Notes under the pieces: model-generated | The model's input: the letters and a program-made list of their open reading frames with translations, nothing else | Databases searched by the model: none | What the model was told of the DNA's origin: nothing | Part shown: positions 1 to 64,000 of the stretch, one piece after another | Layout: each line of letters starts with the position of its first letter | Numbering within the stretch: the first letter of the stretch is position 1 | Assembly: GCA_021809925.1 (NCBI GenBank) | Contig: JAJZJV010000001.1 | Span: 14,138 to 78,137, forward strand | Length of the DNA: 64,000 bases | Reading direction: 5' to 3' | DNA from: Candidatus Micrarchaeota archaeon | Lineage (GTDB): Archaea > Micrarchaeota > Micrarchaeia > Micrarchaeales > CABMGC01 | Translations under genes and position numbers: made by a program

Positions 1-1
1 T

Positions 2-505
2 AGTTCTCTTGAAAGCACCATCTCAAACAAATCCTTCCTCTATCAATTCTTCTTCATAGCTCCGCACAATATCCTAATAGCAGCTATAGACGAGATTCCC
101 ATTCTGGGGCTAGCATTCTTCGGTTATTCGATAACCCAGACAGCAATGTTCCTTAATGCATATGCTGTTTCAATCAGCCAACCTGGAATAGTCCTGGTTA
201 TAGCCCTATTCTTATTACCTCACACCATACTCGAGCTGCCAGCATATGCATTAGCAGCAACAGAAAACCTCTTCTTATCCTACTCCTTATTTAGGGGTGG
301 CTTTAGAAAAGAGTTGAGAAGGGCAGCTAGGGTGTTTGGGCTGATCGTGGCAGAGTTGTTTATAGCAGGATCATTCGAGGCCGCAGAACTTCAGCTCAGC
401 ACATATGCGGCACTCTCTTTATGGATTCCATTCATACTGTTAATATCTGTTCTGCTATTCTTCCTACTTAGGAAAAAAGAGCCGAAAAGAAGACGCCTCA
501 GGTAA
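2..505 (+). CDS. SpoIIM/DUF95-like integral membrane protein, 5' end outside window
   Basis: The reading frame stays open from the window edge. The protein has hydrophobic helices, the motif LPHTILELPAYALA (resembling the PHGxxELPA signature of SpoIIM-like proteins) and a basic C-terminal tail. Confidence 0.45.
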   Translation, partial: SSLESTISNKSFLYQFFFIAPHNILIAAIDEIPILGLAFFGYSITQTAMFLNAYAVSISQPGIVLVIALFLLPHTILELPAYALAATENLFLSYSLFRGGFRKELRRAARVFGLIVAELFIAGSFEAAELQLSTYAALSLWIPFILLISVLLFFLLRKKEPKRRRLR

Positions 506-1085
506 TTGTCCGTATCTGGTATCTGCCTCTCTTTTCTATTTCCTTAAGTTTTGATACAACAACATCTCCCTCTGAACAACTCTTAACATAGCTCTGTTCA
601 AGAGAGGGATATCCTTTTCCCAAAGATCTCTTGATCAGAAGCAAGTCTATCGCACGCCCTTCAACGCTCTTAGTTATCTCAGACAACCCAAAATCAATTA
701 TATTAAGACCGTTCTCCGCAAGCATGAGGTTTGCTGTTGTAAAATCCCCATGTATCATTCCTGCGTCGTGGAGCTTTGCAAGCACTCTTCCTATCTCTCG
801 AGGAACGCCTTCAGGAATACTTTCAAGATCCTTCAGGACAACACCCTCAAGAATCTCAAAGTACAATGTAAATCTGCTGCATGCAACAAGTCTCGGGACA
901 GGTACTCCTGCACGATGGGCCCTTTCCATGCATCTGGCCTCCCGCCTTGTCCTTCCCTCCCTTAGTTCAGTATCAAGCTCCTCCACCCTATACTTCTTCC
1001 TGCCACGAACCTTTGCTGCAACCTTATTACCAATAAATCTTATAGTGTAAATCTCTGCTTCTGCTCCCTGAGATAATAACCGCAT
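498..1085 (-). CDS. bud32: Bud32/PRPK-type small atypical kinase (KEOPS subunit)
   Basis: 195 aa. N-terminal GAEAEIY glycine-loop-like segment, a catalytic-loop-like HGDFTTANLM, and IDFGLS. It abuts kae1 with no gap. Confidence 0.8.
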   Translation of the reverse strand: MRLLSQGAEAEIYTIRFIGNKVAAKVRGRKKYRVEELDTELREGRTRREARCMERAHRAGVPVPRLVACSRFTLYFEILEGVVLKDLESIPEGVPREIGRVLAKLHDAGMIHGDFTTANLMLAENGLNIIDFGLSEITKSVEGRAIDLLLIKRSLGKGYPSLEQSYVKSCSEGDVVVSKLKEIEKRGRYQIRTIT

Positions 1086-2063
1086 TTAATCAGCCAGGTA
1101 TTCCACGTCATTTATCCGATATCTCTGCATATAGTCACAATCTTCTACTTTTACTCCATACCCTCTTTTCAGTACTCTTTCTGCGAGCAGTGCAATCATG
1201 GCACCATTGTCTGCATTAAACTCATTAGGCGCAGCACCGAACTTTATCTTATGCTCCTTGGCAACACTACCTAGCATCACCCTCAACCTTTCACTCTGTG
1301 CAACCCCACCGCACACGCAAAATTCCCTACTCTTGGTAAGAAGAAGTGCGCGTTCTGTGGCCTCGCAAAGCATTGCAAAGGCTGTTTCCTGCAGTGAGAA
1401 CGAGACGTCTTTTTTACTATTCCTTTCGGATAGCTCTACAGCTTTTGTCATAAGTCCTGCAAAGGCAAAGTCCATGCCCTTGACAGTATATGGCAACTTT
1501 ATGTATCTTCCTCCAGTGGCTGTCTTTGCAACGCTAGACCCCCAGGCAGGATCAAGCCCCATCTTTCTAGCGAAAGAATCTAGCATGTTACCTACGCCAA
1601 TATCAAACGTCTCCCCAAGAACCAAGTAATGTCTCCTTTCAGAGTCGAGCTTAAGAATCTGCGAGTTCCCCCCACTGACATATAGTGCCAGAGGGTCTCT
1701 CATATTGGAAAGGCGTTTTGCTATCTCTACATGTGCCATTCCGTGGTTAAGCGGAACAATATCTACATTCAGTTCATTGGCCATTGCCTTTGCCTTGCTC
1801 ATGCCAACCTTAAGGCATGGACCTATTCCAGGTCCCATGGTATATCCAATCCCTGAGATATCTTTGAGTCTAACGTCTGCCCTTTCCAAAGACCTCAAAA
1901 TAACTTCATCTGCACTCTTCTTGTGGAATTCAGCAACCTTTATTGGTATCATGCCTGAATTTCCTATTGGGTAAACCGATTTCTCATTAGAGAGTATTCT
2001 CCCATTCTCCACTATCCCTACCCCGAACGTATGCGCACTGCTTTCTATACCTATGATTGGCAT
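1086..2063 (-). CDS. kae1: Kae1, tRNA N6-adenosine threonylcarbamoyltransferase
   Basis: Starts MPIIGIESSAHTFGVGIV, has the metal-binding NHGMAH motif and a GGVAQSERL C-terminal region. I prefer the internal Met at 2063 over the track start at 2183, because the extension is hydrophobic junk overlapping the divergent gene. Confidence 0.9.
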   Translation of the reverse strand: MPIIGIESSAHTFGVGIVENGRILSNEKSVYPIGNSGMIPIKVAEFHKKSADEVILRSLERADVRLKDISGIGYTMGPGIGPCLKVGMSKAKAMANELNVDIVPLNHGMAHVEIAKRLSNMRDPLALYVSGGNSQILKLDSERRHYLVLGETFDIGVGNMLDSFARKMGLDPAWGSSVAKTATGGRYIKLPYTVKGMDFAFAGLMTKAVELSERNSKKDVSFSLQETAFAMLCEATERALLLTKSREFCVCGGVAQSERLRVMLGSVAKEHKIKFGAAPNEFNADNGAMIALLAERVLKRGYGVKVEDCDYMQRYRINDVEYLAD

Positions 2064-2118
2064 CACATTCAACCTGCAAAGAGAAAATACTAAAATACTA
2101 ATCAGGAAGATATTTATT

Positions 2119-2955
2119 ATGGTTTTGTTTGAGATCAACAAGCAACTTAATGCCCTCAAGGCGATTCCATTCAAAACACTCACATGTGGTTATTGCGAAT
2201 CTCCGGTCCTATCCCCCACTAAAGATTCTGCCTTCTGTCAATTCTGCGGCGCATACACAGAAGATGCCGAACCCCCGGAAAAACCTGAAGACAATACCTT
2301 CCATAATGGGTTGGCGGAGATACAATCTTCGATACGCGCCGGGGCTCTTGGTGATGCAAAGGCACTTTCATCCACCCTCTTCACAAAACTCACCGACCCT
2401 GAAAAATTATTCTGCGGGGGCAACATTTACCTCTTTCTCTCAGACCAAACTTATTCAAGCAAGGATTATGCCATAACGGGGTTCATGGAGAAAAATTCCG
2501 CAAACGTTTACGAATCTCTTGATCTGACCTCAAAATCCAAAGAATTTTTTTATAAAACCCTATGGTTGATAGATGCGTCAAAACAAAGGGAAGCTAACGA
2601 ACGAGCACTTTTCATCGCATTTCTTTGTTGCATATACCTAAAACAACACAAGAAAGCAAAAAGGCACCTCGACCAATTGGGATCACAAGAGAAACCAACA
2701 CTGATCAGGAGATATGCAGATATGATATACTCAGTAGAGACCGGGGACCGGAATGCCAAGGTTCTTATCGAAAGCCTCCTCGGCCAAAAAGAGGTTAACA
2801 CCTTCTTTTACATGGGAAAATATCTTGCCAAATCAAAGAAGCTTACTGAAGCAGAAGCTCTACTTGCAGCTATAACATCAATATGCAAGCATCCGCAGGC
2901 AGAAGAGCTGCTAAAGAAGATTAGGGACACCGAACAGGCGCTTTCCCTGCAGTGA
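2119..2955 (+). CDS. zinc-ribbon plus helical-repeat protein, function unknown
   Basis: CGYC...CQFCG zinc ribbon near the N-terminus followed by a helical, TPR-like region. The start is moved to the ATG at 2119 to avoid overlap with kae1. Confidence 0.4.
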   Translation: MVLFEINKQLNALKAIPFKTLTCGYCESPVLSPTKDSAFCQFCGAYTEDAEPPEKPEDNTFHNGLAEIQSSIRAGALGDAKALSSTLFTKLTDPEKLFCGGNIYLFLSDQTYSSKDYAITGFMEKNSANVYESLDLTSKSKEFFYKTLWLIDASKQREANERALFIAFLCCIYLKQHKKAKRHLDQLGSQEKPTLIRRYADMIYSVETGDRNAKVLIESLLGQKEVNTFFYMGKYLAKSKKLTEAEALLAAITSICKHPQAEELLKKIRDTEQALSLQ

Positions 2956-3013
2956 GCCAAATACGAACTAATTAATACTTTTACAATAAAATACATACTG
3001 TTGGTGTCCTTCT

Positions 3014-3799
3014 ATGCCTAACAAGACCGTAATCTCTGTTGTAATATTCATACTTTTGATAGTCATACTTGTGGTTTATCTTGCAACACGGCCAAATTCT
3101 CTGATACCCCAGATAATACATCTGCCAGCAAGCAATACCAACACCATAGCCAACACAACCAATAAAACAATACCCAATAATACAATACCAACCAACACAA
3201 CCAACAACACGAATTCTTCTGGTTTGAGTGGTGAATGTATTTCAAGCACAGAAAGAGTTCCAGTACCTAATGGGAATTTCAGCCTCGGCACTTATCAGTC
3301 CTGGACTACAACTGGTCTTGGATTTGGATCCGAACCCTTTAACATAATCTCTGCAAATAACGAAGGCGCTTATTACGGGGCGCCGTGGTCTGGATACAAT
3401 GGGATATTCATCGCTACAACCTATTCTGGCGGAATTTCATTCCAGGCAGGAAACCTGACTTCAGATTACTTCTTAGTTACCGAGCCATATCTCAACTTTA
3501 AGATAATCTCTCCACAAAACAGCCAACTATATCTGGAATTATTGACAGACAACCAAACCTTCATCAAGATTCATTACAATACTTATTTGGCTGCAAACAA
3601 CACCGAGGCAGCAACCCACTTTGTAAATGCCAGCATACCTCTAGTAAGTCTTCTATGCAAATATGTGCGCGTCAGGGTAGTGGCAAATGTTCTTGGCACA
3701 GTCACCACCAGAGATCAATATCTGGCGGTGACCGACTTCCACCTCTCCAGGGTTCCATACGCAGAAAGCGGTATAATAGTCAATCAAACGATATCTTGA
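3014..3799 (+). CDS. membrane-anchored extracellular protein with Asn/Thr-rich linker
   Basis: N-terminal transmembrane helix, then the low-complexity stretch NTNTIANTTNKTIPNNTIPTNTTNNTNSS carrying many N-x-S/T sequons, then a beta-rich domain. Confidence 0.4.
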   Translation: MPNKTVISVVIFILLIVILVVYLATRPNSLIPQIIHLPASNTNTIANTTNKTIPNNTIPTNTTNNTNSSGLSGECISSTERVPVPNGNFSLGTYQSWTTTGLGFGSEPFNIISANNEGAYYGAPWSGYNGIFIATTYSGGISFQAGNLTSDYFLVTEPYLNFKIISPQNSQLYLELLTDNQTFIKIHYNTYLAANNTEAATHFVNASIPLVSLLCKYVRVRVVANVLGTVTTRDQYLAVTDFHLSRVPYAESGIIVNQTIS

Positions 3800-3810
3800 G
3801 CTGACTCTTT

Positions 3811-5253
3811 ATGGGAGGTGGACTAAGACTCTATAATACCTTGACAAGGCAATTAGAAGAGTTCCAGCCACTGGAAACCGGGAAGATAAGATTCTTTGTC
3901 TGTGGCCAGACTGTTTATGATGATGCACATCTTGGACACGCAAAAGCATACATTAATTTTGACATAGTAGCGAGATGGCTAAGGCATCTGGGATATACAT
4001 TACATTACATACAGAACATAACTGACATTGACGACAAAATAATCATAAGGGCAAAAGAATCACACAAAGACCCTACTGCGCTCGCAAGGGAGTTCGAGTC
4101 CAGATTCATGGAAGACATGGAGAAGATAGGAGTGAAGAAGAACGTAGACCAGTACCCACGCTCCCATGATTACATAGATGAGATTGGTTTTCAGATAGGT
4201 CTACTGCTCAAAAAAGGATATGCATATCTTTTGGATGGAGACGTCTACTACAACGTATCCAAATTCGAGGATTACACAAACCTCTCCGGGATGAAGCTCG
4301 AAGAGCTCGAGAAACATAGGATCGAGCCCAAAGCCGGAAAAAAAAACCCTTACGATTTTGCATTATGGAAAGCCTCAAAAGAAGGAGAGCCAAGCTGGAA
4401 GATATCCTTGGATCTGAACGGAAAAGAGACAATTCTGGAAGGCAGGCCAGGATGGCATATAGAAGATACTGCAATAACCCATGCAATATTTGGGCCGCAG
4501 TATGATTTGCACGGTGGCGCAATAGAGCTCATATTTCCTCATCATTCCAACGAGATAGCTCAAGCCGAAGCTGCTTTCGGCAAAAAGCCCTTTGTTAAAT
4601 ACTGGTTGCATGCCGGAGTACTCAACATAAAAGGAGTAAAGATGAGCAAGAGCCTCAGAAATTTCATAAAGATCCGAGATGTACTTTCATCATATCCGGC
4701 AGAGACTCTTAGGCTGTTGATATGCTCTACCCATTACAGAAAAGAGATGGATTATGACGAGAATCTCATAAAGAATGCTGGAAGGAAGTTATCCTACTTA
4801 TACGCCGCCCTGGGCATATTTTATAATATGCGCGAAGGAGCTTCAAACAAAGAGGGCTCCGAACAGATAAAAAAAGAAACAACTCTGTTTGTAGACGCAT
4901 TCACAAAAGCCATGAACGACGATTTTAATACGCCCCAAGCATTAACAGAACTTACCATTATGATTAATAAACTCAGAGAATTTGCCGAAACAAACAATGA
5001 GATCGATGCAGAAGCAAAAACCCACGCACTCTCATCCATTCTTAAAATAGCGGATACTCTTGGAATTCTCACAAATGAAAGTTACAAAACGGAGATAAGC
5101 ACAATAGCAATGCACCTCATAAGCTATCGAGAACGGCTCAGACAAGATAAAAAGTTCGGGGAAGCAGATACTATACGTGAACGCCTCAAGAACGAGTTCA
5201 AAATACTCCTTGAAGATACAGAATATGGTACTGTCTGGTACAAAGAGCAATAG
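3811..5253 (+). CDS. cysS: cysteinyl-tRNA synthetase
   Basis: Class I HIGH motif (HLGHA) and KMSKS motif (VKMSKSLRN). The 480-aa length is typical. Confidence 0.95.
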   Translation: MGGGLRLYNTLTRQLEEFQPLETGKIRFFVCGQTVYDDAHLGHAKAYINFDIVARWLRHLGYTLHYIQNITDIDDKIIIRAKESHKDPTALAREFESRFMEDMEKIGVKKNVDQYPRSHDYIDEIGFQIGLLLKKGYAYLLDGDVYYNVSKFEDYTNLSGMKLEELEKHRIEPKAGKKNPYDFALWKASKEGEPSWKISLDLNGKETILEGRPGWHIEDTAITHAIFGPQYDLHGGAIELIFPHHSNEIAQAEAAFGKKPFVKYWLHAGVLNIKGVKMSKSLRNFIKIRDVLSSYPAETLRLLICSTHYRKEMDYDENLIKNAGRKLSYLYAALGIFYNMREGASNKEGSEQIKKETTLFVDAFTKAMNDDFNTPQALTELTIMINKLREFAETNNEIDAEAKTHALSSILKIADTLGILTNESYKTEISTIAMHLISYRERLRQDKKFGEADTIRERLKNEFKILLEDTEYGTVWYKEQ

Positions 5254-5332
5254 TTTATATATCCTCTTACCTTGGAACAGATTACAGATAATATTTAAAT
5301 ATAAGTTAGTATAATAAATAATCAGTGTAAAA

Positions 5333-5839
5333 ATGTCTAGTTCAGCTACTGCGAAATCTGGTATTAAAAACACAAGCTCAAGACTCGCTGCTTTTCACGA
5401 AACACAAAGAAATGCAGACCGCGCACTTTACGGTGCAATGCACGGCAAAGTTTCGCTCCCAGAATTAGTTCGTTCGATAAGAAGCGCCCATACAGATGAG
5501 CACGAACTAGAACAGAAAGCTGAAGAAGAATTAAATTTATTTAACTCAGCAGGGCAATTATCTCTCAGCCAGAAGGTCAGAAAGTTCATAAGAGAGAATC
5601 CTCTACTCGAATCAATACATCAGAATCTGGAAGTTGGGGTGGCACTCATACAGATAGGTGCGGCAAGATTACGATCAAGATTCTCAGATTCTGGGTCCGA
5701 ACCAAATGAAGCCAAAGCAACTTCGCAAAACAACGTAGTTGAGGTTAAGAAACCTGCAACCGCTGTGGAAACACATGTTGCCGTTCTGTCTGCCATAAGG
5801 CGCGAAGTCGAAGAGGACACTCTCTCTCAAGCAGCCTAA
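5333..5839 (+). CDS. hypothetical soluble protein
   Basis: 168-aa ORF, helical and charged, with no motif I recognise. It is the last gene before the mobile-element island. Confidence 0.3.
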   Translation: MSSSATAKSGIKNTSSRLAAFHETQRNADRALYGAMHGKVSLPELVRSIRSAHTDEHELEQKAEEELNLFNSAGQLSLSQKVRKFIRENPLLESIHQNLEVGVALIQIGAARLRSRFSDSGSEPNEAKATSQNNVVEVKKPATAVETHVAVLSAIRREVEEDTLSQAA

Positions 5840-5969
5840 TCCTTATGACTATTTCTAATTGAGTCGTTTTGTTTATAAACATAACGAATTTTTAGGCAGG
5901 TGCCCCAAAGAACATTATAATCTCGCAACCTGAATGAGGCGTAGGCGAAGGTGTAAACGAAACGAAAAA

Positions 5970-7156
5970 TAAAAGGCGACCAGAAATCTTAACCTTATCA
6001 ATAGCTTCAGGAGTAACTCAAGATGTGGAAATACACGACCCCTTAGACGAAGTACTAAACGTGGATGAGTTTATTGGACTCCTCCATCAAGATACTCTTG
6101 ACAAGACCCTGACAGAATTGGAAAAGTTGTACTTAGGCGTAAGAAAGTGCGACTATCCGATTCTCCCCAGTTTCTTGCAATTGTATACATGAAGCTCAGC
6201 AGGATTAAATACCTCACTGCACTTTACAGGAAGCCGAGTGCAAATGGCTGTAAACATGCAGAGAAATTGGGCTTCATGAGGGAAAATGGCAGAGTGAAAC
6301 CTCCATCATACAACAACTTCTGGGTTTTTGCAAAGGCCCGGTTTTGCGAGAATAAGATAGATAAAATATCCGAAGTAATTCTTTCTGAATTGAAGAGAGA
6401 GTTGCACCTCAGAGGTGCCGAGTTAGGCAAAAACACAGCACATGATGGTTTTGTCATAAGGGCGCATGACAAAGGTGCAGTATACAACAGCCATTACGAA
6501 ACGACCATGTATAAAGGAGAGATGAGGTTTGATCTGGATCTCATGGTGCCGATTTACGGCAGCGCAACAACAGGCACTGATTACGACGGTAATTACGCAG
6601 TGCCGTTTGCGGAGAAAGTCAACATGATAGAGAAGGACGGAAGAGTGATTTATCTCATGGACATTATACATCACTTGCAAACTTCGCAATCTTAAACCAT
6701 GTTCACAGGATAAGAACAGTTATGAACATACCTCAAGATCAAAGAATAATTTCTGAAGAGGGAAGTCAAGAAAGCATAGACAAGTGGTATCAGAGTTTCC
6801 ATGAAAAAGAAGACTTCATTGTAGATGCAGATATCGAATACAAACTATCACTTCTTTTGAAGCATGGACGGATAGAAGAAGTCGGATATTATTATCGGAA
6901 TAGGTATGTCAAGGAATATCTTGATAACAAAGAAGCCTACGAGAAAGAGTACCCTACAAGAAGTCTTGAAGAATCAGGAAATAATCTCTCAAAGAATGGT
7001 TTTGTTGACACAGAAAACGCATCTAATGGGACCGGATTGCGAAATAGGAACCTCCATGTCAAACTGTGCATATTGACAATGCAGTTGGTTGCATTGATAA
7101 GGGCGCAAAGAGGCAGAGTCGCAAAACTTACGTCTGTGGAAAACATAGCCTGTTGA
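5970..7156 (+). pseudogene. DDE transposase (IS4/IS5-superfamily-like) split over three reading frames
   Basis: Three consecutive fragments in different frames: about 5970-6190, 6147-6695 and 6722-7156. The middle piece has DDE-like HDGFVIRA and VIYLMD segments. The last piece has the C-terminal helical region typical of these transposases. Confidence 0.6.
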
Positions 7157-7513
7157 TGTGATAATTACAAAATCACACCTCATAGATACCGTGAGGTCTA
7201 TGCATTACACTGAACTTCGATAGTGTTTGGTAGTTTATATCAAATTTCTGAGCCATTATAGTAAATCGGGTTAATAATCGAACATTTGCCTTTTTAATCT
7301 GACGTCATAGAAATATCACAAAATGTTCGGATATCTGCCTAAGTTACTATTAGACCATATTTCTGGTGGATTTTGCTTCGAATTTTTGAAAATTTACCTC
7401 CAAACACATAAAATACGTCCTTCAAACTCATTCTAATTGAAAATGGGGTCAATTAGAAATACTCTTATATATTTGGCTATGATATATCTAATTATGATGT
7501 ATAGGTATATAAA

Positions 7514-8080
7514 ATGGTCAAGTATATTATCCCACTGCTTGCAGCAATAGCTATCATAGTCATAGCTGCGGTTTCATTCGTACTTCTGTCAGGACACTCT
7601 GCAAGCGCGCAGAGTGCCCCCGAATTTGCGCAGTTCACTGCGTTGAGCAGTGCTACCAGTGACCAGTGCGCCTACCTTGGAAATAAGGCAGCAATATATA
7701 ATTCTGTGGATTCCCAGCCAAACAACGCATACTTTCAGGGTTCCTGCTGCAGCCCCATGGACTGGAACCACTATCAGCAGCAAATCGCGGGACTAAAAAA
7801 CTATTCTAATATAAGCGCAATACCACAAAATCCATATAATGTTTCAGTGCTGCAGGTCAAGCAGATGCTAGGCTATTACGACAACATAATCTTGAACCAG
7901 AGCCAGAATGCAACCTTTAATCAAGCCGCCGCTCTTACTACGGATAAGAGCTGGTGCTGCTGCCAGTGTTGGGCATGGTATGCGCACGCCGGTCTGGCAA
8001 AGTACATGATTAAGAACTACAACTACAATGTCAGCCAAGTAGTAACGCTAATTAATTTAGAGGACTGCTGTGGTGGGTAA
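7514..8080 (+). CDS. secreted Cys-rich protein (CCSPMDWNH, WCCCQCW, C-terminal CCGG)
   Basis: Signal peptide ending ASA-QS. Three cysteine clusters, the last at the extreme C-terminus. First gene of a tight four-gene cluster. Confidence 0.6.
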   Translation: MVKYIIPLLAAIAIIVIAAVSFVLLSGHSASAQSAPEFAQFTALSSATSDQCAYLGNKAAIYNSVDSQPNNAYFQGSCCSPMDWNHYQQQIAGLKNYSNISAIPQNPYNVSVLQVKQMLGYYDNIILNQSQNATFNQAAALTTDKSWCCCQCWAWYAHAGLAKYMIKNYNYNVSQVVTLINLEDCCGG

Positions 8081-8084
8081 TTTT

Positions 8085-8843
8085 ATGTCAAAGACAGCAA
8101 AACGCAATTATTCGGTAATAAATATCACTTCATTGCTTTTAATGTTGATTGTACTGCTTCTCGTAGTAATCATAATATTGCTGGCCGGTTACATATCTGG
8201 TTTTAGCATGATGAACGGCATAGCTGGCATGATGGGCGCAGGCATGTTCAGCAACATGATGAACGGAGGCTCAGGAGGTTACGCTGGCATGATGGGCGGA
8301 ACTGGTAGTTCTATTCTGAGCTCACGGATAAATATAAGCACAGCCGAATCTTACGCAAATAAATCGCCTTCTTACGCGTACGCATATCCAAGCAACAATA
8401 CTGTGCTGTTCACCTCTAACAACATCACACTGGTTGTACTTGCAATGGGCGTGCAGCGTGCGATTAATCTCACACACGAACAACCGCCGGCATCCGATTC
8501 CAACAGCGCTGGCAATACTTTCGTCATAGACGGATTGATAAATCCAACCCTTATAATAACAAAAGGCGCAATAGTCCATATAGAATTTATAAATCTGGAC
8601 TCTAGCGAATACCATAATGTAATAATGACTGCCACAGGTCCACCATATCAATACATGCCGATGTCGGCTATGAATGGCATAGTGTCCATGATGCCGATAA
8701 TACAGCCTGCCAACTATTCCGGAGGCACGGCGTCGGAATATAATTACACTGTTGTGTTTGACAATTTCGGAACATACTGGTATATCTGCATGTATCCTGG
8801 GCATGCGCAGATGGGAATGTATGGTAAAATAGTAGTAGAATAG
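8085..8843 (+). CDS. membrane-anchored type-1 copper protein (cupredoxin, sulfocyanin/halocyanin-like) with Met/Gly-rich region
   Basis: C-terminal YICMYPGHAQMGMYGKIVV fits the C-x4-H-x2/4-M ligand loop, and the upstream EYHNVIM supplies the first His ligand. N-terminal transmembrane helix followed by MMNGIAGMMGAGMFSNMMNGGSGGYAGMMGG. I prefer the ATG at 8085 over the GTG at 8070. Confidence 0.8.
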   Translation: MSKTAKRNYSVINITSLLLMLIVLLLVVIIILLAGYISGFSMMNGIAGMMGAGMFSNMMNGGSGGYAGMMGGTGSSILSSRINISTAESYANKSPSYAYAYPSNNTVLFTSNNITLVVLAMGVQRAINLTHEQPPASDSNSAGNTFVIDGLINPTLIITKGAIVHIEFINLDSSEYHNVIMTATGPPYQYMPMSAMNGIVSMMPIIQPANYSGGTASEYNYTVVFDNFGTYWYICMYPGHAQMGMYGKIVVE

Positions 8844-8851
8844 GTAAATCA

Positions 8852-9946
8852 ATGCAAAAAAAGAAATCAAATACGACAAAGAAACGCAATTTCAGGAAAG
8901 GCAAAAGTAGAAATGTGGTGGGGACAAAGCACCGGCATTATTATACTGCGCTCATTGGGCTTCTGGTTATGGTGGTTTCATTCGCAGCCATTTCAATATC
9001 ACATATAAATATATTTGGAAACTTTGATGCTGCCCATCAGGCAACAGCTAATACGTCTAACATTTACAACAATACCACAACTAATGCAGTAAAAACACCT
9101 GGCAACAGCACGATAAATCAAACGCTATTAGCCGCGCAGGTAATTCCCACTGCGGGTTACACATTGCCTTTTAGGTGGGGGAATAGCGTGCATAAGCTTG
9201 TAGAAACAGGAGCGCTGAATCCATCAAACCTATCAATTATACTCAACAACTCTAGACAGCCACTATCTCCTGTTGAAGAGGAAATATTAAACGGAACATA
9301 CAATGGTTATATACAATTCAACGCTACAAACACCGAGTTTGTCCAACTCGTTCTGTGGTCTTTGGGCATAAACAACAACAATACAATAATAAATGCTGGA
9401 CCAATAATCAACGCGAGTGTTCCATATGCCAAGCAGATAAATAGCAACGCCTCCCTGAATCAGAAAGTCACCCCTGAATACATAGCAAACCATTACTTTG
9501 CCAGTACAGGCGGCTATGGTCCGCTAGGGAAACTGCAATTAGGCGAATTAAATATCATAAACCTGAGTAGTCAGCAGCAGGCCCTGATGTACGACGTTGC
9601 CACGCATTCGTACCGTCCTTGCTGCGATAATCCCACGGCGTTTCCAGACTGCAACCACGGAGCAGCAGCCCTGGGCCTAATTGAACTGCTTGCATATCAA
9701 GGTGCAAACCAAAGCCAGATGTTCGATGCTGTCAGATATTTCTATCAATACCAATTCCCACAGCAATATGCTGAAATAGCCGCATATTTTGATTCGCAGG
9801 GAGGGAACTACAGCCAAGTAAATTCCAGCGAAGTGATGGGTTATAACTTCTCAAGTTATTCAGGGTACGCAAGCGCAAACCAGTATCTACTAAAAAACAA
9901 GATTCTTGCACAGCTTGGAAGCGGCGGAGCGTCTTGTGGGGCATAA
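8852..9946 (+). CDS. membrane-anchored extracellular protein with RPCCDNPTAFPDCNHG motif and C-terminal SCGA
   Basis: Basic N-terminus plus transmembrane helix, and many N-x-S/T sequons. Its CC...NH...A-x-GL motif parallels the motif in the 7514-8080 protein. Confidence 0.55.
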   Translation: MQKKKSNTTKKRNFRKGKSRNVVGTKHRHYYTALIGLLVMVVSFAAISISHINIFGNFDAAHQATANTSNIYNNTTTNAVKTPGNSTINQTLLAAQVIPTAGYTLPFRWGNSVHKLVETGALNPSNLSIILNNSRQPLSPVEEEILNGTYNGYIQFNATNTEFVQLVLWSLGINNNNTIINAGPIINASVPYAKQINSNASLNQKVTPEYIANHYFASTGGYGPLGKLQLGELNIINLSSQQQALMYDVATHSYRPCCDNPTAFPDCNHGAAALGLIELLAYQGANQSQMFDAVRYFYQYQFPQQYAEIAAYFDSQGGNYSQVNSSEVMGYNFSSYSGYASANQYLLKNKILAQLGSGGASCGA

Positions 9947-9955
9947 GGTAGTGCG

Positions 9956-10441
9956 ATGATATACTATGATACTCTTCGGAAAGTCTATAAGCCAAAATAC
10001 GCTATCCTGACCGTTGTTCTAGGGATAACCTATTCTTTTGCGTTCTGGTATCTGGCATACATTCAGGGTGGCAACGCGGTCATGCTGTCCGTACCAATTT
10101 ATATGATTTTTCTGCTTGTGGCAAGTTCCTCTGTTCTCATGACAATCGCTGTATATTCTATGTGGAGCACGCATAAAAACAACTCAAAAGCGATAGGCAC
10201 AGTGCCCAGCGTAGGTACAATCGTGCTAGGTAGCGGCCTATGTGGTTGCACTACTACCTTGCTACCAACCATGGCCCTGGCGGTGGGCATGAGCACTCCG
10301 GCGGTCTATGCGCTCACTTCGTTCCTGAGGAACTACAACATGGAAATCATTTTGCTGCTGATAACCCTCAATGTTGTGATCATAGCATACTATCTGAACA
10401 AGTTGTCTGGCCCCAAACGTAAAATAGCTAAAACGCCTTGA
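9956..10441 (+). CDS. polytopic membrane protein with intramembrane GLCGCTTT motif
   Basis: About four or five hydrophobic helices with a CGC motif inside one of them. Last gene of the cluster, 9 nt after the previous stop. Confidence 0.5.
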   Translation: MIYYDTLRKVYKPKYAILTVVLGITYSFAFWYLAYIQGGNAVMLSVPIYMIFLLVASSSVLMTIAVYSMWSTHKNNSKAIGTVPSVGTIVLGSGLCGCTTTLLPTMALAVGMSTPAVYALTSFLRNYNMEIILLLITLNVVIIAYYLNKLSGPKRKIAKTP

Positions 10442-10629
10442 TTGTCCCATTACAAACTTAACTACTATGTTAATTCCTCCGACCTAGCGACAAGAGTCAC
10501 AAGGCCAGAATAATGTTCTTGGTTAATCATCTATCACCATGCATATATTTCCTAATTTTATATTACCTATAAACTACTATTCACCATCAATTGTGGTATG
10601 CTGGCTTACATATGTTGGAGGGGTGCGTT

Positions 10630-11751
10630 AGACTTCGCCGAACCATCATCGTGGTATGTTAAATTAAAACGTCACCCTTCCATCTCATTCATTGGTCATG
10701 GTACTCTTCATCCCTCTTGAGCATCCAATATATGATTCGCAACAATCTCTTCATGCTGGCTATCTTCGCCTTCTTCCTTCCTATTCTGTCCCTGTTTTCT
10801 TCATACCAATATGTCACAATCGAACTCTTGCCGAATCTCGTGTGAATGTTGGCACATTGCAGCAATACTGACTTAAGGAAGGTGTTGCCTTTCACTATGT
10901 GACCTTTCCATTCATTGTCTCCGGACTGGTGTGTCCGCGGCACAACGCCTGCGAATGAAAACAGTCTGAATTCGTCGTGGAATCGATTTATGTCGCCTAT
11001 TTCTGCAGCGATTATAAGAGAAGCGCACGGACCGAAACCAGGAATCGTATCTATAAGCCGCGCATAATGGCTGACTAATGATTTGCCGTTTTGCACGATA
11101 TCATGGATCCTTTTATCGTATTCTCCAATGGTTGCATCAGTCTCGTCTAACTGCCTGAGAAGCAGTTCAAGTTTCGGCTCGTTCCCCAATATCTTCCTGT
11201 TTTTCTTTCCAAGTCTCTTTACGTCTATCCCGAGGCAGAACGCATGGTACTTTATCTTGTTGACTATTGCAACTCTCTGCCTTACGGCTAACGCCCTATC
11301 CCTGCAGAGGTCCCTCGCATCCCTAACCTCCCTGATTGGCAGGTAAGATTTGGGCAGATAGTCCTTCTTGTACAGATCCATGAGCGTGTGCGCATCATTC
11401 TTGTCGGTCTTCTTTACCGACTGCGAGATAAGTCTCACCTTTGCGGGATGCGCAACAGTCAAATCATAACCCTCAAACATGTTTGCAATCCAATTGGTGT
11501 TGCTGCTTGCCTCAACTATTATTTTGGGATTGTCCACTTCTTCAAAGAAAGCAGAGAACCCCTCTTTTGTTGTATATGTGTATCCCTCTTTCACAACTAT
11601 GACGTTCTCTTCCATAACAACATAACTCTTCCACTTCCCAAGGTCTATTGCCATTTCCATATTTGCACCCATTTATACATTACACCGCAACATTATCTGG
11701 CTTGTTGCGGCATCTGGGTGCGAGGAGGAATTAAACATGCCAGACTTCGCC
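10630..11751 (-). mobile_element. IS110-family insertion sequence, boundaries tentative
   Basis: The transposase is flanked by an exact 10-nt direct repeat, agacttcgcc, at 10630-10639 and 11742-11751. The upstream non-coding end may instead extend to about 11880. Confidence 0.4.
10689..11672 (-). CDS. IS110-family (DEDD) transposase
   Basis: AIDLGK N-terminal DEDD start, KTDKNDA motif, and a C-terminal IPGFGP...AEIGDINRF helix-hairpin-helix-like region with SGD...G. The true start is probably the Met at 11654. Confidence 0.85.
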   Translation of the reverse strand: MGANMEMAIDLGKWKSYVVMEENVIVVKEGYTYTTKEGFSAFFEEVDNPKIIVEASSNTNWIANMFEGYDLTVAHPAKVRLISQSVKKTDKNDAHTLMDLYKKDYLPKSYLPIREVRDARDLCRDRALAVRQRVAIVNKIKYHAFCLGIDVKRLGKKNRKILGNEPKLELLLRQLDETDATIGEYDKRIHDIVQNGKSLVSHYARLIDTIPGFGPCASLIIAAEIGDINRFHDEFRLFSFAGVVPRTHQSGDNEWKGHIVKGNTFLKSVLLQCANIHTRFGKSSIVTYWYEENRDRIGRKKAKIASMKRLLRIIYWMLKRDEEYHDQ

Positions 11752-11919
11752 ACTTAGGTAATCATATCTTTGGTGCGCCAATTTATTTTGGTAATTATAT
11801 GGCAACACCAAATATAGTAGTAGATAGCCAGAAAAATAACCTTAATTATATTATGAGTGGATTTCCCTCGTAAATCTACTTGAATGCTCTCGAAGTTTTG
11901 TTATATTCTTCTATGAAAT

Positions 11920-12610
11920 CTATAATTTTCCTGGATAAATCCTTTTTGTGTTGAAACTTCCCCTATTTATCAACTGCTTCTGAATAATTGCAAACCATAA
12001 TTCTACCTGATTGAGCCACGATGCGTGAGTTGGTGTAAAGTGGAAGTGCACATTTTTGTGTTCGGATAACCATTCGTGTATTTCGTCAGTATCGTGAGTG
12101 CCAAAATTGTCAACTACGATGTGTAACATTTTTCCTGCATTTCCCCATCTTGCGTAAACATGTTTTAAGAATTGGAGAATTCTACTGCTGTGTGTCGAGG
12201 TGCCAACATCCCAAAAGCTTTACCATCGTTGATTCTGAACGCTGCAAATAAATCTAAGGTACCATTCCTTTTGTATTCGTGCGATGAATGCTCTTGACTA
12301 CCTACTTTCATTGGCTCTATTCTCCTTGAAAGCATTTGAATGCCCGGTTTTTCATCTATACAAATTACAAATGCATTCTTTGGTGGATTCAAATACAATC
12401 CAACAACACCTGTCCCTTTCTTCTCGAATTCGGGATCATTACTAAAGCACCACATTTGACTCTGGTGTGGTTTTAAGTTATCCCTTCATAATCTCTTGCA
12501 GTCTGCTCTTTTTAACAAATCCAAGTTCGTCTGACAGTCGACGTATACTCCAATATGCGTTGTTCTTTGGCTTTTTACATGCCGTTTCTGCAATCTTCAG
12601 AATAGGCAAA
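11920..12610 (-). pseudogene. IS630/Tc1-mariner-family transposase remnant, 5'-truncated and frameshifted
   Basis: Fragments read ...ILKIAETACKKPKNNAYWSIRRLSDELG..., MWCFSNDPEFEKKG...ICIDEKPGIQ and VVDNFGTHDT...ASWLNQVELWF. They lie in three frames, and the N-terminal HTH part is cut off at the IS200 left hairpin. Confidence 0.7.
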
Positions 12611-12616
12611 AGCTTT

Positions 12617-13266
12617 CCCCCGACCTTGTCGGGGGCAGGAACCTAATCCTGCAATAAATATATCCTTTCTCTTCTAAAATCCTTTGACGGCGAGTGGACA
12701 CGGTTTCGACGCGTCCGGATTTTTCGCCGCCGAAGTAATTCCATGGATAGTGTAAACCACGCAAAAAATATAAAGGGAACAAAATTCGACTGGCAGTATA
12801 ACTGGTCGCACATCGTCTTCGTTACCAAGAAGAGGAAGAAGAACTTCAGGAAGGAATACAACAGGATCGTTGTAAGAACTGCGATCGAAGAAGCAGCTGC
12901 AAGGTTCGGAATTGGCATAAAGGAATTCTCGTTCAGCGACGATTTTGCGCACGTGCACATGGAACTCAACATCCCAAATACTCTGACAATGTGCCAGGTA
13001 GTTCAGATCTTGAAGAGTCACTCTGCATCAGCAGTCTTCCAGAGAATCCCAAACTTCAGGAAACTTTATCCACGGAGAAGTTTCTGGGGTATCAGTTCAG
13101 TAACAGCAGCACCGGCCCTGTAGGTGAAAAGGTTGTTCAGAATTACATACGCAGACAGGACATCTCAGAGAAATACAGTGAAAAGCAGAAGAGATTATTT
13201 AACTGAGATGCGACTGCCATCGAGCAATCCGAATACCCCCGACGTAGTCGGGGGATGGATTGCTCG
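12617..13266 (+). mobile_element. IS200-type element (TnpA only) bounded by matching subterminal hairpins
   Basis: Left hairpin cccccgac-ctt-gtcggggg at 12617-12635. Right hairpin cccccgac-gta-gtcggggg at 13236-13254, nested inside the outer stem cgagcaatcc/ggattgctcg (13221-13230 / 13257-13266). Confidence 0.7.
12743..13206 (+). pseudogene. tnpA: IS200/IS605 TnpA (HUH/Y1 transposase) with 1-nt frameshift
   Basis: HUH motif AHVHMEL in frame 1. The Tyr-motif tail GYQFSNSSTGPVGEKVVQNYIRRQ is in another frame. Adding one G to the G4 run at 13086-13089 restores ...RRSFWGYQFS... Confidence 0.8.
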
Positions 13267-13553
13267 TGCTTGGGGTTCATAAGGGGCGTAGCCCCTTATT
13301 TTATATACTAGAAGCAAAAGAAGTAGCTAATGAAGTAGCTAATAAACTAAGTAAGGTTCTTGATTCAAAGCATAGTTGGTATGCAGATTTCAAAAACGAT
13401 ACACACCATTACATTATTTTTCGTAATAAGGTCTTCTATATCGATAGATCAAGTAAAGAACAATATGACAAGGCTACTACATACGAACTTACTTTAGGTA
13501 TACCTGATTACCAGCTTGATTTTAGCTCTCATATAAAAGAATGGGTTAGGTAA
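13260..13553 (+). CDS. hypothetical protein or gene fragment
   Basis: 97-aa ORF whose first codons overlap the IS200 right hairpin. There is no convincing start context. AT-rich. Confidence 0.2.
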   Translation: MLVLGVHKGRSPLFYILEAKEVANEVANKLSKVLDSKHSWYADFKNDTHHYIIFRNKVFYIDRSSKEQYDKATTYELTLGIPDYQLDFSSHIKEWVR

Positions 13554-14412
13554 TTAGTTTTCTGGGATTTGTATTGCCCATCTGATTAATCGAGTCTTCA
13601 TCTATTCCATTTTCCTTTAACAATAGTGTAAATTCTCTAAGTGCCACGCTAGGGCTAGGCATGTTAATCTGGCCTACATCAGAACTTATGATAATCTTAG
13701 ATGGATTTACCTTTTTAATGACTTTAGTTAACTCCAGAATGCTTATTTTATCGATCGCATACATAGAGTATGGTACTTCGATATACACACCCTTTGTTTG
13801 TGAAATCTCTGCTTGCTTATCTATTGGCATCTCTATGAGTTGATACATGGGGTGAGTAATTATTATCTTGTCAATTCCTAATCCTAGAGCTTCAGCTACA
13901 ACGAGTTCTGTCTCAACAGTAGAGATGTGGCCAGTTGCCAGTATACTGTTATTGTCTTTTATCATTTTAAGTACCGACAGTGCTTTTTCTGTCAATTTGC
14001 CTGAGCTGTTAATAACTGTTATACCTCTAATTTCACCTGAAAGGCGAGATTTAAACCTTCTATTAACCCACTCTGGTCTTATTTCGTATTTACTTCTTTT
14101 CAGATAGTTGTCAGCATTTATTGTAGGAAACCAGACTATTATAGGCCTTTCTGATATTTTCGCTGTACTATACACGACATCTGGATTTAGTCCACCTACA
14201 TAATTATTTAGTACGACAGAACCTATCAACTCTAAATTTGTGGTATTCTTTAGACTAGCGATAAATGGCGTTGTCGGATAAAAATGATTTTTTAGTCCTA
14301 TCCCACAAATTCTATTATTTTCTTCGCTAATCAATGTCTCCAATGTAAATTTTCTAGGTATTGGCTCTGGCCCAATGTGGACGTGTAAATCTACGAAATC
14401 TTTAATTTCCAT
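13546..14412 (-). CDS. metal-dependent hydrolase, amidohydrolase/PHP-like TIM-barrel type
   Basis: N-terminal VDLHVHIGP (D-x-H-x-H), with later TGHIS, ITHPMY and SSDVGQ segments placed as expected for barrel metal ligands. Its start overlaps the upstream stop by 1 nt (TAATG). Confidence 0.6.
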   Translation of the reverse strand: MEIKDFVDLHVHIGPEPIPRKFTLETLISEENNRICGIGLKNHFYPTTPFIASLKNTTNLELIGSVVLNNYVGGLNPDVVYSTAKISERPIIVWFPTINADNYLKRSKYEIRPEWVNRRFKSRLSGEIRGITVINSSGKLTEKALSVLKMIKDNNSILATGHISTVETELVVAEALGLGIDKIIITHPMYQLIEMPIDKQAEISQTKGVYIEVPYSMYAIDKISILELTKVIKKVNPSKIIISSDVGQINMPSPSVALREFTLLLKENGIDEDSINQMGNTNPRKLIT

Positions 14413-15281
14413 TATATCACCTCATCACTTCTTAGTAAACCTTCTAAAGTATCACTACTCATCCATGGAGCTTTATTCTTAATTACGTACACCCTCATGA
14501 AACTTTGCAAATCTGCTGCGTCGTTTTCCTTCTTCACCAGACTTAGTTTGATTGGATCGTATAGTTGACCTATCAGAATGGCCTCTGTTACTCTTTCTTC
14601 TACATACCTTTTTGCACTCCGATCAATGTTATCGGGATTCATTATCCTTGCTTTTCTTAACGCATCTCGTATTAGGTTATCTATTGGCATTTCAGATATG
14701 TTGGCTTTTATCCATGAATATTCTTCTAAATTTTCTCCTTTAATCCTAGACCAAGGAATGAAGCTTATGTTTAGTTTTCCTTCTCCTGTCAATGGTCTCA
14801 TAATGCCTTGTATTACATTACTTAAAGCATTGAAATATCCGTTAACAAAACTTTCAGATAGTCCATTAATATCAGTCCCATAAGTGTCTGCTGGCATTAC
14901 TAAGAATCGGATTTCGAAACCATATCTGATAAAACCTTCTAATATTTCCTTGACTTCCCTCAATGTAGCTATTTCGGGACTCGATTCACCTATTTCTGTA
15001 GTTTTTATTTTGTATCTCGGCCCCCATGGTGAAAAGAAACATAGCTCTGACTCTCCTATTCTACAAAGTGCTAATTTATCTACTATGTCATCAAAACGGA
15101 CTGGTTTCTGTTTTCCACTTTCCTCTTTCCGAGTGTTAAGAAATTCTAATGCTAGGTCCATATCTTGTGCTTTTCTAACTAGTTGAGGTCTATCTAATTG
15201 ACCTTTATAACCTAATCTAACTAAAGACTGCCTAACTGTTGTACTAATTTCTCTATTTCTTAGTTGTTCCATATTTTTCAC
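14412..15281 (-). CDS. 289-aa protein of unknown family
   Basis: Clean ORF with conserved-looking segments FFSPWGPRY, LVMPADTYGTDINGL, IPWSRI and NKAPWM. No transmembrane helix and no motif I can assign. Confidence 0.55.
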   Translation of the reverse strand: MKNMEQLRNREISTTVRQSLVRLGYKGQLDRPQLVRKAQDMDLALEFLNTRKEESGKQKPVRFDDIVDKLALCRIGESELCFFSPWGPRYKIKTTEIGESSPEIATLREVKEILEGFIRYGFEIRFLVMPADTYGTDINGLSESFVNGYFNALSNVIQGIMRPLTGEGKLNISFIPWSRIKGENLEEYSWIKANISEMPIDNLIRDALRKARIMNPDNIDRSAKRYVEERVTEAILIGQLYDPIKLSLVKKENDAADLQSFMRVYVIKNKAPWMSSDTLEGLLRSDEVI

Positions 15282-15492
15282 TATTTAAGATTTTTAGCAT
15301 TAATTTACCGAGATTAGTCATTTTTGCCTCAGAATTGCTAAACGCTATGATCCCTAACTTTTGTAGAATCTTTGCGTTAAATTTCAATGTAGAAAGAGGT
15401 ATTCCGTATTTTTGTGAAAGACTTAGAAGTAGAGGTGTGATATATTCAAATCCTCTGATGTTTGATAAAATTAGTACCTGATTTTTATTCAA
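15253..15492 (-). CDS. small winged-helix DNA-binding protein
   Basis: 79 aa. The pattern IPLSTLKFNAKILQKLGII is HTH-like. It overlaps the downstream gene by 29 nt. Confidence 0.5.
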   Translation of the reverse strand: MNKNQVLILSNIRGFEYITPLLLSLSQKYGIPLSTLKFNAKILQKLGIIAFSNSEAKMTNLGKLMLKILNSEKYGTTKK

Positions 15493-15650
15493 TGCCTTAA
15501 GTAAAACTGGCCTAAATTCTTCCCTTCTTACTCCATATAACCGTTCCTGTATTCTATAAGAACGGCATATTCGTGTTGGCTCGGCATCATACTCCCTCGT
15601 TAGGTAATTTTAGATTTCTTTATTTAGATATATAAGCATTTTGGACAGGT

Positions 15651-15833
15651 TTACTTGGCCTTCTCCATAACCTTCCCATAAACTTTAATCTTCTTCCCTT
15701 CTTTTATGTTTTTCTTCATATACCAGAGCGTATTTCTCCTTAACCCTGACTTTCTTTGCTCTTCAGGAGTTATATTTAGTATCTTTTCCCTCAGCCCCGA
15801 GTCATCTGCCCTTTTATCTGAATTTCTGGTATG
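15651..15833 (-). pseudogene. C-terminal remnant of an integrated-element protein (HTH-like tail)
   Basis: Open frame without a start codon. It encodes ...LNITPEEQRKSGLRRNTLWYMKKNIKEGKKIKVYGKVMEKAK, a paralogue of the tail of the adjacent plus-strand pseudogene. Confidence 0.4.
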
Positions 15834-16357
15834 CTAAAGCCGTTCAATTTTGTTATTGTTGGCATAGGGCAGAAATTAGACCCATCGACCAAAGAACCAA
15901 TAATACCCCTGGAGGCTCACACCAAAACACAGATATCGTGCCGTTTAGTCCGTTTACCGATTACAAAACTGGTAAAGAGTACAAAGATAACACAAGGTTC
16001 TACTGGAAACCGTTTTTAGAATTCCTCTTTGGCTACATGGACCATAATGATAACAAGTACGGCGGCGATATAGGAGAGCTAAGAAGGAAACAAATCGTTA
16101 TCAATTGCATTGAACACATCGGCAAAGAGCCGAATAATCTTGAGGAAACAGAGGCTATCAGTGTTTCGGATAATGATTACGTTATCTATGATAATAAAAC
16201 TGAGCAGAGGAGAGCAGATGTCATCAGGAATATGACAACGAAAGACGCTAAACGCATTGGATTATCGAAAATGTAGAGGTTTAGGTTGAAGAAGATAAAA
16301 GAAGGAAAGAAGATAATGTTAAAGAAGAAAACGATGAAGAAACTAATGGGAATGTGA
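15831..16357 (+). pseudogene. integrated-element protein broken by a frameshift and an in-frame stop
   Basis: The 15831-16019 and 15938-16276 pieces are in different frames. After the TAG at 16274-16276 the same frame continues as RFRLKKIKEGKKIMLKKK, matching the tail of the inverted paralogue. It contains an IGKEPNNLEETE motif. Confidence 0.5.
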
Positions 16358-16361
16358 TAGC

Positions 16362-16532
16362 ATGACAAAACCTATGCCAGAGATAAGAAAAAAGGTTCTT
16401 GATGAATTATTTGGTGATTGGGAAGATTACAAACACCATTTCAATTCAATTGACCTCAAAGTGGCTACGTTAGAGAAACTTATCAATAGGACTATAAAAG
16501 CAACTTCAGAAAAGCTAGAAGAGAAAAAATAG
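16362..16532 (+). CDS. small 56-aa coiled-coil ORF
   Basis: ATG-initiated ORF missing from the track because it is under 60 aa. Charged and helical, with no other support. Confidence 0.2.
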   Translation: MTKPMPEIRKKVLDELFGDWEDYKHHFNSIDLKVATLEKLINRTIKATSEKLEEKK

Positions 16533-16661
16533 CACCAAGCAAGGTTATAAAAAACAGCCAAGTTTCAAATCCAATCCCCCCAGCCTCAGCCTTCTCCATG
16601 CTAAAAATATGTTAGAAAAAGGTAACATTTGAGGCTTCTGTATATAACCTCTATATCTTAG

Positions 16662-16736
16662 CGGGCCCGGTGGGATTTGAACCCACGACTTATTGGTTAA
16701 GAGCCAACCACTCTGACCAAGCTGAGTTACGGGCCC
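16662..16736 (-). tRNA. tRNA-Lys (anticodon CUU)
   Basis: I folded the cloverleaf by hand: acceptor GGGCCCG/CGGGCCC, anticodon stem GTTGG/CCAAT with loop CTCTTAA, T-arm GTGGG-TTCAAAT-CCCAC. No CCA is encoded. Confidence 0.9.
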
Positions 16737-16958
16737 AGAAAGCGTTATTTATTATTGTCCTCTTTATTTCTATCAGAATGATTCAATACTCTAAGCTATT
16801 TATTTATGTTCATCAATATTTTTAAAATATGTGGATCATGCTTGCATCCTGACGGCTTTCCTTGCTGCATGGAATCTCAAGTATTGTTACGTCGATAATA
16901 TGAGGATGCAATCCGAAATGTATATATTGTTTCTCAACCAAAGTTAATAATACTTGAA

Positions 16959-16972
16959 TTAATATAATAATA
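16959..16972 (+). promoter_or_regulatory. TATA-like box upstream of gyrB
   Basis: ttaatataataata is centred about 25 nt upstream of the ATG at 16990, consistent with a leaderless or short-leader archaeal promoter. Confidence 0.3.
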
Positions 16973-16989
16973 TCATAGCTCTTATCTAA

Positions 16990-18915
<1,926 letters not shown>

Positions 18916-18919
18916 TCAA

Positions 18920-21328
18920 ATGAACATAATAGACGTTTCTCTAGAAGAAGAATTGCAAACAAGCTATATTGATTACGCCATGAGCGTTATCATAGGCAGA
19001 GCCATCCCTGATGTCAGAGACGGGCTTAAACCTGTTCAGAGAAGAATCCTCTATGCCATGTATAATATCAAAAACTTACATAATCTTCCAACAAAGAAAA
19101 GCGCAAGAATTGTCGGAGAGGTTATAGGTAAGTTTCATCCTCATGGCGACCAGGCAGTGTACTCCTCGCTTGTAAGAATGGCCCAGGACTTTTCAATGAA
19201 CCATCTTCTTGTTGAAGGCCAGGGGAATTTTGGCTCTGTTGATGGTGACCCTCCTGCAGCGATGAGATACACAGAAGTCAGACTAACACGGCTAGCTGGA
19301 GAGATGCTTTCAGATCTTGAGAAGGAAACGGTTGAATTCGTACCAAACTTTGATAATACTGAACAAGAGCCGGTAATATTGCCTTCAAAGATACCTGCTC
19401 TATTGATAAATGGGACCTCAGGAATAGCTGTCGGGGTTGCAACAAGCATACCTTCTCATAATATAAACGAAGTCTGTGATGCAATAGTCTACAGGCTCGC
19501 CAACGAGGAGGCCATTGCAGAAGATATCCTTAAAATAATAAAAGGCCCCGACTTCCCGACTGGCGGAATAGCTATAATGTCCCAATCTTCTTATGATGGT
19601 TATAAAAATGGGAGGGGGCAGCTTACAATACGGGCAAAAGCAAAGGTTGAAGACAATAGAATAGTGATAGGAGATATACCTTACAACGTCAACAAATCCA
19701 ATCTTATCCGTACGATAGTTGATCTTGTCAAAGAGAAGAAAGTGCTTGGCATAAAAGATATCAGGGATGAGAGCGACAAGGCAGGAGTACGGTTAGTAAT
19801 TGAATTGAAGGGGGATTTTGGCGGAGAGCAGACACTTAACCGGCTGTATAAGCACACACAGCTGGAAGTAACTTTCCCTATAATAAATCTCGTCATACTT
19901 GGAAAGCAGCTAAGAACAATGAGCATTCTTCAGCTAATAGATTCCTTCATAGATCATAGGAAGGAAATGATACTTAAGCGAAGCAGATTCGACCTTAATG
20001 TCTCAAAAGAGAGGCTCCACATCGTGGAAGGTCTTCTAATAGCGATAGACAACATAGACAAGATTGTTAAGGAAATAAAGGAAAGCAGCGAGATTGCAGA
20101 AGCAAGGGCAAAGCTCAGCGCCACCTATAGCCTAAGCGAGAAACAGGCAAACGCAATATTGGACATGAAGCTCAGCCGCCTCACACATCTTGAAGAAACG
20201 TCTCTCTTAAAAGAGAAAGCCGAGCACGAAAACAAGATCACATACTTCACAGAGCTAATAAACAATAAATCCAAAATTATCGAGATAATCCGGAGCGAAG
20301 CTGAAGAGATAAAGAAGAACTATGGCCGTGAAAGGAGAACAGAGATAATCGAAAGCGACCAGGCATCAGAATTTACTGATGAAGACTTGATTACAAACGA
20401 GAAGGTGTCAATAATTCTCACGAATGGCGGCTACATCAAAAGAATGGCAATTGCAAACTATCGTGACCAGTCGCGCGGAGGCAAAGGCATAATCTCAATA
20501 AATCTAAAGGAAGGAGACTATGTAAAGCAGATCCAGACTTGCAACAACAAGGACTTCCTCCTCTGCATTTCCGATGCAGGAAAGGCCTATTGGTTGAAAG
20601 CATACGCCATCCCCGAGAGCAGCAGGTACTCCGAGGGAAAAGCAATCGCAAACATGCTAAATATAGGAGAAGAAAAGATCGTTGTTATGTTCAATACAAC
20701 GAACTTTGAGGGATCCAAAATAGCCTTCTTAACAAAGAAAGGCATTATCAAAAGGGCGGAAAGCGCGCTTTTCTCAAGGCCAAGAACCACCGGAGTAAGG
20801 GCAATTAACCTAAACGAATCCGACGCGATAGCCGACGCGATAATATACACAAACGAGAAATACTTAATACTCTCAACCAAGAAAGGCAAGTCCATCAAAT
20901 TTGCAGAGGATTCCATACGCTTCACCGGCAGAACTTCAATGGGCGTCAGGGGAATAAGGCTCTCAAATGGCGATACTGCATGTAACATAATCGCGGCTGG
21001 AGAAGAAGGAAGCATACTAACTGTGACTGAAAATGGGTATGGCAAACTCACTGACGTTGAGAAGTATCGCATTCAAGGGCGCGGAGGAAGCGGTGTCATA
21101 AACCTGAAAGTATCTGAGAAGACAGGAACGGTGGCAAAATCTCTATTTGTCAAGGATGAGAAAACCGCAATATTAATCAATTCTCTTGGAATTAGCATAT
21201 CCTTCCCGATTGCCTCAATCAGGGTCACCGGAAGGGCAGCAAGTGGCGTAAGATTAATGCGATTAGAGCAAGGCTCACGGGTAGTTGATGCACAAATTCT
21301 TGCAGAAGAAGAGAAAGAAGCTACTTAA
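18920..21328 (+). CDS. gyrA: DNA gyrase subunit A
   Basis: GKFHPHGD and the active-site AAMRYTE motif, followed by C-terminal beta-pinwheel repeats. It starts 4 nt after gyrB. Confidence 0.95.
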   Translation: MNIIDVSLEEELQTSYIDYAMSVIIGRAIPDVRDGLKPVQRRILYAMYNIKNLHNLPTKKSARIVGEVIGKFHPHGDQAVYSSLVRMAQDFSMNHLLVEGQGNFGSVDGDPPAAMRYTEVRLTRLAGEMLSDLEKETVEFVPNFDNTEQEPVILPSKIPALLINGTSGIAVGVATSIPSHNINEVCDAIVYRLANEEAIAEDILKIIKGPDFPTGGIAIMSQSSYDGYKNGRGQLTIRAKAKVEDNRIVIGDIPYNVNKSNLIRTIVDLVKEKKVLGIKDIRDESDKAGVRLVIELKGDFGGEQTLNRLYKHTQLEVTFPIINLVILGKQLRTMSILQLIDSFIDHRKEMILKRSRFDLNVSKERLHIVEGLLIAIDNIDKIVKEIKESSEIAEARAKLSATYSLSEKQANAILDMKLSRLTHLEETSLLKEKAEHENKITYFTELINNKSKIIEIIRSEAEEIKKNYGRERRTEIIESDQASEFTDEDLITNEKVSIILTNGGYIKRMAIANYRDQSRGGKGIISINLKEGDYVKQIQTCNNKDFLLCISDAGKAYWLKAYAIPESSRYSEGKAIANMLNIGEEKIVVMFNTTNFEGSKIAFLTKKGIIKRAESALFSRPRTTGVRAINLNESDAIADAIIYTNEKYLILSTKKGKSIKFAEDSIRFTGRTSMGVRGIRLSNGDTACNIIAAGEEGSILTVTENGYGKLTDVEKYRIQGRGGSGVINLKVSEKTGTVAKSLFVKDEKTAILINSLGISISFPIASIRVTGRAASGVRLMRLEQGSRVVDAQILAEEEKEAT

Positions 21329-22043
21329 AGACGTTTATTCCCTTTGATGTTATCTCGTAAGGCATCGAGACATTACTGTGGTTTGACCTTCTCATTTTTA
21401 CTATGCCTATCAGGAACTGGAAGCTTCCTTCACGCCCAACAGTATTAAGCCTTATCAGCCCGTCAAACATATATGTCCCAAGGAGGTCTGTTATTGACCA
21501 ATTGTTAATGTTCCTGCTCTCTGTTTCTAGCGTTATGAATGTTGTAGCTCCAAGGTTTCTAAAATTTTCTACAAGAAGGTTAACCGCCCTAGTAAATTCC
21601 CTATCATTAACAAACAGCGGGCGCATAGGCGATAACGAATCCAGCACAACAACCTGTGCGGAATTCTGCTTAACAACTTTGTTGAGGCCTGCAACAAACG
21701 CCTCAAAATTTTCCCTAGAGCCATATGATGTCAATACTTTTTGTTCTGAAACAACAAGCATATTTTTCTCAATCAGCTCGTCAACATCATCAAAATTCGA
21801 GAAAGCACTCTTAACATTGTCCAATAGGGACCTTTTATGCTCGTCAAAGCTGATGTAAGCGCCAGGTATCCTAGCCTTTGCGTTTCTATACAATATCTCA
21901 AAAGTCATCAGGGTCTTGCCAGTTCCCGGGCTTCCTGCAACTAAGACTTGGTTTCTCAGCGGCACACCTCCAAAAAGCAGCGAGTCAAGACCAAGTATCC
22001 CAGTACTTACCTTACCCTCAGAGCTAATTTCTCCATCTTCCAA
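21321..22043 (-). CDS. KaiC/RecA-superfamily single-domain ATPase
   Basis: GILGLDSLLFGGVP plus Walker A GSPGTGKT and Walker B VVVLDS. Its 3' end overlaps the gyrA 3' end by 8 nt in convergent orientation. Confidence 0.75.
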   Translation of the reverse strand: MEDGEISSEGKVSTGILGLDSLLFGGVPLRNQVLVAGSPGTGKTLMTFEILYRNAKARIPGAYISFDEHKRSLLDNVKSAFSNFDDVDELIEKNMLVVSEQKVLTSYGSRENFEAFVAGLNKVVKQNSAQVVVLDSLSPMRPLFVNDREFTRAVNLLVENFRNLGATTFITLETESRNINNWSITDLLGTYMFDGLIRLNTVGREGSFQFLIGIVKMRRSNHSNVSMPYEITSKGINVFK

Positions 22044-22101
22044 GTTCTCCCTCTAATTATGAATACTAAAACCTAAAGTATAAAAAGATACCTTTATATT
22101 A

Positions 22102-22851
22102 TCAGAATACCTGTTCTGCCTCGTCTTTGTATGTTTCTGTAGTCAATAAGTTTATGCCAGTTGATGTTATTTCGTATGGGACCGTAGAAAAACTGTGCTT
22201 TGATCCCCTCATCTTGATTATTTCAAGCGCCGGGGTCCTTGACCCTCCAGATCCGCTTTCATACATTGTCATTATTCCGTCATAAATGAAGAACTCTGGA
22301 AGGAATATCAATTTGTTCTTTTCAGGTGTTTCTATCTCCATTGTCAACAACGAAGTCACTTTAAGATCTCTCAATACCGTTACCAACGATATCGACAACG
22401 TTCTGTATATGAATAGGTCCTTTATTAGAAGGCTTACTATTGATATGGAATCTATCACTACCCTTGTGGCACCAGTGCTTTCTATCAATGATTGTATTGC
22501 TGCAATTGTCTCTGTAAATGCATATCTTGGCTCCGCCTCTCCACTTCCTTTAAGGTTTGTCATAACGTTGCTTCCGTTGATTATTATCTTCTTGCTTGCT
22601 ATAAGTGCGTCTATATCTTTGAAATCAGTAAAAGCATCTTTGGCATTCTCTATTATTGTTTCTGGTTTTTCTTCAAGAGTAAAAAAGATCCCGGTATGTC
22701 CCAGCAATGCATTCTTGTACAGAAACTCAAAACAAGTAAGCGTCTTTCCAGAACCAGGACCACCAGCAAGGACAACCTGGTTCCCTTCAGGTATGCCTCC
22801 AAAAATCAACCTGTCGATACCTTCAATACCTGTCTTGACTCTAGCTCTCAT
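22102..22851 (-). CDS. KaiC/RecA-superfamily single-domain ATPase (paralogue)
   Basis: GIEGIDRLIFGGIP plus Walker A GGPGSGKT and VVIDSIS. It lies in tandem with the previous gene. Confidence 0.75.
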   Translation of the reverse strand: MRARVKTGIEGIDRLIFGGIPEGNQVVLAGGPGSGKTLTCFEFLYKNALLGHTGIFFTLEEKPETIIENAKDAFTDFKDIDALIASKKIIINGSNVMTNLKGSGEAEPRYAFTETIAAIQSLIESTGATRVVIDSISIVSLLIKDLFIYRTLSISLVTVLRDLKVTSLLTMEIETPEKNKLIFLPEFFIYDGIMTMYESGSGGSRTPALEIIKMRGSKHSFSTVPYEITSTGINLLTTETYKDEAEQVF

Positions 22852-22951
22852 TCAACCACGGCCGTAATCTTAAGCGTAAAACCCAACTGTTTATCGTTAA
22901 ATGCTCAAGTATATAATATTAACTCTAATAATGGTTTTATCTGGACTCTTG

Positions 22952-23614
22952 CTACACTACCATGATAAGCATGAGAGAGAAAATTGCCCCAAACAGAGCG
23001 CAGAAAATATTCGAAGAATATTTATTTCCAATCCCTTCTTCCTCAAAATGCCCAAAAACAGAATCTATAATATTTCCAAGAAAACCCGCCATCCCTGAGA
23101 TCAGCACATCGACCATCGTATATCCGTGTGCGAGCAACGATAAGCTTATTGCAAAAGCAGCAACAAGCGCCATTCCTGACCCCAAGAACGTTACCCCTCC
23201 AGATCTCCCTGTATTTAATCTTCTAAATGTAAGGATATCTCTGGGCTCTCCACCCAATATGCCCAGCTCACTAGCAAATTTATCTGCAGTTATTGCACTA
23301 ACAGAAGCGACATACATGAGCACCACTATGCTGCCACTGCCATATCCAAAAGACGTCTCCAAAAATAGTACTAATACAAGCATAATAGGAACAATTCCAT
23401 TGGCAGCAACATTCTTCCAGCCTCTCGCCTTTTCATAAACCTTCATATGCTTCTTTCTCTTCTTCCCTATCTCCGTTGTAATTGCAGAGAGCACAAGGAA
23501 AGATACAAGCACTACAAGAAGAAAAAGCCCCTGGCTTCCTCCAAGCACAAGCACCAACGTGCCGATAATCAACGAGAGCAAAAGCCCCTTTAAATCCAGA
23601 CTCAAAAAGCGCAT
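22952..23614 (-). CDS. DUF92/TMEM19-like integral membrane protein
   Basis: Polytopic membrane protein with NVAANGIVP and SGGVTFLGS segments, as recalled for this family. Confidence 0.5.
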   Translation of the reverse strand: MRFLSLDLKGLLLSLIIGTLVLVLGGSQGLFLLVVLVSFLVLSAITTEIGKKRKKHMKVYEKARGWKNVAANGIVPIMLVLVLFLETSFGYGSGSIVVLMYVASVSAITADKFASELGILGGEPRDILTFRRLNTGRSGGVTFLGSGMALVAAFAISLSLLAHGYTMVDVLISGMAGFLGNIIDSVFGHFEEEGIGNKYSSNIFCALFGAIFSLMLIMVV

Positions 23615-23725
23615 AGAAATTCCATTTTCGTGAAAAATTCCGTTATTCAGAAAGCTTTATAAATATATTTCTCAATAGTATTGATTACGGGTTCTCTATC
23701 GTAGGAAGGGAAAACTGGTCGCCTT

Positions 23726-23766
23726 GCCAGCGCTTGCACTCTTGCACGCTGGCCTCTTCCTTTTAT
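23726..23766 (-). terminator. GC-rich hairpin with adjacent T-run downstream of the helicase gene
   Basis: gccagcg (23726-23732) pairs with cgctggc (23747-23753). On the minus strand the stem is followed by gtttt. Weak evidence, since archaeal terminators need not be hairpins. Confidence 0.2.
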
Positions 23767-23811
23767 TCTGATTAGTTATCTTAATGTGCAAAGCTATTAT
23801 AAAGCATGCAC

Positions 23812-26583
23812 TCATCTCTCCTTCCAGAACTTCCTATTCTTTATAAAATTCCTCTGTGCTTCCATCAGATCTACTATAAACTTTTCATCATCTTTCCTTA
23901 CCATGGCAAGCACGCGCGCGGCCGTTGCTACACCAACCCCATATGTCTTCAACGCCATAACTGCCCTGCTTCCATATGCCTCAATTAGGCTAGCCTCATT
24001 TATCATATTTTTGTATTCGGCCCACTCTTTTGCAGATATCCTGGCCCCTCTCTTTTTCTTTTCAATTATATGTTCATATTCGTCCTTGTGTGTTGCAACC
24101 ATTGGGCTCCCACAGTTCGGACACAATATTTTCTCTTCTTCCTGCCATCTAAAACCCGTACCGCAAAACGTGCACACGAGCAAAGCCCCTGGCTTCCCAA
24201 CCCTGTTCTTGAACGCTTCAACCTCTCTCTCATCTGGCCTAGTAAGTGTGATCAATTCTGCATACTTATATGCAGACCTTATTGCTTCCTTTGCAAGAGG
24301 TGATTCTGACTCAAACGCTTCAAAAAAGATCTCCCCTTTTCGGAACCGCCCCATAAACTCCGAAACAGTCTTTATATCAAAATAATTCTTGTTAAGGTCC
24401 CTTATAGCTTCCTCAAAGATAACCGTTCCTTTATAAAAGGAGACAATCCTGCTCAAGGCGCTTTTCGTTATTGTGGCTTCCTTGTCTATTGCGCCGAACA
24501 GCTTTGATATCTCAGCAAACTTATACCTGAATATTTCTGAGTTAAGCATTATTCTCTCATCGCCAAAAGAGCCAGGATCCATTCTCGAGATAACATCAAA
24601 TATCTTTCCCATATCTGGTTTTTTGTTAAGCTGTCCACACTCTATGATTATAGAATATGGTGTCGCCTTTATCGGCACCTTCTGGCCACCTCCAGATACA
24701 ATGAGCATGCCTATTACCTTCGATAGAAACTCGTTGGCGAGCCTTCCCATCGCCAGATGCACAACGACATGTTCACCAAAATACTCAACAGAGATTTTAT
24801 TATTCCCTGGGAGGAAAAATTTACTCTGGCTTCTTACAAATCCAGCCCCCCTTTCCATGGTGCTTTTCTCAACGAACATACCCAGAGCATTTTCGTTCCC
24901 GCCCATGGCCGAGAAGACTCTCTGTGCGACCTCGAAAGCAACAGGTATATCTTCGCCCTCCCAATCCGGGATCGCAGCACCGCTCTCCTGCGAAGGCTCA
25001 ACATATATCTCTTTCTCGTCAACAGAGACGACCTTCCACGGCACACCTCTGGTTATGAAAAGAGCACCGTCCTCAAGATAATTAAAAACAAACTTCTCGT
25101 CAAGCGAGGCGATTATTTTGTTCTTTGCAAGGTCTCTGACCAAAAACCTGGCTCTGTTTGGTATTACGCTTATGTTACTGAAGAAATATTGGCGTGTTCT
25201 CTCTCCTCTTTTTATAATGCCATTATCCTCCCCAACAATGTGCAGCTCTGAAAGAAGCCTAATAATCTCGTTGAATTTTGATCTTTCCAGTGTACGGTAA
25301 TTGAATGACCTCTTCACGATAAAAAAGGCCTTATCCGCCTCAATCTTCCCGTACTCCATCACGATTCCTGCAATCTGATTTGCAAGAACATCAAGCGCAT
25401 TTTCCTCTACACCCTGACTTTCAATACATCCGTTCTTGACACGCTCTGCTATTACTGCAGCCTCAAAGAGCTCCATCTCTCCTCCAACAATCATCTTTCC
25501 CACAGAAGAGCGGCCCTCTGAATGGCCCGCCCTCCCAATTCTTTGGACCAGCCTGACTGCCTGCTTCGGAGACCCATACTGCACAACAAGGTCTATCCTA
25601 CCTATGTCTATTCCGAGCTCGAGAGAACTTGTTGCTATTATATTCTTGATCTTACCTTCCCTAAAAGCACGCTCTGTTTTTATTCTCTCTTCCTTATCCA
25701 ATGAGCCATGATGTATGCCTATCCCTCCAAAAGGTTCTTCCTTATCAAACCTTATGAGCTTGCTGCCCAGCGATTCCACAATCTGCCTTGTATTGGCAAA
25801 CACCAGCGTGCCTTCAGAGCTTCTCGATAGATCAGCAATGCGCTCCAGTCTGGCTAAAGCTTCCTTGTCCATCGGGAAGTCTTCAAGGAACCGTTCATGC
25901 TTCTTCTTCGCTTTCTGTGGCATCTCTATGTTGATAATACTTTCTTTTTTTCCTTTAAGCTCAACAATCCTCCCTCCAATCTCTCCAAAAAGAAAGTTTG
26001 CAGCCAACTCCGGATTCCCTACCGTGGCGCTTATCCCTATCCTTTGGAAATTGGTAGAAAGCTCCCTGAGCCTTTCAAGCATTATCGAGAGTTGTGCTCC
26101 TCTCTTATTGTAGCAAAGCTCATGAACCTCATCGATAATTACAACCTCAAGGGCATTCAGCGATTCCCTCAGCCTCTCCGACAATACTATGTTCTGCAGA
26201 GTTTCCGGGGTTGTTATCATAAAACTTGGGGGATTAGCTGCCTGCTTCGCCCTCTCGCCAGGCTTCGTATCTCCGTGCCTTACTCCTATAACTATCCCCA
26301 ACTCCTTGGCTATGCTCTCAAGCCTGCTCAAAAGATCTCTGTTAAGTGCCCTGAGTGGCGTAACATAAATAGCACGTATCTTTTTGGGCTGCTCACTCTT
26401 AATCAAATTATTGAATACGGGTATTACTGCTGCTTCCGTCTTCCCACTCCCTGTTGGTGCCACAATCAGTACATTCTCTCTTCTGGAGATTGGGGAAAAT
26501 GCGGATTTTTGTATCTCCGTCAACTTCTCGTGCTTGCTGAAAAAAAGGGAAAAGGCATTCTTTTTATCCGAAGCCAACGACAT
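23812..26583 (-). CDS. large Lhr-type DEAD/DEAH-box helicase with C-terminal zinc ribbon
   Basis: APTGSGKTEAA, IIDEVHE, SATV and QRIGRAGH motifs, plus a C-terminal CTFCG...CPNCG. 923 aa. Confidence 0.85.
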   Translation of the reverse strand: MSLASDKKNAFSLFFSKHEKLTEIQKSAFSPISRRENVLIVAPTGSGKTEAAVIPVFNNLIKSEQPKKIRAIYVTPLRALNRDLLSRLESIAKELGIVIGVRHGDTKPGERAKQAANPPSFMITTPETLQNIVLSERLRESLNALEVVIIDEVHELCYNKRGAQLSIMLERLRELSTNFQRIGISATVGNPELAANFLFGEIGGRIVELKGKKESIINIEMPQKAKKKHERFLEDFPMDKEALARLERIADLSRSSEGTLVFANTRQIVESLGSKLIRFDKEEPFGGIGIHHGSLDKEERIKTERAFREGKIKNIIATSSLELGIDIGRIDLVVQYGSPKQAVRLVQRIGRAGHSEGRSSVGKMIVGGEMELFEAAVIAERVKNGCIESQGVEENALDVLANQIAGIVMEYGKIEADKAFFIVKRSFNYRTLERSKFNEIIRLLSELHIVGEDNGIIKRGERTRQYFFSNISVIPNRARFLVRDLAKNKIIASLDEKFVFNYLEDGALFITRGVPWKVVSVDEKEIYVEPSQESGAAIPDWEGEDIPVAFEVAQRVFSAMGGNENALGMFVEKSTMERGAGFVRSQSKFFLPGNNKISVEYFGEHVVVHLAMGRLANEFLSKVIGMLIVSGGGQKVPIKATPYSIIIECGQLNKKPDMGKIFDVISRMDPGSFGDERIMLNSEIFRYKFAEISKLFGAIDKEATITKSALSRIVSFYKGTVIFEEAIRDLNKNYFDIKTVSEFMGRFRKGEIFFEAFESESPLAKEAIRSAYKYAELITLTRPDEREVEAFKNRVGKPGALLVCTFCGTGFRWQEEEKILCPNCGSPMVATHKDEYEHIIEKKKRGARISAKEWAEYKNMINEASLIEAYGSRAVMALKTYGVGVATAARVLAMVRKDDEKFIVDLMEAQRNFIKNRKFWKER

Positions 26584-28180
26584 ATACCTTACCTTCCGAA
26601 TTCAGGGGCGTTCCGTTCAGTGAATATCCTATACTTATATTTAATGTCTCGCCAGGGACAAAGGCGTTAATGGTATTTGTGTTATTATAGCATGGAGTCG
26701 AGAGGTTGGTAGCGTTCCCAGCAGAAACCGTGATCTCAAGGGGCGTGCTTTCCTTTAGGTTTCCTATATAACAAGAAATACTTTTTATCGTCACGCTTTT
26801 GTTTAATGTATTCTTGATCCCGAAGTTCAAAAGCCCCTCGGAAAGAAGAACGCCATAGCACGAGAAATTCTTGGTCTGGCACGTCCCCAGAATGCTCTGC
26901 GTAAAGTTTGCTCCCTTTCCAGAAAATCCCAGATCGTCCATATTTTGTATCGAGAGATCTACCGCAGATCCGGCTCGTGAACCGTTAACTAATGCAAACG
27001 TCGTGATGTTGAGGTTCCCGAACATGCCAACAGTCTTAACCAGTGAAAGATTTGAGGACCCTCCAGATAGCGGCAGCATATACGTGCTGCAATACTCTCT
27101 GCCCGACCTATTCTCTATTGTTCCGCTGCACGGATAACTCCTGCCAGAATAATTCTCGAAAACTGTATACAATATTGTATTGTTTATTATTCTTAGCGAA
27201 GAATAACTAGAGTTACTCATGTACGATGCATAATAGTGTGCAAGCACGCTGGCATTTTCCGCGGTGTTTTGGGGAATCTTCGGGATACTCTGGTTTCCAA
27301 CCGAGAGGTTTCCTGAAACATAAATGCAATTCTTATTCCCTTCATAAACAAGGCTCTTCAACCAACCTCCAGAATACCAGCTGCATAATGTTGTCTTGTT
27401 TCCAAGCTCAACGAATGTTATATTTCTACTGCCAACTCTGATGGTTGTGTTGGTTAGGTTTAAGCCCTTAGCAAAATACCCAATTATTGAGGGACTGAGA
27501 TATCCCTGCATCCACAAATACACTTCCGAGGAGTTTTCTGATTTTTTATATGCAGAAACAATGCGAACCACATAATTTTGCGTTAGGTTTATCAACCGGC
27601 TGAAGAACAAGGCAGACTCATGGCTCGTTCCCATTGCTTCAGGCGTGTCTATCCCATAAGATGTCTCAAGATATTTCTGGATCAGATACCCTTCTATCGT
27701 TGAGTTTACAGTCCCATATTCCAAAGAGCTGCTCTTGTTAATGAATTCATAAGGTGCCACTTTGGACTGCGCAAGCACAAGAATATTCAAAGAGTCCTGT
27801 GTCTCCTGTCTTGAACTTATATCATAAACCTTTCCAGGATCCAAGATAGCAGACAAAAGATAATTTCCCGGTTTCAACGCAGTATAATTAAACATTATCG
27901 AAAGATTCTTTCCCGGGGGCAATGCAATCATATATACTTCTGTCAGGTTGCCCCCAACAAATACTCCAACGCTCAGATTGTTTATTGGAACGCTTCCAGT
28001 ATTCTTAACTGTAAATGGGAAGTACATTTTCTGATACGGATACATAACAACGGTCTTGTTAAGACCATGGCTAAAATTTAACACTGCACTTATCGAAGGC
28101 ACGTAAAATGCCCTAAATACGAGAGCCCCCGCAACTATTACTACAAACAACATTATTATCGAAAGGTTTTCCTTATTCAT
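26564..28180 (-). CDS. large membrane-anchored extracellular protein, CARDB-like N-terminal domain, heavily sequon-decorated
   Basis: N-terminal transmembrane helix, then FTVKNTGSVPINNLSVGVFV...LPPGKN...KPGNYLL (CARDB-like), with dozens of N-x-S/T sites. Confidence 0.5.
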   Translation of the reverse strand: MNKENLSIIMLFVVIVAGALVFRAFYVPSISAVLNFSHGLNKTVVMYPYQKMYFPFTVKNTGSVPINNLSVGVFVGGNLTEVYMIALPPGKNLSIMFNYTALKPGNYLLSAILDPGKVYDISSRQETQDSLNILVLAQSKVAPYEFINKSSSLEYGTVNSTIEGYLIQKYLETSYGIDTPEAMGTSHESALFFSRLINLTQNYVVRIVSAYKKSENSSEVYLWMQGYLSPSIIGYFAKGLNLTNTTIRVGSRNITFVELGNKTTLCSWYSGGWLKSLVYEGNKNCIYVSGNLSVGNQSIPKIPQNTAENASVLAHYYASYMSNSSYSSLRIINNTILYTVFENYSGRSYPCSGTIENRSGREYCSTYMLPLSGGSSNLSLVKTVGMFGNLNITTFALVNGSRAGSAVDLSIQNMDDLGFSGKGANFTQSILGTCQTKNFSCYGVLLSEGLLNFGIKNTLNKSVTIKSISCYIGNLKESTPLEITVSAGNATNLSTPCYNNTNTINAFVPGETLNISIGYSLNGTPLNSEGKVYVVGFG

Positions 28181-28670
28181 GCTCCTCTCCCATACTCTTG
28201 CTTCTCATATTATTTATTATTTCTGTTATTTTGCTTGCAATTTCTCTATAATCTGATTCAAGAAGGGACATTACCCATACTGAAGGGTCGTCTCTGTCAC
28301 CAACATCTGGCGGCCGTAAATAAAATCTACCCCTTGCGTTCTGGACTATACCCATCCTCTTCATCCGCAGTAGATGGTACCTGAGCGTCTTCTCTTTTAT
28401 TCCTCCCCAATTTTTTCCTATATACTCAAGTATCTCCGCTATTTCGGGATCCTTCTTTCTTATGAAATAAAAGTAGACAAGAGCATCAAGAACCGCTACC
28501 GCTCCATGCCTGCTCTCCCCGGGATTCAGTATCCCTAGCGAAAGTGCCAGCCACCTGACAGAAGAGCGCCGCGTTTCGAGAACCTCTTTTGGAAGCCTAA
28601 GATTTCTGATCTTGACTTCCTTCGCGATAAGATTTGCTTCATTAAGTGCCATCACAATCTCCATAACCAA
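28173..28670 (-). CDS. winged-helix transcriptional regulator
   Basis: TLRYHLLRMKRMGIVQNARGRFYL recognition helix and wing. It overlaps the downstream gene by 8 nt. Confidence 0.5.
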   Translation of the reverse strand: MVMEIVMALNEANLIAKEVKIRNLRLPKEVLETRRSSVRWLALSLGILNPGESRHGAVAVLDALVYFYFIRKKDPEIAEILEYIGKNWGGIKEKTLRYHLLRMKRMGIVQNARGRFYLRPPDVGDRDDPSVWVMSLLESDYREIASKITEIINNMRSKSMGEEHE

Positions 28671-28779
28671 CAGACAGGGAATTTATGTTATTAAAAAACA
28701 CTAATACCTTATATCCCAACATATATAAATAATAACAAAGCAAAACTATTAGTGCCGATAATTAACTTGGGCTGAGCCT

Positions 28780-29160
28780 ATGTCACAAAATACAAACCCT
28801 GCCGGACAGGATAAAATGAGCGAACAGGAAATGGAGAAATTGTTAAGGGACTACCAGATACTGCAGGAGCAGATCCGAAGCTTTGCGATACAACTTGACC
28901 AACTGCACAACCAGAAAGGCGATCTGGAAAGAGCAAAAGAAGAGATCGATAAAGCCAGTGGCAAGATCTACATAACTGTTGGTGGAGTGATAGTCGAGAC
29001 CTCAAAAGAAAGTGCATCGAAGGATATTGAAGAGCGAAGCGAGCTTACCGAGACAAGGATAACATCCATGACAAGGCAGTACACTGAACTAAGGAACAAG
29101 GAGAAGCAATACAGCGAGCGCATAATGCAGGCTTATAAACAAAACCAGTTGATGTCCTGA
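28780..29160 (+). CDS. pfdB: prefoldin beta subunit
   Basis: Two coiled-coil arms flank the beta-hairpin segment KIYITVGGVIVETS. Length and pattern are typical. Confidence 0.8.
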   Translation: MSQNTNPAGQDKMSEQEMEKLLRDYQILQEQIRSFAIQLDQLHNQKGDLERAKEEIDKASGKIYITVGGVIVETSKESASKDIEERSELTETRITSMTRQYTELRNKEKQYSERIMQAYKQNQLMS

Positions 29161-30146
29161 TGGAGCTTCTCGATTTTAGAGAGCTTGCAAACACAATTAA
29201 ATCATTCCAGGGTAAACAGGTAACCCTGGCCTTCCACTCTATCGGGGATAGCGACGGTGTGGGATCCGCAATCGCACTATCCTCTCTTTTTAAAAATTCA
29301 AGAATCATGACTCCGGACTTCATAACACACAACGCACGGGAGCTTCTCTTGCTTGCTGGCTACAAGGAAAAGCTCGATACAAAATTTCCCCCAAATACCG
29401 AGGTGCTTATAATCACTGACACAAACAATTTTTACGAGCTCGGCAAACTCACCAAATCTCTCTCGGACTTCACTGGCGAGATCCTGTTCATAGATCATCA
29501 TTTGCTTCCAAAGGGCGATATAGGCAAGGTTAAAATCTTCAATAATGAAGATTATAACTCAACGTCAAGCATAATTTATGACCTGTTCTTGGAAATGGGG
29601 GTAGAACCCACACGGCAGGCTGCACTGCTTCTCCTTGATGGGATAATAGCAGACTCTGCGGAGTTCAGGAACGCAACCAAACTCACTTTCAGGCAGATCT
29701 CAGAGCTGTTGGGATATTCCGGCAAGAGCTTCACAGAGATTCTAGAATTCTTTCACGAAAGCGTTCCTTTGGAAAGAAGGAACTCATTAATAAACGAGAT
29801 TCAGAACTCGAAGCTGGAAACAGTTGGGAACTATCTTTTGATATATGGCATCGCGGAGTCCCATGCGAATATCGCTGCAGACATGGCAATACGGATAGGG
29901 GCCGACGCGGCGCTCTTCTGGACAATAAGAAAAGAGGAATTTTCAATCTCTGCCAGACTCAGGCCCCCTCTAGACAAACGCCTGAATTTTCATCTGGGAA
30001 CCGTAATGCAGGTTGTTGGCGAGATGATATCTGGAAATGGCGGTGGTCACCCATGCGCAGCAGGAGCATACGGTCCTGGAAAAGAACGATCTGAAGAAGC
30101 AATTAAAAAAGCGCTTAGAGAAATAAGAAAAGCGCTCAATGGGTGA
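29160..30146 (+). CDS. DHH/DHHA1 phosphoesterase (NrnA/RecJ-like)
   Basis: HSIGDSDGVGS, FIDHH and GGGHPCAAGA motifs. Confidence 0.8.
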   Translation: MELLDFRELANTIKSFQGKQVTLAFHSIGDSDGVGSAIALSSLFKNSRIMTPDFITHNARELLLLAGYKEKLDTKFPPNTEVLIITDTNNFYELGKLTKSLSDFTGEILFIDHHLLPKGDIGKVKIFNNEDYNSTSSIIYDLFLEMGVEPTRQAALLLLDGIIADSAEFRNATKLTFRQISELLGYSGKSFTEILEFFHESVPLERRNSLINEIQNSKLETVGNYLLIYGIAESHANIAADMAIRIGADAALFWTIRKEEFSISARLRPPLDKRLNFHLGTVMQVVGEMISGNGGGHPCAAGAYGPGKERSEEAIKKALREIRKALNG

Positions 30147-30663
30147 TCCTCTGAAATACTATGATCTCTCCTACCTATCCAATATCGAAGAGAGCCTCGT
30201 CACCCGGCTCGGCTATAAAAAGATATTTGTTATAGGCAAGGACGTACACTTGATAAATCAACCAAGACCTGGCGAGGTAAAGACAATAATAAGAAGCAAT
30301 GATCCAAAGAAGATAGCGTCTGCCCTCAGGAATAACGATACAATCGGAGTATTATTCGAAGACAACATCTTATTGAAAAAATCCATAGAAGAAGCAGGAA
30401 ACAACGGCAAACCTGTTTTTCTTTCTTTGTCAGACCTGATGGACAAGGATCCCGTACAAACATCAAGAAATATGAACAGGATCAGGACGATAGTGACCTT
30501 TGCCAGAAAATTCGGGGCAGAAATAGCAATAGCAACATTTGCAACAAGGCAGGCATATTTAACTTCTGCTATGCAGGCCATGGCTCTCAGTGAACTTCTT
30601 GGAGTTAGCATAGATGAATCAAAGAAAGCACTCTCAGCAATAGGCGAATATCTTGATAACTAA
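30139..30663 (+). CDS. rnp3: RNase P protein component 3 (Rpp30-like)
   Basis: Size and its position immediately upstream of, and overlapping, the Pop5 gene. Sequence similarity is judged only loosely. Confidence 0.55.
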   Translation: MGDPLKYYDLSYLSNIEESLVTRLGYKKIFVIGKDVHLINQPRPGEVKTIIRSNDPKKIASALRNNDTIGVLFEDNILLKKSIEEAGNNGKPVFLSLSDLMDKDPVQTSRNMNRIRTIVTFARKFGAEIAIATFATRQAYLTSAMQAMALSELLGVSIDESKKALSAIGEYLDN

Positions 30664-31015
30664 GCGAAAGATAAGGTACCTGCTGATTGAGTTCTCAGCT
30701 CCAATAGATGTAAAGAAAAGAGCCGTCTCAGAGGAACTATCTAGAAATCTCATTCTCTTCTTAGGCGAGCTGACAAATTACAGGGCAAATCCCCACATAA
30801 ACTCGCAGATAGGGGAGAAGGTCTTCCTCCTCAGGATAAATCGCGGGTTTGAACGGGAGGTCCTGGCTGCGCTTGCCACAATAAAAAAATCTGGCGGGGT
30901 AGAGGGCGGCTTCTACACTCTGAAGATCTCAGGCACAGCAAAAAAGCTTATCATATTTTACAGGAGGCACATACTCCTAGACGCAGGCCAGGGGTCGTCT
31001 AAATCAAGAATTTGA
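30653..31015 (+). CDS. rnp2: RNase P protein component 2 (Pop5-like)
   Basis: N-terminal KRKIRYLLIEF, LFLGEL, and a C-terminal ISGTAKKL pattern typical of archaeal Pop5. Confidence 0.7.
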   Translation: MITKRKIRYLLIEFSAPIDVKKRAVSEELSRNLILFLGELTNYRANPHINSQIGEKVFLLRINRGFEREVLAALATIKKSGGVEGGFYTLKISGTAKKLIIFYRRHILLDAGQGSSKSRI

Positions 31016-31452
31016 CAGATCAAATATTTTTATATTGAAGTGCCTCTTTGGGCTTCTTTCCTTTCTGTGATCTGGATTCAGCAGTGTAGAGATATGGTTC
31101 CACAAAGAGATTCGCAAAACCCATCATCGCACTTGTGATGAAACAGAAGAGAACACACGAGCCACCAAACTATCCGGGTTTCCTGGAAAAGACCAGGGAA
31201 TATATTGTTATAAAAGATATTCTCCCAAGATTCAAGAAGGTTCTCGGACTTGCAAAGAACAGAATAATCGGGATGAAAAAGGTAGCGATACAGATCCAGT
31301 CTTGCATTACCAAATAATTTGATCAATTATCCTATGTGGAGATTTTATCTTAATGGGAAGTTAGAATGTAAACGCCAACTCCTCTAAATAATTATACAAA
31401 GATTAATATAAGTTGCTTATCCTAAATCGATACTGCTATTTATGGTGTTCTT

Positions 31453-31800
31453 ATGAAGATAAGCGAACTAAAGGCTGGAGCGCAGAACGTAGAAGTAGAA
31501 GCAGAAGTTGCAGAAAAAGGTGAACCAAGAGAAGTGATAACAAAGTATGGAAGGAGAACAAATGTCGCTAACGTTACTCTCAGAGACGAGAGCGGAAGCA
31601 TAACCCTTTCACTATGGGGTAAGGATATCGACACAGTCAATGTTGGGGACAAGGTCAAGATCTCAAACGGGTATGTTGGCGAATTTAGGGGCGTTCCACA
31701 ACTTTCTGTAGGTAAGTTCGGAAAGATGGAGGTCGTCGAGAAAGGCTCAGGAAATACCGAATCCTCGGAGTCTGAAGATGAGTCCGAAGAGGAATATTAA
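31453..31800 (+). CDS. ssb: single OB-fold ssDNA-binding protein with acidic tail
   Basis: OB-fold pattern (VEVEAEV...TLRDESGSITLSLWG...GDKVKISNGYV) and a tail SESEDESEEEY. Confidence 0.75.
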   Translation: MKISELKAGAQNVEVEAEVAEKGEPREVITKYGRRTNVANVTLRDESGSITLSLWGKDIDTVNVGDKVKISNGYVGEFRGVPQLSVGKFGKMEVVEKGSGNTESSESEDESEEEY

Positions 31801-31817
31801 TACTTAAGTCTAAGAGC

Positions 31818-33068
31818 TTAGAACTCGAATTCGAGTCTATCTCCCACTTCTGGGGCGAAAGCCTCAAATCCCTCTTCCTTTAACTCTGTGGCAATACTGG
31901 TGCTGTTCTCAGCATCACCATGTACGCAGATAACTTTCTCAGGATTACTCTTCCTGACATATTCCAATATATCATCTCTGCCCGCGTGGGCTGAAAAATC
32001 ATACTTTAAAACCGGGTAAGGTATCCTATGTATATTCTCGTCTATCTCTACTTTTCCTTCTTCAAGAATCATTCTTCCATTAGTTGCCTCAGCCTGGTAT
32101 CCTGTCAAAAATATCTTCGAATTCTTTCTCAGTTTTGTTATGTAATTTAGCACAGGCCCACCGTTTAGCATGCCTGCAGGAGTCAATATTATGTTCCCGC
32201 CATCAAGCGCACCAATCCTGTCACGTCGGTCTTTCACTCTCTGTATATTCTTCACAGCATCCTTCAGTAACTCAACGTTATTAAGGTATTTATAAAATTC
32301 TAGAGTTATATCCGTCGCTTTCCTTGCCATGCCATCCATGTAAACTTTGTCCGAAAGGCCATTTTTATGCAGCATTGCTAGGACTTCCTGCGCTCTTCCT
32401 ACTGCGAAGACCGGAACGAGGGCCGTACCTTTATTATCTACAACTTCTCTTACTTCCTCAACAAATCTCTTTATTGCTGACTTTCTATCTTCATGGTTTC
32501 TGTTTGCATATGTTGTCTCTATCATAAGAATATCGCTCTCCACTATCTCAGCACTTCTTTGAAGAAGCTGCTCCTCGATTTTGAAGTCGCCAGTGTATAC
32601 CAGTTTCCTACCAGAGCTCGATTTCTCTATTTTGGTTACTGCGCTGCCGCACATGTGTCCTGCATCATAAAATGTGATATCATACTCTCCAAAACCTACA
32701 GGAGCCCCATAATCGTATGGCACATACCTCCTCAAAAAGAACCCAAGCTCCCTTTTGGTAAATTTTGGAGGAAGGTGTTCCTTTATGCCAATCTTTATAG
32801 AGTCTTCCAGAAGCAATTCCGCGAGCCTAAGTGATGGTTCGGTCCCAAATGCTATTGGAAATGCGTGCCTATACAATTCTGGTGCAAATCCGCAATGATC
32901 AAGATGCGCATGGCTAAGTATGAACGCATCAACCTTTCCCACACTTATTGGGTACTCTATCTTCCTTCCTACCTTTACTCCATAGTCGAGCAGAAAGTTT
33001 TTGCTGCCTTTCACATAAAAGGAAGACCTGCCGACTTCTCTGGCTCCTCCTAAAAATTGAATTTCCAC
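31818..33068 (-). CDS. metallo-beta-lactamase/beta-CASP ribonuclease (aCPSF2/RNase J-like)
   Basis: HAHLDHCG motif, beta-CASP-region motifs, and a C-terminal VHGD. Confidence 0.85.
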   Translation of the reverse strand: MEIQFLGGAREVGRSSFYVKGSKNFLLDYGVKVGRKIEYPISVGKVDAFILSHAHLDHCGFAPELYRHAFPIAFGTEPSLRLAELLLEDSIKIGIKEHLPPKFTKRELGFFLRRYVPYDYGAPVGFGEYDITFYDAGHMCGSAVTKIEKSSSGRKLVYTGDFKIEEQLLQRSAEIVESDILMIETTYANRNHEDRKSAIKRFVEEVREVVDNKGTALVPVFAVGRAQEVLAMLHKNGLSDKVYMDGMARKATDITLEFYKYLNNVELLKDAVKNIQRVKDRRDRIGALDGGNIILTPAGMLNGGPVLNYITKLRKNSKIFLTGYQAEATNGRMILEEGKVEIDENIHRIPYPVLKYDFSAHAGRDDILEYVRKSNPEKVICVHGDAENSTSIATELKEEGFEAFAPEVGDRLEFEF

Positions 33069-33212
33069 AAAATCACTGTAGCTTGTCTGACAAGAGAAAG
33101 AAAACTTACTATTGCAGAAGCTAATACTATAACCTATGTTATAATATAAAATACTACAGGTTCAGCTCACAATACTCTTTTTATTTATTGCCTTAGTATA
33201 ATAATAGATTGT

Positions 33213-33896
33213 ATGACAACTGACGAATTAAATTTCATGGATCTCGCATGTTTAATCAAGATCACGCCAAGTACAGTAATAGAAAAGCTCGGCAGCGCCA
33301 TGAATGCGAGCATATTCGACGCATCAAACATCGCGGGGGCGCTGAAGCAGAAAGGAATGATAGAGTTCACTGCTTATTATCCTGGTCCAAACACAATAAC
33401 CATAACCGAGGCCGGACAAAACCTTCTGAGCGAAGCAGAAGCAAAGTCAAAAGAAGAATTTGACAAACTTGACGAGAATATACTTGTGCATCTTGCTGAC
33501 GGCAACAGGCTGCCTGCAGAGTTGCAGAATGTCCTCGGGCTCCGCCCGAAGGATCTCGCACTGCGACTCTTCAAGCTTAATAGCCAGGGATTCATTACTT
33601 ATGAGTTGAAAAATGGAGGTGTTTTTCTCTTGCTCACAGAGAAAGGCTATCTGAAAGCCAACTCAGCTGGAGCGTCACGGATGCTGATGCAAGACCGCAA
33701 GCCTGAGGTAAAAGCGATAGGTACTGAGGGGCAGGCAACACCGCATCCAGAAGCAGAGACGCAGGATATCCTCAACGATATATCGCAACTCTCAAGAGTA
33801 AGAAGGTCGAGGAAGGCATTTGTTGTTGCTCTTGGACTACTCCTTTTCATAATTGCAATCCTGTTTTTAATCCTTCACTTCTACCATATACTTTGA
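33213..33896 (+). CDS. tail-anchored protein with two winged-helix-like repeats
   Basis: Two segments with wHTH-like patterns and a single C-terminal transmembrane helix, FVVALGLLLFIIAILFLILHF. Confidence 0.4.
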   Translation: MTTDELNFMDLACLIKITPSTVIEKLGSAMNASIFDASNIAGALKQKGMIEFTAYYPGPNTITITEAGQNLLSEAEAKSKEEFDKLDENILVHLADGNRLPAELQNVLGLRPKDLALRLFKLNSQGFITYELKNGGVFLLLTEKGYLKANSAGASRMLMQDRKPEVKAIGTEGQATPHPEAETQDILNDISQLSRVRRSRKAFVVALGLLLFIIAILFLILHFYHIL

Positions 33897-33908
33897 TGGG
33901 TCGGGTAA

Positions 33909-34532
33909 ATGGGATTGCTTGAATATTCAAAGGCAAAATCGATTCTGGATAAATATAAGATAAAGAGCATAGAGGGCGAATATGTAACAAGCGCAGAAGA
34001 AGCTGCAAGATTCGCAAAATCCGGTCCAATAGTGCTAAAAGTATTGTCTGGAAAAGCATTGCACAAATCAAAGTCTGGGCTTGTAACACTCGGACTCTCT
34101 GGCGAGAGCGAGATAACTGCAGCATTCAATGCGCTTCAATCCAAAGCCTTAAAGCTGAATCTGGCTCCATATAATATCATCGCGCAGAAGATGGCTCCTT
34201 CTGGAATAGAGATAATAATAGGGGGAAGGACAGATCCCCAGTTCGGAAAGTTGCTTCTCATCGGCCTCGGAGGAATATATGTTGAGGCGTTCAGGGACTT
34301 TGCACTAAGAGTATGTCCGATAACAAGGCGCGATGCAGAAGAGATGCTCGCCCAGCTGAAATCAGCAGAAGTAATAACGCAGCATGGCACCTCCACAGAC
34401 ATGATCTGCGATCTCCTGCTGAAAACATCAAGTCTACTTACCAAAGAAAAGAACATCTCTGAGCTGGATCTCAATCCGGTGATAATACACCACAGCGGTT
34501 ACGACATTGTCGATATCCGCGTGTTAGAATAA
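33909..34532 (+). CDS. acdB: ADP-forming acetyl-CoA synthetase, beta (ATP-grasp) subunit
   Basis: LEYSKAKSILDKY...VLKV...HKSKSGLV ATP-grasp_5 pattern. It sits directly upstream of the alpha subunit. Confidence 0.75.
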   Translation: MGLLEYSKAKSILDKYKIKSIEGEYVTSAEEAARFAKSGPIVLKVLSGKALHKSKSGLVTLGLSGESEITAAFNALQSKALKLNLAPYNIIAQKMAPSGIEIIIGGRTDPQFGKLLLIGLGGIYVEAFRDFALRVCPITRRDAEEMLAQLKSAEVITQHGTSTDMICDLLLKTSSLLTKEKNISELDLNPVIIHHSGYDIVDIRVLE

Positions 34533-34541
34533 GGTGTACAA

Positions 34542-35936
34542 ATGAAAACCTTAAACCTCGAACCCATGCTAAAACCCAAGAGCGTTGCCATAATAGGTGC
34601 ATCGAAGGACCCAGAAAAGGTGGGCCATGTCATACTGGAGAATTACATAAATGCAGGGTATGGTGGAAGTTTATATGCTATCAACAAGAACGCGGCCCCA
34701 AACGAGGAGATGCTTGGGGTTAAGGTGCTACGGAAGATAGGCGAGATCCGTGAGCGCATCGACCTTGCAGTTATTGCTGTTCCAGCTCCGATAGTCCCCA
34801 CTGTCCTTGAGGAATGTGGCAAAGCTAAGGTCCGAACAGCGGTTGTCGTAAGCGGTGGATTTGCGGAGATTGGTGAAACAGAGCTTCAGGATAAGCTCGC
34901 GTCCATAGCCAGAAAATATAATATGCCAACACTTGGGCCAAACTGCTTGGGCGTCATGGATCCAAGATCAAGGATAGATACTTTATTTCTTCCTACATAT
35001 AAGCTTAGCAGGCCACAGGTTGGAAACGTGAGTTTTGTATCTCAAAGCGGAGCAGTGGGAAGCACGATCCTCGATCTAATCTCTGGAGAGGGTTTCGGTC
35101 TCTCCAAATTCATTTCCTACGGGAATGCTGCCCACGTGGACGAAGTCGACATACTAAATTACCTGATGGAAGACGGCGAGACAAAAGTGATCGTCATGTA
35201 TCTTGAGGGAATAAAGCGCGGAAAGGAGTTCATAGAGGTCGCAAAGAAGGTCACGAAGAAAAAGCCTGTGATAGTGCTTAAGGCTGGGAGAACTTCTGAA
35301 GGGATGGCGGCTGCACATTCCCACACCGCCGCCCTGGCAGGAAATTACGAAGCATACGAAGCTGTATTCAGGCAATTTGGTTTCGTAATAAGCGAAGACA
35401 TAAGCGAGCTTCTGCATTACGCCAAAATCTTCTCCACAGAGCCACCCCCGCTTGGCAATAAGATAGCAATAATTACAAATGGCGGAGGAGCCGGCGTTCT
35501 TACAACCGACGCAATATCTGCATCAAAAGAACTCGTATTGGGTGAGTTCTCAAAAGATACTATACTAGCGCTCGGAAAAACGATGCCAAAGCTAGTGAAT
35601 GTGAGGAATCCATTAGACCTTGCAGGTGATGCCGACTACAAGCGTTATGGCACAGCACTCGACCTGATAAGCAAAGACCCTAACATAGATATACTCATAG
35701 TAATAGCTCTATTCCAGACTCCAGGGGCTGACTCAAAGACTGCTGCAGCGCTTATCCACTTCAAGCAATCTTCAGGAAAGCCGATGGCCGTATTAAGCAT
35801 AGGTGCGAGCTACACAGAGATGCACAAGATAATGATGGAGAGTTCAGGGCTTCCTGTTTACGACTCTCCCAAAGCCATAGCTTCTTCTCTACTTAAACTC
35901 CGCGAATACTATCAATACAAAAACAGGAAGGACTAA
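34542..35936 (+). CDS. acdA: ADP-forming acetyl-CoA synthetase, alpha subunit
   Basis: CoA-binding KSVAIIGASKDPEKVG, the GPNCLG motif, and phosphohistidine-loop AAHSHTAALAG. Confidence 0.85.
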   Translation: MKTLNLEPMLKPKSVAIIGASKDPEKVGHVILENYINAGYGGSLYAINKNAAPNEEMLGVKVLRKIGEIRERIDLAVIAVPAPIVPTVLEECGKAKVRTAVVVSGGFAEIGETELQDKLASIARKYNMPTLGPNCLGVMDPRSRIDTLFLPTYKLSRPQVGNVSFVSQSGAVGSTILDLISGEGFGLSKFISYGNAAHVDEVDILNYLMEDGETKVIVMYLEGIKRGKEFIEVAKKVTKKKPVIVLKAGRTSEGMAAAHSHTAALAGNYEAYEAVFRQFGFVISEDISELLHYAKIFSTEPPPLGNKIAIITNGGGAGVLTTDAISASKELVLGEFSKDTILALGKTMPKLVNVRNPLDLAGDADYKRYGTALDLISKDPNIDILIVIALFQTPGADSKTAAALIHFKQSSGKPMAVLSIGASYTEMHKIMMESSGLPVYDSPKAIASSLLKLREYYQYKNRKD

Positions 35937-37150
35937 GCTCTCTCTTTCTTATACAACAGCAGGTCAAGCGCACTCTTCACCGCCTTCTCCTTGTTGCTCT
36001 CTTCAGCCAACAAATCAAAAAGCTCCCTCGGATTTGCTTCAAGCTCGTATTTTTTCTCGGCAAGTTTTTCTACGAATACTGACAACCCAAAATCTTTTAT
36101 TGAGAGATTCTCCAATGTCCCGCTCCTAAGGGACGCTATATCAACATCCTTCTGCTCGCTCTCGACCTTTCCCTTTCCTATCTCTATTATTGCCTTATCT
36201 TTAAACTCCTTTATTGCAGATTGGACATCAATATCGATGCCTTTGAAACCGTCCATCAGCCTACCTGCAAGCTCTACGCGTATTATTGGCTTATCCTCGC
36301 TTTCTTTGGCTATCTCCGAAGAGATTCCCCTCTCTATCCTTTCGGCAATTTTTTCGGGTTCAAGCCCGTCTACCTCTATCTTAACAAGCTTGAATCTCCT
36401 AGACCTTATTTCCTTAAACAGATACTCCTTTGTTGCTGTATCAAATATAAAAAAGCCCTTAGCTTCCTGCTCTCCCTCCTTCAACTGCGTCAGAACAGTG
36501 CTTCCTGGTATCAAGAAGGGCTTTCCATGCGCCTTCATCTCGACTTTATTGTGTATATGCCCGTCAATATAAAGATCAAATCCTACGGGGAGGTCATCCA
36601 AGGTTATGAAATCGCTGCTGAACGGGAGCAACTCGTGCACAGATTGGTGGAATATGAATACATTGAACATCCCTGGTTCTGGATGAAGGTCAGCGTTTTT
36701 CAACGCCTCCTTGAATCGCTCTTCAGCTATGCCGCCGAGCCCGAATATGCAGATATGTTCTCCGTTTTTCTCTACAAACACTCTTCCATCGCTGATATCC
36801 ACCAAGAGTCCAGCAAGTGCAAGCAGATCAACAGGATCCTCAACACCATACGCTCTCCTCTCGTGCGTACCTGGTATAGCTATTATCGGGAGCTCTGTGA
36901 AATTCTTTCCACTTCCATCAAATCTCGTAACCTTGGCGTTCCACTTCCTATCTGAAAGATCTCTAAATATGTTTATAGCTTCGGCAAGCACTTCAGGCTT
37001 TGGGTTCCGCATATCAAAGATATCTCCTGGCATTACCAGGACATCTGCCTCTCTCGCTGCTGCGTCTAGTGCTTCCTTGGCCTGGATGTATGCATCTTCT
37101 CTGAAACGCTCATAGCCGAGATGAAAATCCGAGAGTATTGCAAGCTTCAT
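35933..37150 (-). CDS. mre11: Mre11-type DNA repair nuclease (calcineurin-like phosphoesterase)
   Basis: Phosphoesterase motifs SDFHLG, GDIFD, GTHE, FHQ and GHIH. The start is set at MKLAILSDFH. Confidence 0.8.
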   Translation of the reverse strand: MKLAILSDFHLGYERFREDAYIQAKEALDAAAREADVLVMPGDIFDMRNPKPEVLAEAINIFRDLSDRKWNAKVTRFDGSGKNFTELPIIAIPGTHERRAYGVEDPVDLLALAGLLVDISDGRVFVEKNGEHICIFGLGGIAEERFKEALKNADLHPEPGMFNVFIFHQSVHELLPFSSDFITLDDLPVGFDLYIDGHIHNKVEMKAHGKPFLIPGSTVLTQLKEGEQEAKGFFIFDTATKEYLFKEIRSRRFKLVKIEVDGLEPEKIAERIERGISSEIAKESEDKPIIRVELAGRLMDGFKGIDIDVQSAIKEFKDKAIIEIGKGKVESEQKDVDIASLRSGTLENLSIKDFGLSVFVEKLAEKKYELEANPRELFDLLAEESNKEKAVKSALDLLLYKKERA

Positions 37151-37161
37151 CGTATTCAGCC

Positions 37162-38094
37162 TCATGGTATTGTATAATCTGTGGTCCACTGGTTTGAATA
37201 GCCGACATCGCCTGTAGGAAATCCATTCAGCTTATTTCCCGAGTAATCTTGCGTATTCCCATTAAGCGGCCACCATCCTGCAAGAGCCTGGAGATTTATC
37301 GGAGCCCCTCCAATTCCCTCTAAGTAAAGCTGCTGCAGGCCGCTAGGACTCAATGCAGTATTGTATATCTGGACATCTGCTATGCTGCCGTTCATGAATT
37401 GATTCCCGTAAAGGCCATATCCAATCGTCACGTTCTGGTTCTCTAAAGTGTACGTTGGGCTTCCTCCAATACTCATAAGGGCCCCTCCGACAAGCACTGG
37501 TGTTGTGTTCCCATCGAGATAAACGCTCTCCTGCGCATATGGCTTTGTAGCATTTGTAATCACAATACTGACGAAATACCATTTGTTTGTTTGGATCGGA
37601 GCGTTGTTGTATGATGTGCAGTTGCATACGCTTTTGCTAAGTACACGAAGACCCGAGCCACCCATTCCACCATATTCATAGTAGCAAAGGAAAAAACTTG
37701 AGGTACCGCAAACTGCAATGTTCCAATCTCCATTTTTCACAACAATAAAATTAAAGAAATCCCTACTGGGTCCACGTATGTCTGCCCATGCTGTGACTGT
37801 GAGGTTACCTGATGTAAGCAGGCTGTTTGGATGAATATCTACCCAACTGTTAAGTCCATTGAATGTGGCAACAAATCTTGGATTCACATTGCAAAGACCC
37901 TGCCTTGAGAGGAACTCTGTAGATCCTGGCCCCCGCGGCCTGACTATTACGCAACTACCTCCAGAAGCTCCTGGAGAGAGACCTCCTTTGTTAAATATCC
38001 CAATGTAAAAAAGCACACCCGCAACAATTATTATTATGAATATGGCCCATGAGTAAGTCGCAAGATACTCCATTGCACTCTGCGCTTTTTCCAT
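37162..38094 (-). CDS. type IV pilin-like protein (class III signal peptide) with LamG/concanavalin-like domain
   Basis: MEKAQSAMEYLATYSWAIFIIIIV class III signal. The C-terminal part has a LamG-like pattern (ADVQIYNTALS). Confidence 0.6.
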   Translation of the reverse strand: MEKAQSAMEYLATYSWAIFIIIIVAGVLFYIGIFNKGGLSPGASGGSCVIVRPRGPGSTEFLSRQGLCNVNPRFVATFNGLNSWVDIHPNSLLTSGNLTVTAWADIRGPSRDFFNFIVVKNGDWNIAVCGTSSFFLCYYEYGGMGGSGLRVLSKSVCNCTSYNNAPIQTNKWYFVSIVITNATKPYAQESVYLDGNTTPVLVGGALMSIGGSPTYTLENQNVTIGYGLYGNQFMNGSIADVQIYNTALSPSGLQQLYLEGIGGAPINLQALAGWWPLNGNTQDYSGNKLNGFPTGDVGYSNQWTTDYTIP

Positions 38095-38142
38095 GATATC
38101 CCATTAATAAACAATGTCAAAACATTTAAGATGGTTTAGAAC

Positions 38143-39369
38143 TTATGCTTGGCTCTCATCCTTTCCTCCAGCTTCGCTTTCTCTAAAGAGGCTCTTCTCT
38201 ATCGTCTGCTTTATCTTGTCTGGTGGATATGCCAATTTAATCAGCTTAGTATGTCCCCTTATCCCTCTGCCAGATTCGTAGCTTATTATAAGGCCTTGCA
38301 TCTCCAGGTCTGTAATATATTTTCGGTACCATCTCTGGCTTTTAGCTTCTTTATGCATTGACTCAAGTATATCAACATATCTATTGTATATCTCCCCGCT
38401 GAATATGTATGTATCGCTTCCCTCAACAAGTCTCTTATATTTGCTCCCCTGCACTGACAAAAGCGCTATCGCATACACTATGAATTTCTGGTGCTCTGGC
38501 AATGTGTTTACCATCTCATATGCGACCTCCTCCTCAGCAGACCGCGAAGCCTCTACTATCTGGTTAACAGAGATTGCCTTCAGTCCACTCTCTTCGCTTA
38601 TCTCTCCAGCTTTTGAGAGTATCCTCAGGGCAAGCCTGGCATCACCACTCTCCTTTGCCGCTATTCCTGCAGCAAGGTTTATTGCTGATTGGTCTATAAC
38701 ATCTTTTTTGAATCCCGTTTCAGCGCGATCTTTCATTATTGATGCAAGCTCCATAGAATTATATGGCGGGAACACAAGCTCATTCTCATACAGTGTTGAG
38801 AGGCTTCTCGGATCAAGGCTCTCCTTGAAGGATATCTTGTTGGATATGCCAACTAGGGTTATGCTTCCTGACTTGATATCGCTATTTGCCCTAGTCAAAG
38901 TGTATATCAGATCATCAAGGTCCCTAACAATGTCTATCTCGTCAAGAACTACCACAAGTATCTTGTTGTCTTCCTCAATCCAGTTGATTATCTTCTCATA
39001 AATGTCTACTATGCCATATCCTCTCTTTGCATACATTGGCAGATGATCTCCGACAATTTTGCTCAGAACCCTGTACCTGGAGTTGTAAATCCTGCAATTT
39101 ATATACGAGATCTTTGAACGAATGTTCGGTATCTCCCGTATCTTGTCCATGACATGCTTCATACAGGAGGTCTTTCCCGTCCCTGTCTTCCCATATATAA
39201 ACAAGTTCCTTCCACGCTCTCCACGCAGCGAAGGCGTCAGACTCTTCACAATCTCTGATATCTGCTTATCTCTAAAAAGAAGGTGCTCTGGGATATAATG
39301 CGGAGAGAGAACCTCCCTATTCATAAATATCTCAGATTCCTTAAATAACTCCGCAAAAGGCTCTTCCAT
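38143..39369 (-). CDS. cdc6: Orc1/Cdc6 replication initiator
   Basis: Walker A GKTGTGKTS, Walker B VVLDEID, a TLVGISN sensor region, and a C-terminal winged helix. Confidence 0.95.
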   Translation of the reverse strand: MEEPFAELFKESEIFMNREVLSPHYIPEHLLFRDKQISEIVKSLTPSLRGERGRNLFIYGKTGTGKTSCMKHVMDKIREIPNIRSKISYINCRIYNSRYRVLSKIVGDHLPMYAKRGYGIVDIYEKIINWIEEDNKILVVVLDEIDIVRDLDDLIYTLTRANSDIKSGSITLVGISNKISFKESLDPRSLSTLYENELVFPPYNSMELASIMKDRAETGFKKDVIDQSAINLAAGIAAKESGDARLALRILSKAGEISEESGLKAISVNQIVEASRSAEEEVAYEMVNTLPEHQKFIVYAIALLSVQGSKYKRLVEGSDTYIFSGEIYNRYVDILESMHKEAKSQRWYRKYITDLEMQGLIISYESGRGIRGHTKLIKLAYPPDKIKQTIEKSLFRESEAGGKDESQA

Positions 39370-39398
39370 AAAAATACCCCAGAAGAAAGAAGAGACAC

Positions 39399-40250
39399 TT
39401 ATTCTCTCTTACATAATTTCCTGGCTATATTTATATACTCTTCTTTGATGCTCTCATCTTCGACCAGTGGCACCTTGCCCTCGTCGCTCATCCTTGCTAT
39501 CTTATCATTCATCTTGATGCTGCCCAAAAGTTCGCATTCTAGCGACTTCGCTACCTCCACAGAGCCTCTAAGCTCACCAGTTGACATATTCTCCACAACA
39601 CCCAGGATGGAAACACCCATTCTTTTGGACATTCTTCCAGATTTTATTGCGTTTACCGCAGCAACATGTTGTGGTGTAGTCACGAGCAAAAACCCATCAA
39701 GTTCCAGAAGCTGCATTATGGATAGAGGGGCATCAGATGTGCCAGGTGGCAAGTCTATTATAAGATAGTCAAGCTCTCCCCAATTGGTATTCTCAAAAAA
39801 TTCACGTATCATCTTCGCTATTATCGGGCCTCTCCATATTATCGGCCTCCTGAGGTCATCAACAAAGACCGCAGTTGTAATGATCTTAACGCCATCCTTC
39901 TCAACAGGTTTTAGGGGATACTCTGCTGCCTGCAATCCCTCAATGCCTAAAAAGAGCGCAAGATTTGGGCAATCCACATCTGCATCCATAAGCCCAACCT
40001 TATAACCCATCTCCTTCAATGCAAAAGCCAGATTCACAGCAGTTGTCGTTTTTCCTACGCCACCTTTTGCGCTATAAACTCCTATCCGGTGCTTTATGCC
40101 GGATAGCCTCTTCTTAATATTTTCTCTCTGTTTTAATACATTAAGAATTGAAGGATGTTCTACTTTCACTGAGGCATTCCCAACATTGATATTGTCTCCT
40201 ATCTTGGGATTTTCCATGATATCACCTGATCTCGATAAGGAAGCCCACAC
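39399..40250 (-). CDS. Mrp/NBP35-family Fe-S cluster carrier ATPase
   Basis: Deviant Walker A SAKGGVGKTT, plus DADVDCPN and IIDLPPGTSD. The true start may be the Met at 40217. Confidence 0.85.
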   Translation of the reverse strand: MWASLSRSGDIMENPKIGDNINVGNASVKVEHPSILNVLKQRENIKKRLSGIKHRIGVYSAKGGVGKTTTAVNLAFALKEMGYKVGLMDADVDCPNLALFLGIEGLQAAEYPLKPVEKDGVKIITTAVFVDDLRRPIIWRGPIIAKMIREFFENTNWGELDYLIIDLPPGTSDAPLSIMQLLELDGFLLVTTPQHVAAVNAIKSGRMSKRMGVSILGVVENMSTGELRGSVEVAKSLECELLGSIKMNDKIARMSDEGKVPLVEDESIKEEYINIARKLCKRE

Positions 40251-40297
40251 GATTTATCGGTGGGAGGAATTGTCGAGCATTAGTATTATGTATCTTT

Positions 40298-40315
40298 CCA
40301 AACATATATGTTTGG
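40298..40315. repeat. perfect 18-bp palindrome just upstream of tnpB
   Basis: ccaaacata|tatgtttgg, 8 nt before the tnpB ATG. Candidate left-end hairpin or operator. Confidence 0.6.
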
Positions 40316-40323
40316 TTAATAGT

Positions 40324-41571
40324 ATGAAACGTGCTATTCTTTTGCAGATCGATGGGATTACTGCCAAGAAGGGCAAAATCCTCAAGGATTTCTCCTTGAA
40401 AGCGACTTCCGAATTTAATAGGCTTTGGGAAGACAGAGATTTCTGCAATACCTTCATGGATTTCCATAGGAAGACTTTTGTTGAATCCAAAAAGAGGACT
40501 GGATTCAATGTTCAGGTTTATGCCTGTCTGGAACGTGCAGTATGGAGAAGCAAGGGCAAGTCCAGTGCGGTTACCGTCAAATTCAACGTTCCTCGCAACT
40601 GCAAGACTTTTGATATGACAATGCCTTTCATTGAACTTGGAATTTATCCACGAAAGAGGATTGCCGTCCCCATAAAGAAAAACATGAATTTCCAACGATA
40701 CGCTGATCTCCTGAAGTCTGGATGGACATGCAAGACTTATGGGCTTACTTCCAATTTGCAGATTGTCGCTTATCTTTCCAAATACGAGGTTGAATTGCCT
40801 TTGAAGAAGAATATTCTCGGAGTTGATGTGAACAGCAAATGCTTTGCGGTTTCTGTTCTTTCCCCAGAAGGAAAGGTTTTGCATCAGGATTACTTCGGGA
40901 AGGATATTTGGGTTAAGAGAAAGAAGGTCTTTGAGGGGAAGGCTGTTCTGCAAAGTTACGTCGATACTGGAAGTTCTTATGCGAATAAGGCACTTAAGAG
41001 GACTAAACGAAATGAACACAACTTTGTCAAGAACCGAATAGGTGAAGTCGTGAGGAACATTACCGAAATGGCTCTGCGATATGATGCAGAAATTTCCATA
41101 GAGAACCTCAAAAGGTTCAGTCCAAAAGGAAAGATGTTTAATAGGGAGGTAATGAGAATCCCATTCTTTACTTTCAGGAAGAACCTCATGCAGAGGTGTT
41201 TTGACAAGAAGATTACGCTGAACATCGTTGATGCATGGCATACATCCAAGTTCTGTTCCCACTGCGGTGCTGTTGGGAAAGGACATGACAGTAGCAACTA
41301 TGCTCTGTTCAGATGCAAAGAATGTGGGGTTGTCGTGAACTCTGATAGAAAGGCAAGTCTCAATATTGCCATAAAATCCCTGTTGGAGCGGAGAGATACT
41401 ATTAACCATAATACTCTCCAGATTTCCAATAGGAGAGTCCCTGTAAACGGGCTTATTCGTCCAGATGCGGTTGTTGAACCGATTGTTGCCGTGCGACATG
41501 TTTCATCAACTTATGGAAAGCCCACAGGCTTTAGCCATGGGAAGTTTACAAAAGACGCTATATTATCTTAG
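40324..41571 (+). CDS. tnpB: TnpB (IS200/IS605-family OrfB, RuvC-like RNA-guided nuclease)
   Basis: RuvC D (LGVDVNS), E (ISIENL), zinc finger CSHCG...CKECG, and a final D (NSDRKASLNIA). The start is set at the ATG at 40324 (MKRAILLQ); the track extension overlaps the mrp promoter side. Confidence 0.9.
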   Translation: MKRAILLQIDGITAKKGKILKDFSLKATSEFNRLWEDRDFCNTFMDFHRKTFVESKKRTGFNVQVYACLERAVWRSKGKSSAVTVKFNVPRNCKTFDMTMPFIELGIYPRKRIAVPIKKNMNFQRYADLLKSGWTCKTYGLTSNLQIVAYLSKYEVELPLKKNILGVDVNSKCFAVSVLSPEGKVLHQDYFGKDIWVKRKKVFEGKAVLQSYVDTGSSYANKALKRTKRNEHNFVKNRIGEVVRNITEMALRYDAEISIENLKRFSPKGKMFNREVMRIPFFTFRKNLMQRCFDKKITLNIVDAWHTSKFCSHCGAVGKGHDSSNYALFRCKECGVVVNSDRKASLNIAIKSLLERRDTINHNTLQISNRRVPVNGLIRPDAVVEPIVAVRHVSSTYGKPTGFSHGKFTKDAILS

Positions 41572-41729
41572 GATAAACCTATTTATAAGAGCGTCACGCA
41601 AACCATGGTTATTCCTACTATCCAGAGCCATAACTTAATTGCAAAGCGGGCATTGATGAAGCAAGTATTATAAATATAAATGTATAATCAATATCATTTA
41701 CATGTTTCTTATCTTATATAGGTGTAATT

Positions 41730-42428
41730 ATGTATCCAAACGTGCAAGCATATGACAGAGGAGTCATGTTTAATCCTGACGGAAGGCTGTTTCAGGTTGA
41801 GTATGCAAAGGAAGCGGTTAGGAAGTTCGGCGCTACATCTATAGGCATGATCGGTGAGGATTGTGTTGTCTTTGTGGCACACAAAAATATCACAGAACCG
41901 CTAGCTGTACCATCAACAATACAGAAGGTCTTCAGAGTGGACTCTCACATCGGTGCAGCTTACAGCGGAATGGTTGCTGACGGAGTTCATCTTATAGACT
42001 TTGCAAGGCAAGGGGCTCAAAACCACAGGCTTGTCTACGACGACGTTAAATCTGTAGAAGCATTGTCAAAGAATGTTTCTACTTACATGATGCAGGCAAC
42101 CCAATATGGGGGAATGAGGCCCTACGCTATTTCTCTCCTTATAGGCGGAATAGATTCTGAGCCTCGCTTATTCGAGATAGAGCCAGGTGCATCTTTCCTG
42201 GGATACAAGGCTGATGCAATAGGCGCAGGAAAGAAGGTGGCAACAGAGATGCTGATAAAAGAGTACAAGGACAATATGGGCGTGGACGACGCGGTTGCAT
42301 TGGGCGTGAAGATAATTAAAAAGATAAGCGAAGAGAAACTCAATCCACAGAATATGGATATAGGGGTAGTGCAGGACAGCCACGATTTCAAATTGCTCAC
42401 TCAGCAAGAGGTATCCAGCTACTTCTGA
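41730..42428 (+). CDS. psmA: proteasome alpha subunit
   Basis: N-terminal YDRGVMFNPDGRLFQVEYA signature. Confidence 0.95.
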   Translation: MYPNVQAYDRGVMFNPDGRLFQVEYAKEAVRKFGATSIGMIGEDCVVFVAHKNITEPLAVPSTIQKVFRVDSHIGAAYSGMVADGVHLIDFARQGAQNHRLVYDDVKSVEALSKNVSTYMMQATQYGGMRPYAISLLIGGIDSEPRLFEIEPGASFLGYKADAIGAGKKVATEMLIKEYKDNMGVDDAVALGVKIIKKISEEKLNPQNMDIGVVQDSHDFKLLTQQEVSSYF

Positions 42429-42445
42429 ATAGCACAGTGAAGTTC

Positions 42446-43129
42446 ATGTCAAAAGTTGTTGTAGCAAAATACACAGTCAACGGAGAACGCTTCGAGATAT
42501 TTGTAGATTCCGATAGAGCGTACGAGTTCATCACGGGAAAGAGGAAAGACGCATTCTCTGTGCTGGAAAGCGAAGAGATATTTGAGGATGCAAACAAAGG
42601 GAAGCGTCAGAGCCAGGATAAGCTGAAGAAAGCTTTCGATACCACAGACATGATCAAAATAGCAGAGATAATACTGAAGAAGGGAGATGTCCCAATCACA
42701 ACCGAGCAGAGAAACAAGCTTCTTGAGGAAAAGAGAAAACAAGTAATAGACATCATAGCGAGAAATTCGATAGATCCAAGAACCAAAGCTCCCCACACTG
42801 TCCAAAGAATAGATACTGCCCTGCATGAAGCTAAGATAGCGATCGATCCGTTCAAGAATGCAAATGAACAGATCGACCCCATACTTAAAAAGATTAATCT
42901 CGTACTTCCAATAAAATTCTCCACGGTAAGGGCAGAGGTCGACATTCCTCCCGAGTTTGCAAACAGATGCTACAACCTATTAAAACAATATGGCCAAAAA
43001 TCCGAGGAATGGCTTCAGGACGGCTCCTTAAGGGCGAAGCTTGAGTTTCCTGCAGGCCTCAAGGGAGAGTTCCTTGAGCGCATAAACAACCAGACCAAGG
43101 GAAGTGCAGTAGTTAAGTTTATAGAATGA
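42446..43129 (+). CDS. sdo1: SBDS-family ribosome maturation protein
   Basis: FEIFVD, AFDTTDMIKIAEIILKKGDVPITTEQR. It occupies the canonical position after psmA. Confidence 0.85.
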   Translation: MSKVVVAKYTVNGERFEIFVDSDRAYEFITGKRKDAFSVLESEEIFEDANKGKRQSQDKLKKAFDTTDMIKIAEIILKKGDVPITTEQRNKLLEEKRKQVIDIIARNSIDPRTKAPHTVQRIDTALHEAKIAIDPFKNANEQIDPILKKINLVLPIKFSTVRAEVDIPPEFANRCYNLLKQYGQKSEEWLQDGSLRAKLEFPAGLKGEFLERINNQTKGSAVVKFIE

Positions 43130-43145
43130 ATAACGGTGTAATAAA

Positions 43146-43745
43146 ATGCAAAGGATAGTGGTTCCCGGAGAGCGGCTTGAAGAGAAGCCCGTTCATCTGG
43201 AAAATACAATAATACATGAGAACAATACATACTCTACAGTGATGGGGATTTATGACAATGAAAAGAGAAATCTTGTCCCACTGGAAGGTATCTGGTACCC
43301 GCACCACGGCGACGAGGTCATTGGTGTTGTGGAGGAGGAGAAGCTAAATGTCTTCACCGTGAATCTTCACTCAACCTACAAGGGAATAATCCTAGTGAAG
43401 TACTCTGAAGGAGACATCGCTCCTGGAGACGTCATAGAAGCATCTGTAAAAGAGCTTGACAAGACAAAGACTGTCGTTTTAGTAAGGCCCAGAAAGCTCG
43501 GCGGCGGAAAGATCCTTGCAATAAAACCAACAAAGATCCCAAGGATACTCGGCAAAGGGGATTCAATGATAACGCAATTGACTGAGGGAACAAAGACCTT
43601 CATAAAGATAGGCATGAACGGAGTCCTCTGGATGCGAGGCGGTGATCTTGATCTTGCAACAAAGGTAATACTTAGAATAGAAGAGGAGGCCCACACAACC
43701 GGCCTCACTGAAAGAATCAAGATGATGTTAGAAAAGAGTGTGTAA
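43146..43745 (+). CDS. rrp4: exosome RNA-binding subunit Rrp4 (compact, 199 aa)
   Basis: N-terminal VVPGERL, an S1-like core, a KH-like C-terminus, and the canonical position. Confidence 0.8.
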   Translation: MQRIVVPGERLEEKPVHLENTIIHENNTYSTVMGIYDNEKRNLVPLEGIWYPHHGDEVIGVVEEEKLNVFTVNLHSTYKGIILVKYSEGDIAPGDVIEASVKELDKTKTVVLVRPRKLGGGKILAIKPTKIPRILGKGDSMITQLTEGTKTFIKIGMNGVLWMRGGDLDLATKVILRIEEEAHTTGLTERIKMMLEKSV

Positions 43746-43746
43746 A

Positions 43747-44484
43747 ATGGCAGAAAAACCAGAGCTAATTATAAATGGAAAGAGAAACGACGGGAGGTCG
43801 AGCGGAGACCTCAGGCCAATCAAAATAGAATCAAATGTAATAAAGAACGCAAGCGGGTCTGCTTATATCGAATGGGGAAAGAATAAGATTATAGCTGCAG
43901 TTTATGGTCCAAGGGAAGCTCTCCCTAAGCACACTGCAGATCCGGAAAAGGCAGTCATAAAATGCAGGTACTCAATGGCACCATTCTCCTCGTTAGAAGA
44001 GCATGGGAGGTCGGGACCAAACAGAAGGGCAATAGAAATATCAAAAGTAACAAAGGAAGTTTTCGAGAATGTTGTCATGCTTCAGGACTTTCCAGGCAGT
44101 GAGATAAATATCTACATAGAGGTACTTCAAAGCGATGGCGGCACAAGGGCCGCAGGAATAACTGCTGCTGCAGTTGCAATGGCTTCTTCAGGGATACCAA
44201 TGACAGATCTTCCATACGCTGTATCTGCAGGCAAGGTTGGTACTGAAGTGATCCTCGATCTCGATAAGCTTGAAGATAATTATTCGGATGCAGATATGCC
44301 AATGGCCATAGCTCCAATACAGAACAAGATCCTCCTTCTTCAGATGGATGGCACGCTGAGCAGGGAAGAGATCAAGAGAGCAGTATCAATGATACTTAAG
44401 GCAGGAGAAGCCATATCAAAACTGCAGATTGCTGCTCTCAAGAAGCCTTATGAAGAAATATCTGAAAGGTACGCAAAAGAATAA
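43747..44484 (+). CDS. rrp41: exosome RNase PH subunit Rrp41
   Basis: RNDGRSSGDLRP and SDGGTRAA motifs. Confidence 0.9.
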   Translation: MAEKPELIINGKRNDGRSSGDLRPIKIESNVIKNASGSAYIEWGKNKIIAAVYGPREALPKHTADPEKAVIKCRYSMAPFSSLEEHGRSGPNRRAIEISKVTKEVFENVVMLQDFPGSEINIYIEVLQSDGGTRAAGITAAAVAMASSGIPMTDLPYAVSAGKVGTEVILDLDKLEDNYSDADMPMAIAPIQNKILLLQMDGTLSREEIKRAVSMILKAGEAISKLQIAALKKPYEEISERYAKE

Positions 44485-44487
44485 CGG

Positions 44488-45282
44488 ATGATCAATATGC
44501 AAATGGGATCAATACTGGAAGAATATATATTAGATACAATACGAAAAGGCCAAAGGGACGATGGCAGAAGCTTCAACGCTTACAGAGATATCTCAATAAA
44601 GAGCTCACCACTGCAGAACACAGAGGGTTCTGCAGATGTACTCATAGGAAATACGAGAGTCTTGGCAGGGATAAAAATAGCTCTTGATGAGCCAATGTCA
44701 GACAAGCCTGAAGACGGAAACATAATCACATCTGCGGAGCTTCTTCCTATAGCATCAGAAAAATTTGAACCAGGGCCTCCGACACCAGAGGCTATAGAGT
44801 TGGCAAGGGTCATAGACCGCGGGATACGGGCAGCAAACATGATCGATACAAAATCCCTTTTCATAGAGAAAGGAAAGGTGTGGAGCGTATTTATAGATAT
44901 ATATGTACTAAATTATGATGGCAATATGTTTGATGCAGGCACGATCGCAGCGGCTTCAGCCCTCTTCTCAACACGACTCCCTAAGCTTGAAGGCGAAGAC
45001 GTGATAAGGGAGGGCAATCTGGAAAGGCTAAAGCCATCAAACCTTGTGACGTCATGCACTTTCGGAAAGATTGCAGATAAGATACTCCTTGACATGACTG
45101 CGCCAGAGGAGATGTTCTCAAAAGCGAGGCTCACAATAGCGAATGATGAGAATGTCGTCAGGGCAATGCAAAAGGGCCTTGGCGGATCGTTCAGCACAAG
45201 CGAGCTTGATCAGATGATTGATCTTTCTTTTGAAAAGGGAAAAGAAGTTAGGAATATTATCAAAAAAGCAACAGGTGAATGA
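44488..45282 (+). CDS. rrp42: exosome RNase PH-like subunit Rrp42
   Basis: QRDDGRSFNAYRD and GSADV, with the expected RNase PH domain order. Confidence 0.9.
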   Translation: MINMQMGSILEEYILDTIRKGQRDDGRSFNAYRDISIKSSPLQNTEGSADVLIGNTRVLAGIKIALDEPMSDKPEDGNIITSAELLPIASEKFEPGPPTPEAIELARVIDRGIRAANMIDTKSLFIEKGKVWSVFIDIYVLNYDGNMFDAGTIAAASALFSTRLPKLEGEDVIREGNLERLKPSNLVTSCTFGKIADKILLDMTAPEEMFSKARLTIANDENVVRAMQKGLGGSFSTSELDQMIDLSFEKGKEVRNIIKKATGE

Positions 45283-45523
45283 TTTGTCTAGCTTTAGTAT
45301 AAGATCCGGAGTCAGTTTGAGAAAGAGATATCGGGCAGTTCTAGAACAGAAAAGAGCAAAATACAAATGCGATATCTGCGGCAAGGAAGCCGTAAAGAGA
45401 GAAAGCACAGCGATATGGAAATGCAGGTATTGCGGAGCCACATTCGCTGGTGGAGCATACACTCTAAAGACTGCTGCTGGAGAAATGGCAAACAGAGCCA
45501 TAAACAGGGCAAGAGGAGAATGA
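45275..45523 (+). CDS. rpl37ae: ribosomal protein L37Ae (eL43)
   Basis: C4 zinc ribbon CDICG...CRYCG followed by FAGGAY. It needs a GTG (45275) or TTG (45284) start overlapping the rrp42 stop. Confidence 0.8.
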   Translation: MNDLSSFSIRSGVSLRKRYRAVLEQKRAKYKCDICGKEAVKRESTAIWKCRYCGATFAGGAYTLKTAAGEMANRAINRARGE

Positions 45524-45888
45524 CTAAGATATCCTTTACACCTATTCAGGAACTCGTCATACACGAAGTCGTGGAAGTCTCCAACGACGACCTGCTCAGG
45601 GAACGAGTAACTCCTGCTGGCACCATGCCTCTCTATTGGTGCAAGGGTATACTCTTCAGTTTCTCATCACTTCCACTCAATGACGAAGTTGTGAGAGATT
45701 ATATGAAAGGAAAGATCCATTGGATGGAGGTTCATTTCTCAAAAATGGAAAGATACCAGGAAGTGCTAAGGATAGATGATGAGGAATATAAATCAACTAT
45801 GAATGTCCGTGTCATAAACACCGATGGTTCAAAGGTTCATATGGACTTTGTTGAATGGTTAAATATTAATGTTAAAACAAAGAAATAA
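45520..45888 (+). CDS. hypothetical 122-aa protein in the exosome superoperon
   Basis: ATGA start/stop overlap with rpl37ae. No motif I recognise. Confidence 0.45.
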   Translation: MTKISFTPIQELVIHEVVEVSNDDLLRERVTPAGTMPLYWCKGILFSFSSLPLNDEVVRDYMKGKIHWMEVHFSKMERYQEVLRIDDEEYKSTMNVRVINTDGSKVHMDFVEWLNINVKTKK

Positions 45889-45898
45889 GGTAAGGACT

Positions 45899-46030
45899 AT
45901 GGCTTATATATGCATACATTGTGGAAGAGAGATTAAAAACCTCGAGAAATTTGTACGATGTCAATACTGTGGCTATCGCGTTCTCGCAAAAAGGAGGTCC
46001 TCACTCGCAAAGGACGTAACAACAGATTAA
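45899..46030 (+). CDS. rpoP: RNA polymerase subunit P (Rpo12/RPABC4)
   Basis: 43-aa ORF, below the track cutoff: MAYICIHCGREIKNLEKFVRCQYCGYRVLAKRR. It has the C4 ribbon and a basic tail. Confidence 0.75.
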   Translation: MAYICIHCGREIKNLEKFVRCQYCGYRVLAKRRSSLAKDVTTD

Positions 46031-46036
46031 CTTGCA

Positions 46037-46273
46037 TTATTTGTTGCTTACGACTATATTCTCCGAAACACTTTTTACTCTTTTGTACTCTATGCTGTTA
46101 TTTGCAATCTCTCCCCTTATATCATCAACCTTATTTATTTGGTCTATGCTCTTGAGAAGAAGCCTTGAGACAGATCCGTCCTCAAAATTCAGCACAACTC
46201 CTCTCACTTCTCCGAGTATCTTCCCAGAAGTCGATATTATCCCCTTTCCATAAAGCTCAGAAACCAAGGCCAT
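46037..46273 (-). CDS. PRC-barrel domain protein
   Basis: LYGKGIISTSGKILGEVRGVVLNFEDGSVSRLLL pattern. Confidence 0.55.
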   Translation of the reverse strand: MALVSELYGKGIISTSGKILGEVRGVVLNFEDGSVSRLLLKSIDQINKVDDIRGEIANNSIEYKRVKSVSENIVVSNK

Positions 46274-46825
46274 TCAATCACCAATTCTTATTCTCTTTAT
46301 TTTCTTGGACGCGAAGATTCTTATTATGTATTCCTGCAGAAGGGATATGAAGGCATCTTCATTTACACTGAATTCTTCAAGGTCTTTACCATCAAAAAGG
46401 TGCTTGTTTGAGTTGACCAAAACCTTCATATACTCGTCGCTCATTGAATAAAACTCTTCTCCGCAAGACTCGCACTTCCATGCAGGCACTATCGGAACTT
46501 CATTTATCTCTTCTGGCTTCAATCTATCAAGTTTCCTAAACAGCCTCTTACTGCAAGAGGAGCATGATGCATTTACTGCAATCTCTTTGTAATCACCTAC
46601 ATCCTCGATCTCTAGATCTCCAATACCAAGATATCTCCGCAAAACGTCCTCAACACCATGTTCTCTTACTCTGAACTGGTTTGCGACATCTCCGTTCTTT
46701 TTGAACTCTGTTATAAGTGCGCCGTATTTAGTCTGCTCTCCAAGGGAGAAAAACTCCTTGCCTTCTCTTACATACCGGCTGCTCTTCTCTCTGCCGTCAT
46801 TGCTCCTGTATATGTGAACATCCAT
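46274..46825 (-). CDS. zinc-ribbon protein of unknown function
   Basis: CSSC...CESCG. It abuts the PRC-barrel gene with zero gap. Confidence 0.45.
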   Translation of the reverse strand: MDVHIYRSNDGREKSSRYVREGKEFFSLGEQTKYGALITEFKKNGDVANQFRVREHGVEDVLRRYLGIGDLEIEDVGDYKEIAVNASCSSCSKRLFRKLDRLKPEEINEVPIVPAWKCESCGEEFYSMSDEYMKVLVNSNKHLFDGKDLEEFSVNEDAFISLLQEYIIRIFASKKIKRIRIGD

Positions 46826-46829
46826 AAAA

Positions 46830-47069
46830 TTAGTTCTCCTTAGAGTATATATACTCCTGTATGTCTTTTTTTGTTACTGTGGCCCTCTTATTCTTCTTTG
46901 CGTTGTTTACTGCAAAATCAGCCATCTTTTTCGCTTCCTCTTCCAGTATCGCAGCCATCTCCTCAGCCCCGCTCTCTGTTATGTTAGCCTCAAAATATTT
47001 CTTAACCAGTTTCTTTATTGCAGGTTTTGGTATTCTGGCCATTTTATCAGCACTCAAGATCCTCATCAT
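46830..47069 (-). CDS. histone-fold protein
   Basis: IPKPAIKKLVKK...ITESGAEEMAAILEEEAKKMADFAVNNAKKNKRATVTKKDI follows the helix-strand-helix histone-fold pattern. Confidence 0.6.
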   Translation of the reverse strand: MMRILSADKMARIPKPAIKKLVKKYFEANITESGAEEMAAILEEEAKKMADFAVNNAKKNKRATVTKKDIQEYIYSKEN

Positions 47070-47138
47070 AAGGTCAGGAATCTAAGCTCATCATCAAAGA
47101 TATAGGAACTTGACAAATTAAATACTTTCACATCCATC

Positions 47139-48258
47139 TGCTCTGTCCAACAAATAGGCAGAATTAGATATGCCATATCCTAGGCCTTCGTAAGAGAGTT
47201 ACATCATATAAACTTATTCAACAATTGTCTTTATTACAATTTCCTTTTCTACGTTCTTCCTTTTCCTTGAGAATACATATTCTCTGAACTGCCTCTTAAA
47301 AAGCGAGTAGAAGCCTTCAATCGCACACGTGCTGCTATGATGAGTCCTCTTTCTCTACTCGTTCTGCATTTCGCTCTTCTTCTGGCTACTCCTATTACAT
47401 AACCAATTCGGAGTCCTGCCGCAACGCATTTTCCGATATACTCCAAATTGTTCTCTGACTGCATCAGACCCCAGCCCCAAACCTCTCAACGAAGCGTTAG
47501 ACTTGACAGGTATGCCTGCTTTCAGACCATGCCTTTCGCAATATTCAAGGATAACATTTGTATCATACGCACCGTCGGCATCAACCTTGCCCGTTATTTC
47601 AACAACAGGACTTAACAGAGAGGTAAACTCCATGCAGCCACCAACATTATCCTTAGTAACAATAAATGTTAGCGCCTCGTTTGTTTCTTCGTTGATTGTG
47701 GTACGAAAGTTTGCCCACGACTTTGTCTTTATATTTCTCTGTGCGGCACTCACTGTCATTTACGAGTCTGATCTTAGTAGGATCCATTGCAATCGCGATC
47801 TTATTCCCATTGGATGGAAAGCTGAACTTCACACCATCCCTCTTCATCTTATTAACAACGTGAGCGGGAAATCCCACACCATTTATGGGTGGGAGGATGT
47901 CACTTCTACACCAAAAAGCCCCGAACTTTGGGATCTCGATACTCAGAAACTCTGAAAGGTCTTCCATATATACTTCGAGCTGCCCGTATCCCTTGTGATG
48001 CAGGTATTTTATCACGATGTTTGCATATATCAAGAGATTGAGGCATCTATATTGTCGCCCAGCTTATTCTTATTCATTCGGTCTAACTCTTCACCAAGGC
48101 CTCTTTCTTGATCGATAAACAACGCCATTTCCTTTACGCGATCTACCTCGCTGGTCATATGCTCTCCAGTATCTATTATAGCTCTGCATTTGTCGCAAAA
48201 ACAAAATGCATCTAGAGGTTAATAACCTCCAGGAGTATTGGATTTGTTGGACACAGCA
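47139..48258 (-). mobile_element. IS5-family-like insertion sequence with about 17-bp imperfect terminal inverted repeats
   Basis: tgctctgtccaacaaat (47139-47155) against atttgttggacacagca (48242-48258), 16 of 17 complementary. The 1120-bp span encloses the broken transposase. Confidence 0.6.
47249..48033 (-). pseudogene. IS5-family DDE transposase broken into at least three frames
   Basis: Fragments carry KIAIAMDPTKIRL (first D region) and VDADGAYDT (second D), plus a C-terminal piece, each in a different frame. Confidence 0.7.
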
Positions 48259-48340
48259 TACATGTGCCAAGATGTTTATACGTACCCTATTATAAAAGTT
48301 CTTGGTCAATTATATAATATACTTACGCTTTGGTGGTTAA

Positions 48341-48655
48341 ATGATAGAGCTAACTAAAGAAAATTTCGAGAAAGAGGTTCTTCAGTCTAAGGTTCCTGTT
48401 GTTGTGGATTTCTGGGCAACATGGTGTGGTCCATGCAGAATATTCTCTCCCATAATAGAAGATGTCTCAAAGGAATATGCTGGAAAGATAAAATTCGCAA
48501 AACTAGATGTCGACTCTGCACAAGAGATAGCTTCAAAGTATAATATAATGAGCATACCTACTGTGTTGTTGTTTACTGAAGGAAAGACAAAGGCCATGAG
48601 CGTTGGAGCCATACCAAAAGAAAGCCTCAAATCCTGGATAAACAAGAACCTGTAA
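48341..48655 (+). CDS. trx: thioredoxin
   Basis: WCGPC active site. 104 aa. Confidence 0.9.
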   Translation: MIELTKENFEKEVLQSKVPVVVDFWATWCGPCRIFSPIIEDVSKEYAGKIKFAKLDVDSAQEIASKYNIMSIPTVLLFTEGKTKAMSVGAIPKESLKSWINKNL

Positions 48656-48664
48656 GATGGTAAG

Positions 48665-49930
48665 ATGCCTTTTAATCTGCCGCGAGGAGTCAGAGACTAT
48701 GGTCCATCCGAAGCAATAGCTTTGCATGAGACAATCTCTGTTGTAGAGGAGATATTCAAGCGTTTTGGTTTCTACCCTATAATGACGCCAGCACTAGAAT
48801 CCATAGAAACCCTTAACTCAAAAGTATATGGAGAAGAGTCAACTAAAGAAATATTCCTTCTTCAGGATGGAGAATCTGGATTGAGATTCGATCTTACGGT
48901 TCCTCTTGCGAGATTTGTTGCCGGAAGGAAAGATCTGCCTCTCCCTTTCAAAAGATATCAGATAGACAGGGCGTGGAGGAAGGACGAGCCGCAGCACATG
49001 CGATTCAGGGAATTTATTCAGGCAGATATAGATATAATCGGGGCAAGTGAGACAAAGAGTGACGCCGAAGTCATAGCAGCAACCGCAAAGGCTCTCGAAG
49101 CGCTTGGAATCGATTACACAATTTTCATAAATCATCGCGTTCTGCTCTCATCAATCCTTGATTTTTTCAAGATTCCAGCATCAAAGCACCCTACTGTGAT
49201 GAGGATACTGGATAAAATGGCCAAGATCCAGCATGAGGAACTGATAAGCCAGATGGCCTCAGCAGGGATAGCTCTCAGGCTCGCAGAGGATCTTTTCATG
49301 TTTCTTACTGAGAAGAAAACAAACAGTGATCTTCTTGGAAAGATCTCCGGAAGCCTTGGCGGTGAGACTCCTGAGCTCAGAGCAATCAGCGAACTCTTAG
49401 AGATCCTCATGCAATACGGACTCAGGGGAAAGATTGAGATAGACCTTTCTCTAGCGCGGGGCCTCGATTACTACACCGGCTTCATATATGAATTTGTATC
49501 GTTCCACGAGGGAAAACGCCTTCCAACAATCGCCTCTGGGGGAAGATATGATAACCTAATAGGAGCATTTTCCAAAGCTTCCCTGCCTGCTGTGGGATGC
49601 AGCGTTGGGATAAGCCGAGTAGTCGATCTAATTAATAGTGGAAGCAGGAAAACAGCAGCAAACATATTTGTTGCATATATCGCAGAAGAAGATTTCCCTT
49701 ATGCTCTTGAAGTCGCAAATTCCCTAAGGGAAAGCGGCAAGTATGTTGACATGAACCTTCACAAGAGAAGCATCTCTAAGCAGCTCGAGTATGTGAACGC
49801 TCTTGGGATAAAGTATGTTGCAATAATCGGCAAGATAGAAAGGGAGGCCGGCAAGGTCAAGCTTAGGAATATGCTCAGCGGAGAAGAGGAATTGGTCGCA
49901 GTTGCTGATATTAATAAGAAAGTGAGATGA
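48665..49930 (+). CDS. hisS: histidyl-tRNA synthetase
   Basis: Class II motifs including RGLDYYTG and GGRYDNL. Confidence 0.95.
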   Translation: MPFNLPRGVRDYGPSEAIALHETISVVEEIFKRFGFYPIMTPALESIETLNSKVYGEESTKEIFLLQDGESGLRFDLTVPLARFVAGRKDLPLPFKRYQIDRAWRKDEPQHMRFREFIQADIDIIGASETKSDAEVIAATAKALEALGIDYTIFINHRVLLSSILDFFKIPASKHPTVMRILDKMAKIQHEELISQMASAGIALRLAEDLFMFLTEKKTNSDLLGKISGSLGGETPELRAISELLEILMQYGLRGKIEIDLSLARGLDYYTGFIYEFVSFHEGKRLPTIASGGRYDNLIGAFSKASLPAVGCSVGISRVVDLINSGSRKTAANIFVAYIAEEDFPYALEVANSLRESGKYVDMNLHKRSISKQLEYVNALGIKYVAIIGKIEREAGKVKLRNMLSGEEELVAVADINKKVR

Positions 49931-49934
49931 AAAC

Positions 49935-50435
49935 ATGGTTTCAGACGTGGAAGAAATTACAGAAAAGACAATATCTAAAGGTGGAATATTGGCAAAGCTT
50001 TATTTTGATATGCAGGGTGAAAAAGGCGAGGAGCTGCAGCCGCTCATGGCTGATCTGATAAATAACCGGCTCCTGAAGTCTCCTGGAGTTGTCTATTGTT
50101 TTGGCAGCATAGAAGAACCGATAATGATAGAAGGTTATTTCTCAACAAGTGCAGCAATAACGACTCTTTTCAAGGATCTAGGGGCCGCGATAAATGTTGT
50201 CTTCAATTTTGCGCCGATAGGGATAGAAGTACTGAAGCCTTCTGGGGAATACTCTGTAAAGACCAGCAATCTACAATCAATACTGATAGATCTATCCAAC
50301 ATATCTACAAACTACTCCACATACATAATGAACAACGTCCTGAGCCCTGACGAGAAAACCAGGCTCGAAGAAGAGGTGAAGAGGAGGAAAGCCTTGGGAA
50401 ACCACATGCTCGACAAGCATGGAAAGGAGAGTTGA
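49935..50435 (+). CDS. hypothetical protein
   Basis: 166-aa ORF starting 4 nt after hisS. No motif I recognise. Confidence 0.4.
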   Translation: MVSDVEEITEKTISKGGILAKLYFDMQGEKGEELQPLMADLINNRLLKSPGVVYCFGSIEEPIMIEGYFSTSAAITTLFKDLGAAINVVFNFAPIGIEVLKPSGEYSVKTSNLQSILIDLSNISTNYSTYIMNNVLSPDEKTRLEEEVKRRKALGNHMLDKHGKES

Positions 50436-50472
50436 TACACCCCAGCTTATTGTGCAACAGCACAATGTCTCA

Positions 50473-51567
50473 TCATGCGCTTCTAAGCAAAGCTCTCTTT
50501 ATCATCAGGCTTGGCCTGTCCATATCTCCATATTTTCCAAGGAAAGAATCTACTCCAAGCCATCGCATACACTTCAGCCCTATTCCTATGCTCCTATTCC
50601 CAATCCTGGAGTAAAGACTATTTATGACTTTATGGAGAGCCATATCAAGCCCGTATTCCTTAACGAATCTTTTTTCGTAACTTGCCAGACTGGTCCCATC
50701 CTCAATATGTCTTTGGATCTCTTCTGCTGCAATTATCGCAGCGTTGCTCCCGAATATGATCCCGCCTCCTGTTGAGGCCTTTACCTGTCCTGCCGAATCC
50801 CCTACCAAAAGTACCTCTGCCACGTTATCAACTACCTGTTCTCTCCTGGATATTGGGATCATACTTGCTCCGCCATCAATCATCCTGGCCCCATCTATTA
50901 TCTTAGTGATCTCCTTTGTTTTGATGAATCTTTCAAACGCCTTCTTCGCATTGCCTTTTTTAGAATCTATGCCAACCCCCACTTCTAAAATATCCTCTGA
51001 GTTTGGACATAGCCATCCGAACAGTCCTGGGGTTGTCTCCCTATCAAAAAAGAGATCAACAACACCCCCTCTTCCTCCAACATTGAACTCTGCTTTATAT
51101 GTTAGCACATACCTCCCAATCGATCCCATCCCAAAATGCGCAGCAACAGAAGAGAAAGCCCCATCAGCGCCAAGTATTATGCTTGAAGCATGCAATACAT
51201 CAAGTTCTGTTCCAGTGACTCTTTTTCCGAGATTCATTCGCACGCCTTCACGCACAGCCTCTTCTATGCAAATCTCATTCAACTCCTTTCTGTCCAAAAC
51301 GCACGCTTTCGCTTCTTTTGATCGTATCTCAATATTCTCACCCCCTGCATGTATATTGGCTCCATATAATCTATTGGTGGATGCTTTATGATAATCAACA
51401 TCCAATGTCTTAAGCCCAGAGAGCGAGAGTATTCCAGAAGCATGTATTTGCGATCCAGGAACTGATTTTTGATCATAAATACTAACTTTGATATCCTTTC
51501 TGCAAAGCTCTCTTGCCGCAATCAGCCCAGCAGTGCCAGCCCCTATTACAGATACAGTGCTCTTCAT
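50473..51567 (-). CDS. geranylgeranyl reductase-family flavoprotein
   Basis: N-terminal VIGAGTAGLIAAREL FAD fold, and GDSAG later in the sequence. Confidence 0.8.
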   Translation of the reverse strand: MKSTVSVIGAGTAGLIAARELCRKDIKVSIYDQKSVPGSQIHASGILSLSGLKTLDVDYHKASTNRLYGANIHAGGENIEIRSKEAKACVLDRKELNEICIEEAVREGVRMNLGKRVTGTELDVLHASSIILGADGAFSSVAAHFGMGSIGRYVLTYKAEFNVGGRGGVVDLFFDRETTPGLFGWLCPNSEDILEVGVGIDSKKGNAKKAFERFIKTKEITKIIDGARMIDGGASMIPISRREQVVDNVAEVLLVGDSAGQVKASTGGGIIFGSNAAIIAAEEIQRHIEDGTSLASYEKRFVKEYGLDMALHKVINSLYSRIGNRSIGIGLKCMRWLGVDSFLGKYGDMDRPSLMIKRALLRSA

Positions 51568-51676
51568 GCCGATCTTTTTATAATTTTATAATGTTATAAT
51601 CATCTGTCAAGAAAGGCTATATACATGATTATGCATCATTGCATGTATCTGGAATAGCACAGATTTCTGTTTAACA

Positions 51677-52834
51677 ATGGTGTATGGCTCAATGAAAGTG
51701 ATCATAGCGCAACCCTATCTTAACATCAAGGGAGGAGCGGAACGGGTGGTATTAGAGATAGCAAAGCATTACGATGCCAAAATATATACGCTAGAGTATG
51801 ACAAGAAGAATACCTTTGAAGGCTTCTCAGAGCTCGACATAAACATAATCGGGAAGGACATTCCATTGTCTGGAATGTTGCCCTACAAAGCCTCGCAAGG
51901 CCTAAGGTTTGGATATAATTTCTATAACCTGGAGTTAAAGGAAGATTATGATGTAATAAATGCACACATCTCTCCCAGCGAATGGATAAGGCACAAAAAT
52001 AAGGGCGTATTGTGGTATTGCCACACTCCTCCCAGGGAGGTTTATGATCTTTACGCAGAAAGGATGAAATATAGGACATACAAGGAAAAGTTCATATATG
52101 CGACAATGGCAAAAGCCTACAAGATGGTCTCGCATAAGGTAGTCGGCAAGATAGAGTGTATAGCCACAAACAGCGAGACCACAAAGGAAAGAATCGCCAG
52201 ATACTTCGAAAGGGAAGCAGATGTAGCAAACCCAGGAATAGATTACAATGCATTTGAGAACAAAGCCTATGAAAAATTCTTTTTTTATCCCTCGCGCATA
52301 ACTCCGAACAAAAGACAGGATTATGTAATCAATGCTTTCAAGAAGTTCGTCTCAAAGACTGGCAGAAAAGATTACCGCCTGGTCCTTGCTGGTGCACTAT
52401 CAAAGAATCCAGAGCATATCGCATACCTTACCAAAATAAAAAAACTTTCCAACGGTCTAAATGTTAAGATAATCACGAACATCTCGGACAAGGAGCTCAA
52501 AGGCCTATATTCAAGGGCATATGCGGTGTTGTTTGCCGCAATAAATGAAGATTATGGTTACATCCCTCTAGAAGCTATGGCAAGCCGCAAGCCAGTGATC
52601 TCCGTCAACGAAGGCGGACCAAAAGAGACGGTTCTCGACGGCAAAACTGGCTTTCTAGTAAACTCTGATAAGGAGATGGGAGATAAGATGGCAATGCTTG
52701 TGGATCATCCATCTACTGCAGAGCAGATGGGCAAAGAAGGGCAGAAACGCGTATCATTGCTTTACTCTTGGAAAGCATTCTTCAAAAAATTCGATTCCTT
52801 GTTAGAGGATACAAAGAAAAGATCAGATCTCTAA
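51677..52834 (+). CDS. GT4-family glycosyltransferase
   Basis: EDYGYIPLEAMASRKPVISVNEGGPKETV (E-x7-E region). Confidence 0.8.
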   Translation: MVYGSMKVIIAQPYLNIKGGAERVVLEIAKHYDAKIYTLEYDKKNTFEGFSELDINIIGKDIPLSGMLPYKASQGLRFGYNFYNLELKEDYDVINAHISPSEWIRHKNKGVLWYCHTPPREVYDLYAERMKYRTYKEKFIYATMAKAYKMVSHKVVGKIECIATNSETTKERIARYFEREADVANPGIDYNAFENKAYEKFFFYPSRITPNKRQDYVINAFKKFVSKTGRKDYRLVLAGALSKNPEHIAYLTKIKKLSNGLNVKIITNISDKELKGLYSRAYAVLFAAINEDYGYIPLEAMASRKPVISVNEGGPKETVLDGKTGFLVNSDKEMGDKMAMLVDHPSTAEQMGKEGQKRVSLLYSWKAFFKKFDSLLEDTKKRSDL

Positions 52835-53142
52835 TCAAGAACATATTTTGAGATTATCTTAGCAGCACGCTCAAGCACTGCCTTTATATCCTTCTCTGTA
52901 TTAAGCCCTGTGCAGATGAGCTTGCCGTTCTTGAATAATATTATGGCAGCTTTTGTATCTTTCATCCTGAATATCGCTCCAGGAAACTGCTCTGGCTCAT
53001 AATCCACCTCCTTAACACCCTTAGAAAGCGCATAGAGGTCTATGTTTGCATGAAGGTCAGCACTCACCACAATGTTCTGTATCTTTATGATGGGCCTTAT
53101 ATTAATCTCCTTCATCACCGGAGCCGCTTCCTGCTTGCTCAT
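52831..53142 (-). CDS. single-repeat TATA-binding-protein-like protein (half-TBP)
   Basis: IQNIVVSADLHANIDL...DYEPEQFPGAIFRMKDTKAAIILFKNGKLICTGLNTEKDI matches one TBP repeat almost motif for motif. The protein is only 103 aa, and no second repeat appears in any frame upstream. Confidence 0.8.
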   Translation of the reverse strand: MSKQEAAPVMKEINIRPIIKIQNIVVSADLHANIDLYALSKGVKEVDYEPEQFPGAIFRMKDTKAAIILFKNGKLICTGLNTEKDIKAVLERAAKIISKYVLD

Positions 53143-53162
53143 AATATCACTAGACTATAACG

Positions 53163-53174
53163 ATATTTAATAAA
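53163..53174 (-). promoter_or_regulatory. TATA-like box for the half-TBP gene
   Basis: The minus strand reads tttattaaatat, centred about 27 nt upstream of the ATG. This suggests a leaderless transcript with its own promoter. Confidence 0.3.
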
Positions 53175-53242
53175 GATGAACTACTTTTTAATTCTTTCGC
53201 TGGCAGAGGCAAAGCTAATAATCTAAAAACAATATTATTTTT

Positions 53243-53656
53243 ATGCAAAGGCAAACATCCCGCACCAGCGGAGAAGCACTTAAATTGATAAAGGCCCAAG
53301 AACGTACTCTCGACAGCATCCAGGAATACATTGCCTCGCAGAAGGGTACATCTCCAGATCCAAAAATTGCCCAAAAACTAAGGCACATAAGAAACAATCT
53401 CCTCGTTGGATTTTCTCTCTTATCTAGAAAGGAAGAGGAAGAATACGCGCGCTCAACTTCCGAGGATGCTGTATGGAGAAGGTATGGCGTCTCCTTGACT
53501 TCTGGGTATACTTTTATAGGGTTTTTCCCTCCTATAATGTATCTATCTTTTATCGATTTCGGGTTTATATCTCTCATCTGGAATCCATACTGTAGCAAGA
53601 CCGATTCTGAAACTGCTATCAAAGCAATACTTAAATCTTTGAAAAGAACTACATAA
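53243..53656 (+). CDS. hypothetical small membrane protein
   Basis: Helical N-terminal half and a hydrophobic C-terminal half. It competes with an antisense ORF at 53215-53622. I prefer the plus strand because it is co-oriented with the dnaK operon. Confidence 0.3.
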   Translation: MQRQTSRTSGEALKLIKAQERTLDSIQEYIASQKGTSPDPKIAQKLRHIRNNLLVGFSLLSRKEEEEYARSTSEDAVWRRYGVSLTSGYTFIGFFPPIMYLSFIDFGFISLIWNPYCSKTDSETAIKAILKSLKRTT

Positions 53657-53726
53657 TGTTATTATTTTCAACTTTTTGTTGAAAAAAAGCAAAAATTTAT
53701 ATACTTTGATGTACATAATACTTTCG

Positions 53727-54137
53727 ATGGGAGTCACAGAAAAGATCGTAATCAAAACAGTCAACAGACCCGATGGAAAGGACATCGAGGCGCTCTCAGG
53801 TTGGTTCTGCAAGGTCTTCGACCTATCAAATGGGAGAAGTGCTATAGAACCTCTAATATTACAGGAGATAGCAAACACAAGCCTCAAGGGTGACGGGACG
53901 ACAAGCAAGATGCTGAATAAAAAACTCTCAGTCCCAAGAAGCACAGTCATATATCATCTTAACAGATTCATATATTCTGGTCTTGTGATCAGGCGTGGCA
54001 GAAAATACTTCTTGCGTTCAAATGATATGGTAAGCACACTTGAAGACCTTCAAGGTGAGATATTGAGAGAGTTCAGCAGGCTGATAGAGTTTGCAGAAAA
54101 AATGGATGAGATAATAGAGGGCGGTATTGATGAGTGA
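53727..54137 (+). CDS. winged-helix regulator upstream of grpE
   Basis: SKMLNKKLSVPRSTVIYHLNRFIYSGLVIRRGRKYFL wHTH. It overlaps the grpE start by 11 nt. Confidence 0.5.
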   Translation: MGVTEKIVIKTVNRPDGKDIEALSGWFCKVFDLSNGRSAIEPLILQEIANTSLKGDGTTSKMLNKKLSVPRSTVIYHLNRFIYSGLVIRRGRKYFLRSNDMVSTLEDLQGEILREFSRLIEFAEKMDEIIEGGIDE

Positions 54138-54618
54138 GGAGAATAAGGATACCAACAACAAACAGGAGAAACAGAATGATAAAGTTCTTGAGGAACTCAG
54201 CGACAGGCATCTTAGGTTGGCAGCAGAATTCGATAACTACAAGAAAAGGACAACGAAAGATGTTGAGAACTCAAGAAAGTCGGGGAAAGCCGAACTCGTA
54301 TCAAAACTCCTGCCAGTACTTGACGAGTTCGAAATAGCAATATCATCAATAGAGAATACAAACAGCAAAAAAGGAATCGAGCTTATATTTTCGAACTTTG
54401 TAACAGCGCTAAGAAACGAGGGTCTCTCAGAGATAAACGCGGAAGGCATTTACGACCCATATAAGCATGAGATAATAATGGTCGCCGAAAGCAAGGAAGC
54501 CGAAGGCACCATAATAGAGACAGTACGAAAAGGATACATGTTTAATGGCATTATGTTGAGGCCGGCTTCTGTAATAATATCAAAGCCGAAGAATCCTGAA
54601 GAAAAGGAGAGCAAATAG
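54127..54618 (+). CDS. grpE: GrpE nucleotide exchange factor
   Basis: [13 protein letters not shown] signature and a C-terminal beta domain. Confidence 0.9.
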
Positions 54619-54626
54619 GTGGTAAT

Positions 54627-56480
54627 ATGAAAATAATAGGAATAGATTTAGGAACGTCAAACTCAGCTGCAGCGGTACTGGAAGGAGGAAAACCTGTACT
54701 GATACCAAGCGCAGAAGGAGCATCTCTTTATGGGAAATCCTTCCCAAGCTATGTTGCATTTACAAAAGACGGCCAGCGCCTGGTCGGAGAGCCGGCAAAG
54801 AGGCAAGCAGTAGCAAATTCAGAAGGCACTCTTAGCACATTCAAGAGAAAAATGGGCACAGACTTCAAGTACAAGGTCTTTGGAAAAGAGTACTCACCAC
54901 AGGAGCTTTCTGCAATGATACTTCAGAAGATAAAGAAGGATGCCGAGGCTTTTCTCGGCGAGGAGGTAAAGAAGGCAGTCATCACAGTGCCTGCATACTT
55001 TAATGACAATCAGAGACAGGCGACAAAAGATGCCGGAGAGATAGCTGGCCTGGAAGTCGTAAGGCTTGTGAACGAGCCTACTGCAGCATCCCTTGCATAT
55101 GGCCTTGACAAGCAGAGCAAGGAGCTCAAGGTCCTTGTCTATGATTTTGGGGGAGGAACTCTCGATGTCACGATAATGGAATCTGGAAATGGTGTCTTCG
55201 AGGTGAAGGCGACAAGCGGAGATACGCAACTTGGAGGAACAGACATGGACAATGCTATAGTCACATTCCTCCTCTCAGAGCTCAAGAAGCAGACCGGAAC
55301 AGATGTCTCAAAGGATGGTCAGGCAATGCAAAGGATAAGAGAGGCAGCAGAGAAGGCAAAGATCGAGCTATCAACAACACTTACAACAGAGGTGAATCTG
55401 CCATTCATAACAATGGCAAACAATGCGCCGGTGCACTTCACCTATTCCTTTACCAGAGCAAAACTCGAAGAGATAGTGGTGCCGATAGTCGAAAAGACAA
55501 CAAAACCAGTGATGCAGGCCATGAAGGATTCAAAACTCGAGCCAAAAGACATTGACAAGGTAATACTCGTTGGAGGTCCAACAAGGATGCCAATCGTACA
55601 GAGGTATGTCGAGCAGCTTCTTGGCAAAAAGATTGAGCGAGGCGTGGATCCAATGGAAGCCGTAGCTTTTGGGGCAGCGATACAGGCAGGAGTACTCACC
55701 GGCGAGGTCAAAGACATCGTGCTTCTTGATGTAACTCCTCTTTCCCTTGGCTTGGAGACTCTTGGCGGAGTCATGACAAAGCTCATAGAGAAGAATACAA
55801 CAATACCTGTAAAGAAGACACAGCCATTCACCACTGCTGAGGATAATCAGCCTGCCGTAGATATACACATAATACAAGGCGAGAGACCTCTTGCAAAGGA
55901 CAACATCGAGCTTGGAAAATTCTCATTAACAGGATTGCCTCCTGCAAGAAGGGGCGTTCCACAGATAGAAGTGACATTCGACATAGATGCGAACGGAATC
56001 CTTCACGTGAGCGCCAAGGACAAGGCGACGGGAAAGGAGCAGCACATGCAGGTGATAGCTCCAAACAAGATGAATAGGGATGAGATCGAGAAGAAGATAC
56101 GGGAAGCAGAGGACTTTGCAGAATCTGATAAGAAAACACTCGAGCTGATAGAGGCCAAGAACAACGCAGAATCCCTTGTCTACCAGGCAGAGAGAACAAT
56201 CTCTGACTACAAAGACAAGATACCACAAGAGCAGCAGGAGAAGGCAGAGGAATCCAGGAAGGCGCTTGAAGAATCCCTAAAGACCGAAGATCTTGATACA
56301 ATAAAGAGCAAAACTGAGGATCTTGTAAAGCTTCTTCAAGAGATAAGCCAGGGCATGTATCAGCAAGGTCAGGGAGAGAGTGCTTCTGGAGCAGGCCCTG
56401 AAGATGCCACTGGTCCTGATGGAACCAAACAAAGTCCTGATGACGGGACCGTCGATGCAGACTTCAAGGTAGAGAAGTGA
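54627..56480 (+). CDS. dnaK: Hsp70 chaperone DnaK
   Basis: [19 protein letters not shown] and [11 protein letters not shown] motifs. Confidence 0.97.
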
Positions 56481-56487
56481 TAACTTA

Positions 56488-57606
56488 ATGGAAGATTATT
56501 ACAGCCTTCTCGGAGTCCAGAAAAACGCCACAAAAGAAGAGATAAAAAAAGCATACAGGGATCTAGCTCTAAAGTATCATCCGGACAGAAACAAGGATGC
56601 AGGCGCAGAAGAAAAGTTCAAGAAGATAAACGAAGCGTACGCGGTGCTTAGTGACGAGACAAAACGCAGGCAATACGATGCATATGGCCCCGAACAGTTT
56701 GGAAGACAGTACTCTGAACAAGATATATTCCGCAACTTCAATTTCGGAGACCTCTTCAAGGAAATGGGGGCAAACATCAACATGGGCGATAGCGATTTCG
56801 ACATCTTCGGAAACCTCTTCGGTCAGGGACAACGCGGAAGGGATGTTGGGCAGAGCATACTCTTCAGGATGGACCTTACCTTGGAAGAGATCTCTGATGG
56901 AGCTCAGAAGGAGATCACCCTCAGACACAGAAAGAAATGCGCGCATTGTGGCGGAAGCGGCGGAGAGCCGGGCTCAAAGCAGAGCAAATGTCCCAAATGT
57001 GAAGGTGCAGGAAGAGTGACTGTAATAACCTCCTCGTTCCTGGGAAGAATACAATCCGTCACTACATGCGACATCTGCGCGGGTTCTGGCAAAGTTTATG
57101 AGCGGCGTTGCAGAACGTGCAACGGCAAAGGCGGCGTAATAGGGAACGACAAGATAAACATTACAATACCTGCTGGAGTGAAGGAGGGTATGAGATTAAA
57201 GCTTGACAGGATGGGGGACTTTGGCAAGGATGCATCTGGAGACCTCTTCATAGAGGTACATCTCTTAAAGCACAAGATCTTCGAAAGGGTCAATGACAAT
57301 GACATATTCGCTGAGGTAAGCGTGCCCTTCTATAAATTAATACTGGGTGGAAAGGCGCTCGTGCCTACCCTGAAAGGCGAGAAAGAGATATCAATAGATC
57401 AAGGAACAGAACCAGGCAAGAAGATCACCATAAAAGGCGAAGGCATAAAGAAATTCGGTTCAGCCTCCCGCGGAGATGAGATACTTCGCATAAACGCATC
57501 CCTTCCTAAAAACCTCACTCCTGAAGAGAGAGAAGCCATAGAACATTTCAGGGATGCCAGCGAAAGCGGGAAAGAGGACTCAAAAAAACGCTTCGGCTTC
57601 TTCTAA
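56488..57606 (+). CDS. dnaJ: Hsp40 co-chaperone DnaJ
   Basis: J-domain HPDRN and four CxxCxGxG repeats. Confidence 0.95.
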
Positions 57607-57661
57607 TTCTCTTGACCGATGTTATTTTAAATTTAAATAACATCTTACTACTGTGTATTCC

Positions 57662-58783
57662 ATGCCTGATTTTAGCGTAACTCCATACGATGTGGAAGGC
57701 CAGATTGATTATGATGCTATTGTACAACGCTTCGGCATAAAGCCATTGGATGACGAACTGGAGCAGAGAATCAAGAAAATAGCTGGAGAGAGCCACTTTA
57801 TGATAAGGCGTAGAATATACTTCGCACAAAGAGACATGAACTGGCTTCTTGACCAGTACGAGAAAGGGAATAAGTTTTATCTTTACACAGGGATAGCTCC
57901 TTCTGGAAGGATGACCATGGCGCATCTGATTCCATTCTTATTAACTAAATGGTTGCAGGATAAGTTCGATGCCGAGGTATACATCTACATACCAGACGAA
58001 GAAAAGTTTCTTGCAAAGAGGGATCCTACCCTGACTCTTGACAAGGTGCACTCTTTGGCATATGAGGACGCACTTGACATAGTCTCGCTTGGATATAACC
58101 CAAAGAAGACTAAGATATTTCTCTCTACAGAATACGCAAAAACTCTTTATAAGCAGGCAGTTCGTGTTGCAAAACACATAACATTTTCGATGGTAAAGGA
58201 TGCATTCGGATTTACCAACGAGACAAATGTGGGCACTCTCTTTTACACAAGCCTACAATCCGTTCCGGCATTTTTGAGATCTGTTGAGGAAAATAAGAAT
58301 GTGCCATGTTTGATACCCCTCGGAGTGGACCAGGATGTGCATTTCAGGATAGCGAGGGATGTAATGGTAAAGCTGGGATATTATAAGCCATCGATAATCC
58401 ATGCCAAGTTTCTACCTGGTCTGGACGGCCGCCCAAAGATGTCCTCTAGTGATCCGAACAACACCATCTACCTTAACGACTCTCCCGAAATAGTCAAAAA
58501 TAAGATCAATAAAGCGATAACCGGCCAGCAATCTACGGCAGAGCTGCAAAAAAAACTCGGAGGGAATCCGGACAGATGTGCAGTATGCCAGTACTACAGG
58601 TATATTTTTGAACCCGACGACGAGAAACTCGCCAAGATCTTCGAAGGTGAAAGAAAAGGTACACTTCTCGCCGGTGAGCACAAGAGGGATCTTGCCGAGA
58701 GGATAAACGCTTTCCTTAAAGAACACAATAAGAGGAAGGAAGAGCTACGCCAACATCTTGACGATTTCATGGTGAGGGACTGA
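57662..58783 (+). CDS. trpS: tryptophanyl-tRNA synthetase
   Basis: TGIAPSGRMTMAHL (HIGH region) and KMSSS. I prefer the ATG at 57662 over the GTG at 57653. Confidence 0.9.
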   Translation: MPDFSVTPYDVEGQIDYDAIVQRFGIKPLDDELEQRIKKIAGESHFMIRRRIYFAQRDMNWLLDQYEKGNKFYLYTGIAPSGRMTMAHLIPFLLTKWLQDKFDAEVYIYIPDEEKFLAKRDPTLTLDKVHSLAYEDALDIVSLGYNPKKTKIFLSTEYAKTLYKQAVRVAKHITFSMVKDAFGFTNETNVGTLFYTSLQSVPAFLRSVEENKNVPCLIPLGVDQDVHFRIARDVMVKLGYYKPSIIHAKFLPGLDGRPKMSSSDPNNTIYLNDSPEIVKNKINKAITGQQSTAELQKKLGGNPDRCAVCQYYRYIFEPDDEKLAKIFEGERKGTLLAGEHKRDLAERINAFLKEHNKRKEELRQHLDDFMVRD

Positions 58784-58785
58784 GA

Positions 58786-59448
58786 TCAAGTCTTCTGAAG
58801 AACAACAAAAAGATGCATCTTGTCGTATGGCATTATATCTATTGATTCCAGCAAGCTGAATCTCTTAGATACCTTATCTAAAAATTCTTTGTACACCTCA
58901 CTTGGCCTCCGTGAGACATCTATGCTCTGCGATTTTATTGCAACGTAAGCATACCCTCCTTTCTTTATCAGTTTGCAATTCTCGAGGAGGATCTCTGCCT
59001 GGTCTCTTGCAGCTATGTCTTGATATATAACATCAGCACTGCCAACATCTTCTCCATATTCCTCTACATTCCTAGCATCATTGAATATCGGGAGCATATT
59101 GCTCCTCCTCTCGCAGACCCTGAGCAGATCTCTAACATTGCGCTCAGAGATCTCTACACAATAGAGGATACCTTTTTCACCTATTATATCACTAACATGG
59201 CTGCATGTCGTTCCTGTAGCTGCACCCAGATAAAGCACCCCAGATCCGCGTTTTATCTCCATCCTTTTCATACCTTTGGATATCGCAGCTCCGAGCTTGC
59301 TCCTATACGGGTTCCACAGCCTGTACTCCACACCATCCTTCTCTATGATCTCCTCGCCATAAACATTTCTGCCTATGTCAAGATTCATGGTTGCAAGCTT
59401 TCCGTCAACTAGGAATACTCCATCAAAAATCTTCTTTATCTGGTGCAT
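58786..59448 (-). CDS. flpA: fibrillarin-like rRNA/tRNA 2'-O-methyltransferase
   Basis: YRLWNPYRSKLGAAI, VLYLGAATGTTCSHVSD and DARN motifs. Confidence 0.9.
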   Translation of the reverse strand: MHQIKKIFDGVFLVDGKLATMNLDIGRNVYGEEIIEKDGVEYRLWNPYRSKLGAAISKGMKRMEIKRGSGVLYLGAATGTTCSHVSDIIGEKGILYCVEISERNVRDLLRVCERRSNMLPIFNDARNVEEYGEDVGSADVIYQDIAARDQAEILLENCKLIKKGGYAYVAIKSQSIDVSRRPSEVYKEFLDKVSKRFSLLESIDIMPYDKMHLFVVLQKT

Positions 59449-59533
59449 TCAATACACGAATAAGATTTAGAAAAACATATTTATATTTGAGTTGTAATGT
59501 ATTCTTGCTTCTGCTTCCTGGTTGGTGTAATAA

Positions 59534-61750
59534 ATGCAAGGTGGGCGATCAAACAAATTCATAATAGAAATGTATAACACTTGCAAGGCTTCTGATGGGA
59601 TAAGTGATTTATTTTCGAGAGTCTCAGATAAGCTTAAGGAATCCTTTTCCATAGACAAGGTAATAATAAAAAATCTAAATCAGAAGAAAGAAAGCCTCTC
59701 TGCAGGGGAAGAGTATGCGATCAACACCAAGCAGCTCTATATAGACAATAGGCTAAGCGGATACTCCGCATTTCCTGATCTGATAAACTATTACAATAAT
59801 GGTTTTCGGAGCTCTGCAATAATACCTGTAATCAACGAGAATAAACCGATAGGCACAATAACGCTGCTTTCACAGAAGGAAGAAGCATTTGGAAAAGAGG
59901 ATGTCGCAGAGTTAAACATATCCTCAAACATATTAAACAATGAGTGTGGGGTGCAGCTAGACCGCGAGAAGAGCCAGAAGATGGAAAGATTTTTTCAAGC
60001 TTCTTTCGAAACTGTCGTGCCACAGGCGATAGTCACCCAAAAGGGAAAGGTAGTGATGGCAAATACTGCCATGCTTGATCTTCTCGGCAAGCCCAATGAA
60101 GTACAGCCGCTCCAGATATCACAGTTCTTTAAGATAGACCTCAGTAAGGCCAACAGCCCTCCATGGGAAGAGGAACACGTTGAAATCTACAGAGAACCGG
60201 TCAGGAAATTCATGGTCTCTTCAAAGGGCCTTGGAGAAGGCCTGCTCCATCTAACTTTTAATGAGACAACATCTCTGAATCTCCTCGAGGAACGATCGAG
60301 AGCTCTCGATTACAGCACAACAGAGGCATTTATCACCATGGACGATGATATGAGGATAAACTGGGCAAGCGAAAACATCTCAAGGATACTCCGTGTCGAC
60401 AAAGATTACTTGGTTGGCAGAAAGCTCACCGATTTTATGAGTTCTGCCTCATCACAGCAGATTGGCAAAACCGAGATAATATCAGAAGAGGTGCAATTAA
60501 ATTTTGACAACAACCAGAAGCAGGAGGTCATGGCAACCATCCTAAAAGGCAAAAACGGATTCTCATCCATACTATCAATAAACTTCGAGAGGTACCTCTC
60601 AGCAGTCAAGAAGGCTTTGAATGATGTAGTTCAGATATCAAGCGACGCAGTGATAGAGGTAGATCAATCTGGAAGCATAATAAGGATAAACAAAAGTGCC
60701 GAAAAGCTCCTAAGGTACAGAAGCGACGAACTTGACGGCATGCAGATATCCTCCTTGTATGCAGATACCGATAGCCAGAACCGATTCAGTTCCTCAATCT
60801 CAATAGCAAAGAAGAATGATGTTGTTACTGATATATATGTGAATATTCTGCCGAAGGGCATAGGAGAGAGAATGCCATTCCAGCAAAGCATAATGGCCAT
60901 AAAGAACATGAACAATACGATCGATGGATACTTTATTGTGGGCAAGGAGCTCTCGACAAAGATGGAAAAGGAGCGCCTCAATGAGGCCTTTGACAAGGCG
61001 ACAAAGCAGATGAAGGAGATAAAGAGTGAGAGCGACTTAAAGACACAATTTATCTACAATGTGTCCCATGACTTTAAGACTCCGATAACGAACATCAAGG
61101 GATTCTCAACTCTTTTATACAAAGAGGAATTCGGAGTTCTGACAGACGAGCAAAAAAGCTATGTTAAGATAATAATGGATGAGCTTGACAGGCTAATGCT
61201 CCTCATAGAACAGATACTTGACGTTGCAAAACTCTCATCAGGAAGAATAAAGCTGGACATGCAGCAGGTCGATATGGGGGAATTGATGGAAAATGCGAGC
61301 ATAAAGGCTCTAGCAGAATCAGCAGCCAACAAGGGGATAACACTGAAGCACAATGTCGACTACAACGTGCCGCAAATCCCTGCAGATCCAAATAGGTTGA
61401 TACAGGCATTCGTCAACCTGATAGGGAACGCAATCAAGTTCACCGAAGCCGGAGGCACGATATCTGTCTCGGTCTTCAAGAAAGGAAAGAACATACGTGT
61501 CGAGGTTACTGATACTGGGATGGGTATAGATAAGGAGGAGAAAGCAAAGCTCTTCAAGAAATTTTATCAGCTTCCAAGAAAGGGCCTTACGACACACGAG
61601 GGCGCAGGAACAGGGCTCGGATTATCCATAACAAAGGAGATAGTAAATCTTCATGGCGGCCAGATAGGGGTGAAATCAGAGGTTGGAAAGGGAAGCACCT
61701 TCTGGTTTACCATACCAACATCTGTCAGAATAAAGAAGAAGGCAGCATGA
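59534..61750 (+). CDS. cytoplasmic sensor histidine kinase (GAF plus multiple PAS, HisKA, HATPase_c)
   Basis: H-box SHDFKTPITNIKGF, N-box NLIGNAIKFT, and G-boxes DTGMGI and GTGLGLSI. No transmembrane helix. Confidence 0.85.
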   Translation: MQGGRSNKFIIEMYNTCKASDGISDLFSRVSDKLKESFSIDKVIIKNLNQKKESLSAGEEYAINTKQLYIDNRLSGYSAFPDLINYYNNGFRSSAIIPVINENKPIGTITLLSQKEEAFGKEDVAELNISSNILNNECGVQLDREKSQKMERFFQASFETVVPQAIVTQKGKVVMANTAMLDLLGKPNEVQPLQISQFFKIDLSKANSPPWEEEHVEIYREPVRKFMVSSKGLGEGLLHLTFNETTSLNLLEERSRALDYSTTEAFITMDDDMRINWASENISRILRVDKDYLVGRKLTDFMSSASSQQIGKTEIISEEVQLNFDNNQKQEVMATILKGKNGFSSILSINFERYLSAVKKALNDVVQISSDAVIEVDQSGSIIRINKSAEKLLRYRSDELDGMQISSLYADTDSQNRFSSSISIAKKNDVVTDIYVNILPKGIGERMPFQQSIMAIKNMNNTIDGYFIVGKELSTKMEKERLNEAFDKATKQMKEIKSESDLKTQFIYNVSHDFKTPITNIKGFSTLLYKEEFGVLTDEQKSYVKIIMDELDRLMLLIEQILDVAKLSSGRIKLDMQQVDMGELMENASIKALAESAANKGITLKHNVDYNVPQIPADPNRLIQAFVNLIGNAIKFTEAGGTISVSVFKKGKNIRVEVTDTGMGIDKEEKAKLFKKFYQLPRKGLTTHEGAGTGLGLSITKEIVNLHGGQIGVKSEVGKGSTFWFTIPTSVRIKKKAA

Positions 61751-61773
61751 GCATTAAAATCTATCGTGTTTTC

Positions 61774-62250
61774 TCATGAGATTGTATTGTTAATTACAAC
61801 AATGCCTCCATCGGCCCTTATTCCCAAGCTTCTCTGAAGAACCAGTATCGTGAGTCTTGTCTCGTTTGCAGATCCCCGTATCCTCCTGATCTGAAGGTCA
61901 GCTATGTTTGATCCTGTCGTGCTTATATTAACCAGCGAGTTATTGAGCATTGTGAATTCTTGTGTCTCGCCTGCAAGTATTGGCACTGGACTCAGGTAAA
62001 ATACATCTGCAGATTTTGAAGAATTCTTTAGATATAACACAAAAGGAGTGCTTGTTGTCGGAAGTCTGAATACTAAGCTCCCACCTGCAGATAATGATGT
62101 AGTATAATTATAAGAGATCAGCCGTATCTGTGGTACTGATACGGAGAGCCATGCCAAAAGTATTATTACTACAAACACAATCAGAGCAAGTGCAACATAA
62201 ACATATGGCCCTCCCTCTCTTCTCAGCTTGAAAGACTTCTTCTTTGCCAT
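61774..62250 (-). CDS. membrane-anchored extracellular protein
   Basis: Basic N-terminus, one transmembrane helix, and a beta-rich ectodomain with sequons. Confidence 0.4.
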   Translation of the reverse strand: MAKKKSFKLRREGGPYVYVALALIVFVVIILLAWLSVSVPQIRLISYNYTTSLSAGGSLVFRLPTTSTPFVLYLKNSSKSADVFYLSPVPILAGETQEFTMLNNSLVNISTTGSNIADLQIRRIRGSANETRLTILVLQRSLGIRADGGIVVINNTIS

Positions 62251-62355
62251 GTCTTATCATAATGCAAACAGGTTTATAAACATTTTTAGCAAAAGTGCCA
62301 GAATCAAGATAAGTAATATTAGTTTTTCTGTCAAAGAGATATATTGGGCGATCGT

Positions 62356-63552
62356 ATGGTAAGCATAGATGACATAGAAGCAGACATAATCTCACTCATA
62401 AATGACAAACAGCAGGTAACATCTGATGAACTTTCTGCATTTGCGGCATCGATAGGGATGAACGATGAGATGCTCAAGAGAGGGCTTGCAGAGTTGGAGA
62501 GCGCAAACATAATTGCTTCGAGAAGCAGTGGAGGGATCCTTACATATTATCTACTAAACGATGAACCATCCCTGCGCAGGATAATGATAGTGGAAGATGA
62601 TAAGAACATAAACAAGCTCATGGCCCTTTCTGTCGGAAAAGGATTTGACATAGTGCAGATGTATGACGGTGGAGAGGCCCTCCAAAAGATACGGAACGAA
62701 AAGCCGGACCTTGTTATATTAGACCTCATGCTTCCAGGAGCCGATGGCTTGGAGATATGCCAGAGGATAAAGAAGGATCCCGGTCTTAGTGATACTGTTG
62801 TAATAATAATCAGCGCTATGGATGCAACATCAAACCGCTTTAAAGGGATAAAATATGGTGCGGATTATTATGTGAAGAAACCATTCGACCCAGGAGAGCT
62901 GAGGAGTCTCGTGACCATATTCCTTAAAAAGAAAGGCAAGAAATTTGATCCATTGATAGATCTACCAAACGAAGACAAGATCTCTGCTGCGCTGGAGAAG
63001 GCGGTGGAGAGCACTAATAGCAGCTATGAGATAAGCAGAATAAGGCTTGAAGGCCTCGCAAGCTTTGCTAGGCGCTTTGGAAACAGCTCAGCAATAACCA
63101 TACTCAGACTTGTCTCACAAATATTGCAGGATAAGGCCCGCGAGGTAGGAAACAATGTCTTTGTGGGGTTCCTAAACAGCGATGATTTTATAATAGCTGG
63201 TGACAACAAGAATGTGCTAGAGGTCAGGAACAGGATATCTTCTGAGTTTAATGCGGTTCTTCCATTTATATACCAGAGTGAAGGATACAAGCCCATAGAG
63301 AAAGGCATAGAAGATATGTATGGGGCAGAGAAGCCTCCCCTCAGCCTCGTGTATAAGCTAATAAAGAAGGACTCTCTTATCGAGAGAAGGGCTGAGATAT
63401 TAAAGAAAAAGCCACAGGAAGACCAGAACATCGGTGCATACACTTACGATGAGCTAAGGCATATGCTAGAGAGCGACGACTTAGACATAACAATAACAAG
63501 AGACCCAAACGGGGTGAGACTCTCCGTGGGCAAAGGTGGAAAGCACTCTTGA
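62356..63552 (+). CDS. response regulator: wHTH - receiver - degenerate GGDEF-like domain
   Basis: Receiver motifs IVEDD, LVILDLMLPG and KKPF. The C-terminal part aligns by eye with a GGDEF domain (DLPNED / IRLEGLASFARRFG / GFLNSDDFIIAG), with NSDDF in place of GGDEF. Confidence 0.75.
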   Translation: MVSIDDIEADIISLINDKQQVTSDELSAFAASIGMNDEMLKRGLAELESANIIASRSSGGILTYYLLNDEPSLRRIMIVEDDKNINKLMALSVGKGFDIVQMYDGGEALQKIRNEKPDLVILDLMLPGADGLEICQRIKKDPGLSDTVVIIISAMDATSNRFKGIKYGADYYVKKPFDPGELRSLVTIFLKKKGKKFDPLIDLPNEDKISAALEKAVESTNSSYEISRIRLEGLASFARRFGNSSAITILRLVSQILQDKAREVGNNVFVGFLNSDDFIIAGDNKNVLEVRNRISSEFNAVLPFIYQSEGYKPIEKGIEDMYGAEKPPLSLVYKLIKKDSLIERRAEILKKKPQEDQNIGAYTYDELRHMLESDDLDITITRDPNGVRLSVGKGGKHS

Positions 63553-63801
63553 TTATCTTCTTTTAACCTTCTTTTTGGAACCAATCTTCTTTGCCTTTGG
63601 CCTGCCATCAACAACAGCAGCACCCCTAAGCGAGAGAATATCCTCTATATGCGAATCATCTACAGGCCTATCTGTCGATGCAAGCGCAGCTTCGCTTTGT
63701 ATAGCTCCGATCTCAAGCTGTTCCTCAACTCTCAGCCCCCTTTCCAGAGCTTCTTTCTTCTTAAGGATTGCTTTCTTACCATTCACAGAGACCACAATCA
63801 C
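63553..63801 (-). CDS. small protein with basic C-terminal tail
   Basis: 82 aa, ending KAKKIGSKKKVKRR. The antisense ORF at 63536-63847 looks like shadow sequence. Confidence 0.3.
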   Translation of the reverse strand: MIVVSVNGKKAILKKKEALERGLRVEEQLEIGAIQSEAALASTDRPVDDSHIEDILSLRGAAVVDGRPKAKKIGSKKKVKRR

Positions 63802-63914
63802 ACCCCTCCTTAGTATCTATATAAATATAAATAACTATACTCCCTAATATTATATCTCTATATTCTTTCAGAAATTTTTGATCTGACTGCTTCAGAGATC
63901 TATGGTGTGTTCAA

Positions 63915-64000
63915 TTGATCAAATTTTATGAAAAACCCTTCTCAAAGGAAGAAAGCCTCTCAAGCCTCTCACCAGAAGTTAGATCTTGGTTTGAAGAGAC
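63915..64000 (+). CDS. start of a gene running off the window (possibly a helicase)
   Basis: The frame from the TTG at 63915 reads IKFYEKPFSKEESLSSLSPEVRSWFEE, reminiscent of Lhr-type helicase N-termini. Very short, so tentative. Confidence 0.25.
   Translation, partial: MIKFYEKPFSKEESLSSLSPEVRSWFEE

What the first reader, a model, noticed from the sequence alone, without database searches (positions are those of the whole stretch)
52831..53142. Stand-alone single-repeat TBP: half of a TATA-binding protein with its own promoter
Canonical archaeal and eukaryotic TBP is an internal duplication of two repeats of about 90 aa that together form the saddle. This 103-aa ORF contains exactly one repeat, with near-canonical motifs (IQNIVVSADL, DYEPEQFPGAIFR, ILFKNGKLICTG). 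It has a short N-terminal extension and a TATA-like box at the right distance upstream. None of the upstream frames encodes a second repeat, so it is not simply a frameshifted full-length gene. A single-repeat protein would have to homodimerise, or pair with another half, to bind DNA. That makes it interesting both as a possible model of the pre-duplication ancestor and as a potential regulator or competitor of the real TBP.
Basis: partly seen in the sequence, partly recalled or inferred. Interest (0 to 1): 0.58.

Follow-up and report, generated by a model that had tools for sequence, protein, structure and literature searches.

The report
Stand-alone single-lobe TATA-binding protein
This small gene encodes exactly one of the two lobes of the archaeal TATA-binding protein; it is strongly conserved across a whole group of tiny Micrarchaeota-type archaea and most likely works as a pair of identical halves, but I could not show that it is their only TBP.

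Summary
ORF 52831-53142 (-) encodes 103 aa with one TBP lobe (Pfam PF00352, E=2e-25). No second lobe exists in any frame of the 64-kb window.

It is not a frameshift, pseudogene or mis-assembly. The identical ORF with the same neighbours lies on 13 independently assembled contigs. Orthologues of about 100 aa (66-99% identity) occur in 65 species-representative Micrarchaeota-labelled genomes, including two records titled 'chromosome: 1'. dN/dS is about 0.09, and the protein is as conserved as DnaK.

The DNA-kinking Phe residues, the minor-groove Asn/Val/Thr and the TFB-binding stirrup (YEPEQFPG) are invariant or nearly so. The lobe carries no N- or C-lobe signature.

In related DPANN lineages, two-lobed TBPs have lobes up to 94% identical (dS 0.25-0.76). 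Stand-alone halves also occupy the same L21e-RpoF locus as those tandems. Half and tandem forms therefore look interchangeable there.

The best reading is a homodimeric TBP saddle. The unresolved point is a second TBP-family gene elsewhere: a published table gives two arCOG01764 proteins in the Micrarchaeota genome Mia14. Single-lobe archaeal TBPs are already published, but this family is not in the papers I could search, so I rate it a new variant of a known kind.

The parts
52831..53142 (-). Coding sequence of the 103-aa single-lobe TBP, stop codon included
   Evidence: ORF list and sequence. Pfam PF00352 E=2e-25 with one stretch. The exact protein was called on 13 independent contigs. dN/dS about 0.09 across orthologues.
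52843..53088 (-). The TBP lobe proper (aa 19-100), with topology S1-H1-S2-S3-S4-S5-H2. It contains N23/V25 (S1), the stirrup Y48-E-P-E-Q-F53-P-G55, R59, F70, K74, I76 and T78.
   Evidence: Pfam stretch 19-100. AF2 secondary structure E24-29, H36-42, E46-49, E55-59, E66-70, E74-80, H83-98. Foldseek matches one lobe of solved TBPs at TMq about 0.7 and rmsd 1.4-2.2 A. Invariant columns in 67 orthologues. Mapping onto yeast F99/F116/T124/N69 and onto the stirrup YEPELFPG (E186/E188/L189 in my numbering).
53089..53142 (-). N-terminal leader (aa 1-18). The first part varies in length and is often Lys-rich in orthologues. It ends in the conserved Pro17-x-Ile-Lys-Ile-Gln that leads into strand S1.
   Evidence: Alignment A1. 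Pro at -6 in 99% and Gln at -1 in 99% of the family. This resembles the inter-lobe linker/C-lobe of canonical TBPs (75% and 74%) and not their N-lobe (28% and 31%).
53163..53174 (-). TATA-like box TTTATTAAATAT, centred about 26-27 nt upstream of the ATG. It is a putative promoter of a leaderless or very short-leader mRNA.
   Evidence: Read directly from the sequence. About 10-fold enrichment of such boxes at gene starts in this window against random positions. TATA-like elements lie 23-35 nt upstream of candidate starts in many orthologues, though start codons there are ambiguous.
53143..53242 (.). 100-bp A+T-rich intergenic spacer shared with the divergent ORF 53243..53656. It holds the promoter region(s).
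   Evidence: The divergent ORF has no Pfam match and is conserved only in the closest relatives.
51677..52834 (+). Context only, not a functional part. This is the convergent GT4 glycosyltransferase gene whose stop codon overlaps that of the half-TBP (52831-52834). It leaves no space for a second lobe.
   Evidence: Pfam Glycos_transf_1/Glyco_transf_4. The convergent GT4 neighbour is kept in most of the 65 orthologous loci and in L002-L005.

Best explanation
The gene encodes a functional single-lobe TATA-binding protein. Two copies are inferred to associate through the central S1 strands and H2 helices, as the two lobes of canonical TBP do, giving a TBP saddle with exact two-fold symmetry. Each subunit would contribute one pair of DNA-kinking phenylalanines and one TFB-binding stirrup. 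The dimer would bind and bend the quasi-palindromic TATA box, and transcription direction would be set by TFB reading the BRE, as is established for archaea.

Shown here: the gene is real, single-lobed, lineage-wide, syntenic and under strong purifying selection. It keeps the TBP DNA-contact and TFB-contact residues and has no N- or C-lobe specialisation. Close DPANN relatives carry two-lobed TBPs with nearly identical lobes, and also stand-alone halves at the same TBP locus.

Inferred, not shown: dimerisation, DNA binding, TFB recruitment, and whether this is the only TBP of the cell.
For: (1) It is real and stable. The identical ORF and neighbours lie on 13 contigs from independent samples. 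One-lobe orthologues occur in 65 GTDB species-representative genomes, including records titled 'chromosome: 1' (OY969114.1, OY970071.1), and in a 940-kb contig. Each has only one lobe within +-10 kb.

(2) Constraint is strong. Median dN/dS is 0.089 over 457 pairs; the window against L006 gives dN=0, dS=0.23. Against L007 the protein is 95% identical, compared with DnaK 93, GrpE 88, GT4 87, HisRS 80 and FAD reductase 72%. In distant genomes the figures are 66-83% against 45-67% for GT4.

(3) Functional residues are kept. N23, V25, Y48-E-P-E-Q-F53-P-G55, F70, K74 and I76 are invariant, and R59 and T78 are nearly invariant, in 67 orthologues. They align to yeast N69/N159, V71/V161, F99/F190, F116/F207, T124/T215 and the TFIIB-binding E186/E188/L189 stirrup (residue roles are from established TBP structures).

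(4) The fold is one TBP lobe.

(5) The lobe is symmetric. HMMs specific for N- and C-lobes separate held-out canonical lobes by -9.2 and +9.6 bits, but score this family at -0.4 (range -3.3 to 3.4). The two yeast lobes score the same, 55.8 bits each.

(6) Relatives show halves and tandems to be interchangeable. DPANN two-lobed TBPs have a median lobe-lobe identity of 59%, reaching 94%, against 38% in canonical TBPs. At least 6 independent groups show this. The lobes are 82-93% identical at the DNA level, with dS 0.25-0.76. One such protein (P0321) is modelled as a canonical saddle, pLDDT 96 and TM about 0.9 to solved TBPs. Stand-alone halves L073, L075 and L077 sit at the same KsgA-DUF655-RpoF-L21e locus as the tandem genes.

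(7) No two-lobed TBP shares a contig length with any half-carrying long contig in three database searches.
Against: (1) Golyshina et al. 2017 (PMC5498576, Suppl. Data 4) list two proteins of arCOG01764 (TBP) in the complete Micrarchaeota genome Mia14. At least one relative therefore has a second TBP-family gene, of unknown kind.

(2) This family does not sit at the L21e-RpoF locus where DPANN relatives keep their TBP. It also forms a long, separate branch, at most 56% identical to any tandem lobe. A relocated paralogue would look like this.

(3) I could read only +-10 kb around the gene in other genomes. The contig-length test sees only the 120 best hits per search, so a divergent or half-size second gene would be missed (one search shows why such hits rank low).

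(4) No multimer prediction was possible. The monomer model is only moderately confident (pLDDT 65).

(5) Some of the 'clade-2' halves used as an analogy could be assembly collapses of near-identical tandem lobes.

(6) There are no experimental data.
Confidence: 0.55

Rival explanations
1. It is one piece of a split TBP. The lobe pairs with a second, different single-lobe protein encoded elsewhere in the genome, and the heterodimer is the functional TBP.
For: Mia14 has two arCOG01764 proteins. The leader of this family carries the hallmarks of a C-lobe plus linker (Pro -6 99%, Gln -1 99%). All ten NCBIfam TBP models align it to their C-terminal half. A second kind of stand-alone half with a short, N-lobe-like leader exists in DPANN genomes (L071, L073, L075, L077).
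Against: No second lobe was found within +-10 kb in any of 65 genomes or in the 64-kb window. None of the four assemblies with the other kind of half is among the 65 assemblies carrying this family, and vice versa within the 80 loci shown. The lobe has no C-lobe signature overall (-0.4 bits). Relatives with 90-94% identical lobes show that asymmetry is not required in this lineage.
Confidence: 0.2
2. It is an accessory paralogue. A conventional TBP is encoded elsewhere, and the half-TBP acts as a specialised or regulatory factor, for example by competing for TATA boxes or TFB, or by capping a TBP lobe.
For: The gene has left the ancestral L21e-RpoF TBP locus. It forms a long separate branch. 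Mia14 has two TBP-arCOG proteins. There is precedent: Halobacterium TbpA is a non-essential single-lobe paralogue that coexists with full-length TBPs (Brindefalk 2013).
Against: Conservation equals or exceeds that of DnaK, with dN/dS 0.09. Every DNA- and TFB-contact residue is retained, which is more than a mere competitor would need. No two-lobed TBP was seen on the same long contigs, although that test is limited. No tandem version of this family exists in the database.
Confidence: 0.15
3. It is an artefact or decay product: a truncated pseudogene, a frameshifted full-length TBP, or an assembly collapse of a tandem repeat.
For: Near-identical tandem lobes do exist in related lineages and could in principle collapse during short-read assembly.
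Against: There are 13 independent contigs with the identical gene and 65 species with intact ORFs and conserved synteny, including chromosome-level records. dN/dS is 0.09. No lobe remnant occurs in any frame nearby. No tandem form of this family is present anywhere in the database searches.
Confidence: 0.01
4. It is a TBP-fold nucleic-acid-binding module with a role outside transcription, like the N-terminal domain of RNase HIII or the TBP-like domains of DNA glycosylases.
For: The TBP fold is used in such contexts (Brindefalk 2013). There are weak sub-threshold matches to DUF3378 and rnhC.
Against: Those matches lie far below threshold (15.5 bits against 27; 12.7 against 161). Foldseek gives RNase HIII E=0.12 against 1e-6 for TBPs. 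The protein is not fused to any catalytic domain. The TBP-specific stirrup and Phe pairs are invariant.
Confidence: 0.04

Closest known systems
Canonical archaeal TBP (for example Methanocaldococcus jannaschii 2Z8U, Pyrococcus woesei 1PCZ/1AIS, Sulfolobus acidocaldarius 1MP9)
   Same: Same lobe fold and sequence family, 37-40% identity per lobe. Same DNA-kinking Phe pair, the same minor-groove Asn/Val/Thr, and the same YEPEQFPG stirrup that binds TFB. A TATA-like promoter lies upstream.
   Different: It has one lobe of about 85 aa plus a short leader, instead of two fused lobes of about 180 aa. It falls far below the full-length NCBIfam cutoffs (84 bits against 181-347). It has no N/C-lobe asymmetry. 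It lacks the acidic C-terminal tail that I recall as usual for archaeal TBP; some family members carry a basic tail instead. It must oligomerise to form a saddle.
Monopartite TBP-domain proteins of Thermococcales (Brindefalk et al. 2013, NAR 41:2832, PMC3597702)
   Same: Stand-alone archaeal proteins of 82-136 aa made of one TBP domain. They were shown by genomic context not to be mis-annotated halves.
   Different: According to that paper, those proteins are strongly diverged from TBP, form their own sequence cluster, and coexist with a normal TBP. The present family is near-canonical TBP (PF00352 E=2e-25), comes from Micrarchaeota-type DPANN archaea, and coexistence with a normal TBP is unknown. 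I made no direct sequence comparison with the Thermococcales proteins.
Halobacterium TbpA (single-lobe TBP paralogue)
   Same: A single TBP lobe that clusters with genuine TBP lobes.
   Different: According to the paper, TbpA is very similar to full-length TBPs of the same species, is non-essential, and is one of several TBP paralogues. The present family has no close two-lobed counterpart (at most 56% identity), is conserved across at least 65 species, and is under strong constraint.
Two-lobed TBPs of Iainarchaeota/Diapherotrites and other Micrarchaeota-labelled DPANN, with near-identical lobes
   Same: They share the lineage motifs EYEPEQFPGAI and LFKNGK[LIV]IC and group with the half-TBP family in the NJ tree. 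They are effectively covalently linked homodimers, with lobes up to 94% identical.
   Different: They are fused tandems at the L21e-RpoF locus. The window's family is unfused, sits next to a GT4 gene, and forms a separate clade with 100/100 bootstrap support.

Membership tests
TBP (Pfam PF00352 / arCOG01764 / K03120) | Sequence match to the TBP lobe above the curated threshold | tested here: met
   88.9 bits against a cutoff of 22.9, E=2e-25, covering the full length of the profile. PDB TBPs match at E down to 4e-36.
TBP (Pfam PF00352 / arCOG01764 / K03120) | Two tandem lobes in one polypeptide forming the saddle | tested here: not met
   One stretch only. No second lobe in the window or within +-10 kb in 65 orthologous loci. 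Full-length NCBIfam TBP models score 67-85 bits against cutoffs of 181-347.
TBP (Pfam PF00352 / arCOG01764 / K03120) | The lobe fold S1-H1-S2-S3-S4-S5-H2 | tested here: met
   The AF2 model has this topology (pLDDT 65). The top 44 Foldseek hits are all TBP lobes, with TMq 0.65-0.74 and rmsd 1.4-3.6 A.
TBP (Pfam PF00352 / arCOG01764 / K03120) | DNA-contact residues: a pair of intercalating Phe, and Asn/Val of S1 and Thr of S5 in the minor groove | tested here: met
   F53, F70, N23 and V25 are invariant and T78 nearly invariant in 67 orthologues. They align to yeast F99/F190, F116/F207, N69/N159, V71/V161 and T124/T215. Residue roles are from published TBP-DNA structures.
TBP (Pfam PF00352 / arCOG01764 / K03120) | Stirrup that binds TFB/TFIIB (Glu-Pro-Glu-x-Phe-Pro-Gly) | tested here: met
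   Y48-E49-P50-E51-Q52-F53-P54-G55 is invariant and identical to the stirrup of archaeal TBPs in PDB alignments.
TBP (Pfam PF00352 / arCOG01764 / K03120) | Binds and bends TATA DNA and nucleates the pre-initiation complex | not testable with these tools
   This needs EMSA/FRET and in vitro transcription.
TBP (Pfam PF00352 / arCOG01764 / K03120) | It is the general TBP of its genome, with no other TBP gene | tested here: inconclusive
   No two-lobed TBP shares a long contig with a half in the three top-120 lists. However, Mia14 has two arCOG01764 proteins, and whole genomes could not be read.
Thermococcales monopartite TBP-domain proteins (Brindefalk 2013) | Stand-alone protein made of one TBP domain | tested here: met
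Thermococcales monopartite TBP-domain proteins (Brindefalk 2013) | A sequence cluster separate from genuine TBP lobes, restricted to Thermococcales | tested here: not met
   This protein is a near-canonical TBP lobe, and its relatives are Micrarchaeota-labelled. No direct pairwise comparison was run.
Halobacterium TbpA-type truncated paralogue | Very close similarity to a full-length TBP of the same organism | tested here: not met
   The closest two-lobed TBP lobes are 52-56% identical. No tandem form of this family appears in the database searches.
RNase HIII N-terminal TBP-like domain (PF11858 / TIGR00716) | TBP-like domain fused to an RNase H catalytic domain | tested here: not met
   The protein is 103 aa and stand-alone. 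PF11858 scores 15.5 bits against 27; TIGR00716 scores 12.7 against 161.2. Foldseek gives RNase HIII E=0.12. All homologues listed carry only PF00352, and all are at most about 175 aa except one two-lobed TBP, P0099.
Split (two-gene) proteins of DPANN archaea | A complementary second piece encoded by another gene in the same genome | tested here: inconclusive
   None is found within the window or within +-10 kb in 65 genomes. Mia14 has two TBP-arCOG genes.

The most novel reading that the evidence does not exclude
In this large Micrarchaeota clade the only TBP is a homodimer of a single lobe. That would make it a living, lineage-wide example of the symmetric, unfused state long postulated as the ancestor of TBP. 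In neighbouring DPANN lineages the two-lobed TBP would have been re-created several times, and recently, by tandem duplication and fusion of such a half. TBP architecture would then be evolutionarily reversible, and promoter polarity in these organisms would rest entirely on TFB/BRE.
Probability: 0.35. Interest if true: 0.82.

Novelty: new variant of a known kind. Interest (0 to 1): 0.62.

Why it matters
TBP is the textbook case of a pseudo-symmetric protein thought to have arisen from a homodimer by duplication and fusion. All characterised TBPs that act in transcription initiation are two-lobed.

A near-canonical single lobe is conserved as tightly as DnaK across dozens of species. Relatives also switch between half and tandem forms at one locus. 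Together these would make the homodimer hypothesis directly testable with a natural protein.

It also poses concrete mechanistic questions. How does a perfectly symmetric TBP with two identical TFB-binding stirrups yield unidirectional transcription? Why do these organisms tolerate or prefer the unfused state?

There is a practical point too. Annotation pipelines label these genes either 'TBP' (JGI) or 'hypothetical protein' (most NCBI names seen). Comparative-genomics tables that report 'TBP present' in DPANN therefore hide the half-size architecture.

Tried and rejected
(1) Frameshift or a missing adjacent lobe. tblastn and a lobe HMM over all six frames of the window and of 85 related loci found nothing. 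Rejected.

(2) Mis-assembly. Rejected on the basis of 13 independent contigs and 65 species.

(3) RNase HIII-type domain. Rejected.

(4) Virus or mobile-element origin. IMG/VR holds only distant TBP relatives at 31-43% identity, and none belongs to this family. The neighbours are housekeeping genes.

(5) Looking for a full-length TBP in the same genomes. I compared the 'longest_contig' values of half-TBPs (940636, 295294, 285162, 227441 and others) with those of two-lobed TBPs in three searches and found no match. Only 120 hits are shown per search, so the result is suggestive only.

(6) A search seeded with the second kind of half. I abandoned it because two-lobed DPANN TBPs outscore any half and would fill the list.

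(7) Literature and supplements for Micrarchaeota TBP counts. Only Golyshina 2017 gave a number, two in Mia14. Five other papers or their supplements gave nothing.

(8) The third protein search, seeded with a Micrarchaeaceae half (P0072) to find the Mia14 proteins by name. No such name appeared.

(9) The L21e-RpoF-DUF655-KsgA locus in half-carrying genomes. It is absent from the window and from all +-10 kb flanks, so I could not see what sits there.

(10) Conservation of the promoter box across orthologues. Start codons are ambiguous; only 12 of 47 loci scored at least 7/8 at -22..-32, although many others show TATA-like boxes a little further upstream. I treat this as weak support only.

(11) Strict monophyly of canonical N- or C-lobes in an 85-column NJ tree. 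It was not recovered (0/100), so the tree cannot place the family relative to the ancient N/C split.
Full report
**Observation**

The minus-strand ORF 52831..53142 exists as described. It is 103 aa long with an ATG start and a TAG stop, and its sequence is MSKQEAAPVMKEINIRPIIKIQNIVVSADLHANIDLYALSKGVKEVDYEPEQFPGAIFRMKDTKAAIILFKNGKLICTGLNTEKDIKAVLERAAKIISKYVLD.

Pfam finds one TBP lobe, covering aa 19-100 and the whole 85-position profile (88.9 bits, E=2e-25). The ten NCBIfam full-length TBP models match only with their C-terminal half and stay far below their cutoffs. Solved TBPs match with both of their lobes against this single lobe.

The gene is boxed in. Its stop codon overlaps the stop of a convergent GT4 glycosyltransferase gene (51677..52834). 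Only 100 bp separate its start from a divergent ORF. Neither tblastn nor a TBP-lobe HMM run over every six-frame ORF finds another lobe in the 64-kb window.

TTTATTAAATAT (53174..53163, minus strand) is centred 26-27 nt before the ATG. Boxes of this quality at this distance occur at 1.6% of random positions, but at 9 of 59 gene starts in the window. This fits leaderless or short-leader archaeal mRNAs.

**Not an artefact**

The exact protein, with the same neighbours (GrpE/DnaK on one side, GT4 and a geranylgeranyl-reductase-like gene on the other), was called on 13 contigs. They come from NCBI, Logan and ENA assemblies of different samples.

A scan of one genome per GTDB species returned 65 assemblies with a one-lobe orthologue at 66-99% identity. 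Nearly all are titled Micrarchaeota, Micrarchaeia or Micrarchaeales. They include two records titled 'chromosome: 1' of 0.78 and 1.21 Mb. A further orthologue lies on a 940-kb contig.

In every one of these loci only one lobe is present within +-10 kb. The convergent GT4 neighbour is retained in most of them.

The core is under strong purifying selection. Median dN/dS is 0.089 over 457 unsaturated pairs. The window against its closest relative shows dS=0.23 with no amino-acid change in the core. Conservation matches or exceeds that of DnaK and clearly exceeds that of the flanking genes.

The rest of the window is ordinary archaeal chromosome. It carries Kae1, CysRS, gyrase, Lhr, Orc1/Cdc6, proteasome alpha, HisRS, GrpE-DnaK-DnaJ and a two-component system.

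**What the protein looks like**

Among 67 orthologues, the following are invariant: N23, I24, V25, Y48-E-P-E-Q-F53-P-G55, A56, I57, I68, L69, F70, K71, G73, K74, I76, C77 and G79. R59 and T78 are nearly invariant.

The correspondences are:
- F53 and F70 align with the two intercalating phenylalanines of a lobe (F99/F116, and F190/F207 in the other lobe).
- N23, V25 and T78 align with the minor-groove contacts (N69, V71 and T124).
- Y48-G55 aligns with the stirrup whose E186/E188/L189 bind TFIIB.

The roles of these residues come from the published TBP-DNA and TBP-TFIIB/TFB-DNA structures, not from tests made here.

An AlphaFold2 model has the canonical S1-H1-S2-S3-S4-S5-H2 topology at moderate confidence (pLDDT 65). 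Its 44 best Foldseek matches are all single lobes of solved TBPs. RNase HIII appears only at E=0.12.

**N-lobe, C-lobe or neither**

I built HMMs from the N-lobes and from the C-lobes of canonical TBPs. They separate held-out lobes by -9.2 and +9.6 bits. The half-TBP family scores -0.4 bits, with a range of -3.3 to +3.4. The two yeast lobes also give identical BLAST scores. The body of the lobe is therefore unspecialised.

The leader is different. Pro at -6 and Gln at -1 relative to the S1 Asn are present in 99% of the family. The same residues occur in 75% and 74% of canonical C-lobes, where they belong to the inter-lobe linker, but in only 28% and 31% of N-lobes. This hints at descent from a C-lobe-plus-linker unit. 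The sample for this comparison is modest.

**Relatives and evolutionary setting**

In a neighbour-joining tree of lobes, the family is monophyletic in 100/100 bootstraps. It groups with other stand-alone halves and with both lobes of DPANN-type two-lobed TBPs, apart from the canonical N- and C-lobes. The deeper nodes are weak.

The DPANN two-lobed TBPs are labelled Diapherotrites/Iainarchaeum, Anstonellaceae and some 'Micrarchaeota'. They are unusual:
- Their two lobes are 47-94% identical (median 59%), against a median of 38% in canonical TBPs.
- At least six groups have lobes more similar to each other (75-94%) than to the lobes of any other group (51-75%).
- In three proteins examined at the DNA level, the lobes are 82-93% identical with dS of 0.25-0.76. 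This is no older than species- or genus-level divergence.
- One such protein, P0321, is modelled with pLDDT 96 as a canonical saddle and superposes on solved TBPs at TM about 0.9.

Stand-alone halves of a second kind (L073, L075, L077) sit divergently next to L21e-RpoF-DUF655-KsgA. That is exactly where related genomes carry the tandem gene. One of these halves is 94% identical to a lobe of a tandem protein.

Two readings fit these data. Either halves repeatedly duplicate and fuse, or the lobes of tandems are homogenised and occasionally halved. In both cases this lineage tolerates, and perhaps prefers, a symmetric TBP. A caveat applies: some of these second-kind halves could be assembly collapses of near-identical lobes.

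**Mechanism proposed**

Two copies of the 103-aa protein form a C2-symmetric saddle. It would have four kinking phenylalanines and two identical TFB-binding stirrups, and would bind the TATA box. Polarity would come from TFB-BRE recognition, which is already the orientation determinant in archaea (established knowledge).

What is shown: the gene's reality, its constraint, the conserved contact residues, the symmetry of the lobe, and the interchangeability of half and tandem forms in relatives.

What is inferred: dimerisation, DNA binding and TFB recruitment.

**The unresolved point**

Whether this is the cell's only TBP could not be settled. Evidence that leaves a second gene possible:
- Supplementary Data 4 of Golyshina et al. 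2017 lists two arCOG01764 proteins in the complete Micrarchaeota genome Mia14, and one in most other DPANN genomes.
- The family has left the L21e-RpoF locus.

A second TBP-family gene, either another half or a two-lobed TBP, may therefore persist elsewhere.

Evidence on the other side is limited. In three database searches, no two-lobed TBP shared a contig length with any half-carrying long contig. None of the assemblies with tandem or second-kind genes overlaps the 65 assemblies with this family. Both tests see only the top of the hit lists.

I therefore give 0.55 to a homodimeric functional TBP, 0.20 to a heterodimer with a second half, and 0.15 to an accessory paralogue.

**Comparison with what is known**

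Single-lobe TBP-domain proteins in archaea have been published. Brindefalk et al. 2013 (PMC3597702) describe two kinds:
- Halobacterium TbpA, which is close to full-length TBPs of the same species and is non-essential.
- A strongly diverged Thermococcales family that coexists with a normal TBP.

Ravarani et al. [quoted passage not shown]

None of the searchable papers describes the Micrarchaeota family, its conservation, or the near-identical-lobe tandems of DPANN.

The protein meets the lobe-level defining features of TBP but fails the two-lobe architecture. It does not fit the Thermococcales or TbpA descriptions, nor the RNase HIII domain. I therefore class it as a new variant of a known kind.

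**Verdict**

The finding is real and more interesting than a curiosity. Its highest-value reading, a sole homodimeric TBP, rests on a whole-genome check that these tools could not perform. Interest 0.62.

Noticed in passing
L090 3001-3540 (P0321); L091 3001-3549 (P0354); L093 334-957 (P0373): Two-lobed TBPs of DPANN archaea have nearly identical lobes: 90-95% at the amino-acid level, 82-93% at the nucleotide level, dS 0.25-0.76. At least six independent groups show this. The pattern implies recent tandem duplication-fusion of a half-TBP, or gene conversion between lobes.
   Followed up: partly
L073 ~9989-10258; L075 ~9989-10258; L077 ~9983-10270; compare L072, L078, L081, L083, L097: Stand-alone half-TBPs of a second kind occupy the same divergent position next to L21e-RpoF(Rpb4)-DUF655-KsgA as the tandem TBPs of related genomes. 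L075 is 94% identical to one lobe of tandem P0334. These are either real halves or assembly collapses.
   Followed up: partly
L071 9995-10285: Another stand-alone half lies in a Micrarchaeales-labelled MAG, 52% identical to the window protein. Its housekeeping locus differs: PolD small subunit, L1-L10-P1, RIO-type kinase, then the half-TBP, then UbiA.
   Followed up: partly
Protein P0060 (150 aa; ENA contig of 3.4 kb): The first ~40 residues of the neighbouring GT4 glycosyltransferase are fused in frame to the half-TBP. This is probably an assembly chimera or a local rearrangement between the two convergent genes.
   Followed up: no
Proteins P0136 (272 aa), P0288 (283 aa), P0137 (376 aa), P0140 (702 aa): TBP-family proteins with three or four lobes appear among the best hits of the exhaustive search. 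They could be real multi-lobe proteins or fused gene calls of tandem TBP genes.
   Followed up: no
Record titles of L006, L020, L022, L030, L043, L055; names of P0025, P0046, P0108, P0428: Contigs carrying this archaeal gene are labelled Marsarchaeota, Saccharimonadales bacterium, Actinomycetota bacterium, Acidoferrum, 'bacterium' or Baltobacteraceae in NCBI. These are likely mis-binned or mislabelled MAGs. The window's own closest relative is labelled Marsarchaeota, while nearly all other relatives are labelled Micrarchaeota.
   Followed up: no
window 40096-41571 (+), 40222-41499 (-), 10689-11672 (-): A TnpB-like ORF (Cas12f1-like TNB domain) is overlapped almost fully by a 425-aa antisense ORF. 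An IS110-family transposase is also present.
   Followed up: no
Proteins P0428, P0422, P0432 (halves); P0313, P0138, P0139 (tandems): Many DPANN TBPs and some halves carry Lys/Ala/Pro-rich basic C-terminal tails of up to about 140 aa, instead of the acidic tail that I recall as usual for archaeal TBPs. The window protein has no tail.
   Followed up: no
window 52831-52834 and orthologous loci: The stop codons of the half-TBP and the convergent GT4 gene overlap. This tail-to-tail arrangement is kept in most of the 65 orthologous loci, leaving no room for a terminator between the two genes.
   Followed up: partly
window 53676-54137 (+): A 153-aa ORF lies directly upstream of, and overlaps, grpE-dnaK-dnaJ. 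It has no Pfam match but is 85-93% conserved in the closest relatives. It could be a regulator of the chaperone operon.
   Followed up: no
window, 59 putative gene starts: TATA-like boxes matching at least 7/8 of TTTAWATA lie 22-32 nt upstream of the ATG at 15% of gene starts, against 1.6% of random positions. This suggests that many transcripts in this genome are leaderless or have very short leaders.
   Followed up: partly
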